From contig CAVQYR010000002.1 of assembly GCA_963718235.1 (NCBI GenBank), positions 544,001 through 608,000 of the forward strand: 64,000 nucleotides of DNA. The letters run 5' to 3'. The DNA is from an uncultured Actinomycetota bacterium (lineage in GTDB: Bacteria; Actinomycetota; Actinomycetes; JAHEKZ01). A program made the translations under genes and the position numbers. This document shows positions 1 through 64,000 of this stretch, one piece after another (the first letter of the stretch is position 1; the number at the start of each line of letters is the position of its first letter). The notes below the pieces were generated by a model that worked only from the letters and a program-made list of their open reading frames with translations, had not been told where the DNA came from and searched no databases.

Positions 1-1
1 C

Positions 2-316
2 ATGGTGCCGGTGGCGACCCAGAGCGGCGAGCAGCTCGAGGAGGCGGTTGGCGAGACACCGTCGCTGGAGAACCACATCGAGCTTGGGAACGCGATGCTC
101 TACTTCGCTCTCCCGTTGCTGGCAGCCGCCGTGGCCCTGTGGTGGCTCGGTCGACGGGAGGCGGAGCGCCGGCCGTACGGACGGGGGATCACTCTCGCGG
201 TGGGTGTCGTGTCGGTCGTGGTCGCTCTGGCCGCCACGGCGTGGATCGTGCGAGTCGGGCACTCCGGCGCCGAGTCCGTGTGGAGTGGGGTGGTCAACTC
301 GATCTCGGCAGGGTGA
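2..316 (+). CDS. Membrane protein, 5'-truncated by the window edge (DUF2231-like C-terminus)
   Basis: Two hydrophobic helices and a C-terminal GHSGAESVW motif typical of this actinobacterial family. Confidence 0.6.
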   Translation: MVPVATQSGEQLEEAVGETPSLENHIELGNAMLYFALPLLAAAVALWWLGRREAERRPYGRGITLAVGVVSVVVALAATAWIVRVGHSGAESVWSGVVNSISAG

Positions 317-324
317 CCCTCGGC

Positions 325-1341
325 CTACGGGTCGTCGTCGGTGGCTCCCCGGCTCGCGAGCAGTCGGCGCAGTGACGCCAACCGCTCCGGGTCGGCGTGG
401 CCGTCGGCCACCCAGCGGTCCAATGCGCAGTGCTCGTCGTCGTGGCCGCACCCACGCGGACACTCCTCGGTGCCCGGCTCGAGGTCGGGGAAGGCGTGCA
501 TGAAGCGGCCCAGCTCGACGTGGGCGAGCCCGAACGACCGGATCCCGGGTGTGTCGACCACCCAGCCGCCCTGGGGGAGCCGTAGGGCCACCGCCGAGGT
601 CGAGGTGTGACGGCCCCGCCCGGTGACCACGTTCACGTGCCCGGTGCTTCGTGCGGCGTCCGGGACGAGTGCGTTGACCAGCGTCGACTTCCCCACCCCG
701 GAGTGACCGATGAGCGCCGTCTCGTGGTCGCGCAGGAGTGCGGCGAGCTGGCTCAGGTCACCGCCGCGCCTCGTGACCACGAACGGGACTCCCAAGGAGT
801 CGTAGGTTGCGCGCAGCGACTCGTCGCTGGCGAGGTCGCTCTTGGTGAGCACGAGCAGCGGTTGCAGCCCGCCGTCGAACGCGGCAACGAGTGCGCGGTC
901 GATCAGGCGGGTCCGCGGCTCCGGGTCCGCCAGGGCGACGACGACGGCGAGCTGGTCGGCGTTGGCCACGATGATCCGCTCGTCGGTGTCGGTGTCGTCC
1001 GCACTGCGGTGAAGGACGCTCGTGCGGGCCCGCCGCCGCACGATCCGGGCGAGTGCGTCCGAGCCACCGGCGAGGTCACCGACCAGCGAGACACGGTCGC
1101 CCACGACGATTCCCTTGCGGCCCAGCTCGCGCGCCTTGACCGCGTAGAGCGCGCGGTCGCCCTCGTCGACGAGCTCGACGGTGAACCTTCCGCGGTCGAC
1201 GGCGGTCACGAAGCCTTCGGCGGCGTCGTCGTGCCCCGGTCGTACCTTGCTGCGCGGGCGGGCCTTTCCTCGGCCGGGGCGCACCCGGACGTCGTCCTCG
1301 TCGAGCTCTCGGCCCCGTGGACCGGCCCGCCGGGCGCTCAC
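325..1341 (-). CDS. rsgA: Ribosome small subunit-dependent GTPase A
   Basis: TKSD, GHSGVGKSTLVN, GRGRHTST, DTPGIR and a C-terminal CPRGCGH...C zinc motif. The GTG start at 1341 overlaps the aroA stop (GTGA). Confidence 0.95.
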   Translation of the reverse strand: MSARRAGPRGRELDEDDVRVRPGRGKARPRSKVRPGHDDAAEGFVTAVDRGRFTVELVDEGDRALYAVKARELGRKGIVVGDRVSLVGDLAGGSDALARIVRRRARTSVLHRSADDTDTDERIIVANADQLAVVVALADPEPRTRLIDRALVAAFDGGLQPLLVLTKSDLASDESLRATYDSLGVPFVVTRRGGDLSQLAALLRDHETALIGHSGVGKSTLVNALVPDAARSTGHVNVVTGRGRHTSTSAVALRLPQGGWVVDTPGIRSFGLAHVELGRFMHAFPDLEPGTEECPRGCGHDDEHCALDRWVADGHADPERLASLRRLLASRGATDDDP

Positions 1342-2636
1342 GCGGCCGCCGAGCCGACCAGGCGATGCCACAGCTGCACGAACCCGGGGAGGGTCTTGCC
1401 GGTCGTGGCGATGTTCTCGACCGAAACACCAGCGACGCGCAGGCCGAGGATCGCCCCTGCGGTCGCCATCCGGTGGTCGTGGTAGGTGTGCCAGCGCCCG
1501 CCGGTCAGCGGCCGTGGCCTGATCGACAACCCGTCGTCGGTCACCGTGACGTCGCCCCCGAGGCGCGTGGCCTCGGCAGCGAGTGCGGCGAGCCGGTCGG
1601 TCTCGTGTCCCCTGAGGTAGTCGACCCCGCGGATCTGCGTCGGGCCGTCGGCCAGCAAGGCCAGGACGGCGACGGTGGGGGTGAGCTCGCCCAGGTCGCG
1701 CAGGTCGATCTCGCCGCCGCTGACCACACCGCGTCCACGAACGGTCACTCGCTCGTCGGTGAGGTCGACGGCACCCCCCAGCGCCTCGACCAGTGCCGTC
1801 ACCGGGCCGATGGCCTGGACACTGCGTCGACCCAGCCCGTCGAACCGCACGGTCCCTCCTGTGAGCAGGGCAGCAGCGATGAAGGGCGTGGCATTGGACA
1901 GGTCGGGCTCGACCGCCCAGTCCCGAGCGGTCACCTCAGACGGCTCGACCCGCCAGGTCTCGGTCCCGCCGTCCGGCACCGGCGCCGCGTTGACCTGGTG
2001 CGCCGCGAGCATCCGAAGGGTGAGGTCGATGTGCGGCCGGTTGGGTGCCACCCGCCCGGTGTTGCGCAGCGTCAGCCCCTCGTCGAAGCGGGCGGCGGAC
2101 AGCAGCAGCCCGGACACGAACTGCGAGGACTTCGAGACGTCGACGGACACGTCGCCGCCGGTGACCGACCCTGAGCCGACCACGGTGAAGGGAAGTGCCG
2201 ACGCCTCGTCGGAGACCGCGACGCCGCAGGCCCGCAGCGCCTGGAGGAGCGGGCCCATCGGTCGCCGTCGGGCCGCCGGGTCGCCGTCGAACAGGACGGG
2301 TCCGCGGGCCAGGGCAGCCACCGGGGGCACGAACCGCATCACCGTTCCGGCCAGCCCGCAGTCCACCGAGACGTGACCGTGCAGTGGGCCGGGCTGGACC
2401 GACCAGCTGGTCTCGTCTACGGGCTCGATGCCGACCCCGAGCGAGCGGAGCGCGTCGACCATGAGCTGGGTGTCTCGTGCAGCGAGCGCTCCACTGACGA
2501 CCGAAGGACCGTTCGCCAGAGCCGACAGGACGAGCGCCCGGTTGGTCATCGACTTCGAACCGGGAAGCGTGACCTCCGCGTCCACCGGTGTCGCGGCGAC
2601 GGGAGCGGGCCACCACATCTCGTCGCCGGTCGTCAC
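1338..2636 (-). CDS. aroA: 3-phosphoshikimate 1-carboxyvinyltransferase (EPSP synthase)
   Basis: LPGSKSMTNRAL, DCGLAGTVMRF, SSQFVSGLL, LRGHETDRL and DHRMA motifs. Confidence 0.97.
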   Translation of the reverse strand: MTTGDEMWWPAPVAATPVDAEVTLPGSKSMTNRALVLSALANGPSVVSGALAARDTQLMVDALRSLGVGIEPVDETSWSVQPGPLHGHVSVDCGLAGTVMRFVPPVAALARGPVLFDGDPAARRRPMGPLLQALRACGVAVSDEASALPFTVVGSGSVTGGDVSVDVSKSSQFVSGLLLSAARFDEGLTLRNTGRVAPNRPHIDLTLRMLAAHQVNAAPVPDGGTETWRVEPSEVTARDWAVEPDLSNATPFIAAALLTGGTVRFDGLGRRSVQAIGPVTALVEALGGAVDLTDERVTVRGRGVVSGGEIDLRDLGELTPTVAVLALLADGPTQIRGVDYLRGHETDRLAALAAEATRLGGDVTVTDDGLSIRPRPLTGGRWHTYHDHRMATAGAILGLRVAGVSVENIATTGKTLPGFVQLWHRLVGSAAA

Positions 2637-2704
2637 TTCCTCAGACTACCGAGCGCCGGGCGAGCGGCCTTCGAGCCGACGCGACCCGCGTCTAGGGTGG
2701 GCGC

Positions 2705-3490
2705 ATGTGCGGCAGGTACGCGGCAGCCAAGGACCCGGCTGCTCTCGTCGAGGAGTTCGAGGTCGAGGAGTCACTGGTCGACCAACCCCTTGCCGCCGAC
2801 TACAACGTGGCTCCGACCAAGCAGGTGTACGTCGTCGTCCAACGACGCGCCAAGGACGCGCCTGACGACGAGGTCGTGACCAGGCAGCTGAGGGTGGCCA
2901 AGTGGGGTCTGGTGCCGTCGTGGGCGAAGGACCCCGCGATCGGGTCACGGATGATCAACGCACGTGCGGAGACCCTGACCGAGAAGCCGGCGTACAAGCG
3001 GGCCTTCGCCGCCAGGCGTTGCCTGCTCCCGGCCGACGGCTACTACGAGTGGTACACCCCGGACAGTGCGTCGGCGGCGCCCAGAACGGCCAAGGGCAAG
3101 CCGCGCAAGCAGCCGTTCTACATCCACTCCGACGACGGTTCGTCGCTGGCGATGGCCGGGCTGTACGAGTGGTGGCACGACCCCAGCAAGGACCGGGACG
3201 ACCCCACGACCTGGCTGCTGACGACCACGGTGATCACCACGGCGGCAAGTGAGCAGGTGGGGCACATCCACGACCGCATGCCCCTGGTGGTGCCGAAGGC
3301 CGACTGGGCCGCCTGGCTGGACCCCGACCTGAAGGACCCGGCGCGGCTGGTGCCGGTGCTGGTGTCGGCGGGGACTCCCGCGCACTCGGTCGCGCTGACC
3401 GCGTACCCGGTGTCGACCGAGGTCAACGACGTCCGACACAACGGCCCTCAGCTGTTGGAGCCCCTGCCCCTCGACCACGCCGCGGAGTGA
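2705..3490 (+). CDS. SOS response-associated peptidase (SRAP/YedK/HMCES, abasic-site protection)
   Basis: N-terminal MCGRY, YNVAPT, WGLVPSW, INARAET, GYYEW and IHDRMP. TAGGGT just upstream suggests a leaderless transcript. Confidence 0.95.
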   Translation: MCGRYAAAKDPAALVEEFEVEESLVDQPLAADYNVAPTKQVYVVVQRRAKDAPDDEVVTRQLRVAKWGLVPSWAKDPAIGSRMINARAETLTEKPAYKRAFAARRCLLPADGYYEWYTPDSASAAPRTAKGKPRKQPFYIHSDDGSSLAMAGLYEWWHDPSKDRDDPTTWLLTTTVITTAASEQVGHIHDRMPLVVPKADWAAWLDPDLKDPARLVPVLVSAGTPAHSVALTAYPVSTEVNDVRHNGPQLLEPLPLDHAAE

Positions 3491-4188
3491 CCCGAACCAG
3501 GCTGGTGCGGACCCCGCGCGGCCGGGCCCGGCTGCACGTCCATCTGGCGCCGATGTCGACCCGGGCGCTGCTCGTGCTGGGGCACGGAGCAGGCGGCGGG
3601 GTGGACGCCCCGGACCTGGCCGCGCTAGCCCGGTGGCTCCCCGCGCGGGGGGTGAGCGTGGTGCGGGTCGAGCAGCCTTGGAAGGTGGCCGGACGCCGGG
3701 TCGCCTCGCCTCCGACCTGGTTGGACGAGGCGTGGGTCCCTGCGGTGTCGGCGGCCCGACGCCTCTGCCCCGAGGTGCCAGTCGTCGTCGGAGGGCGGAG
3801 CGCAGGGGCGCGGGTCGCCTGTCGGTGTGCCCGGGCGACCGGCGCTCGGGGAGTGCTCGCCCTCGCCTTCCCGCTGCACCCGCCGCAGCGTCCCGAACGC
3901 AGCCGGGCCGGGGAGCTGGAGGTGCACCTGCCCCTGCTGGTGGTCCAGGGTGAGCGTGACGCCTTGGGGACGCCGGCCGAGCTGCGCGCCGCCTTGTCGC
4001 CGAGCGGCGGCTCTGGACGGGGGTCGCGCTCGGAGCTGGTGGCGATCCCGGCTGCCGACCACGGGTTCGGTGTGCCGCGCCGCGGGCCGATCACCCCCGC
4101 GGAGGTCGACAGCCTGATCGTGGAGGCGGTGGTGGGCTGGATCGCCGCGGTCGAGGCCGGCCGACCCGGTGGGGAATCTTCACCGTAG
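3487..4188 (+). CDS. Alpha/beta hydrolase (KANL3/Tex30-like)
   Basis: [19 protein letters not shown] nucleophile elbow, [13 protein letters not shown] and ADH. Confidence 0.85.
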
Positions 4189-4199
4189 GCGGTGGCGTT
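4173..4199 (+). promoter_or_regulatory. SigH/SigR-dependent autoregulatory promoter (GGAAT-N19-GTT)
   Basis: GGAAT at 4173-4177 and GTT at 4197-4199 match the established SigR/SigH consensus GGAAY-N18/19-GTT, directly upstream of the sigma gene. Confidence 0.75.
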
Positions 4200-4286
4200 G
4201 CCCCTGGCGTGACGAGGACGAGTGCCCCACGGGCGCTGCAGGCACGGGGGGGCGATGGCGCGTCCCTCGCGCCGCTACCCTTCGGC

Positions 4287-4949
4287 GTGATGACTGACGA
4301 CACTCACGACACCCACGACGCTGACGGCGCTGCGGGCGACCCGGCCGACGAGAGCATCGAGCAGCGCACGGCTCGCTTCGAGCGCGACGCGCTGCCCTAC
4401 CTCGACCAGCTCTACGGAGCGGCCCTGCGGATGACGCGCAACCCGGCCGATGCCGAGGACCTCGTCCAGGAGACCTTCGCCAAGGCGTTCTCGGCCTTCC
4501 ACCAGTACCGCGACGGCACCAACCTCAAGGCCTGGCTCTACCGCATCCTGACGAACACGTTCATCAACACCTACCGCAAGAAGCAGCGGGAGCCCCAGCA
4601 GTCGATGGCCGAGGAGGTCGAGGACTGGCAGCTCGCCCGGGCCGCCGAGCACACGTCGGCAGGACTGCGCTCGGCGGAGGCGGAGGCCCTCGACCGGCTG
4701 CCGGACAGCGACATCAAGGATGCGCTGAACGAGCTCAGCGACGACTTCCGGCTCGCGGTCTACCTCGCCGACGTCGAGGGCTTCGCGTACAAGGAGATCG
4801 CCGACATCATGGGGACACCGATCGGCACGGTCATGTCCCGGCTGCATCGGGGGCGCAAGCAGCTGCGCACCCTTCTGGAGGACTACGCGATCGAGCGAGG
4901 GCTCATCCCCGCGACCACCGGCGGGGACCAGGAGGAGGAGGGGTCATGA
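4287..4949 (+). CDS. sigH: ECF sigma factor SigH/SigR (thiol-oxidative stress); an in-frame upstream GTG at 4209 may give a longer isoform
   Basis: [46 protein letters not shown] and [23 protein letters not shown]; followed by a ZAS anti-sigma gene. Confidence 0.95.
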
Positions 4950-5227
4950 GCTGCGGGAACCCGCACGCGGTCGACTGCTCGAAGGTGCTCGAGACCGTCT
5001 ACCTCTACCTCGACGGCGAGATCGACCACTCCGAGCTCGGGGTCATCCGAGAGCACCTCGACGAGTGTTCGCCGTGTCTTCGCGAGTACGGAATCGAACG
5101 CGAGGTCAAGCAGCTGGTGGCCCGTAGCTGCTGCGAGACGGCGCCGGAGTCGCTGCGGCACGCGGTGATCGCGCGGATCCGGGTGGTGCGCACCGAGATG
5201 ACCCAGGTGGAGTTCCGCGCCGACTGA
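4946..5227 (+). CDS. rshA: Zinc-binding anti-sigma factor RshA/RsrA
   Basis: HxxxCxxC motif (HLDECSPC); ATGA overlap with sigH. Confidence 0.93.
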
Positions 5228-5231
5228 TCGT

Positions 5232-5260
5232 CGTTCGCACCGGACCAGGCCCGGCGAACG
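5232..5260. terminator. Hairpin between convergent rshA and bL37 genes
   Basis: Imperfect stem cgttcgc-accgg ... ccgg-cgaacg. Confidence 0.45.
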
Positions 5261-5265
5261 TCGGG

Positions 5266-5340
5266 TCAGGCGGCCGGCCGGTTACCGTGGTTGGCCTTCT
5301 TCTTCTTGCGGTCCTTGCGCTTGCGCGAGCTCTTGCTCAT
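5266..5340 (-). CDS. 50S ribosomal protein bL37 (24 aa, MSKSSRKRKDRKKKKANHGNRPAA); not in the ORF track
   Basis: Manual translation. Basic peptide with ANHGxRP closely resembles mycobacterial bL37; GGAG RBS upstream; sits next to rshA. Confidence 0.9.
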   Translation of the reverse strand: MSKSSRKRKDRKKKKANHGNRPAA

Positions 5341-5364
5341 GGTGTCTCCAGGCTGGGTCGAGTC

Positions 5365-5390
5365 GGGTTCCGCTGGTGGGTTCCGCTGGT
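5365..5390. repeat. 13-bp tandem duplication (GGGTTCCGCTGGT x2) upstream of bL37
   Basis: Exact direct repeat at 5365-5377 and 5378-5390. Confidence 0.8.
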
Positions 5391-5443
5391 GGCGGCGCGG
5401 CTCAGGTGAGCCCCGAGTTTCTCACAGGGCCCCACACCCTCGG

Positions 5444-6202
5444 TCAGCCGGCGATCCGGCGGTTGAGGGCATCGAGCACCGAGCGGGCTACCGCGTCGGC
5501 CTCGTCGCCTCGGATGACCGCGCTGCCACTGGTCGACTGTGGGCCGATCCGCGGCACGTTCACGACGAGCACGGTCAGGGCCACGCTGTGGATCCCGGCC
5601 TCGATCACCGTGACCGACTCGACCTCGGTCGGCAGCCCCAGCAGCGGCTCGAGGGCCGACAGGGTCGCCTGGGCCACGAGTCGATGACGGTAGGAGGCGG
5701 CTCCGGACCCTGACGCCGCGCCGTCGAAGGTCTCGTCGCCGAAGGCCAGTCGAACCACGGCCTCGGCCTCTGCGCCGGACGTGCGGACCGTCAGCGACGT
5801 GATTGCCGGCCGCACGGTCTCCTCCGAGTCAGCCTCGACGACGTCGTCGCGGACCGGCACCGGACCGGCCTCCTGAGACTCAGCCGCGAGGACGCTCGGT
5901 GCTGTCGGGGTCTGCGAGGTCGGCGCCTCGGCCGGGGGCCGGGTCGCCCCGTTGGGCGGGGTGGCGTCCTCCTCGCCGATCTGGACCACGCTCACGATCC
6001 GGTGGTCCAGATCGATGTCGTAGCGGGTCAGCGCCACCGACTGGACGTCGCGGACGAGCTGCTTGGCGGGCTTGCCCGGGGACGCCAGCACGTGGACCTC
6101 GGTCGGGACCGCTTTGGGGTCGGTGACCACACTGACCGCGCGGATCCCGGGGATCTGGCGCAGCGCGTCCTCCAGGGCGGGCAGCAGACGCAACGTGGGC
6201 AT
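5444..6202 (-). CDS. Conserved hypothetical two-domain protein next to the HD-GYP genes
   Basis: N-domain with EVHVLA..KQLVRDVQS..DLDHRIVSVVQ, a Pro/Ala linker, and an alpha/beta C-domain ending ARSVLDALNRR; coding-like GC3. Confidence 0.8.
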   Translation of the reverse strand: MPTLRLLPALEDALRQIPGIRAVSVVTDPKAVPTEVHVLASPGKPAKQLVRDVQSVALTRYDIDLDHRIVSVVQIGEEDATPPNGATRPPAEAPTSQTPTAPSVLAAESQEAGPVPVRDDVVEADSEETVRPAITSLTVRTSGAEAEAVVRLAFGDETFDGAASGSGAASYRHRLVAQATLSALEPLLGLPTEVESVTVIEAGIHSVALTVLVVNVPRIGPQSTSGSAVIRGDEADAVARSVLDALNRRIAG

Positions 6203-6256
6203 GAAGGTCAGTCTCTCTCGGGTATGGGTCACGGGGTTGCGCATCGGTCAGACAGG

Positions 6257-6673
6257 TCAGGGGTCGCTGGGCAGGACGGTGAGCCCGGCGACCAGGAGCC
6301 GACGGGGGGTGGGGTCGTAGGGAGCTTCGTCTCCAGCGTCACCCTCGTCGTAGGACGGCCCCTCGTCGAGGACGTCCTCGGTGGGTTCCTGGTCGAGGAT
6401 GTCCTCGTCACGAGCCTCGGCGCGGGCCTGTTCGAGGCCGAGCATCGCGGCCGGAACGGCCGTACGGGCGTGCTCGACGAGCCCTCGCACCGACTCCCGC
6501 TGGAGCCAGCGCAGCCGCCGGGCGGTGTCGGGGTCGAGGTGACCGCTGGCCACCGCCGCCGCCACCTCCTCGTCGAAGCGCTGGGTGGCGACGTCGTCAC
6601 GGACGTCCAGGAGACCGGCGACGAGGTCGCCGTAGGCGGCCGTCCTGGCCGAGCTGCGAGCCGTGTCGATCAC
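6257..6673 (-). CDS. Hypothetical protein with acidic C-terminal tail
   Basis: GTG at 6673 preceded by a GGAGG RBS; coding-like codon usage; same strand as the 5444 gene. Confidence 0.65.
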   Translation of the reverse strand: MIDTARSSARTAAYGDLVAGLLDVRDDVATQRFDEEVAAAVASGHLDPDTARRLRWLQRESVRGLVEHARTAVPAAMLGLEQARAEARDEDILDQEPTEDVLDEGPSYDEGDAGDEAPYDPTPRRLLVAGLTVLPSDP

Positions 6674-6810
6674 CGGATGTGCCTCCCCCCAACCGTCGCC
6701 CGCCCGCGCAGCGGGCACGCCGCGTGAGGACGAGGCTAGGGCAGCGAGATCGCCGCTGAGCCAGGGCCGGGTACAAGCCTGCGCCATTCGGGTTGGGGCT
6801 AGTGCTTGAT

Positions 6811-6839
6811 GACTATTTCTTATAGTCCAGAAGGACTAT
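6811..6839. promoter_or_regulatory. AT-rich overlapping palindromes (GACTAT / ATAGTC / GACTAT), candidate operator
   Basis: gactat(6811-16)-ttctt-atagtc(6822-27) and atagtcc(6822-28)-agaa-ggactat(6833-39) in a divergent intergenic region. Confidence 0.5.
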
Positions 6840-6944
6840 GTGCGCACGACGGTTCGGGATCGACCTGCCCGGTGTCTTGACGGCACCACCCGTCACACCC
6901 TTCACTTCCGTTCGGTGGCATGTCTGATTTATCCCAGGCAGCCC

Positions 6945-6976
6945 CGGCACAGCACGACGGCACAGCACGACGGCAC
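6945..6976 (+). repeat. 13-bp tandem repeat CGGCACAGCACGA x2.5
   Basis: Copies at 6945-6957 and 6958-6970, partial copy at 6971-6976. Confidence 0.85.
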
Positions 6977-6987
6977 TCACCACAACT

Positions 6988-7238
6988 GCACAGGGCGAAG
7001 CCAGGATCGGCAGCATTGGGGGTTCGACCCCGTCGTCCTCGTGACGACGGGCACGAGCTTTGTTTCATCCAGCGGAGCGAATCGCGCGCGAGCCAACCAG
7101 CGGGGCTCGTGACACTCCAACGGAGGTGATTCCCACCGATGAGCAAGATCGTGGCAGCTGTCGAGCGTGCCCTCGCCGCAGGCGCAGGGTGGGCCTGGAA
7201 CTGACCCCACAGCTGCCGATCCTGGTTTCGCCCTTTGC
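6988..7238 (+). ncRNA. Candidate structured leader RNA; a long-range stem encloses the small peptide ORF
   Basis: 6992-7014 pairs with 7212-7234 (22 Watson-Crick pairs plus one G.U on the + strand). Inner stems are 7029-7037/7043-7051 and 7052-7058/7105-7111. Confidence 0.6.
7139..7204 (+). CDS. Small 21-aa peptide MSKIVAAVERALAAGAGWAWN (candidate signalling or leader peptide); not in the ORF track
   Basis: GGAGGTGA Shine-Dalgarno at 7122-7129, ATG at 7139, TGA at 7202-7204; immediately upstream of the HD-GYP operon. Confidence 0.75.
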   Translation: MSKIVAAVERALAAGAGWAWN

Positions 7239-7260
7239 GCCTTCCCCAGGAGTGGAGCCG

Positions 7261-8715
7261 ATGCAGGCACTGCGCCCCGCGGCGCGCGGCTACATCGCGG
7301 TGGTCATCACCATGGCCGCCGTGGCTGTCGTCGTGTCGATGGCGGCCGCCCTCGGAGTCATCGACGTCGAGATTCTGCGCATCTCCGAGGTTGACGATTT
7401 TTGGCAAACGATCATCGTGCTCGCCCCCGTGTACGTCCTCGCCACCTCCACACCGTCGGCCATGGCGGTCCCGGTGGCCATGATGGCGAACGTCCCGGTG
7501 CTCTTCGCGGCCTACCTGATCGCCGGTCCGGCCGCCGCCGTCCTCGTCGCCGCGTCCGGGCTCCTCGCGTTCACCTCGGTCCCGTGGGTCAAGCGAGGTT
7601 TCAACACCGCCCAGTTCACCCTGATCGGCCTGGGCGCCGGCCTGGTCTACGTGATGCTCGACGGCCCCTTCGCCGAGGACTTCGCGGCGGCCAACTTCGG
7701 ACGGGACATCCTGGTTCCGGTCGTCGCCTCCAACGTCGCAGCGATGGTGCTGAACGGGCTCCTGCTCTTCGGCGTGCTCCGTACCGCCGAGGGACTGTCC
7801 TTCCGGTCCATGTGGCGCACCGTCATCGCCGGCTCGGCCGTGCCCTACCTCGGGTACGGGCTGTTCGGACTCCTCATGGCGGTGCTGTGGTCCGTCGGCA
7901 GCGGGTTCGGTGCGACTCTGGTGCTGCTTCCGCTGCTCATCGCCCGCTGGGCGTACCGGCAGTACGCCGAGCAGCAGCGGGCGTACGAGGCGACCATCGC
8001 CGCGATGGTGCAGGCGGTCGAGACCAAGGACCACTACACCCGTGGACACAGCGAGCGCGTGTCGCGAGCCGCAGTGATGATCGCCCGCGTCCGGGGCATG
8101 ACGGCGGACCGGGTGAACGCCCTGCGCTACGCCGGGATCCTGCACGACGTCGGCAAGCTGGGTGTGCCCACACGTTTGCTGCAGAAGACCGGCCCCCTGG
8201 CCGACGGTGAGTACGAGCGGATCAAGATGCACCCGGTGCACGGCACCGAGATGGTTCGTGGGATCACCTTCCTGGAAGAGGCGTACGAGGGGATCCTGCA
8301 CCACCACGAGCGCCTCGACGGTCTCGGCTACCCCAGCGGTCTGAAGGGCATGGACATCCCCGAGTTCGCCCGCGCCATCGCCGTCGCCGACGCCTTCGAC
8401 TCGATGACGTCGACCCGTTCGTACCGAGGGGCTCGCAGCGTCGAGAAGGCGCTGGAGGAGCTGGACCGCTGGAAGGGTACCCAGTTCGACCCGGCCATGG
8501 TCGACGCGCTCGTGACGGCATTGGAGCGCGAACCGTGGAAGACCACCGCGGTCGTCGTCGACACCGCTGACGGCGAGACGCCGGTCGCCGCGAGCTTCGA
8601 CCACGACGACCCGGGCGCCCCGATCCCACTTGGCAGCGACCAGGCCCTGGCTGCGGCCGCCGAGGAAGCCGAGAGCGCCCAGGTGTCGGCCCTGCGACGT
8701 CAGGACGACGCATGA
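7261..8715 (+). CDS. Membrane-bound HD-GYP c-di-GMP phosphodiesterase with multi-TM sensor (MASE9-like, inferred)
   Basis: About 7-8 TM segments with a KRGFN motif, then ETKDHYTRGHSERV, ILHDVGK, HHHERLDGLGYP and VADAFDSMTSTRSYR. RBS AGGAG/GGAG before ATG 7261. Position matches the Streptomyces HdgA/HdgB pair after sigR-rsrA (recalled). Confidence 0.93.
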   Translation: MQALRPAARGYIAVVITMAAVAVVVSMAAALGVIDVEILRISEVDDFWQTIIVLAPVYVLATSTPSAMAVPVAMMANVPVLFAAYLIAGPAAAVLVAASGLLAFTSVPWVKRGFNTAQFTLIGLGAGLVYVMLDGPFAEDFAAANFGRDILVPVVASNVAAMVLNGLLLFGVLRTAEGLSFRSMWRTVIAGSAVPYLGYGLFGLLMAVLWSVGSGFGATLVLLPLLIARWAYRQYAEQQRAYEATIAAMVQAVETKDHYTRGHSERVSRAAVMIARVRGMTADRVNALRYAGILHDVGKLGVPTRLLQKTGPLADGEYERIKMHPVHGTEMVRGITFLEEAYEGILHHHERLDGLGYPSGLKGMDIPEFARAIAVADAFDSMTSTRSYRGARSVEKALEELDRWKGTQFDPAMVDALVTALEREPWKTTAVVVDTADGETPVAASFDHDDPGAPIPLGSDQALAAAAEEAESAQVSALRRQDDA

Positions 8716-9995
8716 GGTCGCGCTGGTTCGACTCCTCGGCGGGCGCGACGCTCGTGGTGATCGGCGCGCTCCTGCTCGTGGCCGGTGCGGTGATGTCGAC
8801 GAGCGTCCAGGGTCTCGTCCAACCGATGATCGCCCTGGCCTTCGGCGGCTTCGTGGCGGTCGGTGAGCTGATCCGGATCAACCTGCCGGGAGACCGGGTG
8901 ACCGCTCCGCTGGGCGCGGCGGGTGCTCTGGGCTACGCCCTCCTGGAGAGCTTCGACGGGGTCCCGACGCAGTACGACGCCATGCAGGTGATCGCCGTGG
9001 TTGCGGTGGGCATGCTCGTCGGCACCGTGCCGCACGTGGCGGTGGGCCAGCCTCCCCGGCTCGAGGCGATGGCCCGCCGGATCCTCACGACGGCCTTCGC
9101 CGCGGCCATCTTCCGGCCGCTGTACACCTCCGGTGCCCTCGACGGGCTCGAGACGCCGGACTGGCAGCTGCCGGCGTTCATGCTCGTCGTCGTCGCGTGC
9201 AGCGGTTTCGTCGACGCCCTGCTCGCGGCACTGATCCGCAGCAGCCGCGAGCGGCTTCCGTTCCTCGCCGCACTTCGGGACGAGGGGCGCGCCTTCGTGG
9301 GGATCGGCTCGGTCATCGGTGCCACCGGCGTCCTGATCGCGCTGGCCGCCGAGGTCATGGGCTACTGGGCGCTGCCCATCTTCGCGATCCCGCTGCTCAT
9401 CGCCCAGTTCTCCTTCCGCCGGTACGCAGCGATCCGAGCCACCTACACCCAGACGATCCGGGCACTGTCCCGCGTCACCGAGGTGGGTGGGTACACCGAG
9501 ACCGGGCATGCCCGCCGGGTCAGCCAGCTCGCCCTGGCGGTGGGGCGCGAGATGGGGCTGTCGGAGTCTGCCCTGATCGACCTGGAGTACAGCGCCCTCA
9601 TGCACGACATCGGCCAGCTGTCGTTGTCCGACCCGATCCCCGGCGGAGCGACGGTCATGGTCGCGCCGGACGAGCAGCGCCGGATCGCCGGCCTGGGTGC
9701 CGAGGTCATCCGCAAGACGGGGGTCCTGGACCGGGTCGCGGTGATCGTCGAGTGCCAGAGCGAGCCCTACCGCCGCCCAGGACAGCCCCTGGACGCCGGG
9801 ATCCCGCTGGCGAGTCGGATCATCCGGGCGGTCAACGCCTACGACGACCGGGTCGGCGGGTTGAACGACCTCGAGCACCAGCTTGCCGCGCTCGAGCAGC
9901 TGCGGCTGGGCATGGCCTACGACTACGACCCACGGGTCGTGGAGACCCTGAGCCGGGTCGTGGAGCGCAACTCCCGGCTCGGCGTCCAGCCCTAG
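8712..9995 (+). CDS. Second membrane-bound HD-GYP-like protein, catalytically degenerate
   Basis: Multi-TM N-terminus. TGHARRV and LMHDIGQ are retained, but HHE..DGxGYP is replaced by CQSEPYRRPG. ATGA coupling to the first HD-GYP gene. Confidence 0.88.
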   Translation: MRSRWFDSSAGATLVVIGALLLVAGAVMSTSVQGLVQPMIALAFGGFVAVGELIRINLPGDRVTAPLGAAGALGYALLESFDGVPTQYDAMQVIAVVAVGMLVGTVPHVAVGQPPRLEAMARRILTTAFAAAIFRPLYTSGALDGLETPDWQLPAFMLVVVACSGFVDALLAALIRSSRERLPFLAALRDEGRAFVGIGSVIGATGVLIALAAEVMGYWALPIFAIPLLIAQFSFRRYAAIRATYTQTIRALSRVTEVGGYTETGHARRVSQLALAVGREMGLSESALIDLEYSALMHDIGQLSLSDPIPGGATVMVAPDEQRRIAGLGAEVIRKTGVLDRVAVIVECQSEPYRRPGQPLDAGIPLASRIIRAVNAYDDRVGGLNDLEHQLAALEQLRLGMAYDYDPRVVETLSRVVERNSRLGVQP

Positions 9996-10070
9996 CCGGC
10001 CGGAGGCGACCGCGTCGCGTGCTTGGATGGCGCTGCGTGTGCTGCACGCGACGAGGCGAAGGGAGCCACG

Positions 10071-10304
10071 GTGGCTGAGCAGGTCCGCGCGGAGATGGTC
10101 GCGAACGTCCTGAAGGTCCTGGTGGGTGCCGGCGACCCGGTGGCCGCCGGAGACGCCGTGGTGATCCTGGAGTCGATGAAGATGGAGATCCCGGTCCTGG
10201 TCGAGCACGCGGGAACCGTGGTGGCGATCGACGTCCAGGAGGGCGACGTGGTCCAGGAGGGCGACGTCATGGTCGAGGTCGCCGACGCGGTCGCGGCCGG
10301 CTGA
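10071..10304 (+). CDS. Stand-alone biotin/lipoyl carrier protein (TB7.3/Rv3221c-like)
   Basis: VRAEMVANV start and LESMKMEIPV biotinylation motif; GGAG RBS. Confidence 0.92.
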   Translation: MAEQVRAEMVANVLKVLVGAGDPVAAGDAVVILESMKMEIPVLVEHAGTVVAIDVQEGDVVQEGDVMVEVADAVAAG

Positions 10305-10360
10305 GCCCGGCTGACCCCGGCCGAATCTGACCGCGGACCGCAGCGCGGCAGTCATTCGGG

Positions 10361-10388
10361 TAAAGGTCGACGCCGCAGGCACCGACAC
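10361..10388 (+). promoter_or_regulatory. Sigma28 (FliA/WhiG)-like promoter of pilT
   Basis: TAAAG(10361-65)-N15-ACCGACAC(10381-88) versus consensus TAAAG-N15-GCCGATAA; GTG start at 10396. Confidence 0.55.
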
Positions 10389-10395
10389 ATTCCCC

Positions 10396-11569
10396 GTGGA
10401 GAGCTCCAGTGAGACCCTCGACGCCATCCGTGCGCCTCTGATCGAGGCCGCCCTGGACCCGGCGACCGGCAGCGACCTGAGCTCGAGCGCGCCGGTCTCC
10501 GTCGAGCCGTTCCTGCGCGCTCTGGTCGACCTCGGCGGCTCCGACCTGCACTGCAAGACCGGCTCGCCGCCCCGGGTCCGGATCGACGGGCGGCTGCGCA
10601 AGCTCCAGGCCCGTACCCTCACCGCCGTCGACACCGAGTTCATGGCCTCTGAGGTCCTGCGCGACGACCTGATCGAGCAGTTCGCCCACAGCAACGAGGC
10701 CGACTTCGCCTACTCGCTGCCGGGCGTGGGCCGGTTCCGGGTCAACGCCTTCCGGGCCCGTGGGTCGGCCGGACTCGTCTTTCGTCGGGTGTCGGTCGGC
10801 GCGATCGAGCTGGAGGACCTGGGGCTGCCCCAGGTCGTCGGTGCCCTGTCGCTGGAGCCGCGCGGACTGGTGCTGGTCACCGGCCCGACCGGTTCGGGCA
10901 AGACGACGACCCTCGCGGGCATGATCGACAACATCAACCAGAACCGCGAGGTCCACATCGTCACGATCGAGGACCCGATCGAGGTCCTGCACTACGACAA
11001 GCTCTCGATGATCAACCAGCGCGAGATCCGGATCGACACCCAGGACTTCGCCACCGCGCTGCGGGCCGGCATGCGCCAGGACCCCGACGTCATCCTGGTC
11101 GGTGAGATGCGCGACTCCGAGACGGTCAAGGCCGCCCTGGCTGCCGCAGAGACCGGCCACTTCGTCATGTCGACCCTGCACACCACTGACGCGGCTGAGA
11201 CGGTCAACCGAGTCATCGACTTCTTCCCACCCCACGAGCAGAAGCAGATCCGGCTCACCTTGGCCGAGTCCCTGCGCGGCATCCTGTGTCAGCGCCTCGT
11301 CCAGCGAGCCGACGGCTACGGGCGGTGCGTGGCGATGGAGGTGCTCGTCAACACCGGCCGGATCGCCGACGCGATCTCCGACCCGGACAAGACGTCGACG
11401 ATCACCCAGCTCGTGAGCGAGGGCTCGCTACTACGGCATGCAGACGTTCGACCAGCACCTGGTCTCGCTGATCCGCGACGGCGTCATCACGCTGGAGTCG
11501 GCGATGCTCGCCTCGTCGAGCCCGCACGACCTGACCGTCGAGCTGCGTCGTCTGGGCCTGGTCGCCTAA
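10396..11569 (+). CDS. pilT: Type IV pilus retraction ATPase PilT/PilU family; +1 frameshift near 11428
   Basis: SDLH, GRFRVN, GPTGSGKTTT, TIEDPIE, RQDPDVILVGEMRD and STLHT. The conserved YGMQTFDQHL C-terminus continues in the +1 frame to TAA at 11567-11569. Confidence 0.9.
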
Positions 11570-11601
11570 TCTTGAGGTCGCGCCGCTCGTAGGGTGGCGC
11601 C

Positions 11602-11985
11602 ATGGGTATCGACGTCGGTCTGACCGCCGGGCTCGTCCACACCGTGGGTGTCGAGGACACCGCACGCTACGTCGGCAGCGGTGACCTTGACGTACTCGCC
11701 ACGCCTCGCCTGCTGGCCCTGGCCGAGGCGGCGACAGTGGCCGCCCTCGACGAGGCGCTGCCGGCCGGTCAGACCTCGGTCGGGACCCGGGTCGAGCTGG
11801 AGCACCTCAGGCCCACGCCGGTGGGCGAGACGGTCACCGTGGCAGCCGCGCTGCAGCACGTCGACGGCCGGCTCCTGCGTTTCGAGGTGGTCGTCACCGA
11901 CGACGCCGACCAGCTGGTGGGTCGGGCGCAGGTCACCAGAGTCGTCGTCGACCGCAGCGACTTCCTGGACCGGGCACGGCGCTGA
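11602..11985 (+). CDS. Hotdog-fold thioesterase (FlK-like)
   Basis: GSGDLDVLATP, AEAA and TSVGTRVELEHLRPTPVG. Confidence 0.9.
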   Translation: MGIDVGLTAGLVHTVGVEDTARYVGSGDLDVLATPRLLALAEAATVAALDEALPAGQTSVGTRVELEHLRPTPVGETVTVAAALQHVDGRLLRFEVVVTDDADQLVGRAQVTRVVVDRSDFLDRARR

Positions 11986-12018
11986 GCCGCCCGACGGCTG
12001 CCCAGGTGAGCGGATCGG

Positions 12019-12189
12019 TCAGCGGATCGGCAGCCGGCTCCACGCCAGGGCCTCGTCGCGCCAGTCGCGCGGTGAGCCGGGGGGCCGGGTCGACCGGTCG
12101 CGTCGGGTGGTGCGGACCGTGGCCACCAGCGTGGCCAGGACGAGGAGGACGGCCACGAGCAGCCAGAACGAGGTCAGCGAGAGGGTCAT
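12019..12189 (-). CDS. Small 56-aa single-TM protein divergent from the GlxA regulator; not in the ORF track
   Basis: Manual translation MTLSLTSFWLLVAVLLVLATLVATVRTTRRDRSTRPPGSPRDWRDEALAWSRLPIR. Confidence 0.6.
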   Translation of the reverse strand: MTLSLTSFWLLVAVLLVLATLVATVRTTRRDRSTRPPGSPRDWRDEALAWSRLPIR

Positions 12190-12250
12190 GGCAGTAACTG
12201 TGTCATCGCTGACTTGCTGCCACCAGTGGCAGTTTTGCCCGCTTTCGCAT

Positions 12251-12282
12251 TATTCCTGCCATTTCCTGCCTTTTCCTGCCAT
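12251..12282. promoter_or_regulatory. Three 10-bp-phased TTCCTGCC repeats, candidate AraC-type operator
   Basis: tattcctgcc atttcctgcc ttttcctgcc between divergent genes. Confidence 0.5.
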
Positions 12283-12292
12283 ACTGCGTCCC

Positions 12293-13237
12293 GTGCTGCA
12301 TGACGTGGTCGTCGTGGCCCTCCCGGGCGTGGCCCCCTTCGAGCTGGGCGTCGTGTGCGAGGTCTTCGGGATCGACCGGTCCGACCAGGGGCTCCCGGAC
12401 TTCGACTTCGCCGTGGTTGCCGCCGAACCCGGCCCCGTGACGACCTCGGTCGGTCTCGACCTCGTGGTCACCGAAGGACTCGACCGGGCGGAGTCGGCCG
12501 ACCTGATCTGCGTCCCGGCCGCCGACCACGAGCGGCCGGTCCCCCCTGCGGTGCTGAACCTGCTTCGGCGTGCGGTCGAGCGGGGAGCCCGGGTGCTGAG
12601 CGTGTGCAGCGGGGCCTACGTGCTGGCCGAGGCGGGGATCCTGGACGGTCGCCGCTGCACGACGCACTGGTACCACCTGAGCGACTTCGTCCGGCGGTAT
12701 CCACAGCTGGACACCGTGTGCGACGTGCTCTACGTCGAGGACGGCCCGGTGGTGACCAGCGCGGGCACGGCCTCGGGGATCGACGCCTGCCTGCACATCG
12801 TCCGCCAGGAGCTCGGCGCCGAGGCGGCCAACGGCATCGCCCGGCGGATGGTCGTGTCGCCTCACCGCGAAGGTGGGCAGGCCCAGTTCATCGAGACGCC
12901 GGTTCCGGAGGTCGCTGCCGACACCCTCGCGCCGGTCCTGGCCTGGTTGCAGGCGCATCTGGACGACGACGTCACGATCGACGAGCTGGCCGCCCGAGCC
13001 CACCTGTCACCGCGCACGTTCGCCCGCCGCTTCCGGGCCGAGACCGGCACCACGCCGCACCACTGGCTGATCCAGCAGCGGCTGGGGCGGGCCGAGCTGC
13101 TGCTGGAGTCGACCGACGAGCCCGTCGAGCGGGTGGCCGTGCTGTCCGGGTTCGGCTCGGCGACGGCCCTGCGGCACCACTTCACCCGCCGTCGCGGGAC
13201 CTCACCGCAGTCCTACCGGCGTTCGTTCAGACGCTAG
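12293..13237 (+). CDS. GlxA/FtrA-family transcriptional regulator (DJ-1/PfpI plus AraC HTH)
   Basis: PFELGVVCEVFG, SVCSGAYVLA, TSAGTASGIDACL, REGGQAQF and SPRTFARRF. Confidence 0.92.
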   Translation: MLHDVVVVALPGVAPFELGVVCEVFGIDRSDQGLPDFDFAVVAAEPGPVTTSVGLDLVVTEGLDRAESADLICVPAADHERPVPPAVLNLLRRAVERGARVLSVCSGAYVLAEAGILDGRRCTTHWYHLSDFVRRYPQLDTVCDVLYVEDGPVVTSAGTASGIDACLHIVRQELGAEAANGIARRMVVSPHREGGQAQFIETPVPEVAADTLAPVLAWLQAHLDDDVTIDELAARAHLSPRTFARRFRAETGTTPHHWLIQQRLGRAELLLESTDEPVERVAVLSGFGSATALRHHFTRRRGTSPQSYRRSFRR

Positions 13238-13824
13238 GGGCCGGGCCGGCTCTGAGGCTGGGCGTCCGAGCGCACGAGGTCACGCTCGTGCGCCAGCAGC
13301 CGCAGGCCGGGCACCGGCTCCCAGTCGCGCTCGGTGGCCCGACGAAAGCCCAGCCGCCGGTACAGCCGAAGGGCTGCCTCGTTGCCGTCGAGCACCACCA
13401 GGACGATCCGACCCACCCCCTCGCCGGCCAGCAGACCGGCGACCTCGCTGACCAGCCGGTCTGCGACTCCCTGGCCCCAGGCCCTCGGGGAGACGGCGAG
13501 CATCCGGATCTCGGCCTCTCCGGGGCGGGCGATCTCCGACCACACCGTCGAGGTCCGGCACACGGTGACGGTGCCCAGCAGCGTGTCGTCGCGGGGGTCG
13601 ACCGCGACGAGCAGCTGGGCCTCCTCGGCTCGTTTCGCGGCGTCGCGCAGGGCCTGCACGTACCCGGTGTCACCGTCGGCCAGCGCGCCGCCGGCCTCGT
13701 AGGCAGCCAGGGTCAGGGTGCCGACGGCGGTCAGCTCGTCCGGCCGTGCCTCCCGGACCTGCACGGGAGTGTCTCCGGAGGTGTGCTCGAGAGTGTCCTC
13801 GTGGGTGTCGTCGCGCACGGTCAC
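13234..13824 (-). CDS. GNAT family N-acetyltransferase
   Basis: EIRMLAVSPRAWGQGVA acetyl-CoA motif and ALRLYRRLGF. Confidence 0.85.
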   Translation of the reverse strand: MTVRDDTHEDTLEHTSGDTPVQVREARPDELTAVGTLTLAAYEAGGALADGDTGYVQALRDAAKRAEEAQLLVAVDPRDDTLLGTVTVCRTSTVWSEIARPGEAEIRMLAVSPRAWGQGVADRLVSEVAGLLAGEGVGRIVLVVLDGNEAALRLYRRLGFRRATERDWEPVPGLRLLAHERDLVRSDAQPQSRPGP

Positions 13825-15473
13825 ACCCCGGTGGTGCTGCGGGGGTAGGGGACCTCGGGGTCGGTGACCACGTTGACCAGGTAGGGCGCGCCGCTGGCGA
13901 ACGCCCGGTCGAGGGCCGGGCCGATCTGGTCGGGATCGGTCACCGTCTCGCCCTGGCCACCGAGGGCCCGCACGACGTCGTCGTAGCGGGTCTGCGGCTG
14001 CAGGTCGGCGGCGACGTCGTAGCCGTAGAGGAGGCGCATCGGGTGCTTCTCCAGCCCCCAGGCACCGTTGTTGCCCACGACCATGACGACCGGCAGGCGG
14101 TGGCGGACCAGGGTGTCGACGTCCATGAGCGAGAAGCCGGCGGCGCCGTCGCCGAGCAGCAGCACGACCTGGCTGTCCGGGTGGGCCAGCCGGGCGGCCA
14201 TTGCGTAGCCCAGGCCGGTGCCCAGGCAGCCGAACGGGCCGGGGTCGAGCCAGCGCCCGGGCAGCGCAGGCTCGATGAAGCGGCCGGCGAACGAGACGAA
14301 GTCGCCGCCGTCGCCGATGACGACGGCGTCGCGGTCGAGCCGAGGGATCAGCTCGCCGTAGATCCGGGCCGGGTGGATCGGCTGCGCCGGTGAGTGAAGC
14401 AGCTCCTGGTCGAGCAGGCGGGCGGCGGTGGTCGCCTCGGCGAGGTCGCCCGCCCAGGCCGGGTCACGCCCGGGTGACCCCGACCAGGTGCTCGTGAGGT
14501 GCTCGAGCATCGGGCTGAGCGGTCCGGCGGCGCTGGCGCCGAGGGTGACGTGCTGGGCCAGGCGGGCGGGGGAGTCGACCAGGTGGACGACCGTGGCGGG
14601 GGGGCCAGCGTCGGGCTCCTTGCCGCCGAAGACCCCGTACCCGAGCCGGAAGTCGAGCGGGGTTCCGACCACCACGACGAGGTCGGCCCCACCCAGGGCG
14701 CGACCGCGGGCGCGGGTCACGAGCAGCGGGTGCTCGGCCGGCAGCACGCCGCGCCCCATCCCGTTGGCGATGGTCGGGACGCCCAGGGCGTCGACGAACG
14801 CCCGGGCCGCGTGCTCGGCGCCGTCCAGCCACACGTCGGAGCCGAGGACGACGACCGGCCGGACGGCCCCGGCGAGCAGGCCGGCCACGCGCTCGAGGTC
14901 GGCCGGGTCGGCCTCGGGTCTGGGGGTCGGGGTGACCGCGGGGACGGTGACCTCGGCCCGGGCGAAGAAGTGGTCGATCGCCACATCCAGGAAGACCGGC
15001 CCCCGGGGGGCCGAGACGGCCAGCCGCAGGGCCTGGTCGACCTGCTCGGCGATCGTGGCCTCGCCGGTGATGGTGGTCGACGCCTTGGTCACGGGTGCGA
15101 GCAGCGGGGGGTGGTCCAGCTCCTGCAGGGCGCCGTCGCCCCATCGATAGGCCGGAGCCCGACCCCCGAGGACGAGCACGGGCGCCCCGTTGAACCAGGC
15201 AGTCGTGACGGCGCTCACCGCGTTGGTGACGCCGGGACCGGCAGTGACCGCGGCCATCGTGGGGCGGCGGGTGAGTCGGGCCAAGGCCTCTGCGGCGAAG
15301 ACGGCCGTCTGCTCGTGGCGCACGTCGACCAGCAGGACCGCGCCGTCCGTGGCCACGGCGGCGTCGTACAGGGGGAAGATGTGCGCCCCCGACAAGGTGA
15401 AGACGGTGTCGACGCCGTGCGCGCGGGCCGCGGCGAGGGCGAGGGTGCCGCCGTGCCCTTCGAGCGTGCTCAT
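13821..15473 (-). CDS. TPP-dependent enzyme, acetolactate synthase-like (IlvG/2-hydroxyacyl-CoA lyase group)
   Basis: [15 protein letters not shown] and the GDGAAGFS...VGNN TPP motif. Confidence 0.88.
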
Positions 15474-15501
15474 CCTCGGGGTCGGGGGCCGGTCACCCCG
15501 G

Positions 15502-15750
15502 TCAGGCGCTGGCCCGGGCCCGAGCCGTACGTCGCTTCAGGGCGCGGCGCTCATCCTCGCTCAGGCCACCCCAGACGCCGGCGTCCTGTCCGGTCTCGAG
15601 GGCCCACTGGAGGCAGGCGTCGACGACCTCGCAACGATGGCAGACCGCGCGTGCCTCCTCGATCTGCAGCAGGGCGGGGCCAGTGTTGCCGATGGGGAAG
15701 AACAGCTCGGGGTCCTCGTCACGGCAGGCGGCACGGTGGCGCCAGTCCAT
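15502..15750 (-). CDS. whiB1: WhiB1/WblE Fe-S transcription factor
   Basis: [26 protein letters not shown], four Cys residues and GVWGG. Confidence 0.97.
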
Positions 15751-15814
15751 GCGGATCCACTCTCCTCGGGCTCGGTGCGAGGCGGCGCCCTCGCGGGACC
15801 GGGATGTCCCGGCT

Positions 15815-15830
15815 TGTGAACGCGTTCACG
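15815..15830. promoter_or_regulatory. CRP-like site upstream of whiB1
   Basis: TGTGA-acgcgt-TCACG versus consensus TGTGA-N6-TCACA; a weaker copy at 15881-15896. M. tuberculosis whiB1 is known to be CRP-regulated. Confidence 0.55.
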
Positions 15831-16076
15831 AGGGGTTCCGTTCCGGAGAGGCTCAGGTCCGGGGAGGCTCGCAGGCGTTCGGGGAGTGCGTTCACGGGGA
15901 CGCCGGCCCCGGTCGACACGCGACCTCAAGCCTCGCAGACGCGTCCGGGGCGCACAAGATGAAATCGGAACCAACTGCCTCCGTCGGTTGTCGGGTTGGT
16001 CACACGACTCCGGGACGGCCGGACCGGACCCCTCACCCCCGGGCCGCACCGAGCGAGGCTGGCTACCCTTCGACGC

Positions 16077-16496
16077 GTGACGGACGAGCCGAGAACCCCT
16101 GAGAGCACGGCCTCCTCGCCCCCACAGCTGCGCACCCTGGCCGCCCTGGCCGGCCTGCAGGGCGTGGCCATGCTCGGCTACGTCGCGGTCGACATCGTCG
16201 TCGCGGCGTCGGAGGCGGAGGCCAACTGGGGAGCCGTGGCCTTCACAGCGACCCTGCTCGGGCTGTGGGGCGCCGGGCTCTTGCTGTGCGCGCGGGGCCT
16301 GCTTCGGCTGCGCCGATGGGCGTTCACCCCGGTGGTGTTCACCCAGCTGATCTTCGGTGCGATCGGCCTGAGCGTGCTCCGGTCGGCGTCGGTCGGCGCC
16401 AAGGTGGCCTGGGTCGTGATCCTGGTGCTCGCCGTGGTCGCCCTGGCGCTGGCCTTCAGCCGTCCGGTCAGGGACGCCGTGACGTCCCCCCGGTAG
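16077..16496 (+). CDS. Conserved 4-TM membrane protein (Rv3217c-like)
   Basis: Four hydrophobic helices, RRWAFTPVVFTQL, position next to whiB1; TACCCT -10 before the GTG. Confidence 0.7.
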   Translation: MTDEPRTPESTASSPPQLRTLAALAGLQGVAMLGYVAVDIVVAASEAEANWGAVAFTATLLGLWGAGLLLCARGLLRLRRWAFTPVVFTQLIFGAIGLSVLRSASVGAKVAWVVILVLAVVALALAFSRPVRDAVTSPR

Positions 16497-16545
16497 CCGG
16501 CCATGCGGGGGAGTGGCCCCGCTCGTCGTGCGTCATGATCGTGGG

Positions 16546-17091
16546 ATGTCCCAGTTCCGGATCCGCAACGCCCGCCCCGATGATGTCGCCGAGATCTTCG
16601 CGATGGTCTGCGAGCTGGCCGAGTACGAGAAGGCCCGCCACGAGGTCCAGTCGAACGAGGCCCTGTTCGCCGAGGCACTCTTCTGCACCGAGCCCGCGGT
16701 GTGGTGCTCGATCCTGGAGCACCACCCTGACGACGACGCGGCACCGGACCCCGGCGGCTGGGAGGTCGCGGGCATGGCGATCTGGTTCCGCAACTTCTTC
16801 ACCTGGACCGCGAAGCACTCGATCTACCTGGACGACCTGTACGTCCGCGAGCAGTACCGGGGCCTTGGCTACGGCAAGGCGCTCCTCCAGCACCTCGCGC
16901 AGATCTGCGTCGAGCGCGGCTACCCGCGGCTGGACTGGTGGGTGCTGGACTGGAACCCCGCTGTCGACTTCTACCAGCGGATCGGCGCGATCTCGATGGA
17001 CGACTGGACGGTGAACCGGCTGACCGGACCGGCGCTGGAACGCCTTGCGTCGGGCCGTTTCGACGACAGCGGCGACCCGGAAGCGGTCTGA
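16546..17091 (+). CDS. GNAT N-acetyltransferase (diamine/spermidine acetyltransferase-like)
   Basis: ELAEYEK, IYLDDLYVREQYRGLGYGKALL and RLDWWVLDWN. Confidence 0.88.
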   Translation: MSQFRIRNARPDDVAEIFAMVCELAEYEKARHEVQSNEALFAEALFCTEPAVWCSILEHHPDDDAAPDPGGWEVAGMAIWFRNFFTWTAKHSIYLDDLYVREQYRGLGYGKALLQHLAQICVERGYPRLDWWVLDWNPAVDFYQRIGAISMDDWTVNRLTGPALERLASGRFDDSGDPEAV

Positions 17092-17168
17092 ACGACGCTG
17101 ACGGACCTGAAGCTCGCGATCCGTTGGCCCCCGGCCGGGGACCGGGCACATCGTGGGCGCGACTGTGT

Positions 17169-17196
17169 CAACCTGATGGGTCAGTCCAACGACTCT
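17169..17196 (+). promoter_or_regulatory. Putative ECF (SigE-type) autoregulatory promoter CAAC-N17-CGACTC
   Basis: caac at 17169-72, cgactc from 17190, ATG at 17202 (leaderless geometry). Confidence 0.4.
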
Positions 17197-17201
17197 CAGG
17201 C

Positions 17202-17774
17202 ATGACGAACTCCGTACCGGAGGACCTGCTCTCCATGGGTGAGTGGCGCACCAGCAGTGGGCGCGAGGCGGCGGGCTCGGCTGGCGCCGAACTCGTCGAC
17301 GTGCTGTTCCGGCGGCACTACGCCGCACTCCTGCGCCTCGGAGTGGTCATGCTGGGAAGTCGCGAGGCGGCAGAGGACGCGGTCCAGGACGCCTTCGTGA
17401 CCCTGCACCGTCGTCAGTCGTTGTTGCGCGACCCGGATGCCGCCGCGGCGTACCTGCGCTCCGCGGTGCTGAATCGCTGTCGGTCCTGGGTGCGACGTCA
17501 GGTCACCCAACGCGCTCCAAGGCCGCTGATGCTCGTGCCCGAGCACCAGGAGAGCGCGGAGGAGACGATCGTGGGTCGCGATGAGGTCGGGTCACTCGTG
17601 GCCCTCATGCGCACCTTGGCGCGGCGTCAGCGTGAGGTGCTGGCCTGCCGGTTCGTGCTGGAGCTGTCCGTCTACGAGACCGCCCAGCTCCTGGAGATCA
17701 GCGAGGGGTCGGTCAAGGCCCATACCCATCGCGGACTGCATGCACTTCAACGACGGATCGAGGTGACCCGATGA
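17202..17774 (+). CDS. ECF RNA polymerase sigma factor, SigE family
   Basis: AEDAVQDAF, AYLRSAVLNRCRS, RQREVLACRF and ETAQLLEISEGSVKAHTHRG. Confidence 0.9.
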   Translation: MTNSVPEDLLSMGEWRTSSGREAAGSAGAELVDVLFRRHYAALLRLGVVMLGSREAAEDAVQDAFVTLHRRQSLLRDPDAAAAYLRSAVLNRCRSWVRRQVTQRAPRPLMLVPEHQESAEETIVGRDEVGSLVALMRTLARRQREVLACRFVLELSVYETAQLLEISEGSVKAHTHRGLHALQRRIEVTR

Positions 17775-18817
17775 GCAGCATCGAGGAGCGGCTTGCACGG
17801 GACATCGCGGCAGTAACCGGAGGTGTCGTCGTGACCGAGTCAGACCTGCACGATGCGCGTGAGGTACTCGACGAGCGCATCGACCGCAAGCGCGTGCGCG
17901 ACCGTGCTCGTACCGTCGGCGTTGCCGCCGCGGCCGCAGTTGTGGTCGCGATCGTTGGCGTCACGGCGTTCCAGACACTGAGCAACGAGGACGATCCGGC
18001 CCCTCCTGCCGACTCCGGGCCGACCACGCCCGTCGACCCTGAGGCGCGCTTCCTCACCGGGAAAGCCCCGACCCCGCAGCTCATCGAGGGAGTCTGGCGG
18101 GTGGACAACGGCACCCTGCTGCTGAGGTTCAGCAGCGACGGCACCGTCCAGCTCGACGACGGTGGACAGCTGTACTCCGACCCGCTCGCCTTCGGTACGT
18201 ACGAGATCACCGATGACCTGATCACCGTCACTGTGGACGCCGGCACAGGCCAGTGTGTCGGCCAGACGTTCGCCATGCGCGCCTCCCTCCCGGAGTCTGG
18301 AGCCATGCGGTTCGTGCACACCCAGCCAGGAACGGGCACCTGCACCCCTGACCCGGTGTTGATCGATGCCGCCCCCACGGGGCCGCACACCGACGTGTGG
18401 TGGGTCCTGGAGCGGGTGCTGCCGACCAGAACGAGTGCCTGGCCACGCTTGACTTCTCCAAGGAAGGGCCCTGGACGCGGCCGGCGGACAGGAGCGCCTT
18501 GTACGGCGACTGGATGGCCCAAGGGGGCGGACACCTCCTCGAGCTGGCACCGGACGGCGACTACTCCGTCGCGAGCGAGTCCGGTGACCTGGTCGACCGT
18601 GGTCTGTGGGTGCGCCGCGGCTCGGAGCTGACCCTGACCAGCTCAGCCGCCTCCGGCGAGTGCGCCAAGGGGGACCGGCTCGTGTGGAGCGGACTGGAGC
18701 AGGCGTACCCGGGTACCACCACCATGCGCGGGACCGTCGTCGAAGACACCTGCGGCGGACCCTGGGCGTCCAAGAGCGTGGATCCTGCTCCCCCAAGAGC
18801 GAGACCAGAGTCGCTGA
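17771..18817 (+). CDS. Single-TM anti-sigma-like protein with tandem extracellular beta domains; two apparent frameshifts (~18423, ~18775)
   Basis: Coupled to the sigma gene; N-terminal helix then a TM. Domain 1 (GVWRV..LRFSSDGT) is repeated in another frame (GDWMA..LELAPDGDY), then the reading returns to the first frame (WILLP..TGA 18815-17). Confidence 0.6.
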
Positions 18818-18854
18818 CGGACTCCCTGATCCGTGGCCGCCGGGCCAGGTCTGC

Positions 18855-19613
18855 TCAGGCAGGGACCTGGCTCGACCGGCGCAGCGCGATGTCGCCGCTG
18901 ACCGTGCGGACCTTGACGTCGAGCGCCACCGCGTCCGAGCCGAAACCTGCCGGATCGTCCTCGAGGTCGAGGTCGGGGTTCATCGTCCCGGACAGGGAAG
19001 AGAGCTCGAGGTGCAGCCGCAGTCCGCGCTCGACCGCGAGGTCGACGTCGCCGGAGACGACCTGGATCGACGTCCGCCCGGCCCGCAGCAGACCCACAGC
19101 GACGTCACCGGACGCCGACTGGACGGTCAGGTCGCGGTCGGCCCGGCCGAGCTGGACGTCACCGGAGGCCGACCGGACGAGGACCGGCCCGGTCACGTGT
19201 TCGGCCTGCACGTCCCCAGACGCACTGTGCACGCGAAGCTCGCCGTCGACGGTGTCGACCTGCATGTCGCCGGACGCGGTGCTGACGGCCACCGACCCGA
19301 CCCGGCCGTGTGCCTCGAGGTCCAAAGCCTCGCCCTTGAGCCGCAAGGCGGTGCCCTCCGGCACGACCACCACCAGCGACACCCCTGAGCCGAACCAGCC
19401 GAACCCGCGACGGCGGGGCTGGGTGATGCTCACGGTCTGGGTGCGTTCGTCGGCCCGCACGACCACATCGTTCGGGTCGCGCGCACCGCGGACGGTGACC
19501 TCGGTGCTGGGCTGGGCGTGCGTCGTGACGGTCAGGGTGCCGTCGGGCACGCTCACGGACAGCGTCCAAGGGCCGGTGGTGGGGAAGGTGACGGGGTCGA
19601 GGTCGACGGACAT
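18855..19613 (-). CDS. DUF4097 family beta-strand repeat protein
   Basis: Repeated (S/T)ASGD(V/M) motifs and a VRTVSGDI end. Confidence 0.88.
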   Translation of the reverse strand: MSVDLDPVTFPTTGPWTLSVSVPDGTLTVTTHAQPSTEVTVRGARDPNDVVVRADERTQTVSITQPRRRGFGWFGSGVSLVVVVPEGTALRLKGEALDLEAHGRVGSVAVSTASGDMQVDTVDGELRVHSASGDVQAEHVTGPVLVRSASGDVQLGRADRDLTVQSASGDVAVGLLRAGRTSIQVVSGDVDLAVERGLRLHLELSSLSGTMNPDLDLEDDPAGFGSDAVALDVKVRTVSGDIALRRSSQVPA

Positions 19614-19645
19614 GAGTGGCTCCGATGCGGTCAGAGAGGAAGGGC

Positions 19646-20110
19646 TCAGCTGCTGGCGTAGCCGCTGAAGTGGTTGCCGGTAACGGTTCGTCTGCGGGGG
19701 GCGCGGCCCTCCAGGGCCGAACGGATGGCCTGGACCAGCCAGGCGTTGGTCGACTGACCGGTCATCGCCGCCGCCTGCTCGACTCCCGTCTTGAGCGCTT
19801 CGGGTAGCCGCAGGGTGATCCGGGCGGCCGAGCCGTCGTCGTCTGGGGTGGTCGGGGTCGGGCCGGACACCGTGGCGTCCTCGACGTACAGCAGGTGGAC
19901 GTCGCGTCCGGCCAGGCGCAGCTCGACGTGGCCCTGCGGCACCTGGTCGGACAGCTCCAGCGCTGCGACGCCCAGGACGTCCATGACCTGCAGCTGGAGC
20001 GCGGGTTCCAAGGAGGCCAGCAGCCGGTGCACGGTCGCGGCGGTTGCCTCGTCGGGCGCCGCTGCCTCGAGTCGGGCGGACAGCTGCTGGACGTGGGGGG
20101 TGAGGTCCAT
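19646..20110 (-). CDS. Ribbon-helix-helix regulator (HicB-antitoxin-like annotation) of the DUF4097 operon
   Basis: MDLTPHV start, VELRLAGRD and an ARITLRLPEALK..STNAWLVQAI RHH segment. Confidence 0.82.
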   Translation of the reverse strand: MDLTPHVQQLSARLEAAAPDEATAATVHRLLASLEPALQLQVMDVLGVAALELSDQVPQGHVELRLAGRDVHLLYVEDATVSGPTPTTPDDDGSAARITLRLPEALKTGVEQAAAMTGQSTNAWLVQAIRSALEGRAPRRRTVTGNHFSGYASS

Positions 20111-20116
20111 CGTGGG

Positions 20117-20251
20117 TCAGTCCTCGCTCCGGGGCTCGGGGTAGCGCACGTTCGTGACGCCGGGCCGCCGGGCGTCCCGGCCAGGGGCGTGGCGAAGGTT
20201 CGGACGGGTGGAGTGGTACCGGCGCATGTAAGAGTGGATCTGGGGGTCCAT
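20117..20251 (-). CDS. Small 44-aa ORF leading the RHH-DUF4097 operon; not in the ORF track
   Basis: AAGGAGG RBS; MDPQIHSYMRRYHSTRPNLRHAPGRDARRPGVTNVRYPEPRSED; stop 6 nt before the RHH start. Confidence 0.5.
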   Translation of the reverse strand: MDPQIHSYMRRYHSTRPNLRHAPGRDARRPGVTNVRYPEPRSED

Positions 20252-20273
20252 GACGCCTCCTTCGCAGTCAACA

Positions 20274-20313
20274 GGACGTCTCACTGACATCCACATGACG
20301 TCACTATGACATC
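20274..20313. promoter_or_regulatory. Four 11-bp-phased (T/G)GAC(A/G)TC boxes, candidate RHH operator
   Basis: ggacgtc 20274, tgacatc 20285, tgacgtc 20296, tgacatc 20307. Confidence 0.65.
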
Positions 20314-20350
20314 AAACCGCCGTCAGGTCAACCGCCGGGGCCGGCTCCGG

Positions 20351-21310
20351 TCAGGGGTCGTCGAGCAGTCGGTCGAGCAGGTCGTGGACGGCGGCGACCT
20401 CCGATCGGCTCCTGGCCCGCACCGCGCTCCACAGGGCGTGCTCCAGCGCGCGGGCCCTGACCCACGGCGCCAGCCTGACGTCGTCCGGCGGGTGCCCGTC
20501 CGGAAGGGTCCCGTAGGCGGCGACCGCGGCCGCACCGTCGTCCGCCGACGTGCTGCGCAGAGTCGCGAGGTCCCACTCGACGGGCGCCAGGCAACAGTCC
20601 TCGAGGTCGTTCCACACCAGGCGTCCGTCCAGCCGGAGGACGTTGCCCGGGTGGGCGTCGCCGTGGACCGCCTGCCACCCCGCCGTCAGCGGGTCCGACC
20701 CGGCTGCGGCCAGGAGGGGGGCGACGACCGCCTCGTGCGCCGCCCGCAGCCGGAGCTGCAGCTCGGCGGCGATCTCGCCGGTTCCGGACGTCGTGCTGAG
20801 GACACTCTCGAGGTCACCGGCCACCGGCGCGAGGTGCGGCAATTGGTCGGCCCAGGGAACGCCACGAGCCGCGGCGTGGAGCGCCCGCAGCGCCTGCGCC
20901 AGTCGGGCAGGTGTGGCGTCTCGCGGCGTAGGGACGGCTGCGGCCCGCCAGACCGTGAGGGTCAGTCCGTCGACCTCGTGGGGGCCGGCCTCCAACCAGT
21001 CGCCGGGCCCGGCGGGGGGCACGACCGGACCGCCGCGCGCCACGAGCTCCCGAGCCAACGCGACCTCCTGGTGGATCCGCCAGGGGTTCTCCAGCCGCTG
21101 GCCGGCGAGCAGGTCGGTGCGCGACGGCGACCGTACGACCAGTCCCGCCCCGGTGCTCGGCCGGCCGTCGAGGGCCACGACGATGTTGGCCTTGGCGGAC
21201 AGCACCCGAGGCTCGACTGCGGTGAGGCCGTGCCCGGCGAGGAACGTCCGAGTCGCGCTCAGCACCCGGGTCGCACGGGCCGCCCTACGCTCGTCGATCG
21301 ACGCGGGCAC
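20351..21310 (-). CDS. Aminoglycoside phosphotransferase (APH/ChoK) family protein
   Basis: HGDAHPGNV Brenner motif, WNDLED and EWDLA. Confidence 0.85.
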   Translation of the reverse strand: MPASIDERRAARATRVLSATRTFLAGHGLTAVEPRVLSAKANIVVALDGRPSTGAGLVVRSPSRTDLLAGQRLENPWRIHQEVALARELVARGGPVVPPAGPGDWLEAGPHEVDGLTLTVWRAAAVPTPRDATPARLAQALRALHAAARGVPWADQLPHLAPVAGDLESVLSTTSGTGEIAAELQLRLRAAHEAVVAPLLAAAGSDPLTAGWQAVHGDAHPGNVLRLDGRLVWNDLEDCCLAPVEWDLATLRSTSADDGAAAVAAYGTLPDGHPPDDVRLAPWVRARALEHALWSAVRARSRSEVAAVHDLLDRLLDDP

Positions 21311-21451
21311 GGCACCACCTCATCGCATGGAGGTGGACGCTCAGGCCTTCGTGGTCTCAGGGTGTCTGGAGGACTCCCCGGCCACCGGCGATGCCCCGCC
21401 GATGGCCTCTGACCTGCGCATTCACCGTTGATCGGAGTTGGTCGCTGTTGA

Positions 21452-21485
21452 CTGCGGACGAGCCTACTGCGGACTCTCTGCGGAC
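21452..21485. repeat. Three CTGCGGAC direct repeats in intergenic DNA
   Basis: Copies at 21452, 21467 and 21478. Confidence 0.7.
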
Positions 21486-21599
21486 TGGTTGAACGTGAAG
21501 GCGCGGGTAACGTCGGAGACGGAAGCGGGTCGGGGTGTCGAACCAACAGGGCGACCCCCGGTCGTTGCGCGATCGAGAATCGCGCGAAGGATCGCGCCG

Positions 21600-21896
21600 A
21601 TGATTGAGGCGTCGTTCGTCGCCACGCTGGTGCGCCACCACGGAGAGGCCCCGTGGTTCTTCATCACGCTGCCCCTCGACGTCGCAGACGACATCCGTCA
21701 TCGCGTGGAGCCGGTCGGGTTCGGCTCGGTCGCCGTCGAGGCCACGGTTGGGGCGACCTCGTGGTCCACCTCGGTCTTCCCCGACAAGAAGTCGGGCTCG
21801 TTTGTGCTGCCCGTGAAGGCCGCCGTGCGCAACCGGGAGAGCCTCGACGACGGCAGCGAGGTGCACGTCGGACTCCGGATCCGGACGGACCACTGA
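21600..21896 (+). CDS. DUF1905 domain protein
   Basis: WFFITLP, GFGSVAVEATVG, WSTSVFPDK and LPVKAAVR. Confidence 0.88.
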   Translation: MIEASFVATLVRHHGEAPWFFITLPLDVADDIRHRVEPVGFGSVAVEATVGATSWSTSVFPDKKSGSFVLPVKAAVRNRESLDDGSEVHVGLRIRTDH

Positions 21897-21995
21897 CGCC
21901 GGACCCACCGGTCTAGGGTCGCAAGGACGCACGACCACCGACCGGGGCAAGGCGGATTCGCTGCCCGGTCCGGCACTCGAAACCTCAGTCGACGG

Positions 21996-22604
21996 TCAGT
22001 CGAGCCTCCCCTCCTCAGCCAGCACTCTCTCGACGCGACGATCGGGAACCACCCAAAGAATCGCGACCCCGACGAAGATCGCGTAGGAGATCCATACCCA
22101 GACGAATGCGGCAGGGATCGCCACGGCGTAGCCCACGACAGAGAGCAGGCCCTTGGAGTCTCGCCCCATCGCACGCGCCGTCAGTGAGTCCTCGCCCTGG
22201 CTACTGATGATCACCCGGACGAGGAGGGTGTATGCGGCTCCAGCCGCGAACAGCACGACGCCATAGGCCGCAGCAGGGGCTGGGTCGCCCACGTTCTCGC
22301 CCATCCAGCTCGTGGCGAACGGGAACAGTGAGAGGCAGAACAGAAGAGCCATGTTCGCCCACAGGATGCCTCCGGTGACCCGATCCACTGTCTGCATCAG
22401 ATGGTGGTGGTTGTTCCAGTAGATGGCGATGTAGAGGAAGCTCAGCAAGTAGCTGGCGAAGACGAGATGCGTTCCTCCAGCCCACAGGTCAGACAAGGAC
22501 GCCGGTCGCCCCTCGGCGACCGGCGCTCTCAGTTCGAGCACCATGATGGTGATGATGATGGCGAGCACACCATCGCTGAACGCTTCGAGCCGGGTCGACC
22601 GCAT
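21996..22604 (-). CDS. TMEM175 family (DUF1211) potassium channel
   Basis: RLEAFSDGVLAIIITIMVLE, SYLLSF and YWNNHHH. Confidence 0.93.
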   Translation of the reverse strand: MRSTRLEAFSDGVLAIIITIMVLELRAPVAEGRPASLSDLWAGGTHLVFASYLLSFLYIAIYWNNHHHLMQTVDRVTGGILWANMALLFCLSLFPFATSWMGENVGDPAPAAAYGVVLFAAGAAYTLLVRVIISSQGEDSLTARAMGRDSKGLLSVVGYAVAIPAAFVWVWISYAIFVGVAILWVVPDRRVERVLAEEGRLD

Positions 22605-22668
22605 CGACAACCTCCCACCGGGCCGTCATGGACGCGACCAGGACGGGTAACGACCAACGGCGGACCGA

Positions 22669-22709
22669 GCGGGCCTCCTGGGAGCGTTTCCGCAGGTCAG
22701 GAGGCCCGC
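22669..22709 (-). terminator. 12-bp stem-loop downstream of sodN
   Basis: gcgggcctcctg (22669-80) pairs with caggaggcccgc (22698-709). Confidence 0.65.
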
Positions 22710-22717
22710 GACGGAGC

Positions 22718-23116
22718 CTAGGCCTTCTTGGTCTCCCAGAAGATCTCGGCGATCTCGTCGATCTTGGCGAGCAGCTGGTCGGCCACGGCGACGTCGGTGC
22801 TGCCCTTGGTCCCGCCCGCGCCGGCCAGCTTGGTTGCCTCGTTGAACAGCCCACTGAGCTGGGGGTACTTCTCGAAGTGGGGAGGCTTGAAGTAGTCGGT
22901 CCACAGCACCCAGAGGTGCTCCTTCACCAGGTCGCTGCGCTGCTCCTTGATGAACACCGCGCGCTGACGGAACTCCGAGTCGTCGCTGGCGTGGAACTTC
23001 TCCATGCAAGCCTTCACCGACTGGGCCTCGAGGCGTGCCTGGGCGGGGTCGTAGACACCGCACGGGAGATCACAGTGCGCGCTCACCTCGGCGATGGATC
23101 GGGCGAACCGACGCAT
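22718..23116 (-). CDS. sodN: Nickel superoxide dismutase precursor
   Basis: Ni-hook HCDLPCGVYDP after a short propeptide; LWVLWTDYFKPPH. Confidence 0.97.
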   Translation of the reverse strand: MRRFARSIAEVSAHCDLPCGVYDPAQARLEAQSVKACMEKFHASDDSEFRQRAVFIKEQRSDLVKEHLWVLWTDYFKPPHFEKYPQLSGLFNEATKLAGAGGTKGSTDVAVADQLLAKIDEIAEIFWETKKA

Positions 23117-23198
23117 GGGGGATCCTTTCGACGCAGACAGTAGGGATGTGAGCGACACTACCCCTGGCGAGGCGTCGATGCATCGGGGAGGGCGAGCC

Positions 23199-23516
23199 GT
23201 GCCCAGCTGGTCTCTGGTGCGCGTCCGGGGTTCGTCGATGTCGCCGACGCTGGCCGACGGCGACATCCTGCTGGTCCGTGGCGGTGGACCGGGTCGGGTG
23301 GGCGACCTCGCCGTCGTGCGCCTTCCTGGTGGTAGGCCGTGGTCGGTCAAGCGCCTGGCGCGGCTGGACGGCGACGGTTGGTGGGTCGAGAGGGACAACC
23401 CCCGGGAGGGCGTGGACTCGTGGACGCTCGGTGTTCCCGTCCCAGGCGCCGATGTGCTGGGCATCGCCCGAATGCGGGTCTGGCCCCGCCCGGGGCGCCT
23501 GCTGCGCCGCGCCTAG
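23199..23516 (+). CDS. sodX: Ni-SOD maturation protease (S26-like)
   Basis: RVRGSSMSPTL, VKR and DN..GVDS; divergent from sodN. Confidence 0.85.
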   Translation: MPSWSLVRVRGSSMSPTLADGDILLVRGGGPGRVGDLAVVRLPGGRPWSVKRLARLDGDGWWVERDNPREGVDSWTLGVPVPGADVLGIARMRVWPRPGRLLRRA

Positions 23517-23520
23517 TCCG

Positions 23521-24459
23521 CTAGCGAGTCACGTGAGCTCTGCGCTGAAGCCCGATCACGTTGATGATGAGGCGACTGATCGTGAGTGCCGTCAGGTCGC
23601 GGACGTCGAGGTGCGGCTGGTACTCCGTGACGACCAGGGCCGCCACCCTGTCCTGTCGGGCCAGATGGCGGAGTATCCCCCCGATCTCCGGGTAGGTCAG
23701 GCCACCCGGCTCGGGCCACCCCACCCCAGGGGCGATGCTGGGGTCCAGTCCGTCGCAGTCGATCGTGACCAGCCAGCGGTGGTCGGTCGGGAGTGTCTCC
23801 ACGAAGGATGCGACACCGGTCTCGCGAAGCTCCCAGGCGGTCACGATCCGGTTGCCGACCTCGACGGCGTCGCGCAGGTCACCGGGCCGCGCGCTGCCGA
23901 CGGCGCGTAGGCCGAGTTGGACGACGTGCTCGACGCAGCTGAGTTCGCGGATCCGACGAATGGGGCTGGAGTACCCATCACGGACCCCGTCGACCTCGTC
24001 ACGGAAGTCGAGGTGTGCATCGACGTGCAGCACGTTGACCTGCTCGTGGCCTTCGAACGCTCGAGCGACCATCGGCGGGACGGAGTCGAGTCCACCGAGC
24101 ACCAACGGGGTCCGTCCGTTCCTCACCAGCCGGCCCAGGACGTCGAGCGCGGTGTCCAGGATCGAGTCCGGATCGCGTACGTCAGCGACCACGTTTCCGC
24201 AGTCCGACACCGTCGGGACCCCGTCGGGGAAGAGCGGGCCCCCGAGGTCGAAGTCGTAGTGCTGGGCCAGCCGGCCGTACTCCATCCGATCGGTCAGCTC
24301 CCGGACAGCGTCCGCGGCGCCGGCGCTGACGACCAGGTCAGCCGGTACGTAGGGAGGCCCGAAAGGGATGCCGACATAGGCGTACGGCGTCTCGACCAGG
24401 TCGGGGTCCAGGACCACGGGGGCGTTGAGAAACGGCGTCGTGCCAGGGCTCAAGGACAT
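23521..24459 (-). CDS. Ureohydrolase (agmatinase/arginase family), atypical GGLDS motif
   Basis: HVDAHLD and TIDCDGLDPSIAPG..PGGL; GGLDS in place of GGDHS. Confidence 0.88.
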   Translation of the reverse strand: MSLSPGTTPFLNAPVVLDPDLVETPYAYVGIPFGPPYVPADLVVSAGAADAVRELTDRMEYGRLAQHYDFDLGGPLFPDGVPTVSDCGNVVADVRDPDSILDTALDVLGRLVRNGRTPLVLGGLDSVPPMVARAFEGHEQVNVLHVDAHLDFRDEVDGVRDGYSSPIRRIRELSCVEHVVQLGLRAVGSARPGDLRDAVEVGNRIVTAWELRETGVASFVETLPTDHRWLVTIDCDGLDPSIAPGVGWPEPGGLTYPEIGGILRHLARQDRVAALVVTEYQPHLDVRDLTALTISRLIINVIGLQRRAHVTR

Positions 24460-24514
24460 GTGCAGCACCTCGGCGGAGTAGGGGCCTGTCGGGGGGACAG
24501 ACGACCTGGTCGCA

Positions 24515-25282
24515 TCAGAGGACCTTGGACAGGAACTCCTTCGTGCGCTGGTGCTGAGGGTTGCTGAGCACCTGTCGGGGGTCCCCCGCCTCCACGACGA
24601 TGCCCCCAGCAATGAGGACGATCTGGTCACCGACCTCTCGGGCGAACCCCATCTCGTGGGTGACCACGAGCATCGTCATGCCCGACAGAGCGAGGTCCTT
24701 CATCACGTCGAGGACCTCGCCGACGAGCTCCGGGTCGAGAGCAGACGTTGGCTCGTCGAAGAGCATGAGCTTCGGCTCCATCGCCAGCGCGCGGGCGATC
24801 GCCACCCGCTGCTGCTGGCCCCCGGACAGCTGGGCCGGATAAGCGGCCGGCTTGTCGGACAGTCCGACCCGGTCCAGGAGCTTCTCGGCTCGCTCGCGGG
24901 CCACCGACTTGGCTTCGTTCTTGACGCGCATCGGCCCCTCCATGACGTTCTGCAGCGCCGTCATGTGTGGGAACAGGTTGAACCGCTGGAACACCATGCC
25001 GATGTCGCGACGCTGAGAGGCGACCTCCTTGTCCTTCATCTCGTGCAGCTTGCCGCCGCGCTCCACATAGCCGACGAGTCGCCCCTCGACCGACAACCGA
25101 CCGGCGTCGATCTTCTCCAGGTGGTTGACGCACCTCAGGAAGGTTGACTTCCCACCACCGGATGGGCCGACGATGCACATGACCTCACGTGGAGCGACCT
25201 CCAGATCAATGCCCTTGAGCACTTCGACCTTGCCGAAGGACTTGTGCACGTTCTCTGCCTTGACCATGGCTGGTTCGGTCAT
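24515..25282 (-). CDS. Polar amino acid ABC transporter ATP-binding protein
   Basis: GPSGGGKST, LSGGQQQRVAIARAL and FDEPTSALDPE. Confidence 0.95.
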   Translation of the reverse strand: MTEPAMVKAENVHKSFGKVEVLKGIDLEVAPREVMCIVGPSGGGKSTFLRCVNHLEKIDAGRLSVEGRLVGYVERGGKLHEMKDKEVASQRRDIGMVFQRFNLFPHMTALQNVMEGPMRVKNEAKSVARERAEKLLDRVGLSDKPAAYPAQLSGGQQQRVAIARALAMEPKLMLFDEPTSALDPELVGEVLDVMKDLALSGMTMLVVTHEMGFAREVGDQIVLIAGGIVVEAGDPRQVLSNPQHQRTKEFLSKVL

Positions 25283-26199
25283 GAGCGCCCCCTGGACAGC
25301 GACCTCTTGAGCCGTTGGATGGGCGTGGGCGGAAGGTTGCGCGTGGCCCCCTTGGCGTAGTGGCGTTCGATGTAGAACTGCCCGACCATCAGGATCGAGG
25401 TCAGGGCGAGGTACCACAGGCTGGCCATGATGGCCATGGGGAAGGGCTGGAACAGCCGGTTGCCTATGGCTTGCGCTTGGAAGAGAAGCTCCGTCGACAG
25501 TGGGATGGCGATCACCAGGGAGGTGGTCTTCAGCATCGAGATCGTCTCGTTGCCCGTCGGGGGAACGATGACCCGCATCGCCTGTGGGAAGACGACACGA
25601 CGGAAGCTCTGTCCGCGGCTCATGCCGAGTGCGGTCGCGGCCTCCGTCTGGCCCTCGTCGACGCTGAGCAACCCGGCCCGCACGATCTCGGCGAGGTACG
25701 CCGCCTCGTTGAGCCCCAGGCCGAGGAGTGCGGCGACGAAGGCCGGGATGAGTGTTCTCGTGTCGAACGAGAACCACTCTGGCCCGAACGGGATCCCCAG
25801 GGCGAGCTCGTTGTACAGGGCGATGAAGTTGCCCCACAGGAACAGCTGGACGTAGATCGGTGTGCCTCGGAAGACCCACAGGTAGACCCATGCCGACCCG
25901 GTGAAGACCGGGTTCGGGGACAGACGCATCACGGCCAGGATGACGCCACCGACGATGCCGATGATCATCGACAGCACGGTCAGCGTCAGAGTGATCCCGA
26001 CGCCCTTGATGATGGGCTCGGCGAACATCCACTCGAAGACGAGCCCCCAGTTCCAGTTGGGGTTCGTGAGGATGCTGTGCACCAGCATCGCGAAGAGCAA
26101 CGCGATGAAGGCCCCACCGACCCAGCGCCAAGGGTGCCGAACCGGAATGGCCTCAATGGCCTCGGGCCGTTGTGGTTCGGTCGTCACCGGCGCGGTCAC
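25279..26199 (-). CDS. Polar amino acid ABC transporter permease
   Basis: FRGTPIYVQL and the EAA motif GQTEAATALGM. Confidence 0.95.
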   Translation of the reverse strand: MTAPVTTEPQRPEAIEAIPVRHPWRWVGGAFIALLFAMLVHSILTNPNWNWGLVFEWMFAEPIIKGVGITLTLTVLSMIIGIVGGVILAVMRLSPNPVFTGSAWVYLWVFRGTPIYVQLFLWGNFIALYNELALGIPFGPEWFSFDTRTLIPAFVAALLGLGLNEAAYLAEIVRAGLLSVDEGQTEAATALGMSRGQSFRRVVFPQAMRVIVPPTGNETISMLKTTSLVIAIPLSTELLFQAQAIGNRLFQPFPMAIMASLWYLALTSILMVGQFYIERHYAKGATRNLPPTPIQRLKRSLSRGRS

Positions 26200-27128
26200 G
26201 AAGTGACGGGGTTGATCTCAGACGTGGTGATGGCACCGTCACCGACGCCCCACCCGTCGAGGATGGTCTGGTAGGTACCGTCGTCGATCAGGGCCTGGAC
26301 CGCACCCTGGATCGCCTCGGCGAAGTCCGACGCATCCTTCGGGACGACGATTCCGTAGGGCGCCGAGTCGTAGATGTCACCTGTCCCTTCGAGCTGGCCG
26401 TTCGTCTGCTCGATCGCGTACGCAATGACTGTGGAGTCGGCCAAGACCGCATCTGCCTTGCCTGACACAACCGCCCCGGTCGCCTCGGACTGCTGGACGT
26501 ACTGCTGGATGGTGATGGGTTCTTCGCCGGCGTCTGTGCACGTCGTCGATCGGGCGGTGAGGTCATCGACCTGGACGGTTGCCTTCTGCACGGCCACGAT
26601 GTGACCGCAGGCCGTGTCCGGCGTGATGTCGGCTGGGTTGCCCGACGCCACTGCCCACAACGTGCCGGCGGAGTAGTAGCTGATCATCTTCGACTCTTGC
26701 TCACGCTCGGCCGTGATCGTGAACGAGGACATTCCGACGTCGTAGCGGCCCTTGTTCACCCCGACGATGATGGAGTCGAAACTGGCGTTCTGGAACTCCC
26801 CGTCGAGACCGAGCTTGGCTGCGATGGCCACGCCCAGGTCGACGTCGAACCCGACGATCGTGGTGCCGTCCTCGGCGAAGAACTCACTGGGTGCGTATGA
26901 CGCGTCGGTGCCGTAGAGGATCTTTCCGTCGCTGCTGATGTCCGAGGGGACCATCGCAGCGAGGGCGTCATCGGCAGTGACCGAGGCCGGGTCGAAGCTC
27001 TGGGACGCGCCCGCTGCGTCGCTTCCCCCGCCGCCATCGTCACTACCCCCGCAGGCAGCCAGCACAAGGGTGGTGCTCAGACCCAGGGCGGCGAAGGCAA
27101 GAATCTGGCGTCGTGTCGAGAGGGTCAC
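26196..27128 (-). CDS. Polar amino acid ABC substrate-binding lipoprotein
   Basis: Lipobox LAAC, YAPSEF, GFDVDL and YGIVVPK; GAAGGA RBS before GTG 27128. Confidence 0.92.
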   Translation of the reverse strand: MTLSTRRQILAFAALGLSTTLVLAACGGSDDGGGGSDAAGASQSFDPASVTADDALAAMVPSDISSDGKILYGTDASYAPSEFFAEDGTTIVGFDVDLGVAIAAKLGLDGEFQNASFDSIIVGVNKGRYDVGMSSFTITAEREQESKMISYYSAGTLWAVASGNPADITPDTACGHIVAVQKATVQVDDLTARSTTCTDAGEEPITIQQYVQQSEATGAVVSGKADAVLADSTVIAYAIEQTNGQLEGTGDIYDSAPYGIVVPKDASDFAEAIQGAVQALIDDGTYQTILDGWGVGDGAITTSEINPVTS

Positions 27129-27327
27129 AGGAGTTTCCTTCCAATGGTGCGGAACCGAACAGAATGACTGCCCTCGCAGCTGGTGGCCTGCGGACCAGGA
27201 CAGTTGCGCCTGGGTCGAAACTTTCACCAAACCCGGCGCTCGGCACCGTCCGGATGATCACGATTCCGTCACGGTCCCGCCGGACGTGTCGTACGCAGAT
27301 GACAGCTCAGAACTCAAGGGGCCGAGG

Positions 27328-28365
27328 TCACACAAACCTCGGTGCGGTCTCGCCGACCGCCGCGGCAAACCGGTCGACGTCGTCCTCGGTGGTGTCCCAC
27401 GAGCACATCCAGCGAACCTCGTGGGTGGCCTCGTCCCACTCGTAGAAGTGGAACTGGTCCTGCAGCACCTTGACTGCTTCGCCGGGCAGGGTGGCGAAGA
27501 CACCGTTCGCCTGGACCTTCTGGGTCAGGACCACACCGTCGACGCCCTCGACCGCGGTCGCGAGACGTCGGGCCATGGCGTTGGCGTGCGACGCGTTGTG
27601 TCGCCACAGGTCGTCACTGAGCAGGGCCAGGAACTGAGCGGAGATGAACCGCATCTTGCTGGCCAGCTGCATCTGCTGCTTGCGGATGAACAGCGCGTTG
27701 CTGGCGAGGTCAGGGCGGAAGAACACGACGGCCTCGCCCCCGACGAGGCCGTTCTTCGTGCCGCCGAAGGAGAGCACGTCGACACCGCAGTCACCGGTGG
27801 TCTCGCGCAGCTCGACACCCAGCCCCGCGGCCGCATTGCTGATCCGGGCGCCGTCCATGTGCAGGTACATGTCGAGGGAGTGCGCGGTGTCGGCGAGGTC
27901 GCGGATCTCGTCGGGGGAGTAGACGGTGCCGACCTCCGTGGACTGAGTGATCGACACCACCCTCGGCTGCGACCGGTGCTCGTCGCCGATCCCGGTGTGG
28001 GTGGATCGGACGAGGTCCGGCGTGAGCTTGCCGTCCGGCGTCTCGAGGTCGATCAGCTTGCTCCCGAGGTGACGCTCCGGAGCCCCGCACTCGTCGATGT
28101 GGATGTGCGCGGTGCGCGCGCAGACCACGCTCTCCCAGGTGCGCAGCAGGGCCTGCAGCCCCACGACGTTCGCGCCGGTGCCGTTGAAGACGAAGAAGAC
28201 CTCGACCTGCTCGCCCAGCAGCTCGCGAAACCGGCTCACGGCATCGGCCGTGGTGGGGTCGGCGCCGTAGGAGGTGACGTGGCCCACGTTGACCTCGGCG
28301 AGGGCGGCCAGCACGTCTGGGTGCGCCCCTGCGTAGTTGTCGCTGGCGAATCCACGCTGGCTCAT
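27328..28365 (-). CDS. ltaE: Low-specificity L-threonine aldolase
   Basis: FASDNYAG, FNGTGAN, HMDGARISNA, SFGGTKNG and QLASKMRF. Confidence 0.9.
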   Translation of the reverse strand: MSQRGFASDNYAGAHPDVLAALAEVNVGHVTSYGADPTTADAVSRFRELLGEQVEVFFVFNGTGANVVGLQALLRTWESVVCARTAHIHIDECGAPERHLGSKLIDLETPDGKLTPDLVRSTHTGIGDEHRSQPRVVSITQSTEVGTVYSPDEIRDLADTAHSLDMYLHMDGARISNAAAGLGVELRETTGDCGVDVLSFGGTKNGLVGGEAVVFFRPDLASNALFIRKQQMQLASKMRFISAQFLALLSDDLWRHNASHANAMARRLATAVEGVDGVVLTQKVQANGVFATLPGEAVKVLQDQFHFYEWDEATHEVRWMCSWDTTEDDVDRFAAAVGETAPRFV

Positions 28366-29069
28366 GCAGGGCTCCCGGAGTACAGGCGAAGACGTTGACC
28401 GTTCATCGTGGCGGCGGCGTCGGAGGACAGGTAGACGAGAGCGTCGGCGATCACCTCGGCGGACACGAAGGAGGGGCCGCCCTTGGCCGGGTCGGCGGCC
28501 CGCATCTGCGGGGTGAGGATGGCCGGCACCACGACGATGTTCGCCGTGGCGGAACACCCGGCGAGCTCGTCAGCCAGGGCCAGGGTGACAGCCTCGGCAG
28601 CGGCCTTGCCCGCTGCGTAGGCGGCGTTGGTCGACGTCGGTGCCAGCGCCTGCGGCGACGACACGATCGCGAACCGACCTGCCGGTGACGCCTTGAGCGC
28701 AGGGGTGAACGCCCGGATGACGTTGACCGTCGTGCGGACGAGCCCGTCGTACAGCTGCGCCCAGTCGTCGAGGCTCTGCTCGTGCACCGGGCGGCCCCCG
28801 CGCCACCCACCGACCAGGTGCCACACGAGGTCGACGTCGTCGACGAGGGACGCCGCCAGCTCAGTGACCGCGGTGGGGTCGATCAGGTCGACGGGGTGGG
28901 ACCCGGCCACCGCGGGGCCCAGCTCGGCCGCGAGCCCGGCGAGTGCGGTCGGGTCGCGGCCGACGAGGTGGACCGAGGCGCCAGCAGCAGCAGCTGCCGC
29001 GCAGGCCACCGGCCCGAGCCCGCCCGTCGCACCCGTGACCAGCAGCCGACGCCCGGCCAGCGGACTCAT
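28362..29069 (-). CDS. SDR family oxidoreductase
   Basis: TGATGGLG and YAAGK. Confidence 0.88.
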   Translation of the reverse strand: MSPLAGRRLLVTGATGGLGPVACAAAAAAGASVHLVGRDPTALAGLAAELGPAVAGSHPVDLIDPTAVTELAASLVDDVDLVWHLVGGWRGGRPVHEQSLDDWAQLYDGLVRTTVNVIRAFTPALKASPAGRFAIVSSPQALAPTSTNAAYAAGKAAAEAVTLALADELAGCSATANIVVVPAILTPQMRAADPAKGGPSFVSAEVIADALVYLSSDAAATMNGQRLRLYSGSPA

Positions 29070-29251
29070 GACGGGTCGTCCGGGTCGTCGTCGAGGCGGG
29101 CGAGCCAGGTGGCGAGCCGCTCGACCGGCGTCTCGAAGTCCGGGTTCAGGTCGACGAACTCGCGCAACCGCTCGGCCAGCCAGTCCAGGCTCACCTGCTC
29201 GTCGCCCCGTCGCTGCTGCAGCTCCTCGATGCCGCGGTCGGTGAAGTACAT
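29066..29251 (-). CDS. DUF6104-like small conserved actinobacterial protein
   Basis: MYFTDRGIEEL..FVDLNPDFETPVERLATWLARLD; follows kgd. Confidence 0.85.
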   Translation of the reverse strand: MYFTDRGIEELQQRRGDEQVSLDWLAERLREFVDLNPDFETPVERLATWLARLDDDPDDPS

Positions 29252-29252
29252 G

Positions 29253-32200
29253 TCAGGCGAAGGCCGCTTCGACGATCTCCCGCTGCTCGCGCTCGTGCGA
29301 CTGGTGCGAACCGCCGGCCGGGGCGGAGCTCGCGGGTCGGGAGACTCGGGTCAGGGAGTGACCCAGCGCCTCGGCGAGGTTCAGCGCCACGAAGGGCCAG
29401 GCTCCCTGGTTCGCCGGTTCCTCCTGGACCCAGCGTAGCTCGGCGTCCCCGTACTTGGCGATGGCGTGGAAGACCGGCTGGGCGGGCAGGGGGTACAGCC
29501 GCTCGACGCGCACCAGCGCGGTGTCGGTGATGCCGTGCTTGTCGCGGTAGGCGGCCAGGTCGTAGTAGACCTTGCCGGTCGACAGCACCACCTTGCGCAC
29601 CTCGGACTGGTCGACGCTCTCGTCGTCGATGACGGGACGGAAGTGACCGCTGGTGAAGTCGGCCGTCGCGCTGACCGCCGCCTTGTTGCGCAGCATCGAC
29701 TTCGGCGTGAACAGCACGAGAGGACGTCGAACCGGCGACAGCGCCTGCCACCGGAGCAGGTGGAAGAGGTTGGCTGGCGTCGTGAGGTTGGCGATGGTCA
29801 TGTTGTCCTGCGCCCCCATCTGCAGGAACCGCTCGATGCGCGCGGACGAGTGGTCGGGACCTTGCCCCTCGTAGCCGTGCGGAAGCAGGAGGACGACGCT
29901 GGACCGTTGGCCCCACTTCTGCTCTCCGGAGGAGATGAACTCGTCGATGATCGTCTGGGCGCCGTTGACGAAGTCGCCGAACTGCGCCTCCCACATGACC
30001 AGGGCGTCGGGTCGCGCCACCGAGTAGCCGTACTCGAATCCGACGGCGGCGAACTCACTGAGCGGGCTGTCGTACACGTACAGCCGAGAGCCCTTCTCGT
30101 ACATGCGCTTCAACGGCTTGTAGGCCCACCCGCTGTTGCGGTCGATGATGACCATGTGCCGCTGCCCGAAGGTGCCGCGGCGGGAGTCCTGTCCGGCGAG
30201 GCGCACGGACACTCCGTCGGCGAGCAGCGACCCGATGGCGAGCGTCTCGCCCATGGCCCAGTCGATCGTGTCGTCGGTGACCATCTGCGCACGTCGCTGC
30301 AGCTGCGGGGCCAGCCGGTGGTGCACGGAGAATCCCTCGGGCAGGTTCAGCTGCGTGTCGACCACGCCGTCGATCACCGAACGCTCCACAGCCGTCGGAA
30401 CGTCGCGCTCGGGGGTCTGGGGGGCCAGGGTGACCTCACCGCGCTGCTCGACCTCGGTGACGGGCTCGATGTCGGGTGAGTCCTCGCCGGAGCCACGGGT
30501 CTCGGTGAAGACCTTCTCCAGCTGCTGCTGGTAGTCACGCAGCGCCTGCTCGGCCTCCTCGACGGAGATGTCCCCGCGCCCGACCAGGGCCTCGGTGTAC
30601 AGCTTGCGCACCGATCGCTTGGCGTCGATGACGTTGTACATCAGAGGCTGGGTCAGCGACGGGTCGTCGGCCTCGTTGTGCCCGCGGCGCCGGTAGGACA
30701 TCAGGTCGATGACGACGTCCTTCTTGAACGCCTGACGGAACTGGAAGGCGAGCTGGGCCACGCGCACGACCGCCTCAGGGTCGTCACCGTTGACGTGGAA
30801 GATGGGGGACTGCACGGTGCGGGCGACGTCGGTCGCGTACACGCTGGAGCGCGCGGCGGCCGGAGCGGTGGTGAACCCGACCTGGTTGTTCACGACGACG
30901 TGGATGGAGCCGCCCGTGCGGTACCCCCGCAGCTGGGACAGCTCCAGGGTCTCGGCCACCACTCCCTGCCCGGCGAAGGCCGCGTCGCCGTGCAGCAGCA
31001 GGGGGAGGACGGTGAAGCCGTGCTCGCCCAGTCCGAGGATGTCCTGCTTGGCCCGGGCGAAGCCCTCCAGGACCGGGTCGACCGCCTCGAGGTGGCTGGG
31101 GTTGGAGACGAGCGAGACGGCGACCGTCGAGCCGTCGGCCGCCTTGAACGTGCCCGCGGCGCCGAGGTGGTACTTGACGTCCCCGGACCCCTGCACCGCG
31201 TGGACGTCGAGGTTACCCTCGAACTCCCGGAAGATCTGGCCGTAGCTCTTGCCGACGATGTTGGCCAGCACGTTCAGCCGGCCACGGTGGGGCATGCCGA
31301 CGGTGACCTCGTGCAGGCCGGCCTGCGCCGCCTCGGTCAGGATCTCGTCGAGCAGGGGGATGACCGACTCGCTGCCCTCGAGGGAGAAGCGCTTCTGGCC
31401 CACGTACTTGGTCTGCAGGAAGGTCTCGAACGCCTCGGCACCGTTGAGCCGGCGCAGGATGCGCAGCTGCTCGTCCTGGCTGGGGCGCTCGTGGGGGCGC
31501 TCGACCCGCTCCTGGATCCACCGGCGCTGGTCGGGGTCCTGGATGTGCATGTACTCGATCCCGACCGTGCGGGCGTAGGAGTCACGCAGGACGCCGAGGA
31601 TGTCGCGCAGCTGCATGAGCGGCTGGCCGCCGAAACCCCCGGTGGCGAACTCGCGGTCGAGGTCCCACAGGGTCAGCCCGTGGTTGACCAGGTCGAGGTC
31701 GGGGTGCCGCCTCTGCTCGTACTCCAGAGGGTCGGTGTCGGCCATCAGGTGGCCACGCACGCGGTAGGCGTGGATGAGCTCTTGCACCCGCGCCGTCTTG
31801 TTGATGTCGTCCTCGTGCGAGGCCGTGATGTCGGACACCCAGCGGATCGGCTCGTAGGGGATCCGCAAGGCGCCGAAGATGGTGTCGTAGAAGTCGTCGT
31901 CACCGAGCAGCAGGGCATGTACCCGGCGCAGGAAGTCCCCGGACTGAGCGCCCTGGATGATCCGGTGGTCGTAGGTCGAGGTGAGCGTGACCACCTTGCT
32001 GACCGCCAGCCTGGCGAGGGTCTCCGAGGATGCCCCCTGGTACTCGGCCGGGTACTCCAGTGCGCCGATCCCGATGATGGCGCCCTGGCCCTGCATCAGC
32101 CTTGGCACCGAGTGGACCGTGCCGATCGTCCCGGGGTTGGTGATGCTCATGGTCGTTCCGGCGAAGTCGTCGGCGGTGAGCTTGGCGCTGCGGGCCCGGC

Positions 32201-32948
32201 GCACGATGTCCTCGTAGGCGGCCCAGAACTGGGTGAAGTCCATCAGGTCGGCGGCCTTGATGCTCGGGACGACCAGCTGACGGCTCCCGTCGTCCTTGGC
32301 CAGGTCGATGGCCAGGCCGAGGTTCAGGTGCTCAGGGCGGATCACGACCGGCTTGCCCTCGACCTCGCCGTAGGAGGCGTTCATCTCCGGCATGGTGTCG
32401 AGCGCCTGCACCAGCGCCCACCCGATCAGGTGGGTGAACGAGATCTTGCCGCCGCGGCTGCGGCGCAGGTGGTTGTTGATCACGGTGCGGTTGTCGATCA
32501 GGAGCTTCGCGGGGACCGAGCGAACGCTCGTCGCGGTCGGAACCGCGAGCGAGGCCTCCATGTTGGTGACGACCCGCGCCGCCGGCCCGCGCAGGACGGT
32601 GGTGTCGGACCCGGCGGGAGGTGGCGGGACCGGGGCGATGGGGCCGGCAGCGGTCGGCGTCGGAGCAGGCTGGGCGGGAGCCGGGTGGGCCGGAGCGGGC
32701 GCAGGCACGGGAGTGACCGGAGCGGGGGCCACGGGGGTGATGGTCACTGCGGTGGCGTCCGGTGGCGGGGTCGGCACCCGGGAGGCCGCTGCGCTCGCCT
32801 CGGAAGGCCGGTAGTCGTCGAAGAACCCGTGCCACGCCGGGTCGACCGACGAGGGGTCCGCGAGGTACTGCTGGTACAGCTCGTCGACCAGCCACTGGTT
32901 GGGCCCGAACTCCGCGGATCGACTGGTCTGCTGCGGTTGAGTGGTCAC
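29253..32948 (-). CDS. kgd: Multifunctional 2-oxoglutarate decarboxylase/dehydrogenase (E1 with fused E2-like domain)
   Basis: [40 protein letters not shown] and WEAQFGDF. Confidence 0.97.
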
Positions 32949-33052
32949 AGGTCCTCGCATCGACGGTCGGTGCCCTCAGCCTAGACCGGTTGACGGCGTC
33001 GGGCCGCGCACCGCCGAGTTGCGGATCGGTCCGGACCCGGCACGGTGGAGCC

Positions 33053-33778
33053 ATGCCATCGTCCCGTCAGGTCGCGCTGGTCACCGGAGGTTCCCGGGGG
33101 ATCGGGCGCGCGGTGGCAACCGGGCTGGCTGAGGCGGGGGCGACCGTCGTCATCGTGGCGCGCGACGAAGAGCGAGTCTCGGTGACTGCCCGTGAGCTGG
33201 TGGACGACGGGCTCGACGTCGTCGGGTTCGCCTGCGACGTGTCCGACGACCAGGCCGTGCGAGAGCTGCCCCAGCGTCTCGGCCCCCTCGCGGAGGTCGA
33301 CGTGCTCGTCAACGCAGCTGGGGTGATGAGTGAGCGGATGGCCAAGTCGTTGCGCGCAGACGACGCCGAGTGGCGACGGGTCCTCGGGACCAACCTCGAG
33401 GGTCCGGTCCGGATGGTGCGCACCTTCGCGCCGGGCATGGTCGAGCGACGCGACGGGCGGATCATCAACGTGTCCGCCTGCCTGGGTCGGTTCACCGGAC
33501 CGGGACTCGCCGGTGGCCTGGCTCCCTACCGGGTCAGCAAGAGTGCGCTGAACGCCTACACCCGCAACCTGGCCGCCGAGCTCGGCTTCGGCCGGCGTGG
33601 TGTCTTCGCCGACGTGGTCTGCCCCGGCCACTGCCGGACCGACCTGGGGGGAGCGAGCGCCCCGAGGTCACCGGAGCAGGGCGCTGACACGGTCCTCTGG
33701 CTCGCCGGTCGTACGGTGGACCCCGGTCCCGACTCGACCGGGCTGCTCTGGGAGGACCGCGCGGTGGTCCCGTGGTGA
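33053..33778 (+). CDS. SDR family oxidoreductase (carbonyl reductase-like)
   Basis: TGGSRGIG, YRVSK, CPGHCRTDLGG and GADTVLWL. Confidence 0.9.
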   Translation: MPSSRQVALVTGGSRGIGRAVATGLAEAGATVVIVARDEERVSVTARELVDDGLDVVGFACDVSDDQAVRELPQRLGPLAEVDVLVNAAGVMSERMAKSLRADDAEWRRVLGTNLEGPVRMVRTFAPGMVERRDGRIINVSACLGRFTGPGLAGGLAPYRVSKSALNAYTRNLAAELGFGRRGVFADVVCPGHCRTDLGGASAPRSPEQGADTVLWLAGRTVDPGPDSTGLLWEDRAVVPW

Positions 33779-33782
33779 GGGC

Positions 33783-34553
33783 TCAGGTGACGTCGCGGCG
33801 CACCGTCGTCCGGGCGCCGACGAGGGCCAGCACGATCCCGTAGGCGGCGAACAGTGCCGCGCCGGCTCCTTGGCCGAGCAGCTCGCCCCCGCGCATAGGC
33901 TGCCCGAGTGTCATCGCCGAGGCCGCCCCACCGGGCAGCCACCGACCGACCTCTGGCACGAAGGTGACGAGCAGGGACTCCACGAGCAGCATCCAGACCA
34001 GCGCCACCGCGAGGGCGGCGACCTGGTTGCGCACGAGCGCGCCGAACCCCACGCCGAGCACGGCGTACAAGGTCACCGCCACCAGGCACCCGAGCAGGAT
34101 CTGCGGGACCTGGTCGTCGGCCGACACGGTGACGCCCTTCCAGTCCAGCATCGGCCAGGCGATGGCCACGGTGAGCGCGATCCCAGCCGCGGCGTACCCG
34201 ACGGCGACGATCGGCAGGGCGAGCGCCTTGGCCGCGATGACCCGACCGCGTCGGGGCACCGCCATGAAGGTGCTGACCGCGGTGCCGTGGCGGAACTCCG
34301 AGGTGACCGACAAGACCCCCAGGAGCAGCGTGAAGACCGCCGCCTGCAACGTGGCGGCGAACACGTTGCGAATCCCCTCGGGGGAGTCCAGCGCTGGGAT
34401 GCCCTGCTGGGCCGGGGCCTGGTCGCTCGCCAGGACCTGGGCCACCACGTTGACCGTGGTGAGGACGAGGAAGCCCAGCAGCAGCCCCCAGACGGCCCGG
34501 GTGGTCGCGGTCTTGCGGAGCTCGACCCGCACCTGGCGCAGCAGGCCCCTCAT
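33783..34553 (-). CDS. ABC-2 type exporter permease
   Basis: Six TM segments, SEFRHGT and C-terminal RRDVT. Confidence 0.88.
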   Translation of the reverse strand: MRGLLRQVRVELRKTATTRAVWGLLLGFLVLTTVNVVAQVLASDQAPAQQGIPALDSPEGIRNVFAATLQAAVFTLLLGVLSVTSEFRHGTAVSTFMAVPRRGRVIAAKALALPIVAVGYAAAGIALTVAIAWPMLDWKGVTVSADDQVPQILLGCLVAVTLYAVLGVGFGALVRNQVAALAVALVWMLLVESLLVTFVPEVGRWLPGGAASAMTLGQPMRGGELLGQGAGAALFAAYGIVLALVGARTTVRRDVT

Positions 34554-35530
34554 CTGCGGCTCCCGTCGCGTGACTCCTCGACGAGGCGCAGGAACACCGA
34601 CTCGAGGTCGGGCTGCTCGTCGACGAGCCAGTGGACGGCGATGCCGGCGCGGGCGGCGATGTCACCGACCTCGGCGGCCGAGGCACCGTGCACCGCGAGC
34701 GTGTCGCCCGGCCCGGCGTCTGCTGGGGGCTCGGCGCGGTGCCCGAGGGCGGCGAGTGCGACCGCAAGATCGTCGGCCTGGGGTGAACGGACGAGCACGG
34801 TCGTCGCCTGGTCGGCGAGCAGCTCGTGGAGCGGCGCGGCACGGACCAGCCGGCCGCGGTCGATGATCACGACGTCGTCGGCGATCTGGGCCACCTCGGC
34901 AAGCGCGTGGCTGGAGACCAGCACCGTGCGACCGTCGTCGGCGAGGAACCTCAGGAACCCGCGCAGCCAGGCCACGCCCTCCGGGTCGAGCCCGTTCGCC
35001 GGCTCGTCGAGCAGCAGCACCTGTGGGTCGGCGACGAGTGCGGTGGCCAGCCCGAGCCGTTGCCGCATGCCCAGGGAGAAGCCGGCGACCCTACGGTCGG
35101 CCACGTCGGCCAGGCCCACCTGCACGAGCAGGTCCTCGACCCGCTTCGCACCCGCACGACCCCCGCGACCGGCCTGCAGGGTGACGACGCGCAGGTGGTT
35201 GCGGGCCGTCCGCCCGGGGTGGAAGCCCCCGCTGTCCAGCGCGGCCCCGACCATCCCGCACGGGTCGGGCAGGTCGGCGAACCGACGTCCGGCGACCAGG
35301 GCCACACCGGCGCTCGGGCGCACGAGACCGACCAGGGTGCGCAAGGTGGTCGTCTTTCCCGCGCCGTTGGGGCCGAGGAAGCCGGTGACGGAGCCGGGCT
35401 CGGCCCGGAAGGACAGTCCGTCGAGCGCGACGACGTTTCCGAACGACTTGGTGAGCGCATCGACCTGCACCGCAGCGCCGGCTTCGGGGCCGGTGGCGGT
35501 GGCGGGGAGGTCGCCGTCGACGCCCGGCAC
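34550..35530 (-). CDS. ABC exporter ATP-binding protein (BcrA-like)
   Basis: GPNGAGKTT, FSLGMRQRLG and LDEPANGLDP; start position uncertain. Confidence 0.9.
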   Translation of the reverse strand: MPGVDGDLPATATGPEAGAAVQVDALTKSFGNVVALDGLSFRAEPGSVTGFLGPNGAGKTTTLRTLVGLVRPSAGVALVAGRRFADLPDPCGMVGAALDSGGFHPGRTARNHLRVVTLQAGRGGRAGAKRVEDLLVQVGLADVADRRVAGFSLGMRQRLGLATALVADPQVLLLDEPANGLDPEGVAWLRGFLRFLADDGRTVLVSSHALAEVAQIADDVVIIDRGRLVRAAPLHELLADQATTVLVRSPQADDLAVALAALGHRAEPPADAGPGDTLAVHGASAAEVGDIAARAGIAVHWLVDEQPDLESVFLRLVEESRDGSRR

Positions 35531-35532
35531 GG

Positions 35533-36609
35533 TCAGCCCCGAAGCCCGTGCAACGTTGCGAGCACCAGCGAACCGAGCGTCGGAAGGTGGTACCCACCCT
35601 CCTGGACCGCCACCACAGGGACACCGAGCTGCCGGATCAGCGAACCCGCGGCCCGGTAGCCGTCGTGGGTGATCCGAAGGGGGCTCTCCGGGTCGGCCGC
35701 AGCCGCGTCGACGCCGAGCGAGACGACGACCGCGGAGGCGCCGAAGCCGGCGACGTCGGCGACGATCGACTCGAGACCGGTGAGCCACGGGTCATCCGGT
35801 GTCTCCGGCGCCAGGGGGAGGTTGCGGTTCGTTCCGAGGCCGGCGCCACGTCCGCGCTCGTCGGCGAAGCCCATGTAGTGCGGGAACCAGCCGCACCCCG
35901 GGTCGATGTGCAGGGAACCGTAGAAGACGTCGGCGCGGTCGTAGAAGAGCATCTGCGTGCCGTTGCCGTGGTGGGCGTCGATGTCGATGACCGCGACCCG
36001 CTCATGGCCGCCGTTGCGCAGCGCCTGCGCGGCAACTCCCGCGTTGTTCAGGTAGCACGAGCCGCCGTAGGAGTCACGCGTCACGTGGTGCCCGGGAGGA
36101 CGGCAGATCCCGTACACCACCGGCTCGCCGGCCAGGCTGCGGTCGACGGCGGTCAGGGCGACGTCGACGGCTCCACGGGCCGCCTCCCAGGTGCCGGGCC
36201 CGATGAGGGTCATGGTGTCGTACCCGTAGCGACCGGCCCGACCGTGCACCCCGGCCGGGCGGCGCAGCGGGAGTCCCGACAGCATCCCCGGCGTGGGGAA
36301 CACGTAGGGGACGATCCGGTCCTGGCCGGGGTCGTCGAGGAAGCCGTCGGCCACCCACTCGTCGTACCCGTCCCGCAGGAAGCCGAGCAGGCCGTCGTCG
36401 TGGACCTGTCGCAGCACGGTGTCGTCGTGGGGTGCTGCGTCCAAGATCCGTGCACCGGCCTCCTCGGCTGCGAGCCGGATCACCTGCGGGCGTTCCTTCA
36501 GCTCGGTGCCGGCGATGGCGACCCCGAGCCAGACCTCGGCCTTCGGGTCGTGGAGCAGGCTCGACTCCGACCACACCACGGTCATGTCCAGGGGCTCGTT
36601 CACGCTCAT
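35533..36609 (-). CDS. Histone deacetylase family / acetylpolyamine amidohydrolase
   Basis: CRPPGHH, YLNNA, DIDAHHGNGTQ, SLGVD and QEGGY. Confidence 0.9.
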   Translation of the reverse strand: MSVNEPLDMTVVWSESSLLHDPKAEVWLGVAIAGTELKERPQVIRLAAEEAGARILDAAPHDDTVLRQVHDDGLLGFLRDGYDEWVADGFLDDPGQDRIVPYVFPTPGMLSGLPLRRPAGVHGRAGRYGYDTMTLIGPGTWEAARGAVDVALTAVDRSLAGEPVVYGICRPPGHHVTRDSYGGSCYLNNAGVAAQALRNGGHERVAVIDIDAHHGNGTQMLFYDRADVFYGSLHIDPGCGWFPHYMGFADERGRGAGLGTNRNLPLAPETPDDPWLTGLESIVADVAGFGASAVVVSLGVDAAAADPESPLRITHDGYRAAGSLIRQLGVPVVAVQEGGYHLPTLGSLVLATLHGLRG

Positions 36610-36628
36610 GTGCGGCATGCTGGCACGC

Positions 36629-37732
36629 ATGCCTCGTGCGCGTGACATCGGACTCGCCATCGGCCCACTTCCCGTGGGGCCCACCAACTCCTTGCTCGAC
36701 GTCCCCGGGGTCGGGGTCGGGCACTCCACCGTGGTGCGTGACGAACCGGACCCACCGGCGGGGCGCGGGGTGGCCCGCACGGGCGTCACCGTCGTCGACC
36801 CGGGCGGGGAGACCTTTGTCCGGCCCGTTCCGTTCGGGTCGGCCGTCCTGAACGGGGCCGGTGAGGTCACCGGTCTGCTGGGAGGACGCGAGTGGGGGCT
36901 GCTCGAGACCCCGGTCTTCCTCACGTCGACCATGCAGCTGGGCCGGGTGTACGACGCCGCGTGCGGGCTGATGATCGAGGAGAACCCGCTGGTCGGAGCC
37001 GACGAGGTGGTGATCCCCGTCGTGGGGGAGTGCGACGACTCCTTCCTCAACGACGCTCGCCGGATGCAGGTCACGGTCGACGACGTGCGTGCGGCGCTCG
37101 AGGCCGCCCGAGCGAGCGTTGGGGCCGCCCAGCCACCCGCCGAGGGAGCCGTGGGTTCTGGAACCGGCATGCAGTGCCTGGGCTGGAAGGGCGGGATCGG
37201 CACGTCGTCACGGGTGCTGCCCTCCGGGCACACCCTCGGGGTGCTGCTCATGTCCAACTTCGGTGAGGCCGAGCGGCTCACCGTCGACGGCGTGCGGGTG
37301 GGCGACCACCTGCGCCCCGAGGCCGCCGACGGGGTGGCCATCGACCCCGGCCCCAAGGGGTCGTGCATCGTGGTGGTCGGCACCGACGCACCGGTCGACT
37401 CCTCGACCTGCGACCGGCTGGCCCGTCGGGCGGGCCTCGGGCTCGCCCGCACCGGCTCGACGGCCCATCACGGCTCCGGTGAGATATTCGTCGCGTTCGG
37501 AACCGGTCAGCGGACCCGGCGCGGTGGGTCACCCGCTGTCCCCCCGGTCCGCGGCAGCGCCCTCGACGACTTCTTCGCCGCCGTCGTCGACGCCACCGAG
37601 GAGGCCGTGCTCAACTCGATGCTCCAGGCGCGCACGACAAAGGGGCGTTCCGGGAACACCCTGCACGCGCTCCCGGTCAGTGACCTGACGACGCTGCTGA
37701 CTCGGTACGGTCGGCTCGCCCGCTCGACGTGA
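36629..37732 (+). CDS. P1 family peptidase (DmpA-type D-/beta-aminopeptidase)
   Basis: RARDIG, TGVT, PVVGECDDS, HG/SGE autocleavage site and TEEAVLNS. Confidence 0.9.
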   Translation: MPRARDIGLAIGPLPVGPTNSLLDVPGVGVGHSTVVRDEPDPPAGRGVARTGVTVVDPGGETFVRPVPFGSAVLNGAGEVTGLLGGREWGLLETPVFLTSTMQLGRVYDAACGLMIEENPLVGADEVVIPVVGECDDSFLNDARRMQVTVDDVRAALEAARASVGAAQPPAEGAVGSGTGMQCLGWKGGIGTSSRVLPSGHTLGVLLMSNFGEAERLTVDGVRVGDHLRPEAADGVAIDPGPKGSCIVVVGTDAPVDSSTCDRLARRAGLGLARTGSTAHHGSGEIFVAFGTGQRTRRGGSPAVPPVRGSALDDFFAAVVDATEEAVLNSMLQARTTKGRSGNTLHALPVSDLTTLLTRYGRLARST

Positions 37733-38735
37733 GCCAGCAGGCGCACCTGTGCTCGCTGATCGCGGGAAGGACCGGCAGGTCTGCCGCGGCGCAGTGGTCG
37801 GCCACCCCTGCCGCGGCTGCCGAACCGTCGGCCAGCGACTGGCAGCGCGGGTGGAACCGGCACCCGGTCGGGATCCTGGTCGGGTCCGGCGGCTCTCCGG
37901 TGAGCACGATCGGTTCGCGGTGCTCGATCTCGGGGACGACCGAGAGCAGCGCCTGGGTGTAGGGGTGCTGCGGGTTGGCCAGGACCTCCTCGGTGGGACC
38001 TTGCTCGACGACCCGGCCGAGGTACATCACGACGATCCGGTCGGCGATGTTCCACGCCAGCCCGAAGTCGTGGGTCACGACCAGCACCGTCAGGCCGAGC
38101 TCCTGACGCAAGCGAAGGAGCAGGGCGAGGATCTCGCCACGCACCGACGCGTCCAGCGACGACACCGGCTCGTCGGCGACCAGGACCTGAGGTTCCAGGG
38201 CGAGGGCACCGGCGATGACCACCCGCTGACGCTGTCCTCCTGATAGCTCGTGGGGGTAGCGCAGGAAGAACCGCTCGGGGGGACGCAGCCCGGCCTCGGA
38301 GAGGGCGTTGCGCACCTGCCCGAGCTCATCGGGCATCTTGTGCACCCGCGGTCCTTCGGCGACCGCCTCGTACACCGAGTGCCGAGGGTTGAGTGAGCCG
38401 GAGGGGTCCTGCAGGATCAGCTGCACCTTGCGCCGGTAGGCCTTGAGGTCCTTGGCCCGGTACGACAGGGGAACGCCGTTGTGCAGCACCTCTCCGGCCG
38501 CCGGGCGCTCCAACCCGAGGATGCTGCGGGCCAGGGTGGTCTTGCCGCAGCCGGACTCACCGACGATCGCGACGATCTCGCCCTTGGCCACGGAGAAGTT
38601 CACCCCGTCCAAGGCTCGCGCCTGACCGCCGCCCCGGGCCCGGAAGACCACCTCGAGGTCACGGACCTCGATCACCGGCTGGCTCGAGGCCTCACCCACG
38701 GGTTCACTCACTGGGTCACTTACTGGGTCACTCAC
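37677..38735 (-). CDS. Oligopeptide ABC ATP-binding protein (OppF/DppF)
   Basis: GESGCGKTT, LSGGQRQR, HPYTQAL and GCRFHPRC. Confidence 0.93.
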   Translation of the reverse strand: MSDPVSDPVSEPVGEASSQPVIEVRDLEVVFRARGGGQARALDGVNFSVAKGEIVAIVGESGCGKTTLARSILGLERPAAGEVLHNGVPLSYRAKDLKAYRRKVQLILQDPSGSLNPRHSVYEAVAEGPRVHKMPDELGQVRNALSEAGLRPPERFFLRYPHELSGGQRQRVVIAGALALEPQVLVADEPVSSLDASVRGEILALLLRLRQELGLTVLVVTHDFGLAWNIADRIVVMYLGRVVEQGPTEEVLANPQHPYTQALLSVVPEIEHREPIVLTGEPPDPTRIPTGCRFHPRCQSLADGSAAAAGVADHCAAADLPVLPAISEHRCACWLTSSGRADRTESAASSGH

Positions 38736-38743
38736 TGGGTCAC
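38699..38743. repeat. 12-bp tandem repeat at the oppD/oppF junction (encodes VSDP-VSDP-VSEP)
   Basis: cgggttcactca ctgggtcactta ctgggtcactca ctgggtcac. Confidence 0.8.
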
Positions 38744-39706
38744 CACCGACGCCACGTGGATGCATGCGGCGAAGTGCTCGTCGGCCGCCGGGCGCAGCGG
38801 CGGCTCGGCCGCCGCGCAGGCGTCCTCGGCCTCCGGGCACCGCGGCCGGAACGGGCAACCCGACGCGAGCTCGCCTGGGAACGGCGGGTCACCGGGGAGT
38901 CCCTCGGGAGCGAACCGCGAGGTGCTGTCACCGATCGTCGGGAAGGCCGCAGACAGGGCACGGGTGTAAGGGTGCTGCGGGCGCCGGAAGACGTTGCTGC
39001 CCGGTCCGGTCTCGACCACCTTTCCGGCGTACATCACCATGACCCGGTCGCAGGTCGTGGCCAGGACCGACAGGTCGTGGCTGATGATCATCAGGGCGAG
39101 CCCGTGGTCCTTGGCGATCTCCTGAAGCAGGTCGAGGACCTGGGCCTGCACCATCACGTCGAGGGCGGTCGTCGGCTCGTCGGCGATCAGCAGCTGGGGG
39201 CGGCAGGCCAGGGCCAGGGCGATCATGATCCGCTGCTTCTGGCCGCCGGACATCTGGTGCGGGTACGCATCGGCCAGCCGACCCGGGAGGCCGACCTGCT
39301 CGATCAGCTCGACGACGCGGGCCCGCGCCGACTCCGGCGTGGCCGACTTGTCGTGCAGCAGGATCGGCTCGCTCAGCTGCTTGTTGATCCGCTGGATCGG
39401 GTTCAGCGAGTGCAGGGCTCCCTGGAACACCACCGACGCCTTGGCCCACCGGGCTGCACGCACCTGCCCCCAGTTCATGGTCAGGACGTCTTCGCCGTCC
39501 AGCAGGACCTCGCCGGTGACGGTGGCGTCCCTCGGGAACAGCCGCAGCACGGTGGAGGCGAGGGTCGACTTGCCGCACCCCGACTCACCGGCGATGCCGA
39601 GCACCTCGCCGCTGTCGAGGGTCAGGTCGACACCGCGGACGGCCGGGACCGGACCGTCCTCGGAGGCGTACGTCACGTGCACGTCGCGCATCTCCAGCAT
39701 CGGCAT
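38732..39706 (-). CDS. Oligopeptide ABC ATP-binding protein (OppD/DppD)
   Basis: GESGCGKST, YPHQMSGGQKQR and ADEPTTALD. Confidence 0.93.
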   Translation of the reverse strand: MPMLEMRDVHVTYASEDGPVPAVRGVDLTLDSGEVLGIAGESGCGKSTLASTVLRLFPRDATVTGEVLLDGEDVLTMNWGQVRAARWAKASVVFQGALHSLNPIQRINKQLSEPILLHDKSATPESARARVVELIEQVGLPGRLADAYPHQMSGGQKQRIMIALALACRPQLLIADEPTTALDVMVQAQVLDLLQEIAKDHGLALMIISHDLSVLATTCDRVMVMYAGKVVETGPGSNVFRRPQHPYTRALSAAFPTIGDSTSRFAPEGLPGDPPFPGELASGCPFRPRCPEAEDACAAAEPPLRPAADEHFAACIHVASVVTQ

Positions 39707-39707
39707 G

Positions 39708-40628
39708 TCAGCCCTCCTTCAGCCGGGGGTTCAGGACGACCTCCAGGGCGCGGCCGATCAACGTGAACGCCAGCACGATCACGATGACGGCCAGGCCGGG
39801 CGGCAGCAGGTACCACCAGGCGCCACTCGACGCAGCACCCGCCCCCACCGCCTTGTCGAGCATGGTGCCCCACGAGTCGAGGAACGCCGGACCCAGCCCC
39901 AGGAACGACAACGTCGTCTCGGACAGGATGACGATGGCCACGGTCAGCGTGGTGTTGGCCAGCACGAGCGGCATGACGTTGGGCAGCACGTGTCGGATCA
40001 TCTGCTGCCAGTCGCTGTCCCCGAGCACGCGGGCCCGCTCGAGGTACGGGCGGCCCTCGACGCTGAGCGTCTGGGCCCGGACCAGGCGGGACGTCCCCGG
40101 CCAGGAGGTCACACCCAGCACCAGGATGATGGTGAAGAGTCCGGTGTTCTCCAGCACGGCCGCCAACACGATGACGAGCGGGATGAACGGGATGACGAGG
40201 AACCAGTCGGTGAGCCGTTCCATCAGGGCCCCGAACCAGTTGCGGTAGTGGCCGCTGGCAATCCCGATCAGGGTGCCGAGCACCATCGACATGATCGACG
40301 CCGTGAGCCCGACGATCAGGGAGACCTGGGCTGCCCAGACGAGGACGGCGAGCACAGAGCGCCCGTTCTCGTCGGTGCCGAGCCAGAACTCGCTGCTCGG
40401 GGGGTCCAGGGCGGGGTTGTCCAGCGTCTGGGTGATGTCGAGCATCTCCCGCGGGAAGAGCAGTGGCGCCAACAGGGCAAGGCTGACCACGATGACCAGG
40501 AGGACGACCCCCGCAACTCCTGCCTTCTGGGCCAGGAAGGCCGACGTGAACCGTCGCAGCGAGGCGCGGCGCCTGGTCCAGGCGACGGCGCGTGCTGAGG
40601 CGATGGCTGGTGCGGTCACCTCGGTCAT
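39708..40628 (-). CDS. Oligopeptide ABC permease (OppC/DppC)
   Basis: WLGTDENGR, RHVLPN and LSFLGLG. Confidence 0.93.
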   Translation of the reverse strand: MTEVTAPAIASARAVAWTRRRASLRRFTSAFLAQKAGVAGVVLLVIVVSLALLAPLLFPREMLDITQTLDNPALDPPSSEFWLGTDENGRSVLAVLVWAAQVSLIVGLTASIMSMVLGTLIGIASGHYRNWFGALMERLTDWFLVIPFIPLVIVLAAVLENTGLFTIILVLGVTSWPGTSRLVRAQTLSVEGRPYLERARVLGDSDWQQMIRHVLPNVMPLVLANTTLTVAIVILSETTLSFLGLGPAFLDSWGTMLDKAVGAGAASSGAWWYLLPPGLAVIVIVLAFTLIGRALEVVLNPRLKEG

Positions 40629-41677
40629 CGGCTGATCCTCGGGTCGATCACGGCGATCACGATGTCGGCCACCATGTTGAAGAACAGGACCGAGAGCGAG
40701 AAGACCAGGAACAGCGCCTGCATGACGGCGAAGTCCTTGTCCTCGATCGCCTCGAAGGTCAGCAGGCCGAGGCCAGGGTAGGAGAAGACGGTCTCGACCG
40801 TGATCGCCCCTCCGATGATGAACCCGATGTTGAGGAAGATGAGTGTGATCGTCGGCAGCGACGCGTTCGGAACGGCGTGCCGTCGTCGGACCAGCCGGTC
40901 CATCAGGCCCTTTGCCCTGGCCGTGTTCAGGTAGTCCTGGCCGAGCTCGTCGACCATCGACGCACGCATGATGAGGGAGTACTCCGCGAGGTACACGATC
41001 GCCAGCGCCGTCGCAGGCAGCACGGTGTGGTACGCGATGTTCACGACACCCTCGAGGGACATCGCGTCGATCCCGGAGTCCTTGAACCCCCCGCTGGGGA
41101 AGATGCCGGGGAAGGGGCCGATCCCGGTGGAGAACAGCAGGATCAGGAGCAGCCCGAGCCAGAACTCAGGCGTCGCGTAGAAGAACAACGTGACCCCCGT
41201 GGAGGTCTTGTCGAAGCGGCTGCCCCGGTTCCAGCCGGCCCGGATCCCGATCCACACCCCGACCGCCGTCGCGACCAGGGTCGACGCACCGATCAGGATC
41301 AGGGTCGGCCACATCCGCCCCCCGATCAGCTCCCACACCGGTCGGCCGAACCCGGTCGAGATGGCGTCCAGGCCGAACGGGTCCTTCAGGTAGCCCCAGA
41401 ACTGCTGCGGCAGAGGGGCGGTCAGCTCGGCCCGGATCTGGGCGAGCTCCTCCGAGGAGATCCCCCGCACCCCGCGGTACTGGGCGGCCGGGTCGCCGGG
41501 CAGCATCCGGAAGAGGAAGAAGTTGAACACGAAGACGAAGACCATCGTCCCCGCTGCCGCTGCGAGTCTGCGCGCGGTGAACCGAGCCAGGCCGCCACTG
41601 GCCGTGCTGCGCCGAGACGTCTTCGCGCCGGTCGGAGCCGCCCCGGCCCCGGTGACCGCGCTCCCGTCGACCACCAA
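40625..41677 (-). CDS. Oligopeptide ABC permease (OppB/DppB)
   Basis: LPGDPA, TARAKGL and ETVFSYPGLG. Confidence 0.93.
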   Translation of the reverse strand: MVVDGSAVTGAGAAPTGAKTSRRSTASGGLARFTARRLAAAAGTMVFVFVFNFFLFRMLPGDPAAQYRGVRGISSEELAQIRAELTAPLPQQFWGYLKDPFGLDAISTGFGRPVWELIGGRMWPTLILIGASTLVATAVGVWIGIRAGWNRGSRFDKTSTGVTLFFYATPEFWLGLLLILLFSTGIGPFPGIFPSGGFKDSGIDAMSLEGVVNIAYHTVLPATALAIVYLAEYSLIMRASMVDELGQDYLNTARAKGLMDRLVRRRHAVPNASLPTITLIFLNIGFIIGGAITVETVFSYPGLGLLTFEAIEDKDFAVMQALFLVFSLSVLFFNMVADIVIAVIDPRISR

Positions 41678-41680
41678 CCG

Positions 41681-43531
41681 CTACTCCACGTCTGCGTCGT
41701 TGGACCGGCGCGACCGGGTACCCAGCCACACGACCACGCCGACCAGCAGGGCTGCCGCGGCTGCCCCACCCACGATCAGGCCGATGTTCGTGGCGTTTCC
41801 GGAGCTGGCGCCCTCTTCGGTGACCGGGGTGATGTTGCGGTAGGAGAAGGTGCCGTACTGGAACAGGATCGCCCCGTCGGGGTCCGGCTGCGGGACGAAG
41901 CCGGTGAACCGGTCGGTGCGGTAGGCCTGCAGGTAGTCGTAGTACTGGGTCACGATGTAGGCGTTCGCGTCGTAGACCATCTGCTGCATCTTCTTGACGA
42001 TCTCGGTGCGAGCCTCGGGGTCGATCTCGGTTGCCTGCTGCTCGTACAGCTCGTCGTACTGCTTGTTGCAGTAGAAGCTGTCGTTGAGCCCGGCGTAGAC
42101 GACGCCGTCGGTCCACTCGTAGTTGCGCTGCCCGCAGGTGAAGGTCGACAGCTGGTAGTCGGGGTCGGGCTCGACCACCCAGCCCCACTCGTACATGTCG
42201 AAGGTTCCCTCACCGGCGATCTCGTACAGCCGGCTCTCCGACACGGTGTCGACGTCGGAGTCGATCCCGATGTCCTTCAGCCACCCCTGCAGGAACTGGA
42301 TGGTGGTCTTGGAGGTCTCGGAGTTCGACCGCGCGTACAGCTGGTAGACGAGCGGGTCGGAGCCGTCGGGCATCGTGCGGATCCCGTCGGGGCCCTTGGT
42401 GTAGCCGGCGTCGTCGAGGATCTGGTTGGCCCTCGCCGGGTCGTAGGTGACCGGCTCGGACGGCTCGTAGTGATCCGGGTACAGCGGGGGGATGACGGAG
42501 GTTCCCGGTGCCCCTCGCCCGTCGAGGGTTCGTTGGACCAGGGCGTCCTTGTCGACGGCGTAGTGGATCGCCAGCCGCACCTGCGGGTCCTTCAGCGAGG
42601 GGTGGCCGTCGCCGATCGGGGTGCCGTCGGTCAGGGCAGCCCCACCGTTCATGGTCAGGTAGTTGAAGCCGTAGTACACCGACTCGCGGGCCTCGATGTT
42701 GTCGGCGCCCTCCAGGGAGGCGAACACGTTGGGCTCGAGGTCGTCGGCGAAGTCGATCTCGCCGTTCTTGAGTGCCTGCACCATCGCGTCGGCGTTGCGG
42801 TAGAGGCGGAACTCCACGCCGTCGATGTTTGCCGGACCGCCCCAGTAGCCGTCGTTGCGGGTGAAGGTCCAGTACTGCCCCTCGCTCGCCTCGGACAGCA
42901 CGAACGGTCCGCTGCCCACCCCGCCTTGCGGGTCGGAGCCCGGCTCGTTGGTGTACTTGCGGATCTCGTCGTCGTCGATCTGCTTCCAGATGTGCTCGGG
43001 CACGATCGGGACGGCCAGTCGCTCCATGATCGGCGTGGGCTTCTTCAGCGTCATGACCACCGTGGAGTCGTCGGTGGCCTCGACGGTCTTGATCTGGGCG
43101 ACGTAGCTGCCGTAGTTGGTCTTCTCGATCTTTCCGTCGAGCACCCGGTTGAAGCTGTAGGCGACGTCGTCAGCAGTCAGCGGCTCCCCATCGCTGAAGG
43201 TCACTCCCTGTCGGATCTGGTAGGTCCAGGTCAGACCGTCGGCCGAGTTCTCCCACGACTCGGCCAGCCGTGGCTCGGGTGCGAAGTCGGTGGCGCTGTA
43301 GCCAGTGAGGGTGTCGTACATCAACCCCCACATCTCGTAGGCGGCCGCCGTGATGCCCTTGTAGGGGTTCAGCGAGTCGACGTCCTGGAGCACCCCGACC
43401 CTGAACACCGTGTCCCCCGAGCTGGGCGTCGCGCTGGGGGACGGCGTGTCCTCGGCGGCGGCGATGCCGACCGGCAGCCCCAGGGCCACCATCAGGGCCA
43501 GCGTGCCGGCGGTAAGTCGTGACTTCACCAT
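41681..43531 (-). CDS. Oligopeptide ABC substrate-binding protein (family 5) with C-terminal TM anchor
   Basis: Signal peptide, DSLNP, LAESW, FSDGEPLTADDV, GSGPF, and a C-terminal hydrophobic helix with basic tail. Confidence 0.92.
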   Translation of the reverse strand: MVKSRLTAGTLALMVALGLPVGIAAAEDTPSPSATPSSGDTVFRVGVLQDVDSLNPYKGITAAAYEMWGLMYDTLTGYSATDFAPEPRLAESWENSADGLTWTYQIRQGVTFSDGEPLTADDVAYSFNRVLDGKIEKTNYGSYVAQIKTVEATDDSTVVMTLKKPTPIMERLAVPIVPEHIWKQIDDDEIRKYTNEPGSDPQGGVGSGPFVLSEASEGQYWTFTRNDGYWGGPANIDGVEFRLYRNADAMVQALKNGEIDFADDLEPNVFASLEGADNIEARESVYYGFNYLTMNGGAALTDGTPIGDGHPSLKDPQVRLAIHYAVDKDALVQRTLDGRGAPGTSVIPPLYPDHYEPSEPVTYDPARANQILDDAGYTKGPDGIRTMPDGSDPLVYQLYARSNSETSKTTIQFLQGWLKDIGIDSDVDTVSESRLYEIAGEGTFDMYEWGWVVEPDPDYQLSTFTCGQRNYEWTDGVVYAGLNDSFYCNKQYDELYEQQATEIDPEARTEIVKKMQQMVYDANAYIVTQYYDYLQAYRTDRFTGFVPQPDPDGAILFQYGTFSYRNITPVTEEGASSGNATNIGLIVGGAAAAALLVGVVVWLGTRSRRSNDADVE

Positions 43532-43683
43532 CTGTGTGTCGCTCCCGATCAGGTCTACGGGCCAGGGTTGCCGAACTTCTGCCGCCGTGCACGTCAGCCA
43601 CCGCGGCGTCCGGTATGGACAGTCTGGGGGTGGACGCGCGGCCTGTGAGCAGCAACCTAGTGAGGTCCTGTGTCGCAGTTCAG

Positions 43684-43699
43684 GGATTGGTGCCAATCC
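43684..43699. promoter_or_regulatory. Palindrome GGATTGG-tg-CCAATCC between divergent oppA and ptrB, candidate operator
   Basis: Perfect 7-bp arms ending 14 nt upstream of the ptrB ATG. Confidence 0.5.
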
Positions 43700-43713
43700 G
43701 TTACCGTCGCCGC

Positions 43714-45811
43714 ATGGTCACCACCCCCTCGAGCCCCCCGCCGCGCGCACCGCGGCATCCGCACGTCCACCGGGCCCACGGGCTTGAGCGCGACGACCCG
43801 TATGCGTGGCTTCGGGACAAGACGTCGTCGGAGTCGCTGGCCTTCCTGGAGCAGGAGCGGGCGTACTACGACGAGGCGGTCCGCCCGCTGGTCCCGCTGC
43901 GCGACCGCCTGCTGGCCGAGATGACCGCTCGCGTGGCTCCCGACGACGAGTCGGCACGTTGGCGTGAGGGCGGGTTCTGGTACTTCACGAGCACCGTCCC
44001 GGGGATGGAGTACCGGCAGCTGCGTCGCACGCCGGCCGACGACCCACACGGGGACGGGGTCGTCCTGCTCGACGAGAACGCGCTGGCCGCGGGGCACGAC
44101 TTCGTCGAGCTGGGCGTCCGACTCGTCAGTCCGGACGGGCGGCTCCTGGCGTACTCCTTCGACCACGACGGGGACGAGGTCTACGACCTGCGCTTCCGTG
44201 ACCTGGGGACCGGCGAGGACCTCCCCGACCTGGTGACCCACACGTACTACACCGGTGCCTGGAGCGCCGACGCCACGGACTTCTTCTACACCGTCAACGA
44301 TGCCCTGTACCGCCCCTACCAGGTCTGGCGGCACTCGCTCGGCACGCCGTCGACGAGCGACGTCCTGGTGTTCGAGGAGCCCGACGAGCAGTTCGAGGTC
44401 ACCGTCGAGGCGACCCGGTCCGGTGAGTGGGTCGTGGTGACCTCGATGAGCCGCAACACCAGCGAGGTGTGGCTGGTCAACGCCTCCTCGCCCGCGACGG
44501 CCCCACGAGTGGTCGAGCCCCGTCGCCGGGGCGTGGAGTACTCGGTGGCACACGTACCAGGCGGGGCGCCCGGTGGGGACCTCCTCATCACGACCAACGA
44601 CGACGCGGTCGAGTTCCGGCTGATGAGGGCGCCGGCGACCGACCCTGGGCGTGGCCACTGGCGCGAGATCGTCGCGGAGCGGGCCGACGAGCGGATCCAC
44701 GGTGTCGACGTGTTCGCCCACCACGCCGTGCTGAGCCTGGTCCGCGACGCCCAGCAGGTCCTGCGCATCGTGGAGCTCGCCGAGCTCGACGACGTGCTGC
44801 CGTCCGGCGCGGGGCTCGACATCACCTCGGGCGTGACCGCGGGACTGCTCACGCTGGGCCCCAACGAGGAGGCCGACGTCGACGCGGTCCTGGTCGAGGT
44901 GGAGTCCGACGTCGAGCCGCGGTCGTGGTACTCGGTGTCCTTGGCCACCGGAGAACGCACCCTAGCCAAGCGGGTCGAGGTGCCGACGTACGACCCCAGC
45001 CGCTACCTGGTCGACCGGATCGAGGTCACGGCACGCGACGGGGTGAGCATCCCGGTCACGGTGGTGCGGCGTGACGACACCCCGCTCGACGGTTCGGCGC
45101 CGGCCCTGCTGTACGGGTACGGGGCGTACGAGAGTGCGTGGTGGCCGGGCTTCGAGCCGGCGCTGGCCAGTCTGCTGGATGCCGGCATGGTGTACGTCCA
45201 CGCCCACATCCGCGGTGGTGGTGAACGGGGCCGACGCTGGTGGCTCGAAGGCTGCCTGTCGGCCAAGGTGCACACCTTCGACGACTTCGTCGACGTCGCG
45301 GACGCCCTGGACGCCGACGGGATCGTCGACGGCACCCGGATCGTCTCCCGCGGGCTCAGCGCCGGGGGGCTCCTCCAGGGCGCGGTCTTCTCGACGCGTC
45401 CGGACCGTTGGCGGGCCGGTGGTCGCCGAGGTTCCCTTCGTCGACGTCGTCACCACCATGTTCGACGCCGACCTCCCCCTGACCGCCGCTGAGTGGGACG
45501 AGTGGGGCGATCCTCGCAAGCCGGAGGAGTTCGCCTGGCTCATGGCGTACTCGCCGTACGACAACGTCCCCGAGGGGGACCGTCCGGCACTGCTGGTGAC
45601 CGGCGCCCTGAACGACCCGCGGGTGTCGGTGCACGAGCCGGCCAAGTGGGTGGCCAAGCTGCGGGCGACCGACGACGGCACCAACGGCCTGCTGCTGTTC
45701 CGGGTCGAGACCGGCGAGGGTGGGCACACCGGGCCCCAGGGTCGCTACGCTGCGTTGGCCTACGAGGCCGAGGTGGCTGCCTACATCCTCGACGCGGTGG
45801 GGCTCGGGTAG
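43714..45811 (+). CDS. ptrB: Oligopeptidase B (S9A); +1 frameshift near 45417
   Basis: DPYAWLRD, YGYGAYE, HIRGGGE and GLSAGGLL, then in the +1 frame VAEVPFVD, EWDEWGDP, DPRV and GGH. Confidence 0.92.
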
Positions 45812-45846
45812 CGCCGCCGGGGACACTCACCCGCTGCCGCAGGTCA

Positions 45847-45896
45847 CTGTGCATGATGACCAGCGCTAGTGGGTGGACTCTGGACGATCTGTACAG
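45847..45896. promoter_or_regulatory. Pair of imperfect inverted boxes upstream of phhA (Lrp/AsnC-like sites, inferred)
   Basis: ctgtgcatgatgaccag (45847-63) versus the reverse complement of ctggacgatctgtacag (45880-96), 11/17 identical. Confidence 0.3.
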
Positions 45897-45955
45897 CCTG
45901 CGCGCCGAGTCACTCGTGTCTTGCCTCAGCCCGCCGTCAGTGCTGCCCTTCCCCC

Positions 45956-46876
45956 ATGTTCGAAGAGGGCCAGCTGTACGCGCCGGTCACCGTGGGGGAC
46001 GACGGCGTCACCGTCCACCTGGCCGACGACCACCCGGGGTTCAGCGACGTCACCTACCGGCAGCGACGCAACGCGATCGCCTCGGCGGCGCTGGACTGGC
46101 AGCCGGGTGAGCCGGCGCCGACGATCGCCTACACCGACGAGGAGCACCGCGTCTGGGCCCTCGTCGCCGCCGAGCTGGCGGCCAAGCACCAAAGGCTCGC
46201 GCCCGACGAGGTCGTCGAGGCCGGTCTGAGGCTCGGGCTCCCGGTCGACCACGTGCCTCAGCTCACCGAGGTCACCGCACTGCTGTCGGCGCACAGCGGC
46301 TTCCGGTACCAGCCCGCGGCCGGGCTGGTCCCCCTGCGGGAGTTCTACGGCTCGCTGTCCGACCGGGTCTTCTGGTCCACCCAGTACCTGCGCCACCCGT
46401 CGCAGCCGCTCTACACCCCTGAGCCCGATGTCGTGCACGAGGTGATCGGGCACGCGACCACGCTCGCCAGCCCCCGGCTCGCCGCCCTGTACGTCGCGGC
46501 GGGGCAGGCCGCGCGTCGGGTCGAGTCGCCGGCGGCACTGGAGTTCGTCAGCAAGGTCTTCTGGTTCAGCCTGGAGTTCGGCGTGCTGCGCGAGCACGGT
46601 GCGCCCAAGGCGTACGGCGCGGGCCTTCTGTCCAGCTACGGCGAGATCGAGGAGTTCGTGACGGCCGACCTGCGCCCGCTCGACATCGCCGCGATGGGCG
46701 TGCAGACCTACGACATCACCCACTACCAGCCGCTGCTTTTCTGCGGTGACTCCCTCGACCACGTCGAGGACGTCGTGGGTGGCTTCTTCACCACGGTCGA
46801 CGACGATCGGGTGGCAGCCCTCACCGGCCAGGTGGCGGGTCCGCTCAGTGGTCCCCTGGCGGCGCGTCGCAGCTGA
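45956..46876 (+). CDS. phhA: Phenylalanine 4-monooxygenase
   Basis: DHPGFSD, YTPEPDVVHEVIGH iron ligands, FWFSLEFG, AYGAGLLSSYGE and YDITHYQP. Confidence 0.93.
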   Translation: MFEEGQLYAPVTVGDDGVTVHLADDHPGFSDVTYRQRRNAIASAALDWQPGEPAPTIAYTDEEHRVWALVAAELAAKHQRLAPDEVVEAGLRLGLPVDHVPQLTEVTALLSAHSGFRYQPAAGLVPLREFYGSLSDRVFWSTQYLRHPSQPLYTPEPDVVHEVIGHATTLASPRLAALYVAAGQAARRVESPAALEFVSKVFWFSLEFGVLREHGAPKAYGAGLLSSYGEIEEFVTADLRPLDIAAMGVQTYDITHYQPLLFCGDSLDHVEDVVGGFFTTVDDDRVAALTGQVAGPLSGPLAARRS

Positions 46877-46919
46877 TGCGGCAGACTCGCCGTGAGCGCA
46901 CGCCCACGGAGGAACTGCC

Positions 46920-48383
46920 ATGAGTGACCAGCCCCGCGTCCACCTGCCGACCGACGAGGTCGTCGCCGTCCCGCTCGCCGGAGCGGCGTTCGTCGGATCG
47001 AGCGCGAGCGAGGTGCGCTCGCCGTTCGACGGGTCGCTGCTCGGCCGGGTCCCGGTCGGGTCCGACGGCGATGTCGACCGGGCCGTGGCCGCTGCCCGCA
47101 CGGCGCTGAGCGAGGAGCCCCTGGCGCCCTGGCAGCGTGCGGCCGTCCTCGACAAGGCGGCCGAGCTCCTGCGCGAGCGCAAGGAGTACTTCGCCCAGAT
47201 CATCGCCCGCGAGGCCGCGAAGCCGATCAGGACCGCGCGCGTGGAGGCCGAGCGGGCCGCCGGCACCTTCACGTTCGCAGCCGTCGAGGCGCGCACCCTG
47301 GTCGGGGAGGTCGTCCCCCTGGAGGCGGCCCCCGGAGCAGACGGCAAGCTCGCCTTCACCCTGCGGGTGCCGATCGGGGTCGTCGGCGCGATCAGCCCGT
47401 TCAACTTCCCGCTCAACCTGGTGGCCCACAAGCTCGCGCCGGCCATCGCCGCCGGTGACCCGGTCGTCCTCAAGCCAGCCGGACAGACGCCGTTCAGTGC
47501 GATCGCCCTGGCCTGGATGCTGATCGAGGAGTGCGGACTCCCGGCGTCCTACCTGTCGGTCATCACCGGCCCCGGTTCGGTCGTGGGCAACGCCATCGTC
47601 GACCACCCCGACATCGCGCTGATCACCTTCACCGGCTCGCCGGAGGTCGGCTGGGGGATCAAGTCACGCGCTCCGCGCAAGCACGTCGGACTCGAGCTCG
47701 GCAACAACGCCCCCGTCGTGATCGCTGAGGACGGCGACTGGAAGAAGGCGGCCGACAAGATCAAGATCGCCGGCTTCTCCCACGCCGGGCAGTCGTGCAT
47801 CTCCACCCAGCGGGTCCTGGTGCACCGCAGTGTCGCGACGCAGTTCACCGACTACCTCGGTGGACTGGTCGGGTCGCTGGTGGTCGGTGACCCGATGGAC
47901 GAGGCGACCGACGTCTCGGCGCTGATCTCCCAGAACGAGCGGGACCGGGTCAAGGGCTGGGTCGACGACGCGGTGCAGCAGGGGGGGCGGATCGTCGCGG
48001 GCGGCACCATCGACGACCACGGGGTCCTGGTTCCCACGGTCATCGCGGACGCCAAGCCGGACATGCTCGTGTGCCTGAAGGAGGTCTTCGGCCCGGTCGT
48101 GACGATCCAGGCGATCGACTCCTTCCAGGAGGGCCTGGAGCTCGCCAACGACACGGCCTACGGGCTGCAGGCCGCGGTGTTCACCCGTGACGTGTCGACC
48201 GCCTTCGAGGCGGTGCGCACGCTCGACTTCGGCGGGGTCCTGGTCAACGAGGTCCCGACCTGGCGGGCCGACCAGATGCCCTACGGCGGCATCCGTGACT
48301 CGGGCAACACCCGTGAGGGTCCGGCCTACTCGATCCGGGAGATGACCGAGACCAGGCTGGTCATCATCGACACCACCGCGTAG
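46920..48383 (+). CDS. Aldehyde dehydrogenase family protein
   Basis: ISPFNFPLNL, FTGSPEVG, LELGNN, GQSCIS and EVFGPV. Confidence 0.95.
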   Translation: MSDQPRVHLPTDEVVAVPLAGAAFVGSSASEVRSPFDGSLLGRVPVGSDGDVDRAVAAARTALSEEPLAPWQRAAVLDKAAELLRERKEYFAQIIAREAAKPIRTARVEAERAAGTFTFAAVEARTLVGEVVPLEAAPGADGKLAFTLRVPIGVVGAISPFNFPLNLVAHKLAPAIAAGDPVVLKPAGQTPFSAIALAWMLIEECGLPASYLSVITGPGSVVGNAIVDHPDIALITFTGSPEVGWGIKSRAPRKHVGLELGNNAPVVIAEDGDWKKAADKIKIAGFSHAGQSCISTQRVLVHRSVATQFTDYLGGLVGSLVVGDPMDEATDVSALISQNERDRVKGWVDDAVQQGGRIVAGGTIDDHGVLVPTVIADAKPDMLVCLKEVFGPVVTIQAIDSFQEGLELANDTAYGLQAAVFTRDVSTAFEAVRTLDFGGVLVNEVPTWRADQMPYGGIRDSGNTREGPAYSIREMTETRLVIIDTTA

Positions 48384-48405
48384 CTCGACCGGCGGCCTCG
48401 TCCGG

Positions 48406-49641
48406 TCAGCTCGCGGGCACCGATGTGGTCAGGAAGTCCCTCAGGGCCGCGTCGTAGCGGGACGGGTCGATGTTCCACGAGGCGACGTGGTCCGCGCCCT
48501 CGGTCAGGACCAGGGTCACCAGCTCCGGTTCGGCCCCGGCAAGCTGCTCGCTCGTGGTCGGCGGGACCGTGCCGTCATCGGCGCCCTGGAACACCAGCGT
48601 GGGCTGGGTCACCCATGAGGTGTCGTCGAGGTAGTCGGCGTCGTACCAGTCGGTCCCGAAGCGAAGCCGCGAGATCTGCAGCGCGCTCCAGGTGAGCGCG
48701 TCGGGGATCGGCAGGCCGACGACGGGCAGGCTGCGCTGGTCCGCACCGTGGTACACCGTCTGCTTGACGTCGAGCATCGGAGAGTCCAGGACCACTGCCG
48801 CCACGTTGACGGCCAGCGGGCTGTTCTCCAGGAATGCGGCCGTGAGGGCGCCACCCAGGCTGTAGCCGAAGAGGACGACATCAGAGGCGCCCTGGTCGAG
48901 GGCGTACTGGACGGAGGCCTCGAGGTCACGCCACTCGGTGACTCCGTAGGCGTACTGCTCGCCGTCGGACGTGAACACGCCGGTGTCGTTGCGGTAGGTG
49001 ACGAGCAGGGCGTCCATGCCGTTGTGCGTGACGGTGATCAGTGACCGCAGCGGCTCGGCCCGAGTGCCGCCCTTGCCGTGCACCATGACCGCCCAGGTGT
49101 CGCCGGCGGAGCCCCCGCCGTGGGCCAGCGCGGGGACCTCCCAGGCCGGCAGGGGGCCGTCCGGGGCCTCGACCACGACGTCGCGGTAGCTGAGTCCGAT
49201 GTCCTTGGGGGTCTCCCAGACCTCGCGGTAGAGGTCGGCCGCACCTTCGACACTGGAGCTGGTTGCTGTCGGCACGGGCGTGGCGTCGGCGTTCCAGAAC
49301 TGCTCGCCGTCGTTGGCTGCGACCTGGCGGACGACCCACTCGTCACCGACCTGCACGACCGCGGTGACGACGATCCGCTCACCCTTCGGGCTGCGTGCCC
49401 CGTAGACGGCGTCTGTGGTGAGGACCTCCGGCAACGGGTCGGACGCGGTGCCCTCGATCCGGACGTTGCCCTGCCCGACCGGGTTCACCTGCAGCTCGTA
49501 GGTGGTGGCTCTGTCGCTCGCATCGAGCAGGTCACGGTCGATCTGCCCGGAGAAGTACCAACCGCCCCCGACGAAGAACACGACGGCAAGGACGAGCGCG
49601 ACCGTCAGGATGGTCCACAGCAGGCGCCGGAAGAGCTTCAC
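48406..49641 (-). CDS. Membrane-anchored or secreted alpha/beta hydrolase
   Basis: N-terminal TM, VHGKGG, YRND, GYSLGG, DGTVP and HVASWN. Confidence 0.85.
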   Translation of the reverse strand: MKLFRRLLWTILTVALVLAVVFFVGGGWYFSGQIDRDLLDASDRATTYELQVNPVGQGNVRIEGTASDPLPEVLTTDAVYGARSPKGERIVVTAVVQVGDEWVVRQVAANDGEQFWNADATPVPTATSSSVEGAADLYREVWETPKDIGLSYRDVVVEAPDGPLPAWEVPALAHGGGSAGDTWAVMVHGKGGTRAEPLRSLITVTHNGMDALLVTYRNDTGVFTSDGEQYAYGVTEWRDLEASVQYALDQGASDVVLFGYSLGGALTAAFLENSPLAVNVAAVVLDSPMLDVKQTVYHGADQRSLPVVGLPIPDALTWSALQISRLRFGTDWYDADYLDDTSWVTQPTLVFQGADDGTVPPTTSEQLAGAEPELVTLVLTEGADHVASWNIDPSRYDAALRDFLTTSVPAS

Positions 49642-49682
49642 GCCTTCATCTCATCGAAGGCCGAAGCATCGCGGTAGGGCCG

Positions 49683-50564
49683 CTAGTCCACTGGCACGCC
49701 GATCCGCTGGTAGGCGAGCGTGACCGCCATCGAGCGGGGTCCCAGGACAGCCTGCAGCGCGCGTAGCATCGTCGTGCATGCGGCGGCATCCGCGGCCCGC
49801 ACCACCGATGGTCGGTCCGACATCCCCAGGAGCCGGGGTGCCCACGGCGGCAGCAGGTCGGACGCCGCCCGGGCCAGCACGACGTAGCCGGGCATCGCGG
49901 GGGCCGGGAGCGCCGGGTGGGGCCACTGCAGGAACCGGGCCACCTCGCGGGCCTGCGGGCCGCCGGCGACCTCGCCGCGGAAACCGTCCAGGGCCTCCTT
50001 GAGCGCGGCTTCGCTGCGCGGCGGGTCGAGGACCCCCACGGCCCGCCCGGTCACCGCCATCTCGGCCACGTAGGCATCGGCGTCGATGGCGCGCCGGTGG
50101 TAGCGCTGCGCTGCGACGAGCATCGAGTCGGTGAGAGCCAGGTGGACCCATAGCAGGAGCCGCGGGTCGGTCGCCGCGTAGGGCCGGCCGTCGGGCGCGG
50201 TTCCCACGACCCGCTGGTGAACCTGCCGGACTGCCGCAGTGACCGCCTCCGCCTGGCCGGTCGACCCGAACGTGGTCGTCGTGACGAACTGGTTGGTGCG
50301 CTGCAACCGCCCCAGCGGGTCAGTGCGGTACGACGAGTGCTGCTCGACCCCGGCCAGAGCCAGCGGGTGACAGGTCTGCAGCATCAACGCGCGAACGCCG
50401 CCGACCAGGGTCGCCAACGAGCTGTGCACCTCCCAGACCGCGCTGCCGGGACCGAACCATCCCTCGTCACCGGGTTGGCCGAGGGCCCGGACCCACGGGG
50501 GCTGGCCCTCCTCGTCGCCGGAGAGGATCCGTCGGAAGGTGCGGCGGACCGCCTCGGTGGTCAT
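49683..50564 (-). CDS. Oxygenase MpaB family (DUF2236)
   Basis: GWFGPGSAVWEVH, LQTCHP, RLQRT, VHQRV and LLLWVH. Confidence 0.9.
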   Translation of the reverse strand: MTTEAVRRTFRRILSGDEEGQPPWVRALGQPGDEGWFGPGSAVWEVHSSLATLVGGVRALMLQTCHPLALAGVEQHSSYRTDPLGRLQRTNQFVTTTTFGSTGQAEAVTAAVRQVHQRVVGTAPDGRPYAATDPRLLLWVHLALTDSMLVAAQRYHRRAIDADAYVAEMAVTGRAVGVLDPPRSEAALKEALDGFRGEVAGGPQAREVARFLQWPHPALPAPAMPGYVVLARAASDLLPPWAPRLLGMSDRPSVVRAADAAACTTMLRALQAVLGPRSMAVTLAYQRIGVPVD

Positions 50565-50620
50565 CGCACCATCTTCTCCCGGTGGTCGGGTGCGCGCTCG
50601 GCGACGGATACGGTCGGCAG

Positions 50621-51352
50621 GTGTCCGGACGTGAGGGGTCGCCGCCGCTGCCGGGGTGGGCGGCCTGGACGCTCGTCCTGGTCGTGGCACTGGTCGCCAA
50701 CCTGATGAACAACGAGGGCGCCCCTCAGCTGTACCTGGTCACGAGCGTGGTCGCGACCGCTGCACTGGTCTCGATCGCCCGGGCCACCGGACTGTCGTGG
50801 CGTGACCTCGGGCTCGCCCGTGACACCTGGCGGGTGGGGCTGGTCTGGGCGGCCGCGGTGATCGCCTTCGTCGCCACGGTGTACGCGGTCGGTGCCCTGC
50901 TCCCGCTCACCCGCGGGCTCTTCGAGGACGACCGGGTCCAGGTGGACAGCGGGTGGGAGCTCGTGTGGCAGTCGTTCGTCCGGATCCCGTTCGGGACCGT
51001 GATGCTCGAGGAGGTGCTCTTCCGCGGGGTGATCCTCGCGCTGGCCGCCCGCACGATGGGATGGCTGCGGGCCTCGCTGCTGTCCAGCCTGCTGTTCGGT
51101 CTCTGGCACATCCTCCCGGCCCAGGCGGCGGCCGGCGCGAACCCCACGGTGGAGGCCGTCGCCGAGGTCGGGAGCTCGACGTTCGGCTTGGTGCTCGCCG
51201 TCGGCGGCTCGGTGCTCGGGACCGCTCTGGCCGGCCTGGTGTTCTGCTGGCTGCGGGTGCGGTCGGGCAGCCTGTTCGCGTCGATGGGACTGCACTGGGC
51301 CACCAACGGGCTGGGCTACCTGATGGCGACGCTGGTCCGCGGCGGGTGGTGA
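50621..51352 (+). CDS. CPBP (CAAX/Abi) intramembrane metalloprotease
   Basis: EEVLFRG, LFGLWH and HWATN. Confidence 0.9.
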   Translation: MSGREGSPPLPGWAAWTLVLVVALVANLMNNEGAPQLYLVTSVVATAALVSIARATGLSWRDLGLARDTWRVGLVWAAAVIAFVATVYAVGALLPLTRGLFEDDRVQVDSGWELVWQSFVRIPFGTVMLEEVLFRGVILALAARTMGWLRASLLSSLLFGLWHILPAQAAAGANPTVEAVAEVGSSTFGLVLAVGGSVLGTALAGLVFCWLRVRSGSLFASMGLHWATNGLGYLMATLVRGGW

Positions 51353-52497
51353 GCGACGGCGGCCACCCGCTCCACCAGGGCGGCCAGTCGATCCTGCGAC
51401 GTGGCGAAGTTCAGCCGGACGTGGCCATGGCCACCGGAGCCGAAGGCCTCGCCGGCCGACAGGCGCACCTTGGCGGTGTCCAGCAGCCACTCGGCCGTGG
51501 TCGTGCCAGGAGGCGTCGGCAGTGCGGAGGTGTCGAGCCACGCCAGGTACGTCGCCTCGGGGACGTGGTACCCCACGTCGGGCAGGTGGGTCGCCAGCAG
51601 CTCGGCCAGCAGGCTGCGGTTTCGGTCGAGCACCCGTTCGACCTCGGCCAGCCAGGGGCGCCCCTCGACCAGGGCAGCGGTGGTGGCGTGCACCCCGAGT
51701 GGGCTGCCGCCGAAGAACGCGGTCTCCGGCAGCGACTTCAGCCGCCGTGCCATGGCCGGGGACCCGGCGACCGCCACCGCGCACTTCAGGCCAGGGATGT
51801 TCCATGCCTTGCTCGCGCTGGTGACGGTCAGGGTGCGGGCCGCGATCGCCGGGTCCAGAGACGCGATCGGAACGTGCGTCCGCCCACCCGGGTGTACGAG
51901 CGGCGAGTGGATCTCGTCGGACACCAACCACGCGTCGTACTCCACCACCAGACGGCCGAGACGGAGCAGCTCGTCGGCCGCGAAGACCCGCCCGGTCGGG
52001 TTGTGCGGGTTGCTCAGCAGCACCAGCTGGGCTCCGCCGGCCAAGCCGGCCTCGACCGCGTCGAGGTCGAGGACGAAGCCACCAGCGGTCTCGAGCAACG
52101 GCGCGTCGACCAGTCGGCGTCCCTTCTCCGCGATCGACTCGAGGAACGGGTGGTAGATCGGTGTCGTCGTGAGCACGCCCTCGCCCCCCGCACTCCACAG
52201 CTCGATCGCGAGGTCGACCCCTCGCATGACGTCGGGAAGCAGGACGACCGCCCCGGGGTCGAACGACCAGTGGTACTCCGTGGAGTACCACTGGGACCAG
52301 GCCTCAGCGAGCCGGGTGTCGGTGATCAGTGGGGCATAGCCCAGGTCGCTGCGTTGGACCGCGTCGACGACCGCTCGGCGTACCGGCTCGGCGACGGCGA
52401 AGTCCATCTCGGCGACCCAGGCGGCGATCTCGTCGGGACCGGCCACGGACCACTTGATGCTGAGATGCGCCGGGTGGGGCGGGACGAGCTCGATCAC
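51316..52497 (-). CDS. MalY/PatB cystathionine beta-lyase-like PLP enzyme
   Basis: WVAEMDF, NPHNPTG, SDEIH, SASKAWNIPGLK and RLNFAT. Confidence 0.92.
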   Translation of the reverse strand: MIELVPPHPAHLSIKWSVAGPDEIAAWVAEMDFAVAEPVRRAVVDAVQRSDLGYAPLITDTRLAEAWSQWYSTEYHWSFDPGAVVLLPDVMRGVDLAIELWSAGGEGVLTTTPIYHPFLESIAEKGRRLVDAPLLETAGGFVLDLDAVEAGLAGGAQLVLLSNPHNPTGRVFAADELLRLGRLVVEYDAWLVSDEIHSPLVHPGGRTHVPIASLDPAIAARTLTVTSASKAWNIPGLKCAVAVAGSPAMARRLKSLPETAFFGGSPLGVHATTAALVEGRPWLAEVERVLDRNRSLLAELLATHLPDVGYHVPEATYLAWLDTSALPTPPGTTTAEWLLDTAKVRLSAGEAFGSGGHGHVRLNFATSQDRLAALVERVAAVAHHPPRTSVAIR

Positions 52498-52507
52498 AGC
52501 GGTCTCC

Positions 52508-53386
52508 TCAGGGCGTTCGGCTTTGGCGCAGGTCGGGCAACACGGTGCGGGCCAGGTGGTCGATCCGGTCCCACTGCGGCCTCGGCGGCGGGTACAGGAC
52601 GAACTCGGTGAAGCCCAGGGGGACGAACCGCTCCACGACGCTCTTCAGCGTCGCGTCGTCGCTCCAGACGTCGACCGCGTCGTCGAGCAGGAGCAGCGAG
52701 CGGGTCAGCGTCTTCGGGTCGCGGCCGGTGTCGGCCAGGTGTGCGTCGAGCGTGTCGACCCGAGCGGCAGTCGCCTCGAAGAAGGAGTCGACGTCGGTGT
52801 CCACGTAGGTGTTCCAGGTGTCGGCGTGGTCGGCCGCCAGGCGGATCACCCGGGGCCCGTTCCCCGCGATCAGCAGCGGCGGTCGGGGTTGCTGGACCGA
52901 ACCGGGTGCCATGGCGGCGGTGTCGTAGCGGGTGAAGCGTCCGTGGAACGGGGAGCAGTCGCCGCGCAGCAGCCGGTCGATGACCGCGGTTCCCTCGGCC
53001 AGGCGGTCAACCCGCTCGCGAGGCGACATGCCCAGCACCTCCGGTCCGGCCATCGCCTGGTCGGGCACCTCCCCGCAGCCCAGCCCGAGGGTGAACCGAC
53101 CGCCACAGAGCCGGTCGACGCTCATCGCGAAGCGCGCGACGAGCACCGGGTCGCGCCAGGCGAGGTTGGTGATCAGCATCCCCAGCCGGATCCGCTGACT
53201 GACCACCGCGTGCGCGCCGAGCGCGACCCAGGCGTCGAGCAGCGGCTCGCTGGGTCGGCGCCAGTCCCCGAGGGTGTCCCCGGCCCAGGCCGTGTCGAAC
53301 CCGAGGTCCTCGAGTCGTCGCAGGAGGTCGATGCCGTGTGAGGGGTCGGAGGGCAGCACGTAGGCGCCGAAGCTGAGCGCACTCAT
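52508..53386 (-). CDS. LLM-class flavin-dependent oxidoreductase
   Basis: GFDTAWAGD, GRFTLGLG and QPRPPLLIAG. Confidence 0.85.
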   Translation of the reverse strand: MSALSFGAYVLPSDPSHGIDLLRRLEDLGFDTAWAGDTLGDWRRPSEPLLDAWVALGAHAVVSQRIRLGMLITNLAWRDPVLVARFAMSVDRLCGGRFTLGLGCGEVPDQAMAGPEVLGMSPRERVDRLAEGTAVIDRLLRGDCSPFHGRFTRYDTAAMAPGSVQQPRPPLLIAGNGPRVIRLAADHADTWNTYVDTDVDSFFEATAARVDTLDAHLADTGRDPKTLTRSLLLLDDAVDVWSDDATLKSVVERFVPLGFTEFVLYPPPRPQWDRIDHLARTVLPDLRQSRTP

Positions 53387-53437
53387 GACGGCATGCTGTC
53401 ACGACCCCCCTGGAGTCGGTGCGTCACACTGGCAGGC

Positions 53438-54412
53438 ATGACACGCCGCATCCGTTCGCGCGCTGCGCGGCTCGCAGTCCTGTTGGCCGTCGCCGTTGCG
53501 CTGGCGGCGTGCGGACACTCCGCCGATGCTCCGTCGGGCGTCGCTCCGCTGCGCCCGGAGTCAGGCAAGCGAGCGGTCGTGTCGCGGCTGGCGGTCGTCG
53601 GCGACATCGCCTGCGACCCGGCGAGCCCCTACTACGACCGGGGCCGGGGCGACCGTCAGCACTGCCGGCAGCGAGCGGTGGGGCAGCTGGTCCAGCGGCT
53701 CGACCCGGATGCCGTGATCACCACGGGGGACAACCAGTACGAGGTCGGCGGGCTGCGCGCCTACCGCACGTCGTACGACGCAGCCTTCGGTCACCTGCTG
53801 CCGGTCACGTGGCCAGTCGCCGGCAACCACGAGTACGGCACCACTGGAGCGACCGGCTACTTCCGTTACTTCGCGGCGCGTGCCGGTACGCCTGACCGGC
53901 CGTGGCGGTGGTACGCGCCGGCCGACGGTTGGCGGATCGCGCTGCTCGACTCGAACTGCCCCGACGTCGGTGGGTGCGGCGCCACGTCCGCGCAGGGCCG
54001 GTGGCTGCGACGGCGCCTGGCCCTGGACCCGACCCGATGCACGATCGCTGCCTGGCACCACCCACTCCACACCGCCGGTGAGTACCGGCACAGCGCCGCC
54101 ACCAAGGCGCTGGCCCGACCGCTGTGGAGGGCGTCTGCGCGCGGTGGCGTCGACCTCGTGGTGAATGGCCACGACCACAGCTACCAGCGCTTCGGCGCGG
54201 TCGACGGCATGGTCGAGTTCGTCAGCGGCGCCGGTGGCAAGAGCCACTACCCGCTCGGCCAGGCCCGGGGCCTGCGGGCCGGCAACGACACCGACTTTGG
54301 CGTGCTGCTGCTGACCCTCTTGTCCGACGGCACCTACCGCCATGCCTTCGTCACAGTCGACGGAGCACGGCAGGACGTCGGACGCGGCAGCTGTGCCAAC
54401 CTTCCGCGCTGA
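53438..54412 (+). CDS. Metallophosphoesterase lipoprotein
   Basis: LAAC lipobox; GDIAC, GDNQY, GNHEY, WHHP and NGHDHSY. Confidence 0.9.
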   Translation: MTRRIRSRAARLAVLLAVAVALAACGHSADAPSGVAPLRPESGKRAVVSRLAVVGDIACDPASPYYDRGRGDRQHCRQRAVGQLVQRLDPDAVITTGDNQYEVGGLRAYRTSYDAAFGHLLPVTWPVAGNHEYGTTGATGYFRYFAARAGTPDRPWRWYAPADGWRIALLDSNCPDVGGCGATSAQGRWLRRRLALDPTRCTIAAWHHPLHTAGEYRHSAATKALARPLWRASARGGVDLVVNGHDHSYQRFGAVDGMVEFVSGAGGKSHYPLGQARGLRAGNDTDFGVLLLTLLSDGTYRHAFVTVDGARQDVGRGSCANLPR

Positions 54413-54441
54413 GGTCGACGGATCCGACTGGAACCCTTTGA

Positions 54442-55080
54442 TCAGGCCAGGTCGACGGTCAGCTCACACTCGGTGGCGGCCACGACCTCGTCGATGCTGA
54501 CGCCAGGCGCCGTCTCACGCAGAACCAGGCGCTCGGGGAGGACGTCGATGACCGCCAAGTCGGTGATGATCCGGTTGACCACCGACTTGCCGGTCAGCGG
54601 CAGCGAGCACTCGTTGACGATCTTCGCGGAGCCGTCCTTGGCCGTGTGCTCCATCATCACGATGACCCGCTTGCTTCCGTGAACGAGGTCCATGGCCCCG
54701 CCCATCCCCTTGACCATCTTCCCGGGGATCATCCAGTTCGCGAGGTCGCCGTCTCGGGACACCTGCATCGCGCCGAGGACGGCGACGTCGATGTGCCCGC
54801 CCCGGATCATCGCGAAGCTCGTGGCCGAGTCGAAGAACGACGCCCCGGGCTTCACCGTGACCGTCTCCTTGCCGGCATTGATCAGGTCGGGGTCGACGTG
54901 CGCCTCGTCGGGGTAGGGGCCGGTACCGAGAATGCCGTTCTCCGACTGGAGGGCGACCGTGACGCCGGCGGGCAGGTACTGCGGGACCAGGGTCGGCAGT
55001 CCGATTCCGAGGTTGACGTACTCGCCGTCGCGCATCTCCTGGGCCACGCGCGCGGCCAGCTCGTTGCGGGTGAGCGCCAT
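54442..55080 (-). CDS. scoB: Succinyl-CoA:3-oxoacid CoA-transferase subunit B
   Basis: [15 protein letters not shown] and KGMGGAMDL. Confidence 0.93.
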
Positions 55081-55853
55081 CAGGATGCTCCTCCGGTCGG
55101 CTCGGACACGGTTCGTCGCTCGATCCTCTTGTCGGCGGCCTGCTCGGGGGTGAGCTCGACGACCCGCTGGACGAAGACCCCGGGCGTGTGCACGGTCTGC
55201 GGGTCGATCTCGCCGGGCTCGACGAGCCGCTCGACCTCGGCGATGGTCACGCGTCCGGCCATGGCCGCCAACGGGTTGAAGTTCTGCGTCGACCGGTCGA
55301 AGACCAGGTTCCCGTGCCGGTCGCCCACCGAGGCGCGGACCAGTGCGAAGTCCGTGACGATCCCCCGCTCGAGCACGTAGGGGACGCCGTCGAACTCACG
55401 GGTCTCCTTCGGGGGTGACGAGAGTGCGACTCCGCCGGAGCCGTCGTAGCGCCACGGCATGCCGCCCTCGCTGACCTGGGTTCCGTAGCCCGCAGGGGTG
55501 TAGAACGCCGGGATGCCCGAACCGCCGGCCCGCAGCCGCTCGGCCAGGCTGCCCTGGGGGATGAGCTCGACCTCGAGCTCGCCGGACAGGAACTGGCGCT
55601 CGAACTCCTTGTTCTCACCGACGTAGGACGACGTCATCCGCGCGATGCGGTGCGCGGCCAGCAGCACGCCGAGGCCCCACCCGTCGACGCCGCAGTTGTT
55701 GGAGACGACCCGCAGCCCCGAGGCGCCCTGCTCGAGCAGCGCCTGGGTCAAGACGCTGGGGATCCCGCACAGCCCGAACCCGCCGACCGCGAGGCTCGCT
55801 CCGTCGCCGATGTCTGCGACGGCCTCGGCCGCCGACCTCATCACCTTGTCCAC
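55080..55853 (-). CDS. scoA: Succinyl-CoA:3-oxoacid CoA-transferase subunit A
   Basis: [26 protein letters not shown] and NFNP. Confidence 0.93.
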
Positions 55854-55946
55854 AGGATCCTCACTGGGGGTCGTCCGTCACCGTGACTTGGGGCTGGACC
55901 CTACCGTCCCACCGCCGACCGTCCTCGAGCGAGCATGGCCCACTGC

Positions 55947-57989
55947 TCAGGAGGTCGGTACGGCAACCAGCGGCGGCGCCTTGTCGGTGTCGACGCCCCA
56001 CTTGCTTAGCTGGTCGCGGATCTTGCCCTCGCCCTTGGCCATCGTCTCGTCGATGAGCCGTCGCTGGGCGAAGGCCAGCTCTCGCTCCCGCAGCGCGGCC
56101 TCGACCGAGACCATCTGCTCGGCCGATGCGGGGAGGCGGTACGCCTGCTGGGTCATCGCGGCGAGGCTCTCTCGGTAGTCGTGCCCGGTGGCGACGAACT
56201 GTCCGGGTATGGGGTCCAACGCATTGATGACGTCCATGACGGTGATCATGAAGGTGGCGAACGGGCGCCAGTACGTCTCGCGCGGGACACCGGGTGGGCG
56301 AGTCTCCGGTGGGCCGAGCCACGACGGCCGTTGGACGATGAGCTGCGGGGTGAACTTGGCGATCGGGTCGTTGTCGTTGGTGAGCAGGACCACGCGCGCG
56401 CGGTCACGGTCGCTCTCCGACAGCTCGGCCCAGCCGGCCGGGTTACTCACCTGCACGATGTGGTGGTCGGGGTCGACCTGGTCCGGGTCGGCATCCCATG
56501 ACCGGTACCAGCGGCTCTCCCAGGGCGTCCCGATGAACAATGCGCGGTCGACGCCGAGTCGGTCGTACCCCTTCGTCCCCTGGCCAAAGAAGGCATCCTG
56601 GCCCGTCCACGCGCCGAGGCTCTCGCCGAACATGACGACGCGTGGGCGCTGGTCGTCGGGGATCGTCGCGAGCCGCCAGCGCAGAGCGTTGAGGAACGTC
56701 CGGATCTGTGCCTCGCCCAGCTCGGTCCGGCCCAGGGAGAGGTACGAGGGACGGATCGAGTACTGAAGCGCCACCGAGGCACAGTCGCCGCGGCTGAGGT
56801 ACTCCAGCGTCTCGACCGCGACGTAGTTCACGTACCCGGTGCCCGTGGGTGAGAACAGGCACAGCACGGAGCGCTCCAGTGCCCCCAGCCGCTCCAGCTC
56901 GCGGATCGCGAGGTCGGCGGCCTCGTCGGCGTTGCGGGCGGACTCGTCGCCGACCGTGCCGAGGCCGACGAAGGCGCGGACCGGGTCGAGGGAGTCCTCG
57001 CCGACGACGCCGGTGATCTCCGCGCCGGTCAGGGCCATGTTGACGAAGCGGCGACCCTCGCGCCCGATCGTGGTCCAGTCGACGAGGCTGTTCGTGCCGC
57101 CGCTGACGAAGGCCGACTCCGGGGGAGTCGCGTAGGCCGCCTCGATCGCCTGCCCACCCTGTTCGAACCGCTGGTACACCTTGCCCAGGCCCTTGTTCGC
57201 CCCGTAGGCCAGCAGGCCGAGTCCCGCGGCGTGGCCGAGGAGGCGTCCGTACGGGGCGAGCGGTGGGGCGACCGTCGTCGTCGCTGCGGCGATGCCGGCG
57301 GCGAAGGCTCGCTCCGCCTGGGCCAGCGCGGTCAGCCCCAGCATGATGCCCGTCCCGGCGAGCACCGCCTTACGCACCGAGACGTTGCTGTCGGCCTCGA
57401 CGGTCTGGCCGTAGGCGTCCTCGTCACCGGCCTCGGCCAGCGCCCGACGCTGGCGCCAGATCAAAGCGGTCGCGATCGCGGCGCCGAGCGGGATGGCGAT
57501 CGGGATCTTCTCGAAGATGTCGTCGTCGCGGCTGCTGTCCACCCGGGAGAGCGCATCGAGTCCGGACACGATCACCAGCCCGCAGGCCGCCGTCTCGAAC
57601 AGCTTGCGTCCGCCGGTACGGGCCATGGCCCGCCGGATCGGCTCGTTGCGCTGCTGAGGGAGCGCCCGCTCGACGGCCAGCCCGACGCCAGCGGCCACCG
57701 CGTTGGCCGCCAGCTGGAGTCCGCGGCGCCGGCGCCGGCTCTCCGGGTCGTGGCCGAGCCCGGCCAGCCCGAAGGCGACCGACTGCACCAGCGACTGCAG
57801 GGTCGTCGTGATTCCGAAGTTGGCCGCGGTCACGACGCCGGTGATGGCCGCCTGGTGCAGCGTGCTGCGCGGCATCAGGCCCCGCTGCATCGAGGGCGCC
57901 ACGCTGATCGACGCGGACAGGAGTCCGGCCCGAGCCGGAGTGTCGAGACCAGGACCGAGCTTGCCCCACGCCTGGGCCAGCAGTGACAT
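55947..57989 (-). CDS. Alpha/beta hydrolase family protein (Abhydrolase_9 type) with N-terminal membrane domain
   Basis: SLVDW..GREGRRFV, PTGTGYVN, QYS..PS, FGESLGA, NDPI and GHDY. Confidence 0.85.
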   Translation of the reverse strand: MSLLAQAWGKLGPGLDTPARAGLLSASISVAPSMQRGLMPRSTLHQAAITGVVTAANFGITTTLQSLVQSVAFGLAGLGHDPESRRRRRGLQLAANAVAAGVGLAVERALPQQRNEPIRRAMARTGGRKLFETAACGLVIVSGLDALSRVDSSRDDDIFEKIPIAIPLGAAIATALIWRQRRALAEAGDEDAYGQTVEADSNVSVRKAVLAGTGIMLGLTALAQAERAFAAGIAAATTTVAPPLAPYGRLLGHAAGLGLLAYGANKGLGKVYQRFEQGGQAIEAAYATPPESAFVSGGTNSLVDWTTIGREGRRFVNMALTGAEITGVVGEDSLDPVRAFVGLGTVGDESARNADEAADLAIRELERLGALERSVLCLFSPTGTGYVNYVAVETLEYLSRGDCASVALQYSIRPSYLSLGRTELGEAQIRTFLNALRWRLATIPDDQRPRVVMFGESLGAWTGQDAFFGQGTKGYDRLGVDRALFIGTPWESRWYRSWDADPDQVDPDHHIVQVSNPAGWAELSESDRDRARVVLLTNDNDPIAKFTPQLIVQRPSWLGPPETRPPGVPRETYWRPFATFMITVMDVINALDPIPGQFVATGHDYRESLAAMTQQAYRLPASAEQMVSVEAALRERELAFAQRRLIDETMAKGEGKIRDQLSKWGVDTDKAPPLVAVPTS

Positions 57990-58100
57990 CGGTGTTCCTC
58001 CCGGCAGACGTCGAGGGCGGGGCTCAGCCTGCCATGCCCCTGCCCACGGGCGTCAACGAGCCGGAAGAGGTGGTACGACGGACGAGCAGCAGGCGAAGGC

Positions 58101-58391
58101 TCAGAGCCGGATCAGGGGAGCGACCAGCGAACGCACGAGGGGTGCGTCGGGGAAGCGGACCTCGGTGACCCGCAGGTCCTGCGCTGCAGGGGTCCGCGGA
58201 GCCGGATCGTTGGAGGTGTCGCCGACCAGGTCGAACCAGGAGTCGATGACGTCCTCGAACGCACCGGCCCGGTCGGGGCGGGTGACCACGCGCCGGCCGG
58301 TGGCCAGGTCGACCCAGCCCACCAGCACACCGTCGGCGTCGTTGACCAGCAAGCGCTCGTCGGCGCCTCGGGCCAGGGCAAACTCAGTCAC
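58101..58391 (-). CDS. Hypothetical protein
   Basis: Compact ORF with RLLVNDADGVLVGWVDLATG; coding-like GC3. Confidence 0.55.
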   Translation of the reverse strand: MTEFALARGADERLLVNDADGVLVGWVDLATGRRVVTRPDRAGAFEDVIDSWFDLVGDTSNDPAPRTPAAQDLRVTEVRFPDAPLVRSLVAPLIRL

Positions 58392-58527
58392 GGGTCAGTG
58401 ATCGGCACGCGGGCAGCCTCGGTTCATGGGCCAGAATGACTATCTCTGGCCCGGGTTCGGCGAGTGTTCAGCCTGCGGCCATCCCTGGGAGGCCACGACG
58501 CCGCCCGCGCGGCCCACCCTCGTGGTC

Positions 58528-59142
58528 ATGGTGGCCGCCGACTCCCTCCACGTCCCTCGGGTGGCGCTCATCGCCCACGACCACCGCAAGGACGCCCTGC
58601 TGCAGTGGGCCGCCGACCACCTGGACCGCCTCGTCCGCTGCGAGCTGGTCGCGACGGGCACCACTGGGCTGCGGCTGCAGCGTGACCTGGGGCTGGATGT
58701 GGAGTGCCTGCGCTCGGGGCCCATGGGCGGAGACCTGCAGATCGGTGCCCGCATCGCCGAGGGTCGCCTCGACGCCCTGGTCTTCTTCTGGGACCCCCTC
58801 GAGCCGCAGCCGCACGACCCCGACGTCAAGGCCCTGCTGCGCGCGGCAACGGTCTGGGACATCCCGACGGCGTGCAACCGCGCCACAGCGGACCTGGTCG
58901 CCACCGGGTGGTCCCGAAGCGTGCTTCCTCGGGCTCGGTCAGTCGACGAGCGCGCGTTCGATCGGGCCTCGGTCGACGAGTCGCGCGTCTCCCGACTGCC
59001 GGGCGAGGATCGCTCGGGCCGGGGTGACGACGAAGGCGTGCACCGTGTCCAGCGAGTCGATCGTGAGCCCGCGCGCGACCTGACCGACGTGGGTGTACAC
59101 CGTGATCGTGCGGGCCAGGATCTCCGGGTCGCCGATGGATGA
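58528..59142 (+). CDS. mgsA: Methylglyoxal synthase (long C-terminal extension overlapping the convergent gene)
   Basis: ALIAHDHRK, ATGTTG, SGPMGGDLQIG, FFWDPL..PHDPDVKALLR and ACNRATAD. Confidence 0.9.
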   Translation: MVAADSLHVPRVALIAHDHRKDALLQWAADHLDRLVRCELVATGTTGLRLQRDLGLDVECLRSGPMGGDLQIGARIAEGRLDALVFFWDPLEPQPHDPDVKALLRAATVWDIPTACNRATADLVATGWSRSVLPRARSVDERAFDRASVDESRVSRLPGEDRSGRGDDEGVHRVQRVDREPARDLTDVGVHRDRAGQDLRVADG

Positions 59143-59422
59143 CGCCATGCCCCCGTCGATGAACCGGCGGGCCACGCGCCACTGCGGGCCGAGAACCGGA
59201 ACCTCGTAGACGCAGCAGCCGCCGGGGCTCGGACCCCGGGGTAGGCCGAGCCTCGTCGACCGCCCAGTCCAGCCACCCGTCGACCAGGCGCTGCTGCCAC
59301 TGCCGAAACGCCACGACGACGAGGTTGCGCTCACCCAGCAGGTCGTCCGGCACGGTGGTGTCGGTGCCGTCGAGAGCTCGTCCCTGCAGTGGGGGGAACA
59401 GTCGATGCCCGGCGTCGCTCAC
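58939..59422 (-). CDS. Thioredoxin-fold/ATP10-like conserved protein; +1 frameshift near 59251
   Basis: N-half (FPPLQGRALDG..LVVVAFRQWQQRLVDGW) and C-half (YEVPVL..FIDGGM..TITVYT) lie in adjacent frames; the GTG overlaps the permease stop. Confidence 0.65.
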
Positions 59423-60894
59423 GCGTCGACGGACTCCTGCCGGCGGATGCGTCCACGACCGAACACCAGCTGTCCCAGGAACCCGATGACCAAAGCAGCG
59501 ATGATCCCCGTGTTCGCGCCGTACCACGGTGACGTGTCGGTCACGCCGATCCAGTTGAGGATGTAGCCCTGCCAGGTGAGCCAGGGCTCGTCGAAGAAGC
59601 TCACGACCATGCCCCAGCCGACCAGGGTGCCCACGACGGCGCTGAGAAACGCCGGCCAGCCAACGGCGCCGTATCGGCCGTTCGAGTCGTAGAGAGCCGC
59701 GTCGGCGTACGCATGCTTGCGGCTGAGCATGTCGGCCAGGAAGGCGCCCACCCAGGCGGACATCGGGACGCCGAGCAGGTAGAGGAAGCCCTGGAACGGA
59801 CCGAAGAACGTGTCGGCGATCCACACCACGTAGATGGTCCCCAGGATCATCAGCACGCCGTCGACCAGCGCCGCCACCGCTCGCGGCACCTTCAGGCCGA
59901 GGGTGAGCAGCGCGAGTCCGGATGAGTAGATGTCGAGGACCGCACCGCCGATGAAGCCCAGCGAGACCACGATGAGGAACGGCAGCAAGATGAGGGCCGA
60001 CGTCGGAAGGATCGTGGTGAGTGCACCGATCGGGTCGAGCGCGATGGCGTCGAGCAGCGCTGGGTCCGACGCGGCCAGGAGCAGACCGTAGAGAACGAGG
60101 ATGAGCGGGGCGATGCTCGCGCCGAGGACGGTCCAGCCGAAGATGCTGCCCCCCGGTGTGCTCCTGGGGAGGTAGCGGGAGTAGTCGGCCCCGCAGTTGA
60201 CCCAACCGATCCCGAAGCCGGTCATCGCGAAGATGACCGCACCGAGGAAGGCCTGCGCCGAGCCGGACGGGACCGAGCTGACGGCCGACCAGTCGACCTC
60301 GTCGATGGTGAAGCCGATGTACAGCACGGTCAGGACCAGGCTGATGATCGTGATCCAGGTCTGGATCCGCATCAGGAAGTCGAACCCGACGACGCCGGTG
60401 TAGACCACGATCCCGGCGATCACGATGAAGGCGACGACCTTGACGCCGTCCCCGCTGGCCCACCCCAGGCGTTCGAAGACCGTCGACGTGGCCAACGTGG
60501 CCAAAGCGACCAGGACGATCTCCCACCCGATCAGCAAGAGGTACGACACCACGGTCGGGAAGGCGTTGCCGCGCACGCCGAAGGCAGCGCGGGAGATCAC
60601 CATGGTGGGGGCCGAGGCGCGCTTTCCGGCCAGTGAGACGAAGCCCACCAGGACGAACGAGAAGACGATGCCGACCACGGCTGCCAGAGCCGCCTGCCAG
60701 AAGCTGACCCCGAAGTAGAGGATGAACGCCGCGTAGGAGATGCCGAACACCGAGATGTTGGCAGCGGCCCAGGGCCAGAAGAGGTCGCGTGGCTCTCCCT
60801 TGCGTTCGGACTCCGGGATGACGTTGATCCCGTTCTCCTCGACGCCGAGCCGCTGCTCCACGACCTGGATCTCGTGCCCCAGCTCACCGGACAT
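59419..60894 (-). CDS. Purine-cytosine permease (NCS1 family)
   Basis: VEENGINVIPESERKG, WAAANIS, ADYSRYLP; about 12 TM segments. Confidence 0.92.
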   Translation of the reverse strand: MSGELGHEIQVVEQRLGVEENGINVIPESERKGEPRDLFWPWAAANISVFGISYAAFILYFGVSFWQAALAAVVGIVFSFVLVGFVSLAGKRASAPTMVISRAAFGVRGNAFPTVVSYLLLIGWEIVLVALATLATSTVFERLGWASGDGVKVVAFIVIAGIVVYTGVVGFDFLMRIQTWITIISLVLTVLYIGFTIDEVDWSAVSSVPSGSAQAFLGAVIFAMTGFGIGWVNCGADYSRYLPRSTPGGSIFGWTVLGASIAPLILVLYGLLLAASDPALLDAIALDPIGALTTILPTSALILLPFLIVVSLGFIGGAVLDIYSSGLALLTLGLKVPRAVAALVDGVLMILGTIYVVWIADTFFGPFQGFLYLLGVPMSAWVGAFLADMLSRKHAYADAALYDSNGRYGAVGWPAFLSAVVGTLVGWGMVVSFFDEPWLTWQGYILNWIGVTDTSPWYGANTGIIAALVIGFLGQLVFGRGRIRRQESVDA

Positions 60895-61687
60895 GTGCCC
60901 ACCTCTCGATCACGGCCGCCACGACGGCGCCGAGCCTGGTGGCCGCCGCTGCTGCCGCAGCCACGACCGCGTCGGGGTCGATGACCTCGCCGGTTCCCTC
61001 ACGTGTGGTGACGACGGACAGCCCGAGCAGCTCGAGCCCGAGCTCGCGGGCCGCGATGGCCTCGAGCACCGTCGACATCCCGACGACGTCTGCGCCCAAC
61101 GTCCGCAGCATCGCCGTCTCCGCCATGGTCTGGTACTGCGGACCCGCCATCATGGCGTACACACCCTCGACGAGGGTTGGATCCGCCTGCCGGGCCCACT
61201 CGCGCAGCCGAGAGCTCCAGGTGCTGGACAGGTCGACGAACCTGGATCCGGTCAGTGGCGTCGCTCCGCTGAGGTTCAGGTGGTCGCTGACCAGCACACC
61301 GGTGCCGGTGGCCCAGTGCGGCTGCAGTGACCCGTTGGCACTGGTGAGGACGGCGACCCGGCAACCGGCCGCCGAGGCCGTGCGGACCGCGTGTGCGACC
61401 GCGTCGGGGCCATATCCCTCGTAGAGGTGCGTGCGGCCGAGGAACGCCAGGACCGCTGTGCCGTTCAAGTCGTACGACCTCACCCGGCCGGCGTGCCCTT
61501 CGGCGGTTGGGGCATGGAACCCGGGCAGGTCGGTGACTGACAGGTCAGCGACGGGTCGCCCCAGGGCCTGCGCCGCGTCGGTCCACCCCGAGCCGAGTAC
61601 GACGACGACGTCGTGCTGCTCGACACCGACGGCGGTGGCGAGGGCTGATGCCGCCTCGGTGGCCAGCGGGTAGGGGTCGCCCGGCAT
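60884..61687 (-). CDS. Purine-nucleoside phosphorylase family (trimeric type) with substituted base-binding residues
   Basis: VVLGSGW, GHAG, GRTHLYEG and ADVVGMSTVLE; GPQYQT and VTTR replace the canonical GPxYET and VTN. Confidence 0.88.
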   Translation of the reverse strand: MPGDPYPLATEAASALATAVGVEQHDVVVVLGSGWTDAAQALGRPVADLSVTDLPGFHAPTAEGHAGRVRSYDLNGTAVLAFLGRTHLYEGYGPDAVAHAVRTASAAGCRVAVLTSANGSLQPHWATGTGVLVSDHLNLSGATPLTGSRFVDLSSTWSSRLREWARQADPTLVEGVYAMMAGPQYQTMAETAMLRTLGADVVGMSTVLEAIAARELGLELLGLSVVTTREGTGEVIDPDAVVAAAAAAATRLGAVVAAVIERWAHVR

Positions 61688-61699
61688 GGATGGATCGTG

Positions 61700-62608
61700 T
61701 CAGGTCGGCGACCGAAAGGCCCTCAACTGGGCGGTCGTTGGCCCGGACGCGCCGCCGCGCCGGGTGGTGGCGTACGCCGCAGCCAGGTTTGCCGTGGAGA
61801 CAGCCTGCTCCCAGTCCACCCCGCGGTGCAGGGCCGCGAGTGTGGCTCCCACGTGCACGTCCCCGGCGCCGTTGGTGTCGACCGGTACGACCGGGTGCGT
61901 CGGCACGGTCGTCGGGTCCTGGCCCGGCCGCGCCAGCTCGACGCCGCCTGCACCCGCGCGTCGGATCACCACAGCGTGGCTGCCGAGCATGTCGCTCAGC
62001 CTCGGCATCAGCTGCTGCTCACGGGTGCTCCAGGACAGCAGGTCGACCCGAGGAGCGACCCGTTGCCAGACCTCAGCGGCGATGTCGGCGATGAGTGGTC
62101 CGGGGTCGAGCACGAGCAGCGCACCGTCGGGCAGAGCGGCCACCCGGTCCGCCAGGGGGCGGCTGCTGACCGGGTAGGCGAGGTCGTAGCCGGTGACGTA
62201 GACGGCATCGGTCCGGTGCACCTCGACCGGCTCGAGCAGCTCGTCGGACATCTCGGTGTCGGCGCCGCCGACGGTGACGAAGGTCCGCTCACCGTCGAAG
62301 TCGACGAGGGTCAGGCAGTAGCCGGTGTCCGCGGCGGGGCTCATCGGTGTCAGGACGTCGATGCCCTCGTCGCGCAGCGCCGCCCGCAGCAGGTCACCTC
62401 GTGGTCCGTGACCGTGCGGTCCGGCGTAGGCGGTGGGCATGCCAAGACGCGCGGCCGCGCTGGCCACGTTGAACGCACCGCCGGGTTCGTCGGTCACTGG
62501 TCGGGCGAGCACGTCGCCCCCGCGTGGCGGCAGGTGCGGGACGTCGAGGACGACGTCGATCAGCGCGCTGGCCATCACCACCAGGCGGGCCGGCCGAGGC
62601 GCACTCAT
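61700..62608 (-). CDS. PfkB family carbohydrate kinase (YegV-like)
   Basis: GGAFNVASAAARLG, GERTF and VDTNGAGDVHVG. Confidence 0.92.
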   Translation of the reverse strand: MSAPRPARLVVMASALIDVVLDVPHLPPRGGDVLARPVTDEPGGAFNVASAAARLGMPTAYAGPHGHGPRGDLLRAALRDEGIDVLTPMSPAADTGYCLTLVDFDGERTFVTVGGADTEMSDELLEPVEVHRTDAVYVTGYDLAYPVSSRPLADRVAALPDGALLVLDPGPLIADIAAEVWQRVAPRVDLLSWSTREQQLMPRLSDMLGSHAVVIRRAGAGGVELARPGQDPTTVPTHPVVPVDTNGAGDVHVGATLAALHRGVDWEQAVSTANLAAAYATTRRGGASGPTTAQLRAFRSPT

Positions 62609-63645
62609 GGGTGGGCGCCTGACCCGCCAACGTCGCCGGAGCGCAGGGCCAGCAGGCCCTCGACGAGCGGCTCGAGCTCGAGGGAGTTCACCGTGCGGAT
62701 CGTGGTGACAGCGTCGTCGGGCCAACCGGCCATCCCGTGCGCCGCGCCGACCATGGACCCCACCATGGCGGCGATGGTGTCACTGTCCCCGCCCAGGGCG
62801 GCCGCGGCCGTGACTGCCGCCCAGGGGTTGTCGGCGTGCAGTGCCGTTACCGCGAACGCGGCAGGAACCGCCTCCTGGGTGAGCAGGCTGGTCCCGACGA
62901 GTCGGTCGACGGCATCCAGCGCGGACTCCGTCCCATGCGACGCCGACGTCGACCGCGCCAGGTCGACCGCCCACACGATGCGGGCCGACACGCTGGGACC
63001 GGCCACCCAGTGGCCGCGGGTCTGGGCCAGCCGGGCTGCCTCGACGGCGCGGGGGAACGACTCGCCGACCGGGTGGCCCTCGACGCCGCAGCTGACCATG
63101 GCGGCCACGGCTGCCGCACCGGCATGGGCGAGCCCGGTGTCGTGCGTCGGGAGGTCGGCTGCCACGACGGCGTCGACGAGGCCGGACACCGGTTCGGGTG
63201 GCGTTGCGACGCCGACCGGTGTGATGCGCATCGCAGCCCCGTCGGTGGCCCCGCTGCTTCCGGTGGTGCGCGGGTCGACCCCGTCGGCGATGGCGGCGAG
63301 GGCCCGTCTCGTGGAGGGGCCGAGCAGGTCCAGCGAGCCTCGGTCGCGCACGTCGGCCTCCCAGTCCAGCAGGCGCCGGGCGAGCTGGTGCGCGTCGACC
63401 CGACCGCGCCCCTCGACGAGCAGCTGGGCGACGACCAGTGCCTGCTCGGTGTCGTCGGTGACCGTTCCGGCCGGCAGGTGCGCACTGACCCGCTGGTCAG
63501 GGGGGGCGTCCTCGAACGTCGCTGCGGCCAGGATCTCCCGAGCGCGGGACCGCGGCAGCTCCTGGGTCGGCATGCCCAGCGCATCTCCGATGGCGAGCCC
63601 GTAGAACGCGGCCAGCGCCCGGTCGTTGCGGGTCGAAGCGGTCAC
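62605..63645 (-). CDS. ADP-ribosylglycohydrolase family protein (YegU-like)
   Basis: GLAIGDALGMP, VTDDTEQ, GAAMRI and GGDSDTIAAM. Confidence 0.93.
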   Translation of the reverse strand: MTASTRNDRALAAFYGLAIGDALGMPTQELPRSRAREILAAATFEDAPPDQRVSAHLPAGTVTDDTEQALVVAQLLVEGRGRVDAHQLARRLLDWEADVRDRGSLDLLGPSTRRALAAIADGVDPRTTGSSGATDGAAMRITPVGVATPPEPVSGLVDAVVAADLPTHDTGLAHAGAAAVAAMVSCGVEGHPVGESFPRAVEAARLAQTRGHWVAGPSVSARIVWAVDLARSTSASHGTESALDAVDRLVGTSLLTQEAVPAAFAVTALHADNPWAAVTAAAALGGDSDTIAAMVGSMVGAAHGMAGWPDDAVTTIRTVNSLELEPLVEGLLALRSGDVGGSGAHP

Positions 63646-63682
63646 TCGATCATGGTGTCAGGTCCCCTTCTAGGCTTCGGCC

Positions 63683-64000
63683 ATGTCGGAGGACCCGTCG
63701 GCCGAGGTTCCTGCGCCGAAGAAGACCAGTCGTCGGACCCAGGTCATCTCGGGGCTGGTCACGCTCGTGACGCTCGTCGTCATCTTCGCTTTCCTGTTCC
63801 CGAAGTTCGGCGACTACGCGCAGGCCTGGGCGTACGTCCAGAAGATGCCGGCCTGGTCGTTGGTCCTGTTGGCGTTCGCCGTCGTGCTGAACATCCTGGT
63901 CTACGTATGGCCGTTCGTTGCCGCGCTGCCGGGGATCCGGTTCGGTCCGGCGTTCGTCGTCCGGCAGACGTCGTTCATGATCTCCAACACGATCCCCGCC
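63683..64000 (+). CDS. Lysylphosphatidylglycerol synthase TM-region family protein, 3'-truncated by the window edge
   Basis: Manual translation MSEDPSAEVPAPKKTSRRTQVISGLVTLVTLVVIFAFLFPK...QTSFMISNTIPA; multi-TM. Confidence 0.7.
   Translation, partial: MSEDPSAEVPAPKKTSRRTQVISGLVTLVTLVVIFAFLFPKFGDYAQAWAYVQKMPAWSLVLLAFAVVLNILVYVWPFVAALPGIRFGPAFVVRQTSFMISNTIPA

Follow-up and report, generated by a model that had tools for sequence, protein, structure and literature searches.

Organization of the locus

The window (the whole stretch of DNA that was analysed, 64,000 nt) comes from an uncultured Actinomycetota bacterium (GCA_963718235.1 CAVQYR010000002.1:544001-608000). The locus studied covers positions 5444-11569. 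It includes an operon that is conserved in Actinomycetota and consists, in this order, of a structured leader RNA, a small ORF, hdgA and hdgB. Features are given with their coordinates in the window, their strand, their nature and the basis of the call.

5444..6244, minus strand: conserved hypothetical protein, 266 aa; no Pfam or NCBIfam match; homologues by tblastn
6257..6787, minus strand: conserved hypothetical protein, 176 aa, first gene of the divergent pair; no Pfam or NCBIfam match; homologues by tblastn
6822..6839, unstranded: perfect 7+7 palindrome ATAGTCC-N4-GGACTAT, operator-like; sequence
6877..6906, plus strand: promoter-like block TTGACG-N18-TTCACT, candidate promoter of the primary transcript; recurrence across loci
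6988..7021, plus strand: 5′ arm of the long-range helix P0 (core 6993-7014); inverted repeat, covariation, minimum-free-energy fold
7022..7070, plus strand: variable hairpin region V; inverted repeat, terminator-like call, length variation
7071..7082, plus strand: near-invariant junction AGCGGAGCG(A/G)AT; invariant or near-invariant columns in alignments A1-A4
7087..7111, plus strand: hairpin P3 (stem 7087-7093 with 7105-7111), AGCG conserved in the loop; covariation
7115..7130, plus strand: anti-SD-like CTCC (7115-7118) and extended Shine-Dalgarno sequence GGAGGTGAT (7122-7130) of the small ORF; predicted folds
7139..7204, plus strand: small ORF, 21 codons, microprotein MSKIVAAVERALAAGAGWAWN; conservation, coding signature
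7205..7238, plus strand: 3′ arm of P0 (core 7212-7233), beginning directly after the stop codon of the small ORF; covariation, fold
7261..8715, plus strand: hdgA-like gene, 484 aa, multi-pass membrane domain (MASE9-type by analogy) and intact HD-GYP; Pfam HD_5, motifs
8712..9995, plus strand: hdgB-like gene, 427 aa, multi-pass membrane domain and degenerate HD-GYP, ATGA overlap with hdgA; Pfam HD_5
10071..10304, plus strand: biotin/lipoyl-binding carrier protein, 77 aa; NF004547
10396..11569, plus strand: PilT-family ATPase paralogue, apparent frame break near 11425-11432; TIGR01420

An initial annotation had described the two minus-strand genes as an uncharacterised divergent pair associated with an operator-like palindrome. 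Both pair and palindrome are present, but only the window's own family has the palindrome: a regex found sites of the TAGYCC-N4-GGRCTA type in 10 of 73 loci, all nearer relatives of the window. Among the fetched loci, 67 gave a tblastn match to the 266-aa protein, as did 29 of 41 relatives. The AF2 model of this protein (mean pLDDT 74) shows a C-terminal domain with two beta-beta-beta-alpha repeats, joined by a disordered linker to a small alpha/beta domain at the N-terminus; the modelled C-terminal domain resembles the regulatory domain of LeuA/citramalate synthase (Foldseek E 1.3e-4, rmsd 3.3, 125 columns). The 176-aa protein has homologues in 56 fetched loci (tblastn). Its family, read from open frames, shows a helical core, an acidic linker and a RRLLVAGL-type C-terminal motif; an Atlas search gave no usable match for it. 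The hexamers TTGACG and TTCACT of the candidate promoter recur, with a spacer of variable sequence, in 57 of 73 loci according to a permissive regex used without a chance control. The block 6877-6906 was passed over by the sigma-70 scan because its second hexamer has no A at position 2.

The small ORF and the RNA that encloses it

The stop codon of the small ORF is separated by 56 nt from the ATG of the first HD-GYP gene (7261). Its Shine-Dalgarno sequence (SD), GGAGGTGAT, is a 9-nt match that ends 8 nt ahead of the ATG and is presumably the complement of the 16S 3′ end. Coordinates, SD and spacing all agree with the unannotated 21-aa ORF, with its strong ribosome-binding site 56 nt before the HD-GYP genes, that the initial annotation had pointed out. 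That annotation had also suggested a search for a conserved small ORF before orthologous HD-GYP pairs; one was found, in frame, at every usable locus examined. In relatives, it lies upstream of the HdgA homologue in 27/27 usable loci: 26 were found by regex and the last one, L026, has a divergent hydrophobic 35-aa ORF at this place (L021, whose genome is unpublished, is left out of the count). A pattern scan of public sequence returned 75 further true instances among 120 loci, all 75 with the peptide. Outside the window's family, in more distant families of the phylum, the covariance model gave 8 matches; each of them has a small ORF, an HdgA homologue and 9-18 contiguous pairs that form a P0-like helix. 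The gene for the peptide is real and, among the sampled loci, tied only to the HD-GYP pair: an HdgA homologue lies directly downstream in 67/67 motif loci that have at least 500 nt of downstream sequence. The module is found in one copy in the window's genome. As judged from sequence comparison, the recurrence of the small ORF is far beyond chance.

The small ORF has 20-35 codons depending on the locus. It starts with ATG (77), TTG (5) or GTG (1) and stops, at a conserved position, with TGA (28), TAG (28) or TAA (27). Third codon positions vary most; of the codon differences, a fraction of 0.35 is synonymous in frame vs 0.18 and 0.13 in the shifted frames. By this signature, the small ORF evolves as a coding sequence. 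Frame, start, stop and SD are conserved and synonymous changes are in excess, which points to a translated small protein gene. Nine of ten peptides queried are absent from a collection of 15 billion proteins.

The C-terminal Trp is invariant in the peptide alignment, and conservation covers the whole peptide, C-terminus included; a nascent-chain effect could also account for such conservation. A charged core with a conserved Glu and a near-zero hydropathy characterise 75 of 83 peptides, including that of the window; in these, the charged core residues are Glu or Arg. They are not classical transmembrane helices. A hydrophobic helix of transmembrane length is encoded in lineages outside the window's clade, and hydrophobic variants of several lineages combine a basic N-terminus with a small-residue motif AGA. 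Only this hydrophobic minority resembles a Sec-type signal peptide; the window's peptide, with its charged core, does not. The peptide had been proposed as a ligand or membrane partner of the sensors. A membrane partner is plausible in view of the hydrophobic variants; for a secreted quorum-sensing ligand, nothing was found in favour among the features annotated and the peptides compared.

In most lineages, the small ORF sits within a structured RNA of ~250 nt that is closed by a long-range helix of ~20 bp. This RNA was absent from the initial annotation, although no other feature of the locus has stronger support. In the window, the helix, P0, has 22 bp (6993-7014 with 7212-7233). Between its arms lie the variable hairpins, the conserved junction, the covarying hairpin P3 and the small ORF with its masked ribosome-binding site. 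These arms, taken as an inverted repeat, have 34 nt each and are 88% complementary, and the helix is present in the minimum-free-energy fold. On 57 sequences, RNAalifold recovered P0 (20 pairs) and P3, at -52 kcal/mol for the consensus. Paired cells amount to 97.2% vs 37-45% when the partners are slid; double changes are found at 18 of 30 pairs (216 cells), and 0/500 shuffles reached the observed values. U-G wobbles occur at two pairs (15 and 18 sequences), so only plus-strand RNA fits. The fold of the window's RNA has an energy of -150.8 kcal/mol (z = -6.4). P3 shows double changes in 7 of 10 pairs, with 95.8% of cells paired, and is further supported by mutual information and base-pair probabilities in 81 sequences. 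The RNA thus has a conserved secondary structure backed by covariation, as sought in structured cis-regulatory RNAs and riboswitches. No Rfam family, known c-di-GMP riboswitch classes included, was matched at E up to 1.

Region V varies from 21 to 109 nt (83 unique examples). In the window, it includes a hairpin (7024-7056) and a terminator-like stem (7038-7057) followed by CTTTGTTTCA. The near-invariant junction nucleotides, AGCGGAGCGGAU, and the conserved AGCG of the P3 loop both adjoin covarying helices. CTCC (7115-7118) pairs with the GGAG of the SD in the minimum-free-energy and centroid folds; the predicted mean unpaired probability is 0.22 for the SD vs 0.33 for all bases (42 sequences). 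Complementary segments flank the SD and alternative partners are predicted for it. Three AGCGG repeats are found in the RNA. The distance from the stop of the small ORF to the 3′ arm of P0 ranges from 4 to 59 nt (about 5-30 nt in most loci); coupling between translation and P0 is therefore not uniform. In an even sample of the phylum, the RNA model matched 8 of 151 genomes with strict filters and gave no match in the large-genome families sampled. At L026, which belongs to a large-genome relative, the motif was not found with model R1 and the ORF is kept, so the RNA is not obligatory for the peptide.

The small-ORF region is present in RNA libraries. Three freshwater metatranscriptome runs, possibly from one campaign, yield a single contig each, 177-187 nt long and differing by 1 mismatch and 1 indel. 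These contigs cover 7018-7205, exactly the stretch between the P0 arms; being assembled, they do not prove RNA ends or strand, and they may include DNA carry-over. A transcription start just 3′ of the 5′ arm of P0 would yield the same picture.

The HD-GYP pair and the genes downstream

Two overlapping multi-TM HD-GYP genes, one intact and one degenerate, had been recognised at the outset; profile scores, motifs and the ATGA overlap bear this out. Pfam HD_5 matches the first gene (7261-8715) with 129.1 bits (1.9e-37; cut-off 27.2) and the second (8712-9995) with 35 bits (1.5e-8). The motif list used, taken from a preprint, is: HD dyad, HHExxDGxGYP, substrate motif RxY[K/R]. The first gene has all of them (ILHDVGK; HHHERLDGLGYP, which keeps HHERLDGLGYP; RSYR), and its product is a predicted HD-GYP phosphodiesterase. 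The HD, HHE/GYP and RSYR columns are invariant in 25 homologues. The second gene keeps H..HD (MHDIGQ) and lacks the HHE and GYP motifs, as a degenerate member. An HdgA homologue is present in 34 of 41 relatives. The start of hdgB could be called in 22 loci; in 21 of them it precedes the hdgA stop by 4-10 nt (by 4 nt in 16 of these). The SD of hdgA, AGGAG (7248-7252), lies ~15 nt after the 3′ arm of P0.

A scan of N-terminal hydropathy gave 7 hydrophobic segments in the HdgA-like protein and 6 in the HdgB-like one. No MASE9 profile match was obtained in Pfam or NCBIfam searches; the putative MASE9 assignment comes from likeness of architecture to HdgA of Streptomyces venezuelae. MASE9 is described with an intramembrane hairpin among its eight predicted membrane segments, with conserved Phe/Tyr and Asn/Ser positions, and short, poorly conserved periplasmic loops, and ligand binding inside the membrane is proposed, in the accessible text of 10.1101/2021.11.05.467447. 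This is the sole description of MASE9 (the N-terminal domain of HdgA) that was found, and it agrees, to the extent of that text, with the earlier statement that no ligand has been described for these sensors. HdgA and HdgB of S. venezuelae (Vnz_24090/24095) are a MASE9-HD-GYP protein and its degenerate neighbour (PMC6205966, excerpt). The likeness is that of a tandem pair, with a membrane domain and an intact HD-GYP followed by a membrane domain and an HD-GYP without GYP; it is one of architecture, set beside the published description in this excerpt and not beside sequences. The pair of the window is preceded by a small ORF and a leader RNA; for the Streptomyces pair, the same excerpt mentions neither. 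The Streptomyces genes are, according to it, poorly expressed, and their deletion has no phenotype on standard medium, which fits a tight conditional control.

A biotin/lipoyl carrier gene, overlooked at first, lies between the HD-GYP pair and pilT (NF004547, 103.5 bits, 5e-30; cut-off 75). It is found downstream of hdgB in 16 loci whose flank reaches that far. pilT matches TIGR01420 with 413 bits (8e-124; cut-off 319), the match ending at profile position 309 of 343. Its C-terminus runs on in the +1 frame (YYGMQTFDQ...) to a TAA at 11567-11569; the frame break reflects a true frameshift or else a fault in the assembly. pilT is syntenic in 14 relatives. It had been placed just downstream of the pair; it is present there and syntenic, but the carrier gene intervenes and the frame is broken. 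The functional link proposed between the HD-GYP system and pilT or the pilus has synteny as its sole basis and was not upheld.

The sigma-28 (FliA/WhiG) consensus is TAAA, about 15 nt, GCCGATAA. The site before pilT consists of TAAA (10361-10364), 16 nt and ACCGACAC. In the putative sigma28-like promoter claimed there, the second element agrees with GCCGATAA at 5 of 8 positions. The genome encodes a sigma factor of the FliA/WhiG family (283 bits). The suggested link to WhiG-RsiG is an analogy and was not retained.

Proposed functions and related systems

The small gene and its folded RNA give a concrete lead to the control of poorly understood membrane enzymes that degrade c-di-GMP. The preferred reading, in which our confidence is evenly balanced, is that the microprotein acts together with the sensor domains that HdgA/HdgB have in the membrane, and that its output depends on the RNA fold and possibly on cleavage at the helix. 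The small-ORF product would be a microprotein acting on or with the MASE9-type membrane domains of HdgA and of its degenerate partner HdgB; as a subunit or a regulator, it would set c-di-GMP phosphodiesterase activity. The RNA fold would mask the ribosome-binding site and limit translation of the microprotein, and a signal at the conserved junction (candidates: metabolite, protein or temperature) would relieve this masking. P0 may be a double-stranded processing site of RNase III type, and cleavage there would release the leader and the ORF as a stable RNA, apart from the hdgAB message. Because such cleavage would separate the ORF RNA from hdgAB, the peptide and the poorly expressed enzymes could, we propose, be made in different amounts. 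A bolder extension is rather doubtful: the ~250-nt RNA would be a new sensing and processing class, an "RNA cage" in which P0 locks the microprotein gene until a signal or RNase III cleavage; once released, the microprotein would act as the first known MASE9 input, switching HdgA/HdgB in the membrane and perhaps reaching pilus function across Actinomycetota via the syntenic PilT-like ATPase.

The small ORF may instead be a cis-acting leader, a minor possibility. Translation itself, or a nascent-chain stall at the W-x-W stop, would matter and the peptide would have no job afterwards: P0 would be opened by ribosomes that terminate next to the 3′ arm, the RNA ahead of hdgA would refold, and the translation of hdgA/hdgB or the decay of the mRNA would be set in this way. 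The window's P0 starts at the base after the small-ORF stop, the 3′ arm follows within about 5-30 nt in most loci, the SD of hdgA comes ~15 nt after this arm, and the SD of the small ORF is very strong yet masked; a length of 20-25 aa with an invariant C-terminal Trp is compatible with an exit-tunnel signal. However, the whole peptide is conserved and not its C-terminus alone, hydrophobic variants hold their physicochemical character despite sequence change, L026 has the ORF without a detectable RNA motif, and a stop-to-arm distance of up to 59 nt is beyond the reach of a terminating ribosome. A metabolite riboswitch exerting feedback on the phosphodiesterase operon (ligand, e.g., c-di-GMP or a breakdown product), with the small ORF as a passenger, is unlikely. 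It overlaps the step of the preferred reading in which a signal relieves masking and is kept separate since a ligand class is named. The near-invariant unpaired AGCGGAGCGGAU and the AGCG loop beside covarying helices, the alternative SD partners and the association with one gene family only among sampled loci would suit it, but no known c-di-GMP class was matched in Rfam, the three AGCGG repeats would equally suit a protein-binding site, and a ligand cannot be guessed from a single gene context. A precedent is Clostridioides difficile, in which c-di-GMP riboswitches are reported to control small membrane proteins (PMC13724677, excerpt).

The initial annotation favoured an exported and processed quorum-sensing-like peptide, sensed by the HdgA/HdgB membrane domains from outside or within the membrane. 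This is quite improbable. Hydrophobic variants do resemble a minimal signal peptide (basic N-terminus, hydrophobic stretch, A-G-A, then 3-6 residues including Trp), and streptococci have short hydrophobic peptide pheromones with C-terminal Trp motifs, which was counted in its favour. The Glu/Arg core of the window's and the other charged peptides (75/83) is not expected in an exported signal peptide, and, as a by-product of annotation, none of the 14 annotated features at 5444-11569 is an exporter, a peptidase or an importer. The sensor has no known ligand, which favours a peptide signal, but its periplasmic loops are short and poorly conserved (10.1101/2021.11.05.467447, in the accessible text). 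Even less credit is given to a cassette of type I toxin type, i.e. a membrane-active peptide whose mRNA is silenced by a 5′-3′ long-distance interaction and which lies upstream of hdgA by accident; it is very improbable. The peptide is small and partly hydrophobic, a long-range helix surrounds the ORF and the SD is masked, but the module is single-copy, it is strictly syntenic with hdgA in every sampled locus of several families when type I toxins are patchy and multi-copy, and the majority of variants are not hydrophobic.

hok and AapA1 are type I toxin mRNAs with a 5′-3′ long-distance interaction. The locus shares with them the long-range helix around a small ORF, the masked ribosome-binding site and processing as a plausible activation step; unlike them, it is fixed beside hdgA, and transcription probably runs on into hdgA/hdgB. 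rRNAs are flanked by long-range processing stems cut by RNase III. As there, the flanks pair in a nearly perfect duplex, at least about 20 bp long, and the RNA contigs span the enclosed part only; unlike there, the enclosed RNA is a short mRNA leader with an ORF, and cleavage is presumed. MgrB with PhoQ, KdpF with KdpABC and AcrZ with AcrB are small membrane proteins accompanying sensors or transporters. The resemblance lies in a very small protein, missed by gene callers, beside or controlled with a multi-pass membrane partner, and in some variants being hydrophobic single helices. Unlike these proteins, most members, including that of the window, are amphipathic with a conserved Glu, and the putative partner is a c-di-GMP phosphodiesterase. 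The C. difficile system, as described in the excerpt of PMC13724677, likewise has a structured leader RNA before a very small membrane-associated protein in a c-di-GMP network. The RNA (no Rfam GEMM match), the phylum and the peptides are different or unrelated, and, compared with that system, the small ORF is here the first gene of a phosphodiesterase operon.

The HD-GYP pair and its neighbouring genes

Many organisms have HD-GYP phosphodiesterases that carry a membrane sensor domain, and for most of these enzymes no input signal is known. The window (G+C content about 70%) encodes a pair of these proteins, named hdgA and hdgB here by likeness to the Streptomyces genes, within the following set of features.

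Features of the locus, sorted by position (window coordinates; from an ORF list, the sequence itself and scans for protein families)
4209-4949: ECF sigma factor
4946-5227: zinc-finger anti-sigma factor (family scans)
5444-6244 and 6257-6787, minus strand: two divergent genes without family match
Between the minus-strand pair and the small ORF: intergenic region of 351 nt
7139-7204, plus strand: small ORF of 21 codons
7261-8715: intact HD-GYP gene (hdgA-like); HD dyad, HHERLDGLGYP and RSYR present
8712-9995: second HD-GYP gene (hdgB-like); ATGA overlap with the first; HHE and GYP absent
10071-10304: biotin/lipoyl carrier gene (77 aa), between hdgB and pilT
10396 onward: PilT-family gene

The initial annotation had described paired membrane HD-GYP genes, one intact and one degenerate; the catalytic motifs and the ATGA overlap agree with this description, and the N-termini of both proteins contain 6-7 hydrophobic segments each. 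The pair has the architecture published for HdgA/HdgB of Streptomyces venezuelae (PMC6205966 and PMC13232838). According to these papers, the Streptomyces proteins are poorly expressed and their deletion has no phenotype. The N-terminal domain of HdgA was named MASE9, with a ligand proposed to bind within the membrane, and hydrolysis of c-di-GMP by HdgA is cited as a personal communication (10.1101/2021.11.05.467447). Among MASE9 proteins, only HdgA/HdgB are known to have been studied.

The two divergent genes were initially annotated as uncharacterised. This holds: neither product (266 aa and 176 aa) has a match in Pfam or NCBIfam, and in the ESM Atlas the 266-aa protein matched unnamed clusters only, the 176-aa protein having no usable match. 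Both are syntenic (tblastn, 67 fetched loci for the 266-aa protein and 56 for the 176-aa protein), and the former is present in 29 of 41 relatives. Its model (pLDDT 74) includes a C-terminal domain of two beta-beta-beta-alpha units, whose predicted fold resembles the regulatory domain with which LeuA and citramalate synthase bind amino acids (leucine/isoleucine). The same genomes encode weaker paralogues of the C-terminal half at other places (e.g. contig 2, 433534-434025, of genome G000). Members of the 176-aa family (6257-6787) share a core of helices (...LRWLQR...) and, at the C-terminus, a conserved motif of the RRLLVAGL type; the acidic linker is variable. The operator-like palindrome reported with the divergent genes is present (6822-6839) but recurs in only 10 of 73 loci.

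An orphan pilT gene had been placed just downstream of the pair. A PilT-family gene is indeed found there, but it is preceded by the biotin/lipoyl carrier gene, which had been overlooked. This carrier gene is conserved between hdgB and pilT; together with the upstream ECF sigma/anti-sigma pair it is reminiscent of the mycobacterial sigH-rshA-TB7.3 neighbourhood. The PilT paralogue (10396-11569) is separate from the main cluster of pilus ATPase genes, which is on contig 1. Fourteen relatives from four families have this paralogue (75-91% identical) 1-4 kb beyond hdgA, downstream and in the same orientation. At other places the genome encodes four further ATPases of the secretion type, and it has a sigma factor of the FliA/WhiG family. 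Near 11425-11432 the frame of pilT changes: the main frame continues to 11592 as non-PilT sequence, and the +1 frame holds the expected C-terminus (YYGMQTFDQ...), ending at 11569. A frameshift or an error of assembly accounts for the break. The neighbourhood that extends from the divergent genes to pilT behaves as a single conserved block.

Conservation and coding signature of the small ORF

The first HD-GYP protein was found by homology search in 34 of 41 related genomes (tallies of relatives take in the unpublished genomes G033 and G025, and the specific claims rest on neither). A close homologue with upstream sequence was available in 28 loci, of which 27 were retained, L021 being left out because it belongs to G033. 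The initial annotation had pointed to the small ORF and suggested a search upstream of orthologous pairs. A search of this kind recovered a short ORF of the same family in 26 of the 27 loci, ending 19-76 nt ahead of the HD-GYP gene; in the remaining locus, L026, which belongs to a genome of 8.1 Mb, the ORF at a distance of 68 nt upstream is divergent and encodes 35 aa of hydrophobic character. A motif scan with one genome per species gave at least 120 matching places. Among the 120 listed, the peptide is encoded in all 75 true instances; the remaining 45 places belong to unrelated phyla and have neither the upstream block nor the peptide.

The aligned peptides give the consensus MKKIxxAVExFLxxGAGWxWx, in which a Trp close to the C-terminus is invariant. 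Among 83 examples, the start codon is ATG in 77, the three stop codons, whose position is conserved, account for 28, 28 and 27, and the most variable codon position is the third. Of the codon differences, a share of 0.35 is synonymous in frame versus 0.18 and 0.13 in the shifted frames. At the level of sequence, it is firmly shown that the small ORF looks translated. The peptide has no match in Pfam or NCBIfam. Nine of ten peptides are missing from about 15 billion predicted proteins, and the tenth is found as a longer open frame annotated "hypothetical protein".

A shortened peptide of 13 aa (MFKMLLEPGVSWR type) is encoded within the same RNA in L025, L055, L084, L091 and L113; the lineage concerned has very small genomes (G028: 1.4 Mb).

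The leader RNA, its covariation and its linkage to hdgA

The blocks of DNA conserved upstream of the small ORF are aligned in differing reading frames and are therefore not coding. Two helices were recognised. P0 is a long-range helix with arms at 6988-7021 and 7205-7238 (34 nt each, 88% complementary; core of 22 bp with one G-U), the 3' arm beginning right after the stop codon. P3 is a covarying hairpin (7087-7093 with 7105-7111). A perfect complement of at least 8 nt between the two P0 blocks is found in 73 of 81 loci. RNAalifold on 57 sequences gave P0 (20 pairs) and P3 at -52 kcal/mol. Paired cells amount to 97.2%, versus 37-45% after sliding the partners by 1-3 columns; both sides changed at 18 of 30 pairs (216 cells), and none of 500 column shuffles reached the observed value on any measure. 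At two P0 pairs, U-G is found in 15 and 18 sequences, which would give A-C mismatches on the other strand; P0 is therefore a feature of plus-strand RNA and not a DNA palindrome. That a covarying RNA domain encloses the small ORF is firmly shown by these alignments.

For the window RNA (6985-7265) the folding energy is -150.8 kcal/mol (z = -6.4); the fold contains P0, and in it GGAG of the extended Shine-Dalgarno sequence (SD, 7122-7130) is paired to CTCC (7115-7118). Over 42 sequences, the predicted accessibility of the SD is 0.22 versus 0.33 for the average base. Its predicted partner varies: the spacer immediately downstream, a segment that follows P3 and resembles an anti-SD, or a run rich in C and U that precedes the junction (the near-invariant stretch 7071-7082). 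An Rfam scan of 5000-12500 (E up to 1) matched no family.

Two earlier assignments were dropped. The block 6980-7014, taken as a possible promoter (TTGACA in many relatives), is the 5' arm of the covarying helix with its U-G wobbles. A helix from this block to the 3' end of the variable region (7022-7070), inspected by eye, was inconsistent across clades. A short RNAalifold pairing of GGCAGC with AGCGGAGCGG involves invariant bases only and hence has no covariation to judge by.

The covariance model R1, built without the 3' arm, has one copy in the window's genome; a match on contig 1 (E 0.5) is followed by neither a small ORF of the family nor an HD-GYP gene and was taken as chance. In an even sample of the phylum under strict filters, 8 of 151 genomes match, the window's own included; two large-genome families that were sampled gave zero matches. 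Outside the window's family, eight matches were found in seven genomes (one genome holds two). All eight have a small ORF, a downstream gene for an HdgA homologue (E values between 1e-39 and 1e-119) and a P0-like helix of different sequence (9-18 contiguous pairs). Seven of these ORFs encode a hydrophobic helix of 24-29 aa whose N-terminus is basic and which has a motif of the AGA type; the ORF of L153 is of the charged VER type. Where the downstream flank of a motif locus reaches 500 nt or more, the next gene is an HdgA homologue in 67 of 67 loci (a further 33 loci, whose flank is too short, were left out of this count). Linkage is firmly shown for every sampled locus, in several families of the phylum, and is confined to the HD-GYP pair.

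G105, from a more distant family, carries two whole modules (RNA, 27-aa hydrophobic ORF and HdgA homologue) on different contigs (L154 and L160). This is either a true duplication or a mixed bin (contamination rated 4%).

Possible roles, transcripts and promoter-like block

Five metatranscriptome runs share a few words with the region and four were compared in detail. Three freshwater runs gave one contig each (185, 177 and 187 nt; one mismatch and one indel), spanning 7022-7205, 7030-7205 and 7018-7203, i.e. the stretch between the P0 arms, ending at the stop codon. These contigs agree with either a cut at P0 that excises the stretch or a short RNA that is stable; assembled contigs cannot prove RNA ends or strand, the runs may come from one campaign and DNA carry-over is possible. 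Run X1 and other small pieces gave 30-40-nt matches (90-95% identity) that belong to HD-GYP genes of other organisms and are uninformative on hdgA expression. Stretches without cover carry no meaning.

The favoured reading, at about even chances, is that the microprotein acts with HdgA/HdgB: it would work together with their membrane domains, its synthesis would be gated by the RNA fold and P0 would serve as a processing site. A protein-level role is suggested by conservation along the entire peptide, by a hydrophobic helix that persists where the sequence has diverged and by L026, which retains the ORF without a detectable RNA motif. A rival reading, a purely cis-acting leader ORF, is unlikely. 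Slightly less probable still is a metabolite riboswitch of which the ORF would be a passenger, a view that overlaps the favoured reading.

The charged core found in 75 of 83 peptides, including that of the window, argues against a simple transmembrane partner. A complex prediction with the membrane parts of HdgA and HdgB of L028 and a 32-aa frame of the same locus (the peptide and 7 upstream in-frame residues) gave a score that was non-specific in a control with HdgB replaced; it was used neither way. The exported signal peptide proposed in the initial annotation is improbable as the product of the ORF, and a type I toxin-like cassette highly improbable. The microprotein encoded directly ahead of the genes for HdgA/HdgB is a candidate partner that may bind these proteins and affect their activity; a ligand or the processing of the covarying leader RNA may explain the laboratory silence of the operon.

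The component kinds (leader RNA, microprotein, HD-GYP pair) are already known; what is new, as judged from this analysis, is a long-range helix caging an ORF ahead of a MASE9-type phosphodiesterase operon in several families. The open literature searched, without subscription journals and the supplements of the MASE9 preprint, does not describe a small ORF or a leader RNA ahead of hdgA/hdgB-type genes. The peptide family is essentially unannotated and the leader RNA has no Rfam family; both would extend the gene and RNA catalogues of Actinomycetota, abundant freshwater lineages among them.

TTGACG-N18-TTCACT (6877-6906) recurs in 57 of 73 loci (permissive regular expression, no chance control) and could be a promoter placing the 5' arm in the transcript; a sigma-70 scan did not call this block. 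AGCGG is found three times in 7066-7106 (two in the junction, one in the P3 loop), is near-invariant in alignments A1-A4 and could be a repeated protein-binding site. A C-rich run, CTTCCCC, is conserved immediately 5' of the hdgA SD (AGGAG) in many loci (7240-7252 in the window); its possible pairing partners are the 5' arm and the small ORF's G-rich SD. Within the variable region, a terminator-like hairpin followed by CTTTGTTTCA is found at 7038-7067; it is not conserved in relatives and the RNA contigs continue through it. Downstream of the promoter-like block and upstream of the 5' arm, a perfect tandem direct repeat of 13 nt (CGGCACAGCACGA, two copies) occupies 6945-6970, each copy being 90% complementary to 7030-7039 in the variable hairpin region.

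Follow-up and report, generated by a model that had tools for sequence, protein, structure and literature searches.

A long covarying helix closes an undescribed leader RNA with a small open reading frame upstream of hdgA-hdgB in many Actinobacteria

The window analysed here is a 64,000-nucleotide stretch of contig CAVQYR010000002.1 from the genome of an uncultured Actinomycetota bacterium (GCA_963718235.1), in which a compact plus-strand region leads into two membrane HD-GYP genes. The first of these, hdgA-like, encodes a 484-aa membrane HD-GYP phosphodiesterase (7261-8715; Pfam HD_5, E 1.9e-37), and its stop codon is overlapped by the start of hdgB-like, which encodes a 427-aa membrane protein of the degenerate HD-GYP type (8712-9995; HD_5, E 1.5e-08). 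The names follow Streptomyces usage, and according to excerpts of PMC6205966 the same tandem pair found 3' of our element, a 6TM-HD-GYP protein plus a 6TM-degenerate HD-GYP protein, is still of unclear function there. Immediately upstream of hdgA, a Shine-Dalgarno (SD) sequence AGGAG follows a CUUCCCC box (7241-7252, read from the sequence), and CTTCCCC-like boxes were seen by eye 3' of the corresponding position in many families. Further 5' lies a small open reading frame (sORF) of 21 codons (7139-7204, MSKIVAAVERALAAGAGWAWN), recognized by alignment and codon statistics and preceded by its own SD, GGAGGUGA (7122-7129).

This sORF is bracketed by an inverted repeat, the two arms of which form a helix that we designate P1. 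The G-rich 5' arm occupies 6987-7021 and the C-rich 3' arm 7205-7239, directly after the sORF stop codon (7202-7204). As the initial annotation had claimed, the core at 6992-7014 (AGGGCGAAGCCAGGATCGGCAGC) is the reverse complement of 7212-7234 except at one position, and two such matches occurred in none of 100 shuffled sequences. The exception, G7000 opposite T7226, is read directly as a G.U pair on the plus strand and as C.A on the minus strand, again as claimed. A repeat search extended the arms to 6988-7021 and 7205-7238 (34 nt each, 88% complementarity, spacing 183 nt), bearing out the suggestion that pairing continues up to the stop codon; positions 7017-7021 are a lineage-specific inner extension. 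The plus strand folded with a minimum free energy (MFE) of -146.9 kcal/mol, where shuffled sequences gave -106.6 +/- 5.2 (z -7.7); the minus strand reached -135.2 (z -5.6). Within the 3.17-Mb genome both arms are single-copy, the only other match of each being its own partner, so the repeat is not a genome-wide MITE or REP element, the outcome that the initial annotation had named as a refutation.

Two conserved boxes lie outside the helix on its 5' side. An ACAACUG box at the 5' foot of P1 (6982-6988) is conserved in our alignment of 75 distinct sequences of relatives (A1), with A8, A10, A11 and T13 invariant and C9 and C12 at least 90% conserved. Farther upstream lies the promoter-like sequence CTTGACG-N11-GTCACACCCTTCACTTCCGT (6876-6911), which may be the promoter of the leader or an operator for it. 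Of 76 loci searched with a regular expression for this sequence, 27, from family f1 and some further families, had a match 66-150 nt 5' of the 5' arm. A sigma-70 consensus scan of 6700-7400 returned no promoter, and SigH/R-type, ECF41 and BldD-box motifs did not fit this box by eye.

The region as a whole proved to be widespread. Scanning genome contigs with a sequence pattern yielded 103 matching stretches, from which 80 loci were examined; 12 of the 80 were chance matches in non-actinobacterial records, with neither hdgA nor arms, and were dropped, as was a Nocardia locus (L056) with a core-like string but neither arms nor hdgA. Of 133 loci, 126 had an hdgA homolog 3' of the element in the same orientation, and these were all of the 126 loci with any match to it. 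When 151 genomes sampled from the class were searched with a core model, 54 proved positive, each with one copy of the element and each encoding hdgA. Carriers span 18 family codes and include genomes of only 1.2-1.7 Mb, and two large-genome families that encode hdgA were negative with the core model (f3, 0/6; f29, 0/5). In 13 element-free genomes, the region upstream of hdgA contained no comparable long-range stem (best stem score at most 31, versus 40-65 in carriers). The Infernal search against Rfam 15 that the initial annotation had proposed was run with cmscan on 6000-8000 at E up to 10 and gave three unrelated sub-threshold matches, none on 6988-7238, whilst the loci of ten relatives (E up to 1) gave one unrelated match; no Rfam family, the c-di-GMP classes included, matched the element. 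A literature search of material short of full texts found no description of this leader or its sORF. The arms are those of a long closing helix in an undescribed, widely conserved leader RNA of many Actinobacteria.

The arms were located in relatives by ungapped diagonal search, and they do covary; a lack of covariation was another outcome that the initial annotation had named as a refutation. Both sides had changed in 19 of 28 P1 pairs across the 75 sequences, with 88.4% of cells paired; sliding the partner by 1-3 columns lowered this to 34-46%, and the observed values were reached by none of 500 shuffles. In the 21 core pairs of P1, G.U combinations outnumbered A.C by 71 to 6, and in an interior hairpin, P3, by 35 to 2. 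The large excess of G.U over A.C, together with the compensatory changes, indicates selection on the plus-strand RNA, which strongly supports the original claim of RNA-level selection. Inverted repeats of 23-34 bp around some 190 bp do look inverton-like, and the likeness of the arms could be kept by recombination or by a co-evolving protein, so that the repeat might be a DNA-level feature, whether an inverton, a MITE/REP element or a pair of operator sites for a DNA-binding protein. We reject the MITE and inverton versions and regard this reading overall as the least credible of those considered, because the G.U asymmetry is not expected of a DNA repeat, the core box is oriented as hdgA in every one of the 126 loci with no flipped copy seen, the arms are unique in the genome, and between them that same strand shows both hairpin covariation and a signature of coding.

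Helix length has been retained along with pairing: the median P1 comprises 31 positions, 28.5 of them paired, and of the 68 distinct arm pairs 67 have 22 or more paired positions. Over the inner 12 bp (GGGAUCGGCAGC) most lineages keep the sequence itself, beyond what pairing demands; deeper lineages differ in sequence here but retain the helix. Two 1x1 mismatches recur within P1 (C.C in 31 of 75 sequences, C.U or U.C likewise in 31 of 75). We are highly confident of the overall architecture, in which a P1 helix of about 28-34 bp closes a single-copy leader RNA of about 220-300 nt with an ordered interior, placed before hdgA-hdgB.

That interior runs, from 5' to 3', through a variable hairpin that may be absent (P2), a C/U-rich tract, a AGCGGAGCGGAU box, the P3 hairpin with AGCGG in its loop, the SD and the sORF. 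There is accordingly a conserved larger RNA around the helix, comprising the box, P3 and a putative anti-SD strand, that the initial annotation missed. Two inner stems had been proposed there. The first, at 7029-7051, is present in this genome as part of P2 (7024-7056; inverted repeat and MFE), where a terminator-like hairpin with a T-rich tail was also scored at 7038-7057, but P2 is absent or different in relatives and the distance from the 5' arm to the core box varies from 21 to about 95 nt. The second, 7052-7058 with 7105-7111, is a perfect 7-bp complement, but it competes with 7087-7094/7104-7111, which is the conserved and covarying hairpin P3. This hairpin (7085-7113) includes an additional G7085-C7113 pair with A7112 bulged, and presents the third AGCGG (7099-7103) in its loop. 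Across A1 its 8 pairs were 94.3% paired, with both sides changed in 6, and RNAalifold assigned it 10 pairs, of which 7 were compensatory. The single-stranded core box (7071-7082) has the sequence AGCGGAGCGAAU in this genome, where nearly all relatives have AGCGGAGCGGAU; A1 shows no variation at A97-G105, A107 or T108 (numbered on its first sequence), and the box is retained in the deep lineages L170-L185.

It had also been proposed that the inner stems leave the sORF ribosome-binding site unpaired, a claim that found no support. The MFE structure pairs this SD, and the C/U-rich tract that abuts the core box on its 5' side (7063-7070) would supply a complementary strand: in 61 of 75 relatives the 8-mer adjoining AGCGG is complementary, over at least 5 contiguous bases, to part of the 18 nt preceding the start codon, compared with 22 and 31 of 75 for two control 8-mers. 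Shuffle z-scores for this interaction are weak (mean -0.6) because both strands are of low complexity. From these complementarities, an anti-SD:SD helix (P4), with the tract as its 5' side and the SD as its 3' strand, is probable inside P1. Pairings of AGCGG with CCGCU in the sORF, and of the sORF sequence GUCGAGC with P3, were considered by eye and dropped, as the partner varies with codon choice.

Altogether the element holds about 40 invariant nucleotides, mostly in single-stranded junctions and a loop, flanked by covarying helices. One reading of this pattern is that P1 stays uncut as a rigid clamp, insulating and pre-organizing a riboswitch-like or protein-binding sensor domain, in which a ligand or RNA-binding protein would stabilize or open the anti-SD:SD helix and so switch translation of the sORF. 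The HD-GYP operon downstream makes c-di-GMP or a related nucleotide a plausible ligand for such a domain, and GGDEF cyclases are encoded in the genome itself (15 matches) and in each of four small carrier genomes (3-6 each). The complementarity of the box-adjacent tract to the SD, the strict linkage to hdgA in 54 of 54 positive genomes and in the loci described above, and the retention of the element in genomes of 1.2-1.7 Mb are likewise consistent with a sensor. However, the anti-SD signal is modest, no Rfam family matches, and a few base pairs suffice for a closing stem, far fewer than P1 retains; to our knowledge there is also no precedent for a whole translated ORF within a closing helix. 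We therefore consider a clamp possible but somewhat doubtful.

The sORF, called in relatives from the aligned start column, opens at that start codon in 73 of 75 sequences and encodes peptides of 13-25 aa, in all 73 of which Trp is the last or penultimate residue. Among differing codons, the synonymous fraction was 0.344 in frame versus 0.105 and 0.134 out of frame. On this comparative evidence we conclude that the sORF is translated. Its peptide matches no Pfam or NCBIfam family, and none of nine such peptides was present in a collection of 15 billion proteins. In comparison with attenuators of the trp/tnaC type, where regulatory codons or a stalling peptide act together with alternative terminator and antiterminator hairpins or with one release factor, the near-terminal Trp of all 73 sORFs is accompanied by the use of all three stop codons (26, 25 and 22) and by no conserved U-tract terminator after the sORF.

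A small ORF bracketed by a long 5'-3' helix, with possible local sequestration of its SD, resembles the hok/Sok type of type I toxin mRNA, in which the fold-back keeps the message inert until 3' processing, and this was an alternative that the initial annotation had raised. The element departs from such mRNAs in that the peptides contain K, E and R and are too short for a membrane span, instead of being hydrophobic with about 25-60 aa; in that the SD and start codon lie outside P1, so that the long-range pairing does not occlude the start; and in that it occurs as a single chromosomal copy fixed 5' of hdgA across families, with no second copy or antisense partner seen in the genome. We reject the toxin reading as very improbable.

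The reading that we favour, tentatively, as the most likely of those considered is that P1 is a helix for RNase III-type processing and for stability, from which a discrete sORF RNA is set free. Once the 3' arm had been transcribed, P1 would fold into an almost perfect duplex, at least two helical turns long, and would then serve as a double-strand-specific processing and stability element, with RNase III cleaving both of its strands. Such cleavage would separate the module of sORF and leader from the hdgAB message; the module would persist as a separate RNA some 200-240 nt long, its base-paired ends protected from exonucleases, and hdgAB would acquire a new 5' end just 5' of its CUUCCCC-AGGAG ribosome site. 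Because one transcript would be split in two, peptide and enzyme could be produced at very different levels from one promoter, and translation of the sORF would be gated separately by the inner domain (anti-SD, AGCGG box and P3).

Several observations are consistent with this processing reading. The retained length of P1 far exceeds the need of a closing stem and provides intramolecular double-stranded RNA of at least about 20-22 bp, and the genome encodes an RNase III (PF14622, 142.5 bits, open frame of 304 aa). In relatives the sORF stop and the inner end of P1 are mostly 0-26 nt apart and, given the ribosome footprint, a ribosome terminating there should not melt the P1 core, which favours a static duplex over a switch opened by ribosomes. 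Three freshwater metatranscriptome studies supplied RNA-library contigs, 185, 177 and 187 nt long, that correspond to 7022-7205, 7030-7205 and 7018-7203; they sit wholly in the interior of P1 without loose ends and thus hint weakly at a released RNA, as contigs show no true ends, strand or level. They also lack the inner arm halves, which a simple cut in the middle of the helix should leave attached. The proposal in the initial annotation of RNase III processing that uncouples an abundant peptide RNA from the phosphodiesterase message hence stands as the best single reading through the helix length and the RNase III gene, with the contigs a weak hint and cleavage itself a prediction. The three studies may belong to one campaign. 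Cover in the RNA runs was absent over hdgA and the upstream leader, which is no measure of low expression, and one run (X1) is probably DNA, having adaptor-like ends.

Other features fit a plain processing stem less well. The sequence conservation of the inner 12 bp, together with the recurrent 1x1 mismatches, suggests a more specific recognition than that of generic double-stranded RNA, and the roughly 40 invariant nucleotides look more like a riboswitch or ribonucleoprotein site. The arms are also skewed in composition, G exceeding C in 82 of 83 distinct 5' arms and the 3' arm having median fractions of 0.44 C and 0.24 G, which could mean that the single-stranded state of one arm matters. 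Such a skew is also an expected residue of compensatory change through G.U intermediates.

A function for a single-stranded arm would be provided if P1 counteracted Rho, its pairing hiding a Rho loading site made up of the C-rich 3' arm and the CUUCCCC box and so permitting transcription into hdgA, with premature termination wherever the 5' arm was occupied or cut off. Rho-controlled leaders such as those of mgtA and corA are an established kind of regulation, and no intrinsic terminator was found between the sORF and hdgA. We nonetheless judge the Rho mechanism unlikely: over the arm plus the following 25 nt the C/G ratio exceeded 2 in just 19 of 83 cases, compensatory change by way of G.U would maintain the skew in any case, and no competitor of the 5' arm conserved across clades was found, a CCGAUCG box being seen by eye in one clade only.

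Compared with known systems, the element shares with RNase III processing helices, such as rRNA precursor stems, the early mRNA sites of phage T7 and the rnc and pnp leaders, a near-perfect duplex of at least two turns with arms about 200 nt apart, the bracketing of an RNA for release and a host possessing RNase III. It differs from them in bracketing a micropeptide mRNA with a highly conserved non-coding domain, in the sequence conservation of its inner helix half in most lineages, and in that its cleavage is so far predicted. Staphylococcus RNAIII/hld and SgrS/SgrT are structured RNAs of about 200-500 nt with long-range helices closing domains and an ORF of about 20-45 aa; the element is similarly highly structured, with domain-closing long-range pairing and a small translated ORF but, unlike these stand-alone, trans-acting RNAs, it is the cis leader of an operon. 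Like the GEMM-I and c-di-GMP-II riboswitches, which precede genes of c-di-GMP turnover, it is a conserved structured leader, here of a c-di-GMP phosphodiesterase gene, in which helices covary and the purine-rich junctions are invariant, but it shows no similarity to those models, encloses a translated ORF within its closing helix and has c-di-GMP as a candidate ligand only.

The analysis newly defines an unannotated RNA motif and micropeptide that are absent from Rfam 15. If P1 is a processing site, the element would offer a clean natural case of one promoter giving both a stable RNA for the micropeptide and an enzyme mRNA at low level and, if the inner domain binds a ligand, it would be a new riboswitch candidate linked to second-messenger turnover. 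A bolder combination, which we think rather unlikely as a whole, would make the element a new class of structured regulatory RNA that is widespread among Actinobacteria of fresh water and soil, those with streamlined genomes included: a riboswitch in which the AGCGG box and P3 sense c-di-GMP or a related nucleotide, or else a ribonucleoprotein switch, would be excised from the hdgAB leader at P1 and would persist as an abundant dual-function RNA that also encodes the conserved micropeptide ending in Trp, which might partner the membrane HD-GYP enzyme. The element occurs in about one-third of the sampled genomes of the class, including the 1.2-1.7 Mb genomes in which non-essential DNA is scarce, and precedes the one HD-GYP pair that is widely conserved in these organisms.

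In the window, positions 6992-7014 (AGGGCGAAGCCAGGATCGGCAGC) recur with one difference as their reverse complement at 7212-7234; two such arm matches arose in none of 100 window shuffles, and the sole difference (G7000 opposite T7226) forms a G.U pair in + strand RNA only, bearing out the inverted repeat described in the initial annotation. An inverted-repeat search placed the arms of this long helix, P1, at 6988-7021 and 7205-7238 (34 nt, 88% complementary, spacing 183 nt). The minimum free energy of 6985-7241 on the + strand was -146.9 kcal/mol, compared with -106.6 +/- 5.2 in shuffles (z -7.7), and that of the - strand -135.2 (z -5.6). Within the organism's own 3.17-Mb assembly each arm matched only the other, which excludes the genome-wide MITE or REP repeat that had been raised as an alternative.

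A DNA search of 60 relatives located the region in 18 of 19 same-family genomes and in one other family. Motif scanning of the genomes of 185,579 species yielded 103 stretches, 80 of which were examined; 12 chance matches in non-actinobacterial records and one Nocardia locus without arms were dropped, and the retained loci were Actinomycetota MAGs whose records name Sporichthyaceae, Nanopelagicales, Frankiaceae, Motilibacteraceae and Mycobacteriales. Covariation was scored for an author-supplied structure on 75 distinct element sequences. P1 comprised 28 pairs, 19 of them changed on both sides (88.4% of cells paired), so that the covariation which the initial annotation had set as a test was recovered in relatives, and the inner hairpin P3 (7085-7113) comprised eight pairs, six changed on both sides (94.3%). 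Pairing fell to 34-46% when the 3' partners were slid by 1-3 columns, and the observed values were matched in 0 of 500 column shuffles, a count that is not a probability since the sequences are related. RNAalifold, given a sub-alignment covering the core region, predicted P3 unaided and extended it to 10 pairs (seven compensatory). In 16 more distant genomes, P1 spanned 24-34 bp (15 bp in one case) and was followed in each by the small ORF and hdgA described below; the inner dodecamer GGGAUCGGCAGC, near-constant in the alignment, co-varied with its partner in these genomes.

An A.C cell on the + strand corresponds to G.U on the opposite strand. Within the P1 core (21 pairs), G.U cells numbered 71 over seven columns versus six A.C cells, and in P3 35 versus two; over all 28 P1 pairs the counts were 107 and 37, seven outer columns carrying register errors in a few rows. 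This excess is strong evidence that selection acts on the + strand RNA, as first suspected from the single G.U pair, and against any DNA-level explanation. That the arms are merely DNA-level repeats is therefore extremely improbable, the more so as the element had the same orientation as hdgA in 126 of 126 loci and was never inverted.

Comparison with relatives shows that P1 forms the outside of a more extensive conserved element. In some families (27 of 76 loci) this begins with a promoter-like box, CTTGACG-N11-GTCACACCCTTCACTTCCGT (6876-6911 in the window), 66-150 nt upstream of the 5' arm; the box includes a TGAC-N10-GTCA inverted repeat and gave no fit in a sigma-70 consensus scan. Between box and helix, the window carries a perfect tandem duplication of the 13-nt unit CGGCACAGCACGA (6945-6970), not observed in relatives. 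An ACAACUG box lies at the foot of the helix, and the P1 5' arm is followed by 21 to about 95 nt of non-conserved sequence, possibly folded as a hairpin, P2 (7024-7056 in the window). Within P2 and upstream of the invariant box, a terminator scan returned one match against 0.2 in shuffles, a terminator-like hairpin with a T-rich tail (CTTTGTTTCA, 7038-7057) that may mark a premature stop site or have arisen by chance. There follow a C/U-rich tract, the invariant box AGCGGAGCGGAU (AGCGGAGCGAAU in the window, 7071-7082), P3, whose loop carries a third AGCGG, the ribosome site and coding region of the small ORF, the P1 3' arm, a CUUCCCC box, and the hdgA ribosome site and gene. The inner stem proposed at 7052-7058/7105-7111 is perfectly complementary in the window; it draws on the 3' strand of P3 and is unconserved.

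The C/U-rich tract adjoining the invariant box held at least five contiguous bases complementary to the Shine-Dalgarno region in 61 of 75 sequences, compared with 22 and 31 of 75 for control 8-mers 12 and 24 nt further upstream; we therefore infer an anti-Shine-Dalgarno helix, P4, which may close the box-P3 domain and for which confidence is lower than for P1 and P3. In a clade whose peptide begins MKKIVSAVEQ (L053, L058, L060, L071, L084, L101, L106 and L112), a clade-specific CCGAUCG box 5' of the invariant box mimics the start of the P1 3' arm; the 5' arm could consequently pair with this box before the 3' arm, and an alternative co-transcriptional fold is possible. The CUUCCCC box (7241-7247), which immediately follows the 3' arm and precedes the hdgA Shine-Dalgarno, recurs by eye in the deep lineages L170-L185; candidate roles are a standby site, a local Shine-Dalgarno mask or part of a Rho site.

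The 21-aa ORF enclosed by the helix (sORF, 7139-7204, ribosome site GGAGGUGA) is, judging by its conservation, a genuine gene. Of 75 sequences, 73 have an ORF starting in the aligned start column (68 ATG, 5 TTG), with lengths of 13, 20, 21 or 25 codons and stops divided among TAG (26), TAA (25) and TGA (22). The 54 distinct peptides approximate M-K/S-K-I-V-S/A-A-V-E-x-F-L-x-x-G-A-x-W-x-W, tryptophan is last or penultimate in 73 of 73, and the synonymous share of differing codons was 34.4% in frame compared with 10.5% and 13.4% in the other frames. Pfam and NCBIfam held no family match for the peptide, and none of nine sORF peptides was present among approximately 15 billion predicted proteins; the gene is therefore not being called. 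Downstream lie hdgA (7261-8715), encoding a 484-aa membrane HD-GYP protein (Pfam HD_5, E 1.9e-37), and hdgB (8712-9995), with a weaker HD_5 match, in a tandem arrangement matching that of Streptomyces hdgA and hdgB, a 6TM-HD-GYP and a 6TM-degenerate HD-GYP protein (PMC6205966). Their ATGA-type overlap at 8712-8715 suggests translational coupling. Upstream are genes for an ECF sigma factor and a zf-HC2 anti-sigma factor (4209-5227) and, on the - strand, a 24-aa ORF for ribosomal protein bL37 (MSKSSRKRKDRKKKKANHGNRPAA, 5266-5340; NCBIfam, E 3.1e-09).

Taken singly, structured leaders, upstream ORFs and RNase III helices are familiar. Rfam 15 returned no match to the element for the window copy and ten relatives, in line with the initial annotation, which had recognized no riboswitch. 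The literature searched, covered below full text, yielded no description of the element, and we find no account of its particular combination: a helix spanning at least 25 bp around both a translated micropeptide gene and an invariant purine box, in a constant place before an HD-GYP operon. That it constitutes a new riboswitch or dual-function RNA class is unlikely.

Our best reading, held tentatively and at somewhat under even confidence, retains one of the two originally offered: P1 would be an RNase III-type processing and stability helix whose cleavage releases a stable sORF-leader RNA from the hdgAB message, with the inner domain controlling sORF translation. P1 has a median of 31 positions (28.5 paired, two mismatched), at least 22 are paired in 67 of 68 distinct arm pairs, and this length is far above the need of domain closure; double-strand-specific enzymes such as RNase III need a helix of such length, and the genome has an RNase III gene. 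For most sequences the distance between the sORF stop and the helix's inner end is 0-26 nt, so a terminating ribosome should not unwind the P1 core, which argues against a ribosome-opened switch. Three freshwater metatranscriptome studies, possibly one campaign, each contained one contig (177-187 nt, 98-99% identity to the window) confined to the P1 interior (from 7018, 7022 or 7030 to 7203 or 7205), with no loose ends. Such contigs reveal neither RNA ends nor strand, and RNA libraries can hold DNA; coverage of short RNAs tapers toward their ends, and the contigs are a weak hint of a discrete RNA of about 200-240 nt with ends in P1. Some 40 nucleotides of the element are invariant, the P1 inner half is kept in sequence beyond pairing in most lineages, two 1x1 mismatches recur (C.C in 31 of 75, C.U or U.C in 31 of 75) and 82 of 83 5' arms are rich in G. 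These features suit P1 as a clamp for a sensor RNA or RNP site, which we consider possible if rather doubtful, and also suit its hiding a C-rich Rho loading site, a distinctly improbable role; the three readings need not exclude one another.

A covariance model of the element core detected exactly one copy in 54 of 151 class-wide sampled genomes (including the unpublished G050), one carrier having its copy on two contigs; carriers spanned 18 family codes and 35 of 103 genera and included five genomes of 1.2-1.7 Mb. HdgA homologs (E <= 1e-40) occurred in 75 of the same genomes (including the unpublished G050 and G033), among them all 54 carriers, and lay downstream on the same strand at 126 of 133 examined loci, the other seven being mostly broken by contig ends, plus L056. 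In 13 regions upstream of hdgA from element-free genomes, no comparable long-range stem was found (best score <=31 versus 40-65 in carriers, though the search space was larger). The second original proposal, a fold-back switch of the kind in type I toxin mRNAs such as hok, is very improbable given the character of the sORF and this single-copy linkage to hdgA. L056, a Nocardia sp. record, has a string that fits the pattern of the invariant box without the long helix, this sORF type or hdgA, probably a chance or unrelated match. Two loci recorded as Bifidobacterium breve MAGs (L050, L072) share their element and 13-aa sORF MFKMLLEPGVSWR with L156-L159, from 1.2-1.7-Mb actinobacterial genomes, and their titles look like binning or labelling errors.

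Follow-up and report, generated by a model that had tools for sequence, protein, structure and literature searches.

The 64,000-nt stretch of DNA from an uncultured Actinomycetes bacterium considered here (the window) carries, in the leader of a membrane HD-GYP phosphodiesterase gene, a small open reading frame (ORF) of 21 codons which is shown, on comparative evidence, to be a real conserved gene under coding constraint. The ORF is embedded in a conserved structured RNA, and this is new relative to the first-pass annotation of the same DNA, in which the RNA was overlooked. It is proposed, with a probability of roughly 40%, that the peptide may act as a micro-protein partnering the HD-GYP enzyme and that it may be made from a processed, stable RNA. 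The features of the locus are collected in Table 1.

Table 1. Features of the small gene, its leader RNA and the adjacent HD-GYP gene, in positions of the window
Feature	Position	Strand	Remarks
Conserved upstream box, TTGACG ... GTCACACCCTTCACTTCCGT; candidate promoter or operator	6878..6912	+	In the divergent intergenic region; MAFFT alignment of 150 nt upstream of the duplex, 39 sequences
Near-invariant ACAACT directly 5' of the long duplex	6982..6987	+	Alignment columns C2 A3 A4 C5 T6 invariant or nearly so
P1, 5' arm of the long-range duplex	6988..7021	+	Covariation
Stretch under short metatranscriptome contigs, inside of P1	7015..7205		Four RNA runs: 7022-7205, 7030-7205, 7018-7203, 7015-7148
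Terminator-like hairpin (7024-7056) with U-rich tail, variable region	7024..7067	+	Alignment columns 36-173; length and sequence vary among relatives
Conserved single-stranded motif AGCGGAGCG(G/A)AT	7071..7082	+	39/39 sequences match; consensus of 118 distinct sequences
P2 hairpin, 7086-7094 paired with 7104-7113	7086..7113	+	AGCGG in the loop; 3' strand ends in invariant GTGAC
Extended Shine-Dalgarno GGAGGTGA of the small ORF	7122..7129	+	9-nt spacer, 7130-7138, before the ATG
Small ORF, 21 codons and stop, product MSKIVAAVERALAAGAGWAWN	7139..7204	+	ATG 7139, TGA 7202-7204
P1, 3' arm of the long-range duplex	7205..7238	+	Covariation; begins directly after the stop codon in the window
Membrane HD-GYP phosphodiesterase gene	7261..8715	+	Own Shine-Dalgarno AGGAG at 7248-7252, outside P1

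The small gene and its HD-GYP neighbour

A hidden gene for a 21-aa peptide, with a strong Shine-Dalgarno sequence 9 nt before its ATG, had been proposed in the first-pass annotation, and both claims hold. The size of the ORF alone is within chance, because 69 ORFs of at least 20 aa are listed in the 5.5 kb around it; it stands above chance because it is conserved in relatives. A 21-codon ORF was found at the equivalent position in 20/20 loci retrieved by nucleotide similarity, with synonymous third-position changes and with all three stop codons in use among these relatives. The ORF is likewise retained in a set of 69 metagenome loci which were retrieved through an RNA motif located outside it and had to carry a downstream flank of at least 130 nt. 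In 69/69 of them there is a closed ORF, 13-25 codons long (21 codons in 32 loci, 20 in 21, 22 in six, 13 in six, 25 in three and 23 in one), opened by ATG in 62 cases and by GTG in 7. In relatives the Shine-Dalgarno sequence is AGGGGTGAT or GAGGAGTTGAT and its spacing is constant.

It could be argued that the open frame is no gene and is kept open only through conservation of the RNA, given that it lies within a strongly conserved structured RNA and that its pN/pS, the kind of ratio which the annotation had named as a check, is no more than moderately low (0.47, for sequences themselves fetched with the peptide pattern). Such an explanation is very unlikely. In the metagenome set, which was retrieved without reference to the ORF, a three-base periodicity is seen, with codon-position entropies of 0.84, 0.75 and 1.18 and the third position as the most variable one, and the synonymous share of codon differences amounts to 0.30 in frame versus 0.15 and 0.12 when the frame is shifted. 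The start codon, the Shine-Dalgarno spacing and the in-frame stop are retained in 69/69 of these loci, few consensus base pairs of the RNA alignment fall inside the ORF, and the length variants hold the frame, the 13-codon variant MFKMLLEPGVSWR keeping it at both peptide ends.

In the ORF listing the small ORF is overlain by a 551-aa ORF in a different frame, starting from TTG 7060. This extension, by which the peptide gene was said to be masked, had been called spurious, and rightly so: in relatives the HD-GYP gene starts at ATG 7261, and this M1 is kept in at least 90% of 33 aligned homologues. The product contains an HD_5 domain (PF13487, E 1.9e-37) with the HHExxDGxGYP signature, whose residues H348, H349, E350, D353, G354, G356, Y357 and P358 are invariant in 33 sequences, and its residues 12-227 include multiple hydrophobic segments. 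Solved relatives are 5z7c, a cGAMP phosphodiesterase (6.6e-39), and 4mcw (2.4e-33). The suggested tie between the peptide and this gene is borne out, since synteny is shown to be strict: where the flank allows, an HD-GYP homologue follows downstream in the same orientation in 38/38, 49/49, 27/28 and 10/10 loci, the one exception (L245) having a short flank. The conserved neighbours within ~2 kb are the HD-GYP gene, p176 and p266, the latter two without any family match.

Eight residues of the peptide (M1, K3, V8, E9, L12, G17, W18 and W20) are invariant across 33 sequences. The hydrophobic moment of residues 2-14 reaches 0.59-0.62 in the common variants, which is matched by 0.5-4% of shuffles. 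The peptide of the window is weakly amphipathic (moment 0.47, equalled in 10.6% of shuffles), with a mean Kyte-Doolittle hydropathy of 0.59 and with E9 and R10 in mid-sequence, and the 25-aa variants have a hydropathy of 1.02 and are hydrophobic along their whole length. None of 6 exact peptides occurs among ~15 billion predicted proteins, and the gene has no match to a Pfam or NCBIfam model. A full-text literature search for peptide fragments was without result, and topic searches brought up nothing on such an element.

The peptide had been thought to be a possible signal precursor with a GWAWN-like C-terminal piece. According to this ligand model, an exported or RiPP-like product with an active Trp-rich C-terminus would be detected through the membrane domain of the HD-GYP enzyme. 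Conservation of G-W-x-W at the C-terminus within the subfamily is in keeping with it, as is a neighbour with a multi-pass membrane domain and no known ligand; nevertheless, the model is highly improbable. The peptide has no signal peptide, and family searches of the examined loci found no maturation or RiPP enzyme, protease, transporter or export gene within ~2 kb. The N-terminal half is conserved at least as well as the C-terminal piece, and in the wider family the C-terminal motif is lost, the ends including SWR, HWN, NWT and KWGG.

The structured leader RNA

Judged from covariation, the long-range duplex P1 and the hairpin P2 are shown to exist as RNA helices of the + strand. In 39 sequences 96.6% of the helix cells are paired versus 84.8% in shuffles (0/500 reach the observed value), 18/30 pairs change on both sides, and 158 such cells were counted versus 55 in shuffles; slid controls of the duplex alignment are paired in at most 46%. 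The one-sided changes are G-U or U-G, as is compatible with the + strand only. The fold z-score is -6.8 for the + strand versus -4.1 for the - strand. The 34-nt arms of P1, which form about 30 bp, are 88% complementary in the window and are separated by 183 nt. This duplex was found in 38/38 genome loci with upstream flank and in 57/59 metagenome loci; its arms measure 19-44 nt among relatives, with 97.8% of the cells of helix 1 paired, and it has the length of about 20 bp or more expected of an RNase III substrate. In P2 changes on both sides are found in 8/11 pairs. Three copies of AGCGG lie in single-stranded or loop positions and are nearly invariant across families.

Several other explanations of the inverted repeat and its surroundings were tried and rejected. 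A mobile element (MITE) does not agree with the single copy in its own genome, with the constant orientation to the HD-GYP gene and with mismatches which are G-U pairs of the + strand; an invertible DNA switch was set aside, as there is no recombinase nearby and there are no flipped copies among the loci. For a tmRNA or tRNA-like element, ARAGORN finds neither in 6000-8500, and the ORF has its own Shine-Dalgarno sequence and ATG. No sigma-70 consensus promoter was found in 6760-7300, and the conserved upstream box is by eye a poor fit to a SigR-like or ECF-like promoter.

Transcription of the element is suggested by metatranscriptomes. In 4 RNA runs, from four studies that are possibly one campaign, contigs of 168-187 nt lie fully inside 7015-7205 with 1 mismatch and 1 insertion; they are low-depth assembled contigs (word depth 3-7), showing neither strand nor true ends. 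No near-identical contigs were found over 6600-7014 or 7206-8000, and coverage is thus lacking for the flanks, the P1 arms and the HD-GYP gene. An RNA species confined to the interior of P1 is apparently enriched or discrete. In cDNA, under-representation of a GC-rich duplex could mimic processing in contig coverage.

It is also conceivable, but rather doubtful, that the leader itself is functional, as a riboswitch-like sensor of cyclic dinucleotides, a sponge for an AGCGG-binding protein or a trans-acting sRNA, and that the ORF is the second function of a dual-function RNA. The near-invariant AGCGG copies, the covarying helices and the apparently discrete, enriched RNA of the low-depth contigs are consistent with this, and so is the location, since many c-di-GMP riboswitches sit upstream of cyclic-dinucleotide phosphodiesterase genes. 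However, an aptamer built around an entire translated ORF would be unusual, no expression platform was detected, and a search of Rfam 15 (c-di-GMP-I/II, 6S and tmRNA included) over both strands of 6000-8500, at E up to 10, gave no match within 6982-7244. The scan returned 4 weak unrelated matches far below the gathering score, the nearest being sR-tMet at 7256-7326 with 20 bits versus 50. A pseudoknot or other pairing partner for AGCGG was sought within 420 nt downstream and rejected, no position being preferred among 128 loci (at most 32/128 per 20-nt bin).

Proposed roles of the peptide and of RNA processing in control of the HD-GYP gene

The proposed micro-protein might arise as follows. 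The leader of the HD-GYP operon is a conserved structured RNA carrying a 21-codon micro-gene predicted to be translated, and its ends pair as P1 over ~25-35 bp, enclosing the variable hairpin, the AGCGG-rich single strand, P2, the extended Shine-Dalgarno sequence and the ORF. P1 may serve as an element of processing and stability, most probably by being cut by a double-strand-specific RNase, for example RNase III. Cleavage and trimming would leave a compact RNA of ~190 nt, which could accumulate far above the flanking mRNA and give a peptide output in excess over the enzyme. The peptide, presumably an amphipathic helix in its N-terminal part and anchored by Trp at the C-terminus, would act in trans on the membrane phosphodiesterase encoded downstream, serving as its small regulatory subunit at the membrane or close to it. 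Two observations count against such a partner: the 13-aa MFKMLLEPGVSWR is very short for the role, and the amphipathicity of the peptide in the window is weak. The strong conservation of sequence in the AGCGG motifs and in the core of P1 is unexplained if the RNA serves merely as an mRNA.

A cis-acting upstream ORF, for which a modest chance has to be allowed, would work in another way: its translation, possibly with pausing at W-x-W-x-stop, would open P1 or nearby structure and so determine how well the HD-GYP mRNA is translated or how stable it is; once released, the peptide would have no function. At every examined locus the ORF does precede the gene to be regulated, within its 5' leader, and its amino-acid constraint and near-fixed length resemble those of an arrest peptide of the TnaC type. 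In all variants a Trp stands 1-3 residues before the stop, and this single residue near the C-terminus is common to them all. A terminating ribosome could reach the 3' arm of P1 in the window and in most of its family, where 0-10 nt separate this arm from the stop codon, and the RNA contigs end at the stop codon; in the window an end at the stop codon and an end at the P1 arm are inseparable, because the contig 3' ends at 7203-7205 coincide with both. In other lineages, however, the terminating ribosome cannot reach P1, because the 3' arm lies up to 82 nt beyond the stop, the distance being 56-82 nt in the types of L078, L084, L138 and L144. The HD-GYP gene has its own Shine-Dalgarno sequence outside P1, and no terminator or alternative pairing was detected. 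Conservation extends to the N-terminal M-x-K-I and to the amphipathic stripe, features that an arrest peptide can usually do without. By eye, the HD-GYP Shine-Dalgarno sequence could pair with the P1 3' arm in the window (UCCUGG with CCAGGA), but this pairing is lost in relatives and was rejected.

The other suggestion of the first-pass annotation, attenuation tuned by two Trp codons, found no support. The whole peptide is constrained, not just W18 and W20, and no second Trp is shared by all variants. No terminator-like site was found 3' of the ORF, the sole such site lying upstream at 7038-7057, and no U-run follows P1 in the window. Further points against it are the separate ribosome binding site of the HD-GYP gene and the spacing between the stop codon and the conserved structure that follows, which ranges from -6 to 82 nt across loci. 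The features of a trpL-like attenuator, namely a terminator/antiterminator pair and clustered regulatory codons in an otherwise variable peptide, were not found at the locus.

Some known systems resemble parts of the proposed micro-protein module. Small membrane proteins such as MgrB with PhoQ, SafA with PhoQ and AcrZ with AcrB regulate sensor proteins. The likeness consists in a tiny protein encoded beside a membrane signalling enzyme, with 25-aa hydrophobic versions in some lineages; unlike MgrB, most versions of the peptide, including the one in the window, are amphipathic, carry charges (E9, R10) and seem too short for a transmembrane segment. RNase III processing stalks flank rRNAs and occur in phage T7 mRNAs. 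Here, too, the flanks of an apparently accumulating RNA pair in a duplex of more than 20 bp and contigs cover the inside only, but the enclosed RNA is a small mRNA and cleavage is putative. TnaC, trpL and the Erm leaders are regulatory leader or arrest peptides, and in TnaC the peptide sequence is conserved and Trp is important. The present ORF shares with them its short length, the position in the leader of a downstream gene, a conserved peptide (as in TnaC) and a Trp; it differs in the missing terminator/antiterminator pair, in the free Shine-Dalgarno sequence of the downstream gene and in the variable distance between stop codon and structure. With the c-di-GMP riboswitches that precede GGDEF, EAL or HD-GYP genes it shares the build of a conserved, structured leader and the position ahead of a cyclic-dinucleotide phosphodiesterase gene; the differences are the absence of an Rfam match at E up to 10, the ORF inside and the lack of a detected expression platform.

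SgrS/SgrT, RNAIII/delta-haemolysin, SR1/SR1P and AzuCR are dual-function RNAs encoding small proteins. Like these, the element is a compact structured and apparently abundant RNA with a Shine-Dalgarno sequence and a conserved ORF of ~20 codons; unlike these, it is the 5' leader of one fixed gene, it has no known base-pairing target, and its ORF lies wholly within a long-range duplex. A term search in a 2025 review of dual-function RNAs (PMC12612679) gave no mention of Streptomyces, Mycobacterium, Actino*, c-di-GMP or phosphodiesterase.

Distribution and significance

The RNA motif was found in 73/401 sampled genomes of the class Actinomycetes, in many families, and in one family with very small genomes (1.0-2.5 Mb) it is carried by 5/8 genomes. 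Among 186 genomes from other classes of the phylum the motif had no genuine occurrence. A peptide-pattern scan with one genome per species, covering 185,579 species, gave 40 loci, of which 39 belong to metagenome-assembled genomes (MAGs) of uncultured Actinomycetes; the remaining one, the E. coli locus L079, is a chance match without start or stop. The suggestion in the first-pass annotation that similar peptides occur in other phyla thus finds no support in these searches. L079, L159, L224, L236, L262, L263 and L264 were left out of the sets as chance matches.

Genes of 13-25 codons escape annotation, and the small ORF is an example of this. The ORF and the covarying RNA are retained together, always ahead of a cyclic-dinucleotide phosphodiesterase gene in loci with enough flank. 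The element can be regarded as a clean example of coding and structural constraint within one short transcript. For environmental metatranscriptomes it is a further candidate for an abundant structured RNA, and it offers a testable handle on the control of cyclic-dinucleotide phosphodiesterases in Actinomycetes. More speculatively, and with rather low probability, the element could represent a previously undescribed class of regulatory module in the cyclic-dinucleotide signalling of Actinomycetes, in which the leader would be excised at its duplex like an rRNA from its precursor and would yield an abundant small RNA, the micro-protein would control the HD-GYP enzyme directly, and the AGCGG part would bind a second factor or ligand. 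If this is true, RNA and peptide would form a two-pronged switch on the turnover of c-di-GMP or cGAMP.

A conserved micro-gene upstream of a membrane HD-GYP gene

The small ORF and the GGAGGTGA preceding it agree in sequence with their description in the first-pass annotation. An ORF of such size is not unusual alone (69 that reach 20 aa or more are listed in 5.5 kb), and this one is overlaid by a 551-aa ORF running in another frame from TTG 7060. The latter had been held to be a spurious extension of the HD-GYP gene, which is upheld because relatives share the start ATG 7261 with its AGGAG, M1 being kept in at least 90% of 33 aligned homologues.

When 61 related genomes were searched at the nucleotide level, the region turned up in 18 of the 19 other genomes of the window's family and, at E 8e-6, in one genome of another family; the other matches were short and close to the threshold. 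A 21-codon ORF occupies the same position in all 20 extracted loci (the window and 19 others), with an SD-like AGGGGTGAT at constant spacing. Third codon positions carry most changes, replacements are conservative (I/L/V/F, A/S), and TGA, TAG and TAA all occur as stops. A degenerate DNA pattern for the peptide matched 30/401 genomes of the class Actinomycetes (reversed control pattern 0) and, scanned over one genome per species in 185,579 species, 40 loci. Thirty-nine of these are uncultured Actinomycetes MAGs, some labelled Nanopelagicales or Sporichthyaceae; the remaining one, from E. coli, has neither start nor stop and is a chance match.

Since this set was selected by the peptide itself, a second one was built blind to the ORF, by scanning metagenome contigs with a pattern built on the RNA motif that precedes it. 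At least 119 stretches matched and 80 were taken as loci, of which 69 remained after a false match (L159) and 10 loci with less than 130 nt downstream were left out. A closed ORF of 13-25 codons was present at the expected place in 69/69, independently of the choice among candidate starts, for which peptide-like features were used and which gave ATG in 62 and GTG in 7. Lengths were 21 codons in 32 loci, 20 in 21, 22 in six, 13 in six, 25 in three and 23 in one. Mean entropy by codon position was 0.84, 0.75 and 1.18 (45 different ORFs, 20 or 21 codons long), and the synonymous share of codon differences was 0.30 in frame versus 0.15 and 0.12 in shifted frames; the pattern-chosen set gave similar figures (pN/pS 0.47). 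The frame closed in 20/20 and 69/69 loci and the synonymous excess within it establish the proposed peptide gene as a conserved coding micro-gene.

All peptide variants, including MKKIVSAVEQFLQSGASWKW, MAKITSIVEKILIGASLHWN, a 13-aa form (MFKMLLEPGVSWR) and a hydrophobic 25-aa form (MKKIAAVFGGLTALFMSAGAGVYWG), share an M-x-K close to the start and a Trp placed 1-3 residues ahead of the stop. The common ones carry a hydrophobic stripe (I4, V5, V8, F11, L12; moment about 0.6, reached by 0.5-4% of shuffles) and are predicted to form an amphipathic helix followed by G-x-G-W-x-W; in some lineages there are 25-mers that are hydrophobic throughout. A 13-codon version, MFKMLLEPG(V/I)(S/T)WR, occurs in family f10, whose sampled genomes measure 1.0-2.5 Mb, and its carriers (L252, L253 and metagenome loci L114, L128, L137, L152, L157, L171) retain the long duplex (arms 36-39 nt) and the HD-GYP gene. 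In L239 (G236:C8) the small ORF continues beyond the usual stop (MKKIVSAVEQFLQTTGRLEVV...), owing to either a frameshift, a sequencing error or decay of the copy.

The downstream gene encodes a membrane HD-GYP phosphodiesterase (HD_5 match, E 1.9e-37) with several hydrophobic segments within residues 12-227 and HHExxDGxGYP residues invariant in 33 sequences; its closest solved relatives are 5z7c (a 3'3'-cGAMP phosphodiesterase, 6.6e-39) and 4mcw. A same-strand homologue follows in 38/38 genome loci whose flank is long enough (in L091 it is just 457 nt), in 49/49 metagenome loci with at least 1000 nt and in 27/28 and 10/10 class loci, so the linkage is strict. The HD-GYP gene has its own SD and, in the window's family, starts 56-62 nt past the stop of the small ORF.

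Features of the micro-gene and its neighbourhood
Feature	Position	Strand	Remark
RsrA, mycothiol-system anti-sigma-R factor	4946-5227	+	TIGR03988, 98.7 bits
24-aa ORF, MSKSSRKRKDRKKKKANHGNRPAA	5266-5340	-	NCBIfam ribo_Myco_bL37, 36.8 bits (cut-off 30)
p266, divergent protein, 266 aa	5444-6244	-
p176, divergent protein, 176 aa	6257-6787	-
Guanidine-II riboswitch-like match	6364-6407		17.3 bits (gathering score 32), E 1.9
Conserved box TTGACG ... GTCACACCCTTCACTTCCGT	6878-6912		distance to P1 variable; upstream alignment
Perfect 13-nt tandem duplication, CGGCACAGCACGA twice	6945-6970		in variable stretch between box and duplex
P1, long-range duplex	6988-7021 with 7205-7238
Stretch variable in length and sequence	between P1 5' arm and P2
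Hairpin with U-rich tail	7024-7056		in variable stretch of window
Single strand AGCGGAGCG(G/A)AU	between P1 5' arm and P2		nearly invariant; alignment and consensus
P2, hairpin	7086-7094 with 7104-7113
GGAGGTGA	7122-7129	+	9-nt spacer, then ATG
Small ORF, 21 codons, MSKIVAAVERALAAGAGWAWN	ATG 7139-7141 to TGA 7202-7204	+	ORF listing
AGGAG of HD-GYP gene	7248-7252
HD-GYP gene	7261-8715	+
Second membrane HD_5 protein	8712-9995	+	4-nt overlap with HD-GYP gene's stop

Covarying helices around the micro-gene

A repeat search revealed that the small ORF is enclosed by an inverted repeat of 34 nt, 88% complementary (P1), whose 3' arm begins directly after the stop codon in the window. The fold of 6980-7250 reaches -146.9 kcal/mol (z -6.8) on the + strand and z -4.1 on the - strand. 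The duplex is found in 38/38 genome loci with upstream flank (L080, ending 32 nt before the ATG, was left out), in 57/59 eligible metagenome loci and in 27/28 and 10/10 further class loci. For an alignment of 39 sequences (the window and L063-L102 minus L079 and L080) RNAalifold gave two helices, P1 and the hairpin P2. Standard pairs were formed in 96.6% of cells versus 84.8% in shuffles (0/500 as high) and in at most 46% with slid partners; both-sided changes occurred in 18/30 pairs and in 158 cells against 55 in shuffles, and the covariation score was 0.395 against 0.183 in the control. The one-sided changes are G-U or U-G, which on the other strand would be A-C mismatches, and therefore P1 and P2 are covarying helices of the + strand RNA. 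The core of P1, GGGAUCGGCAGC with GCUGCCGAUCCC, is otherwise invariant and in distant families is altered compensatorily, for example to GGGACCGGCAG with CUGCCGGUCCC.

The conserved peptide, its Trp close to the stop and, in the window's family, the closeness of the stop to the 3' arm of P1 would suit an upstream ORF or arrest peptide that acts in cis only. In other lineages, however, the 3' arm begins anywhere from -6 nt (before the stop codon's end) to +82 nt, the SD of the HD-GYP gene is free, and neither a terminator nor an alternative pairing was found, so this main rival is considered somewhat unlikely. Trp-codon attenuation and a signal precursor, the two suggestions of the first pass, are each missing their defining features.

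The motif AGCGG recurs in the P2 loop. A view of the RNA as mRNA only leaves the invariance of the AGCGG motifs unexplained. An RNA-centred function (sponge for a protein, riboswitch-like sensor or trans-acting RNA) would account for it; such a function is judged unlikely, and it may coexist with the coding one. Rfam gave no match to the element and ARAGORN found no tRNA or tmRNA. The Guanidine-II-like match lies within the p176 coding region and is most likely due to chance.

Neighbourhood, distribution and novelty

The conserved upstream box contains a small inverted repeat, compensatory between lineages (TGACGG/CCGTCA versus GCGAA/TTCGC), and may serve as promoter or operator or form a 5' hairpin; a search of 6760-7300 gave no sigma-70 consensus promoter. 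The divergent genes of p176 and p266 keep their place beside the element in 36 and 35 of 37, 20 and 26 of 27, and 49 and 53 of 61 loci, respectively; they have no relatives in Pfam, NCBIfam or PDB and may be part of the same functional unit. RsrA precedes the element by about 1.4-1.9 kb in 12/37, 1/27 and 2/61 loci with enough flank. With the bL37 ORF the neighbourhood contains another genuine gene of very small size. The second HD_5 protein may be a degenerate paralogue in the operon of the HD-GYP gene, because its HD_5 match is weaker (E 1.5e-8) and the GYP signature is absent by eye.

The element is single-copy in its own genome. A shortened RNA motif occurs in 73/401 class genomes, unpublished genome G050 included (reversed-pattern control 4): by family, in f1 18/19, f17 14/22, f25 9/12, f10 5/8, f19 3/8 and f20 3/17, and in none of the 22 genomes each of f3, f12 and f29. 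Among 42 inspected class loci with this motif 38 were real and 4 were chance matches. The single match in 186 genomes of the phylum's other classes, located within a long ORF with no HD-GYP gene near, is also attributed to chance.

Rfam, Pfam and NCBIfam hold no family for the element or the peptide, and a collection of about 15 billion predicted proteins contains none of six peptides looked up as exact sequences. The openly accessible article texts yielded only unrelated papers and reviews of dual-function RNAs on the topic, and no paper with peptide fragments; the text of one such review (PMC12612679) nowhere names Streptomyces, Mycobacterium, Actino*, c-di-GMP or phosphodiesterase. Leader ORFs, small-protein genes and dual-function RNAs are already known kinds; a covarying long-range duplex around a whole ORF, placed before a cyclic-dinucleotide phosphodiesterase gene, does not seem to have been described before.

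RNA from the element and its possible role

A small share of the sampled words was present in six RNA runs, four of which, from four studies possibly of one campaign, were compared with 6600-8000. Each gave one short contig wholly inside the element (7022-7205, 7030-7205, 7018-7203 and 7015-7148), all with the same single mismatch and the same single insertion. Over 6600-7014, over either P1 arm and over the HD-GYP gene these runs had no near-identical contig, the other pieces being 33-nt matches with loose ends from other organisms. Since the contigs of all four runs lie inside the element and its flanks are uncovered, RNA matching the interior of P1, with the ORF as far as its stop codon, is enriched relative to the flanks, as seen in low-depth assembled contigs that display neither true ends nor strand and in cDNA, which may under-represent a GC-rich duplex. 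Coverage of this kind is not what uniform DNA carry-over would produce. An assembly-graph artefact of the repeat is unlikely as well, because the P1 arms share no 31-mer (longest perfect run 14 nt by eye, owing to mismatches). Contig 7015-7148 carries sequencing-adapter letters at both ends; provided that they are the usual Illumina read-1 and read-2 ends and the library is of the common stranded type, this is a weak hint that the fragment comes from + strand RNA.

Taken together, the micro-gene, the covarying helices, the linkage to the HD-GYP gene and the enriched RNA point to P1, in which the sequences on either side of the accumulating RNA pair over 25-35 bp, as a putative processing and stability element of the kind cut by RNase III. 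The peptide may be a small partner of the HD-GYP enzyme that acts at its membrane domain or close by, a reading with which the amphipathic helix, the G-x-G-W-x-W and the hydrophobic 25-mers of some lineages fit. This composite of a P1-processed stable micro-mRNA and a peptide partner of the enzyme near the membrane is tentatively preferred, at a probability of about 0.4; through cutting of P1, a micro-mRNA both stable and highly expressed would become independent of the HD-GYP mRNA.
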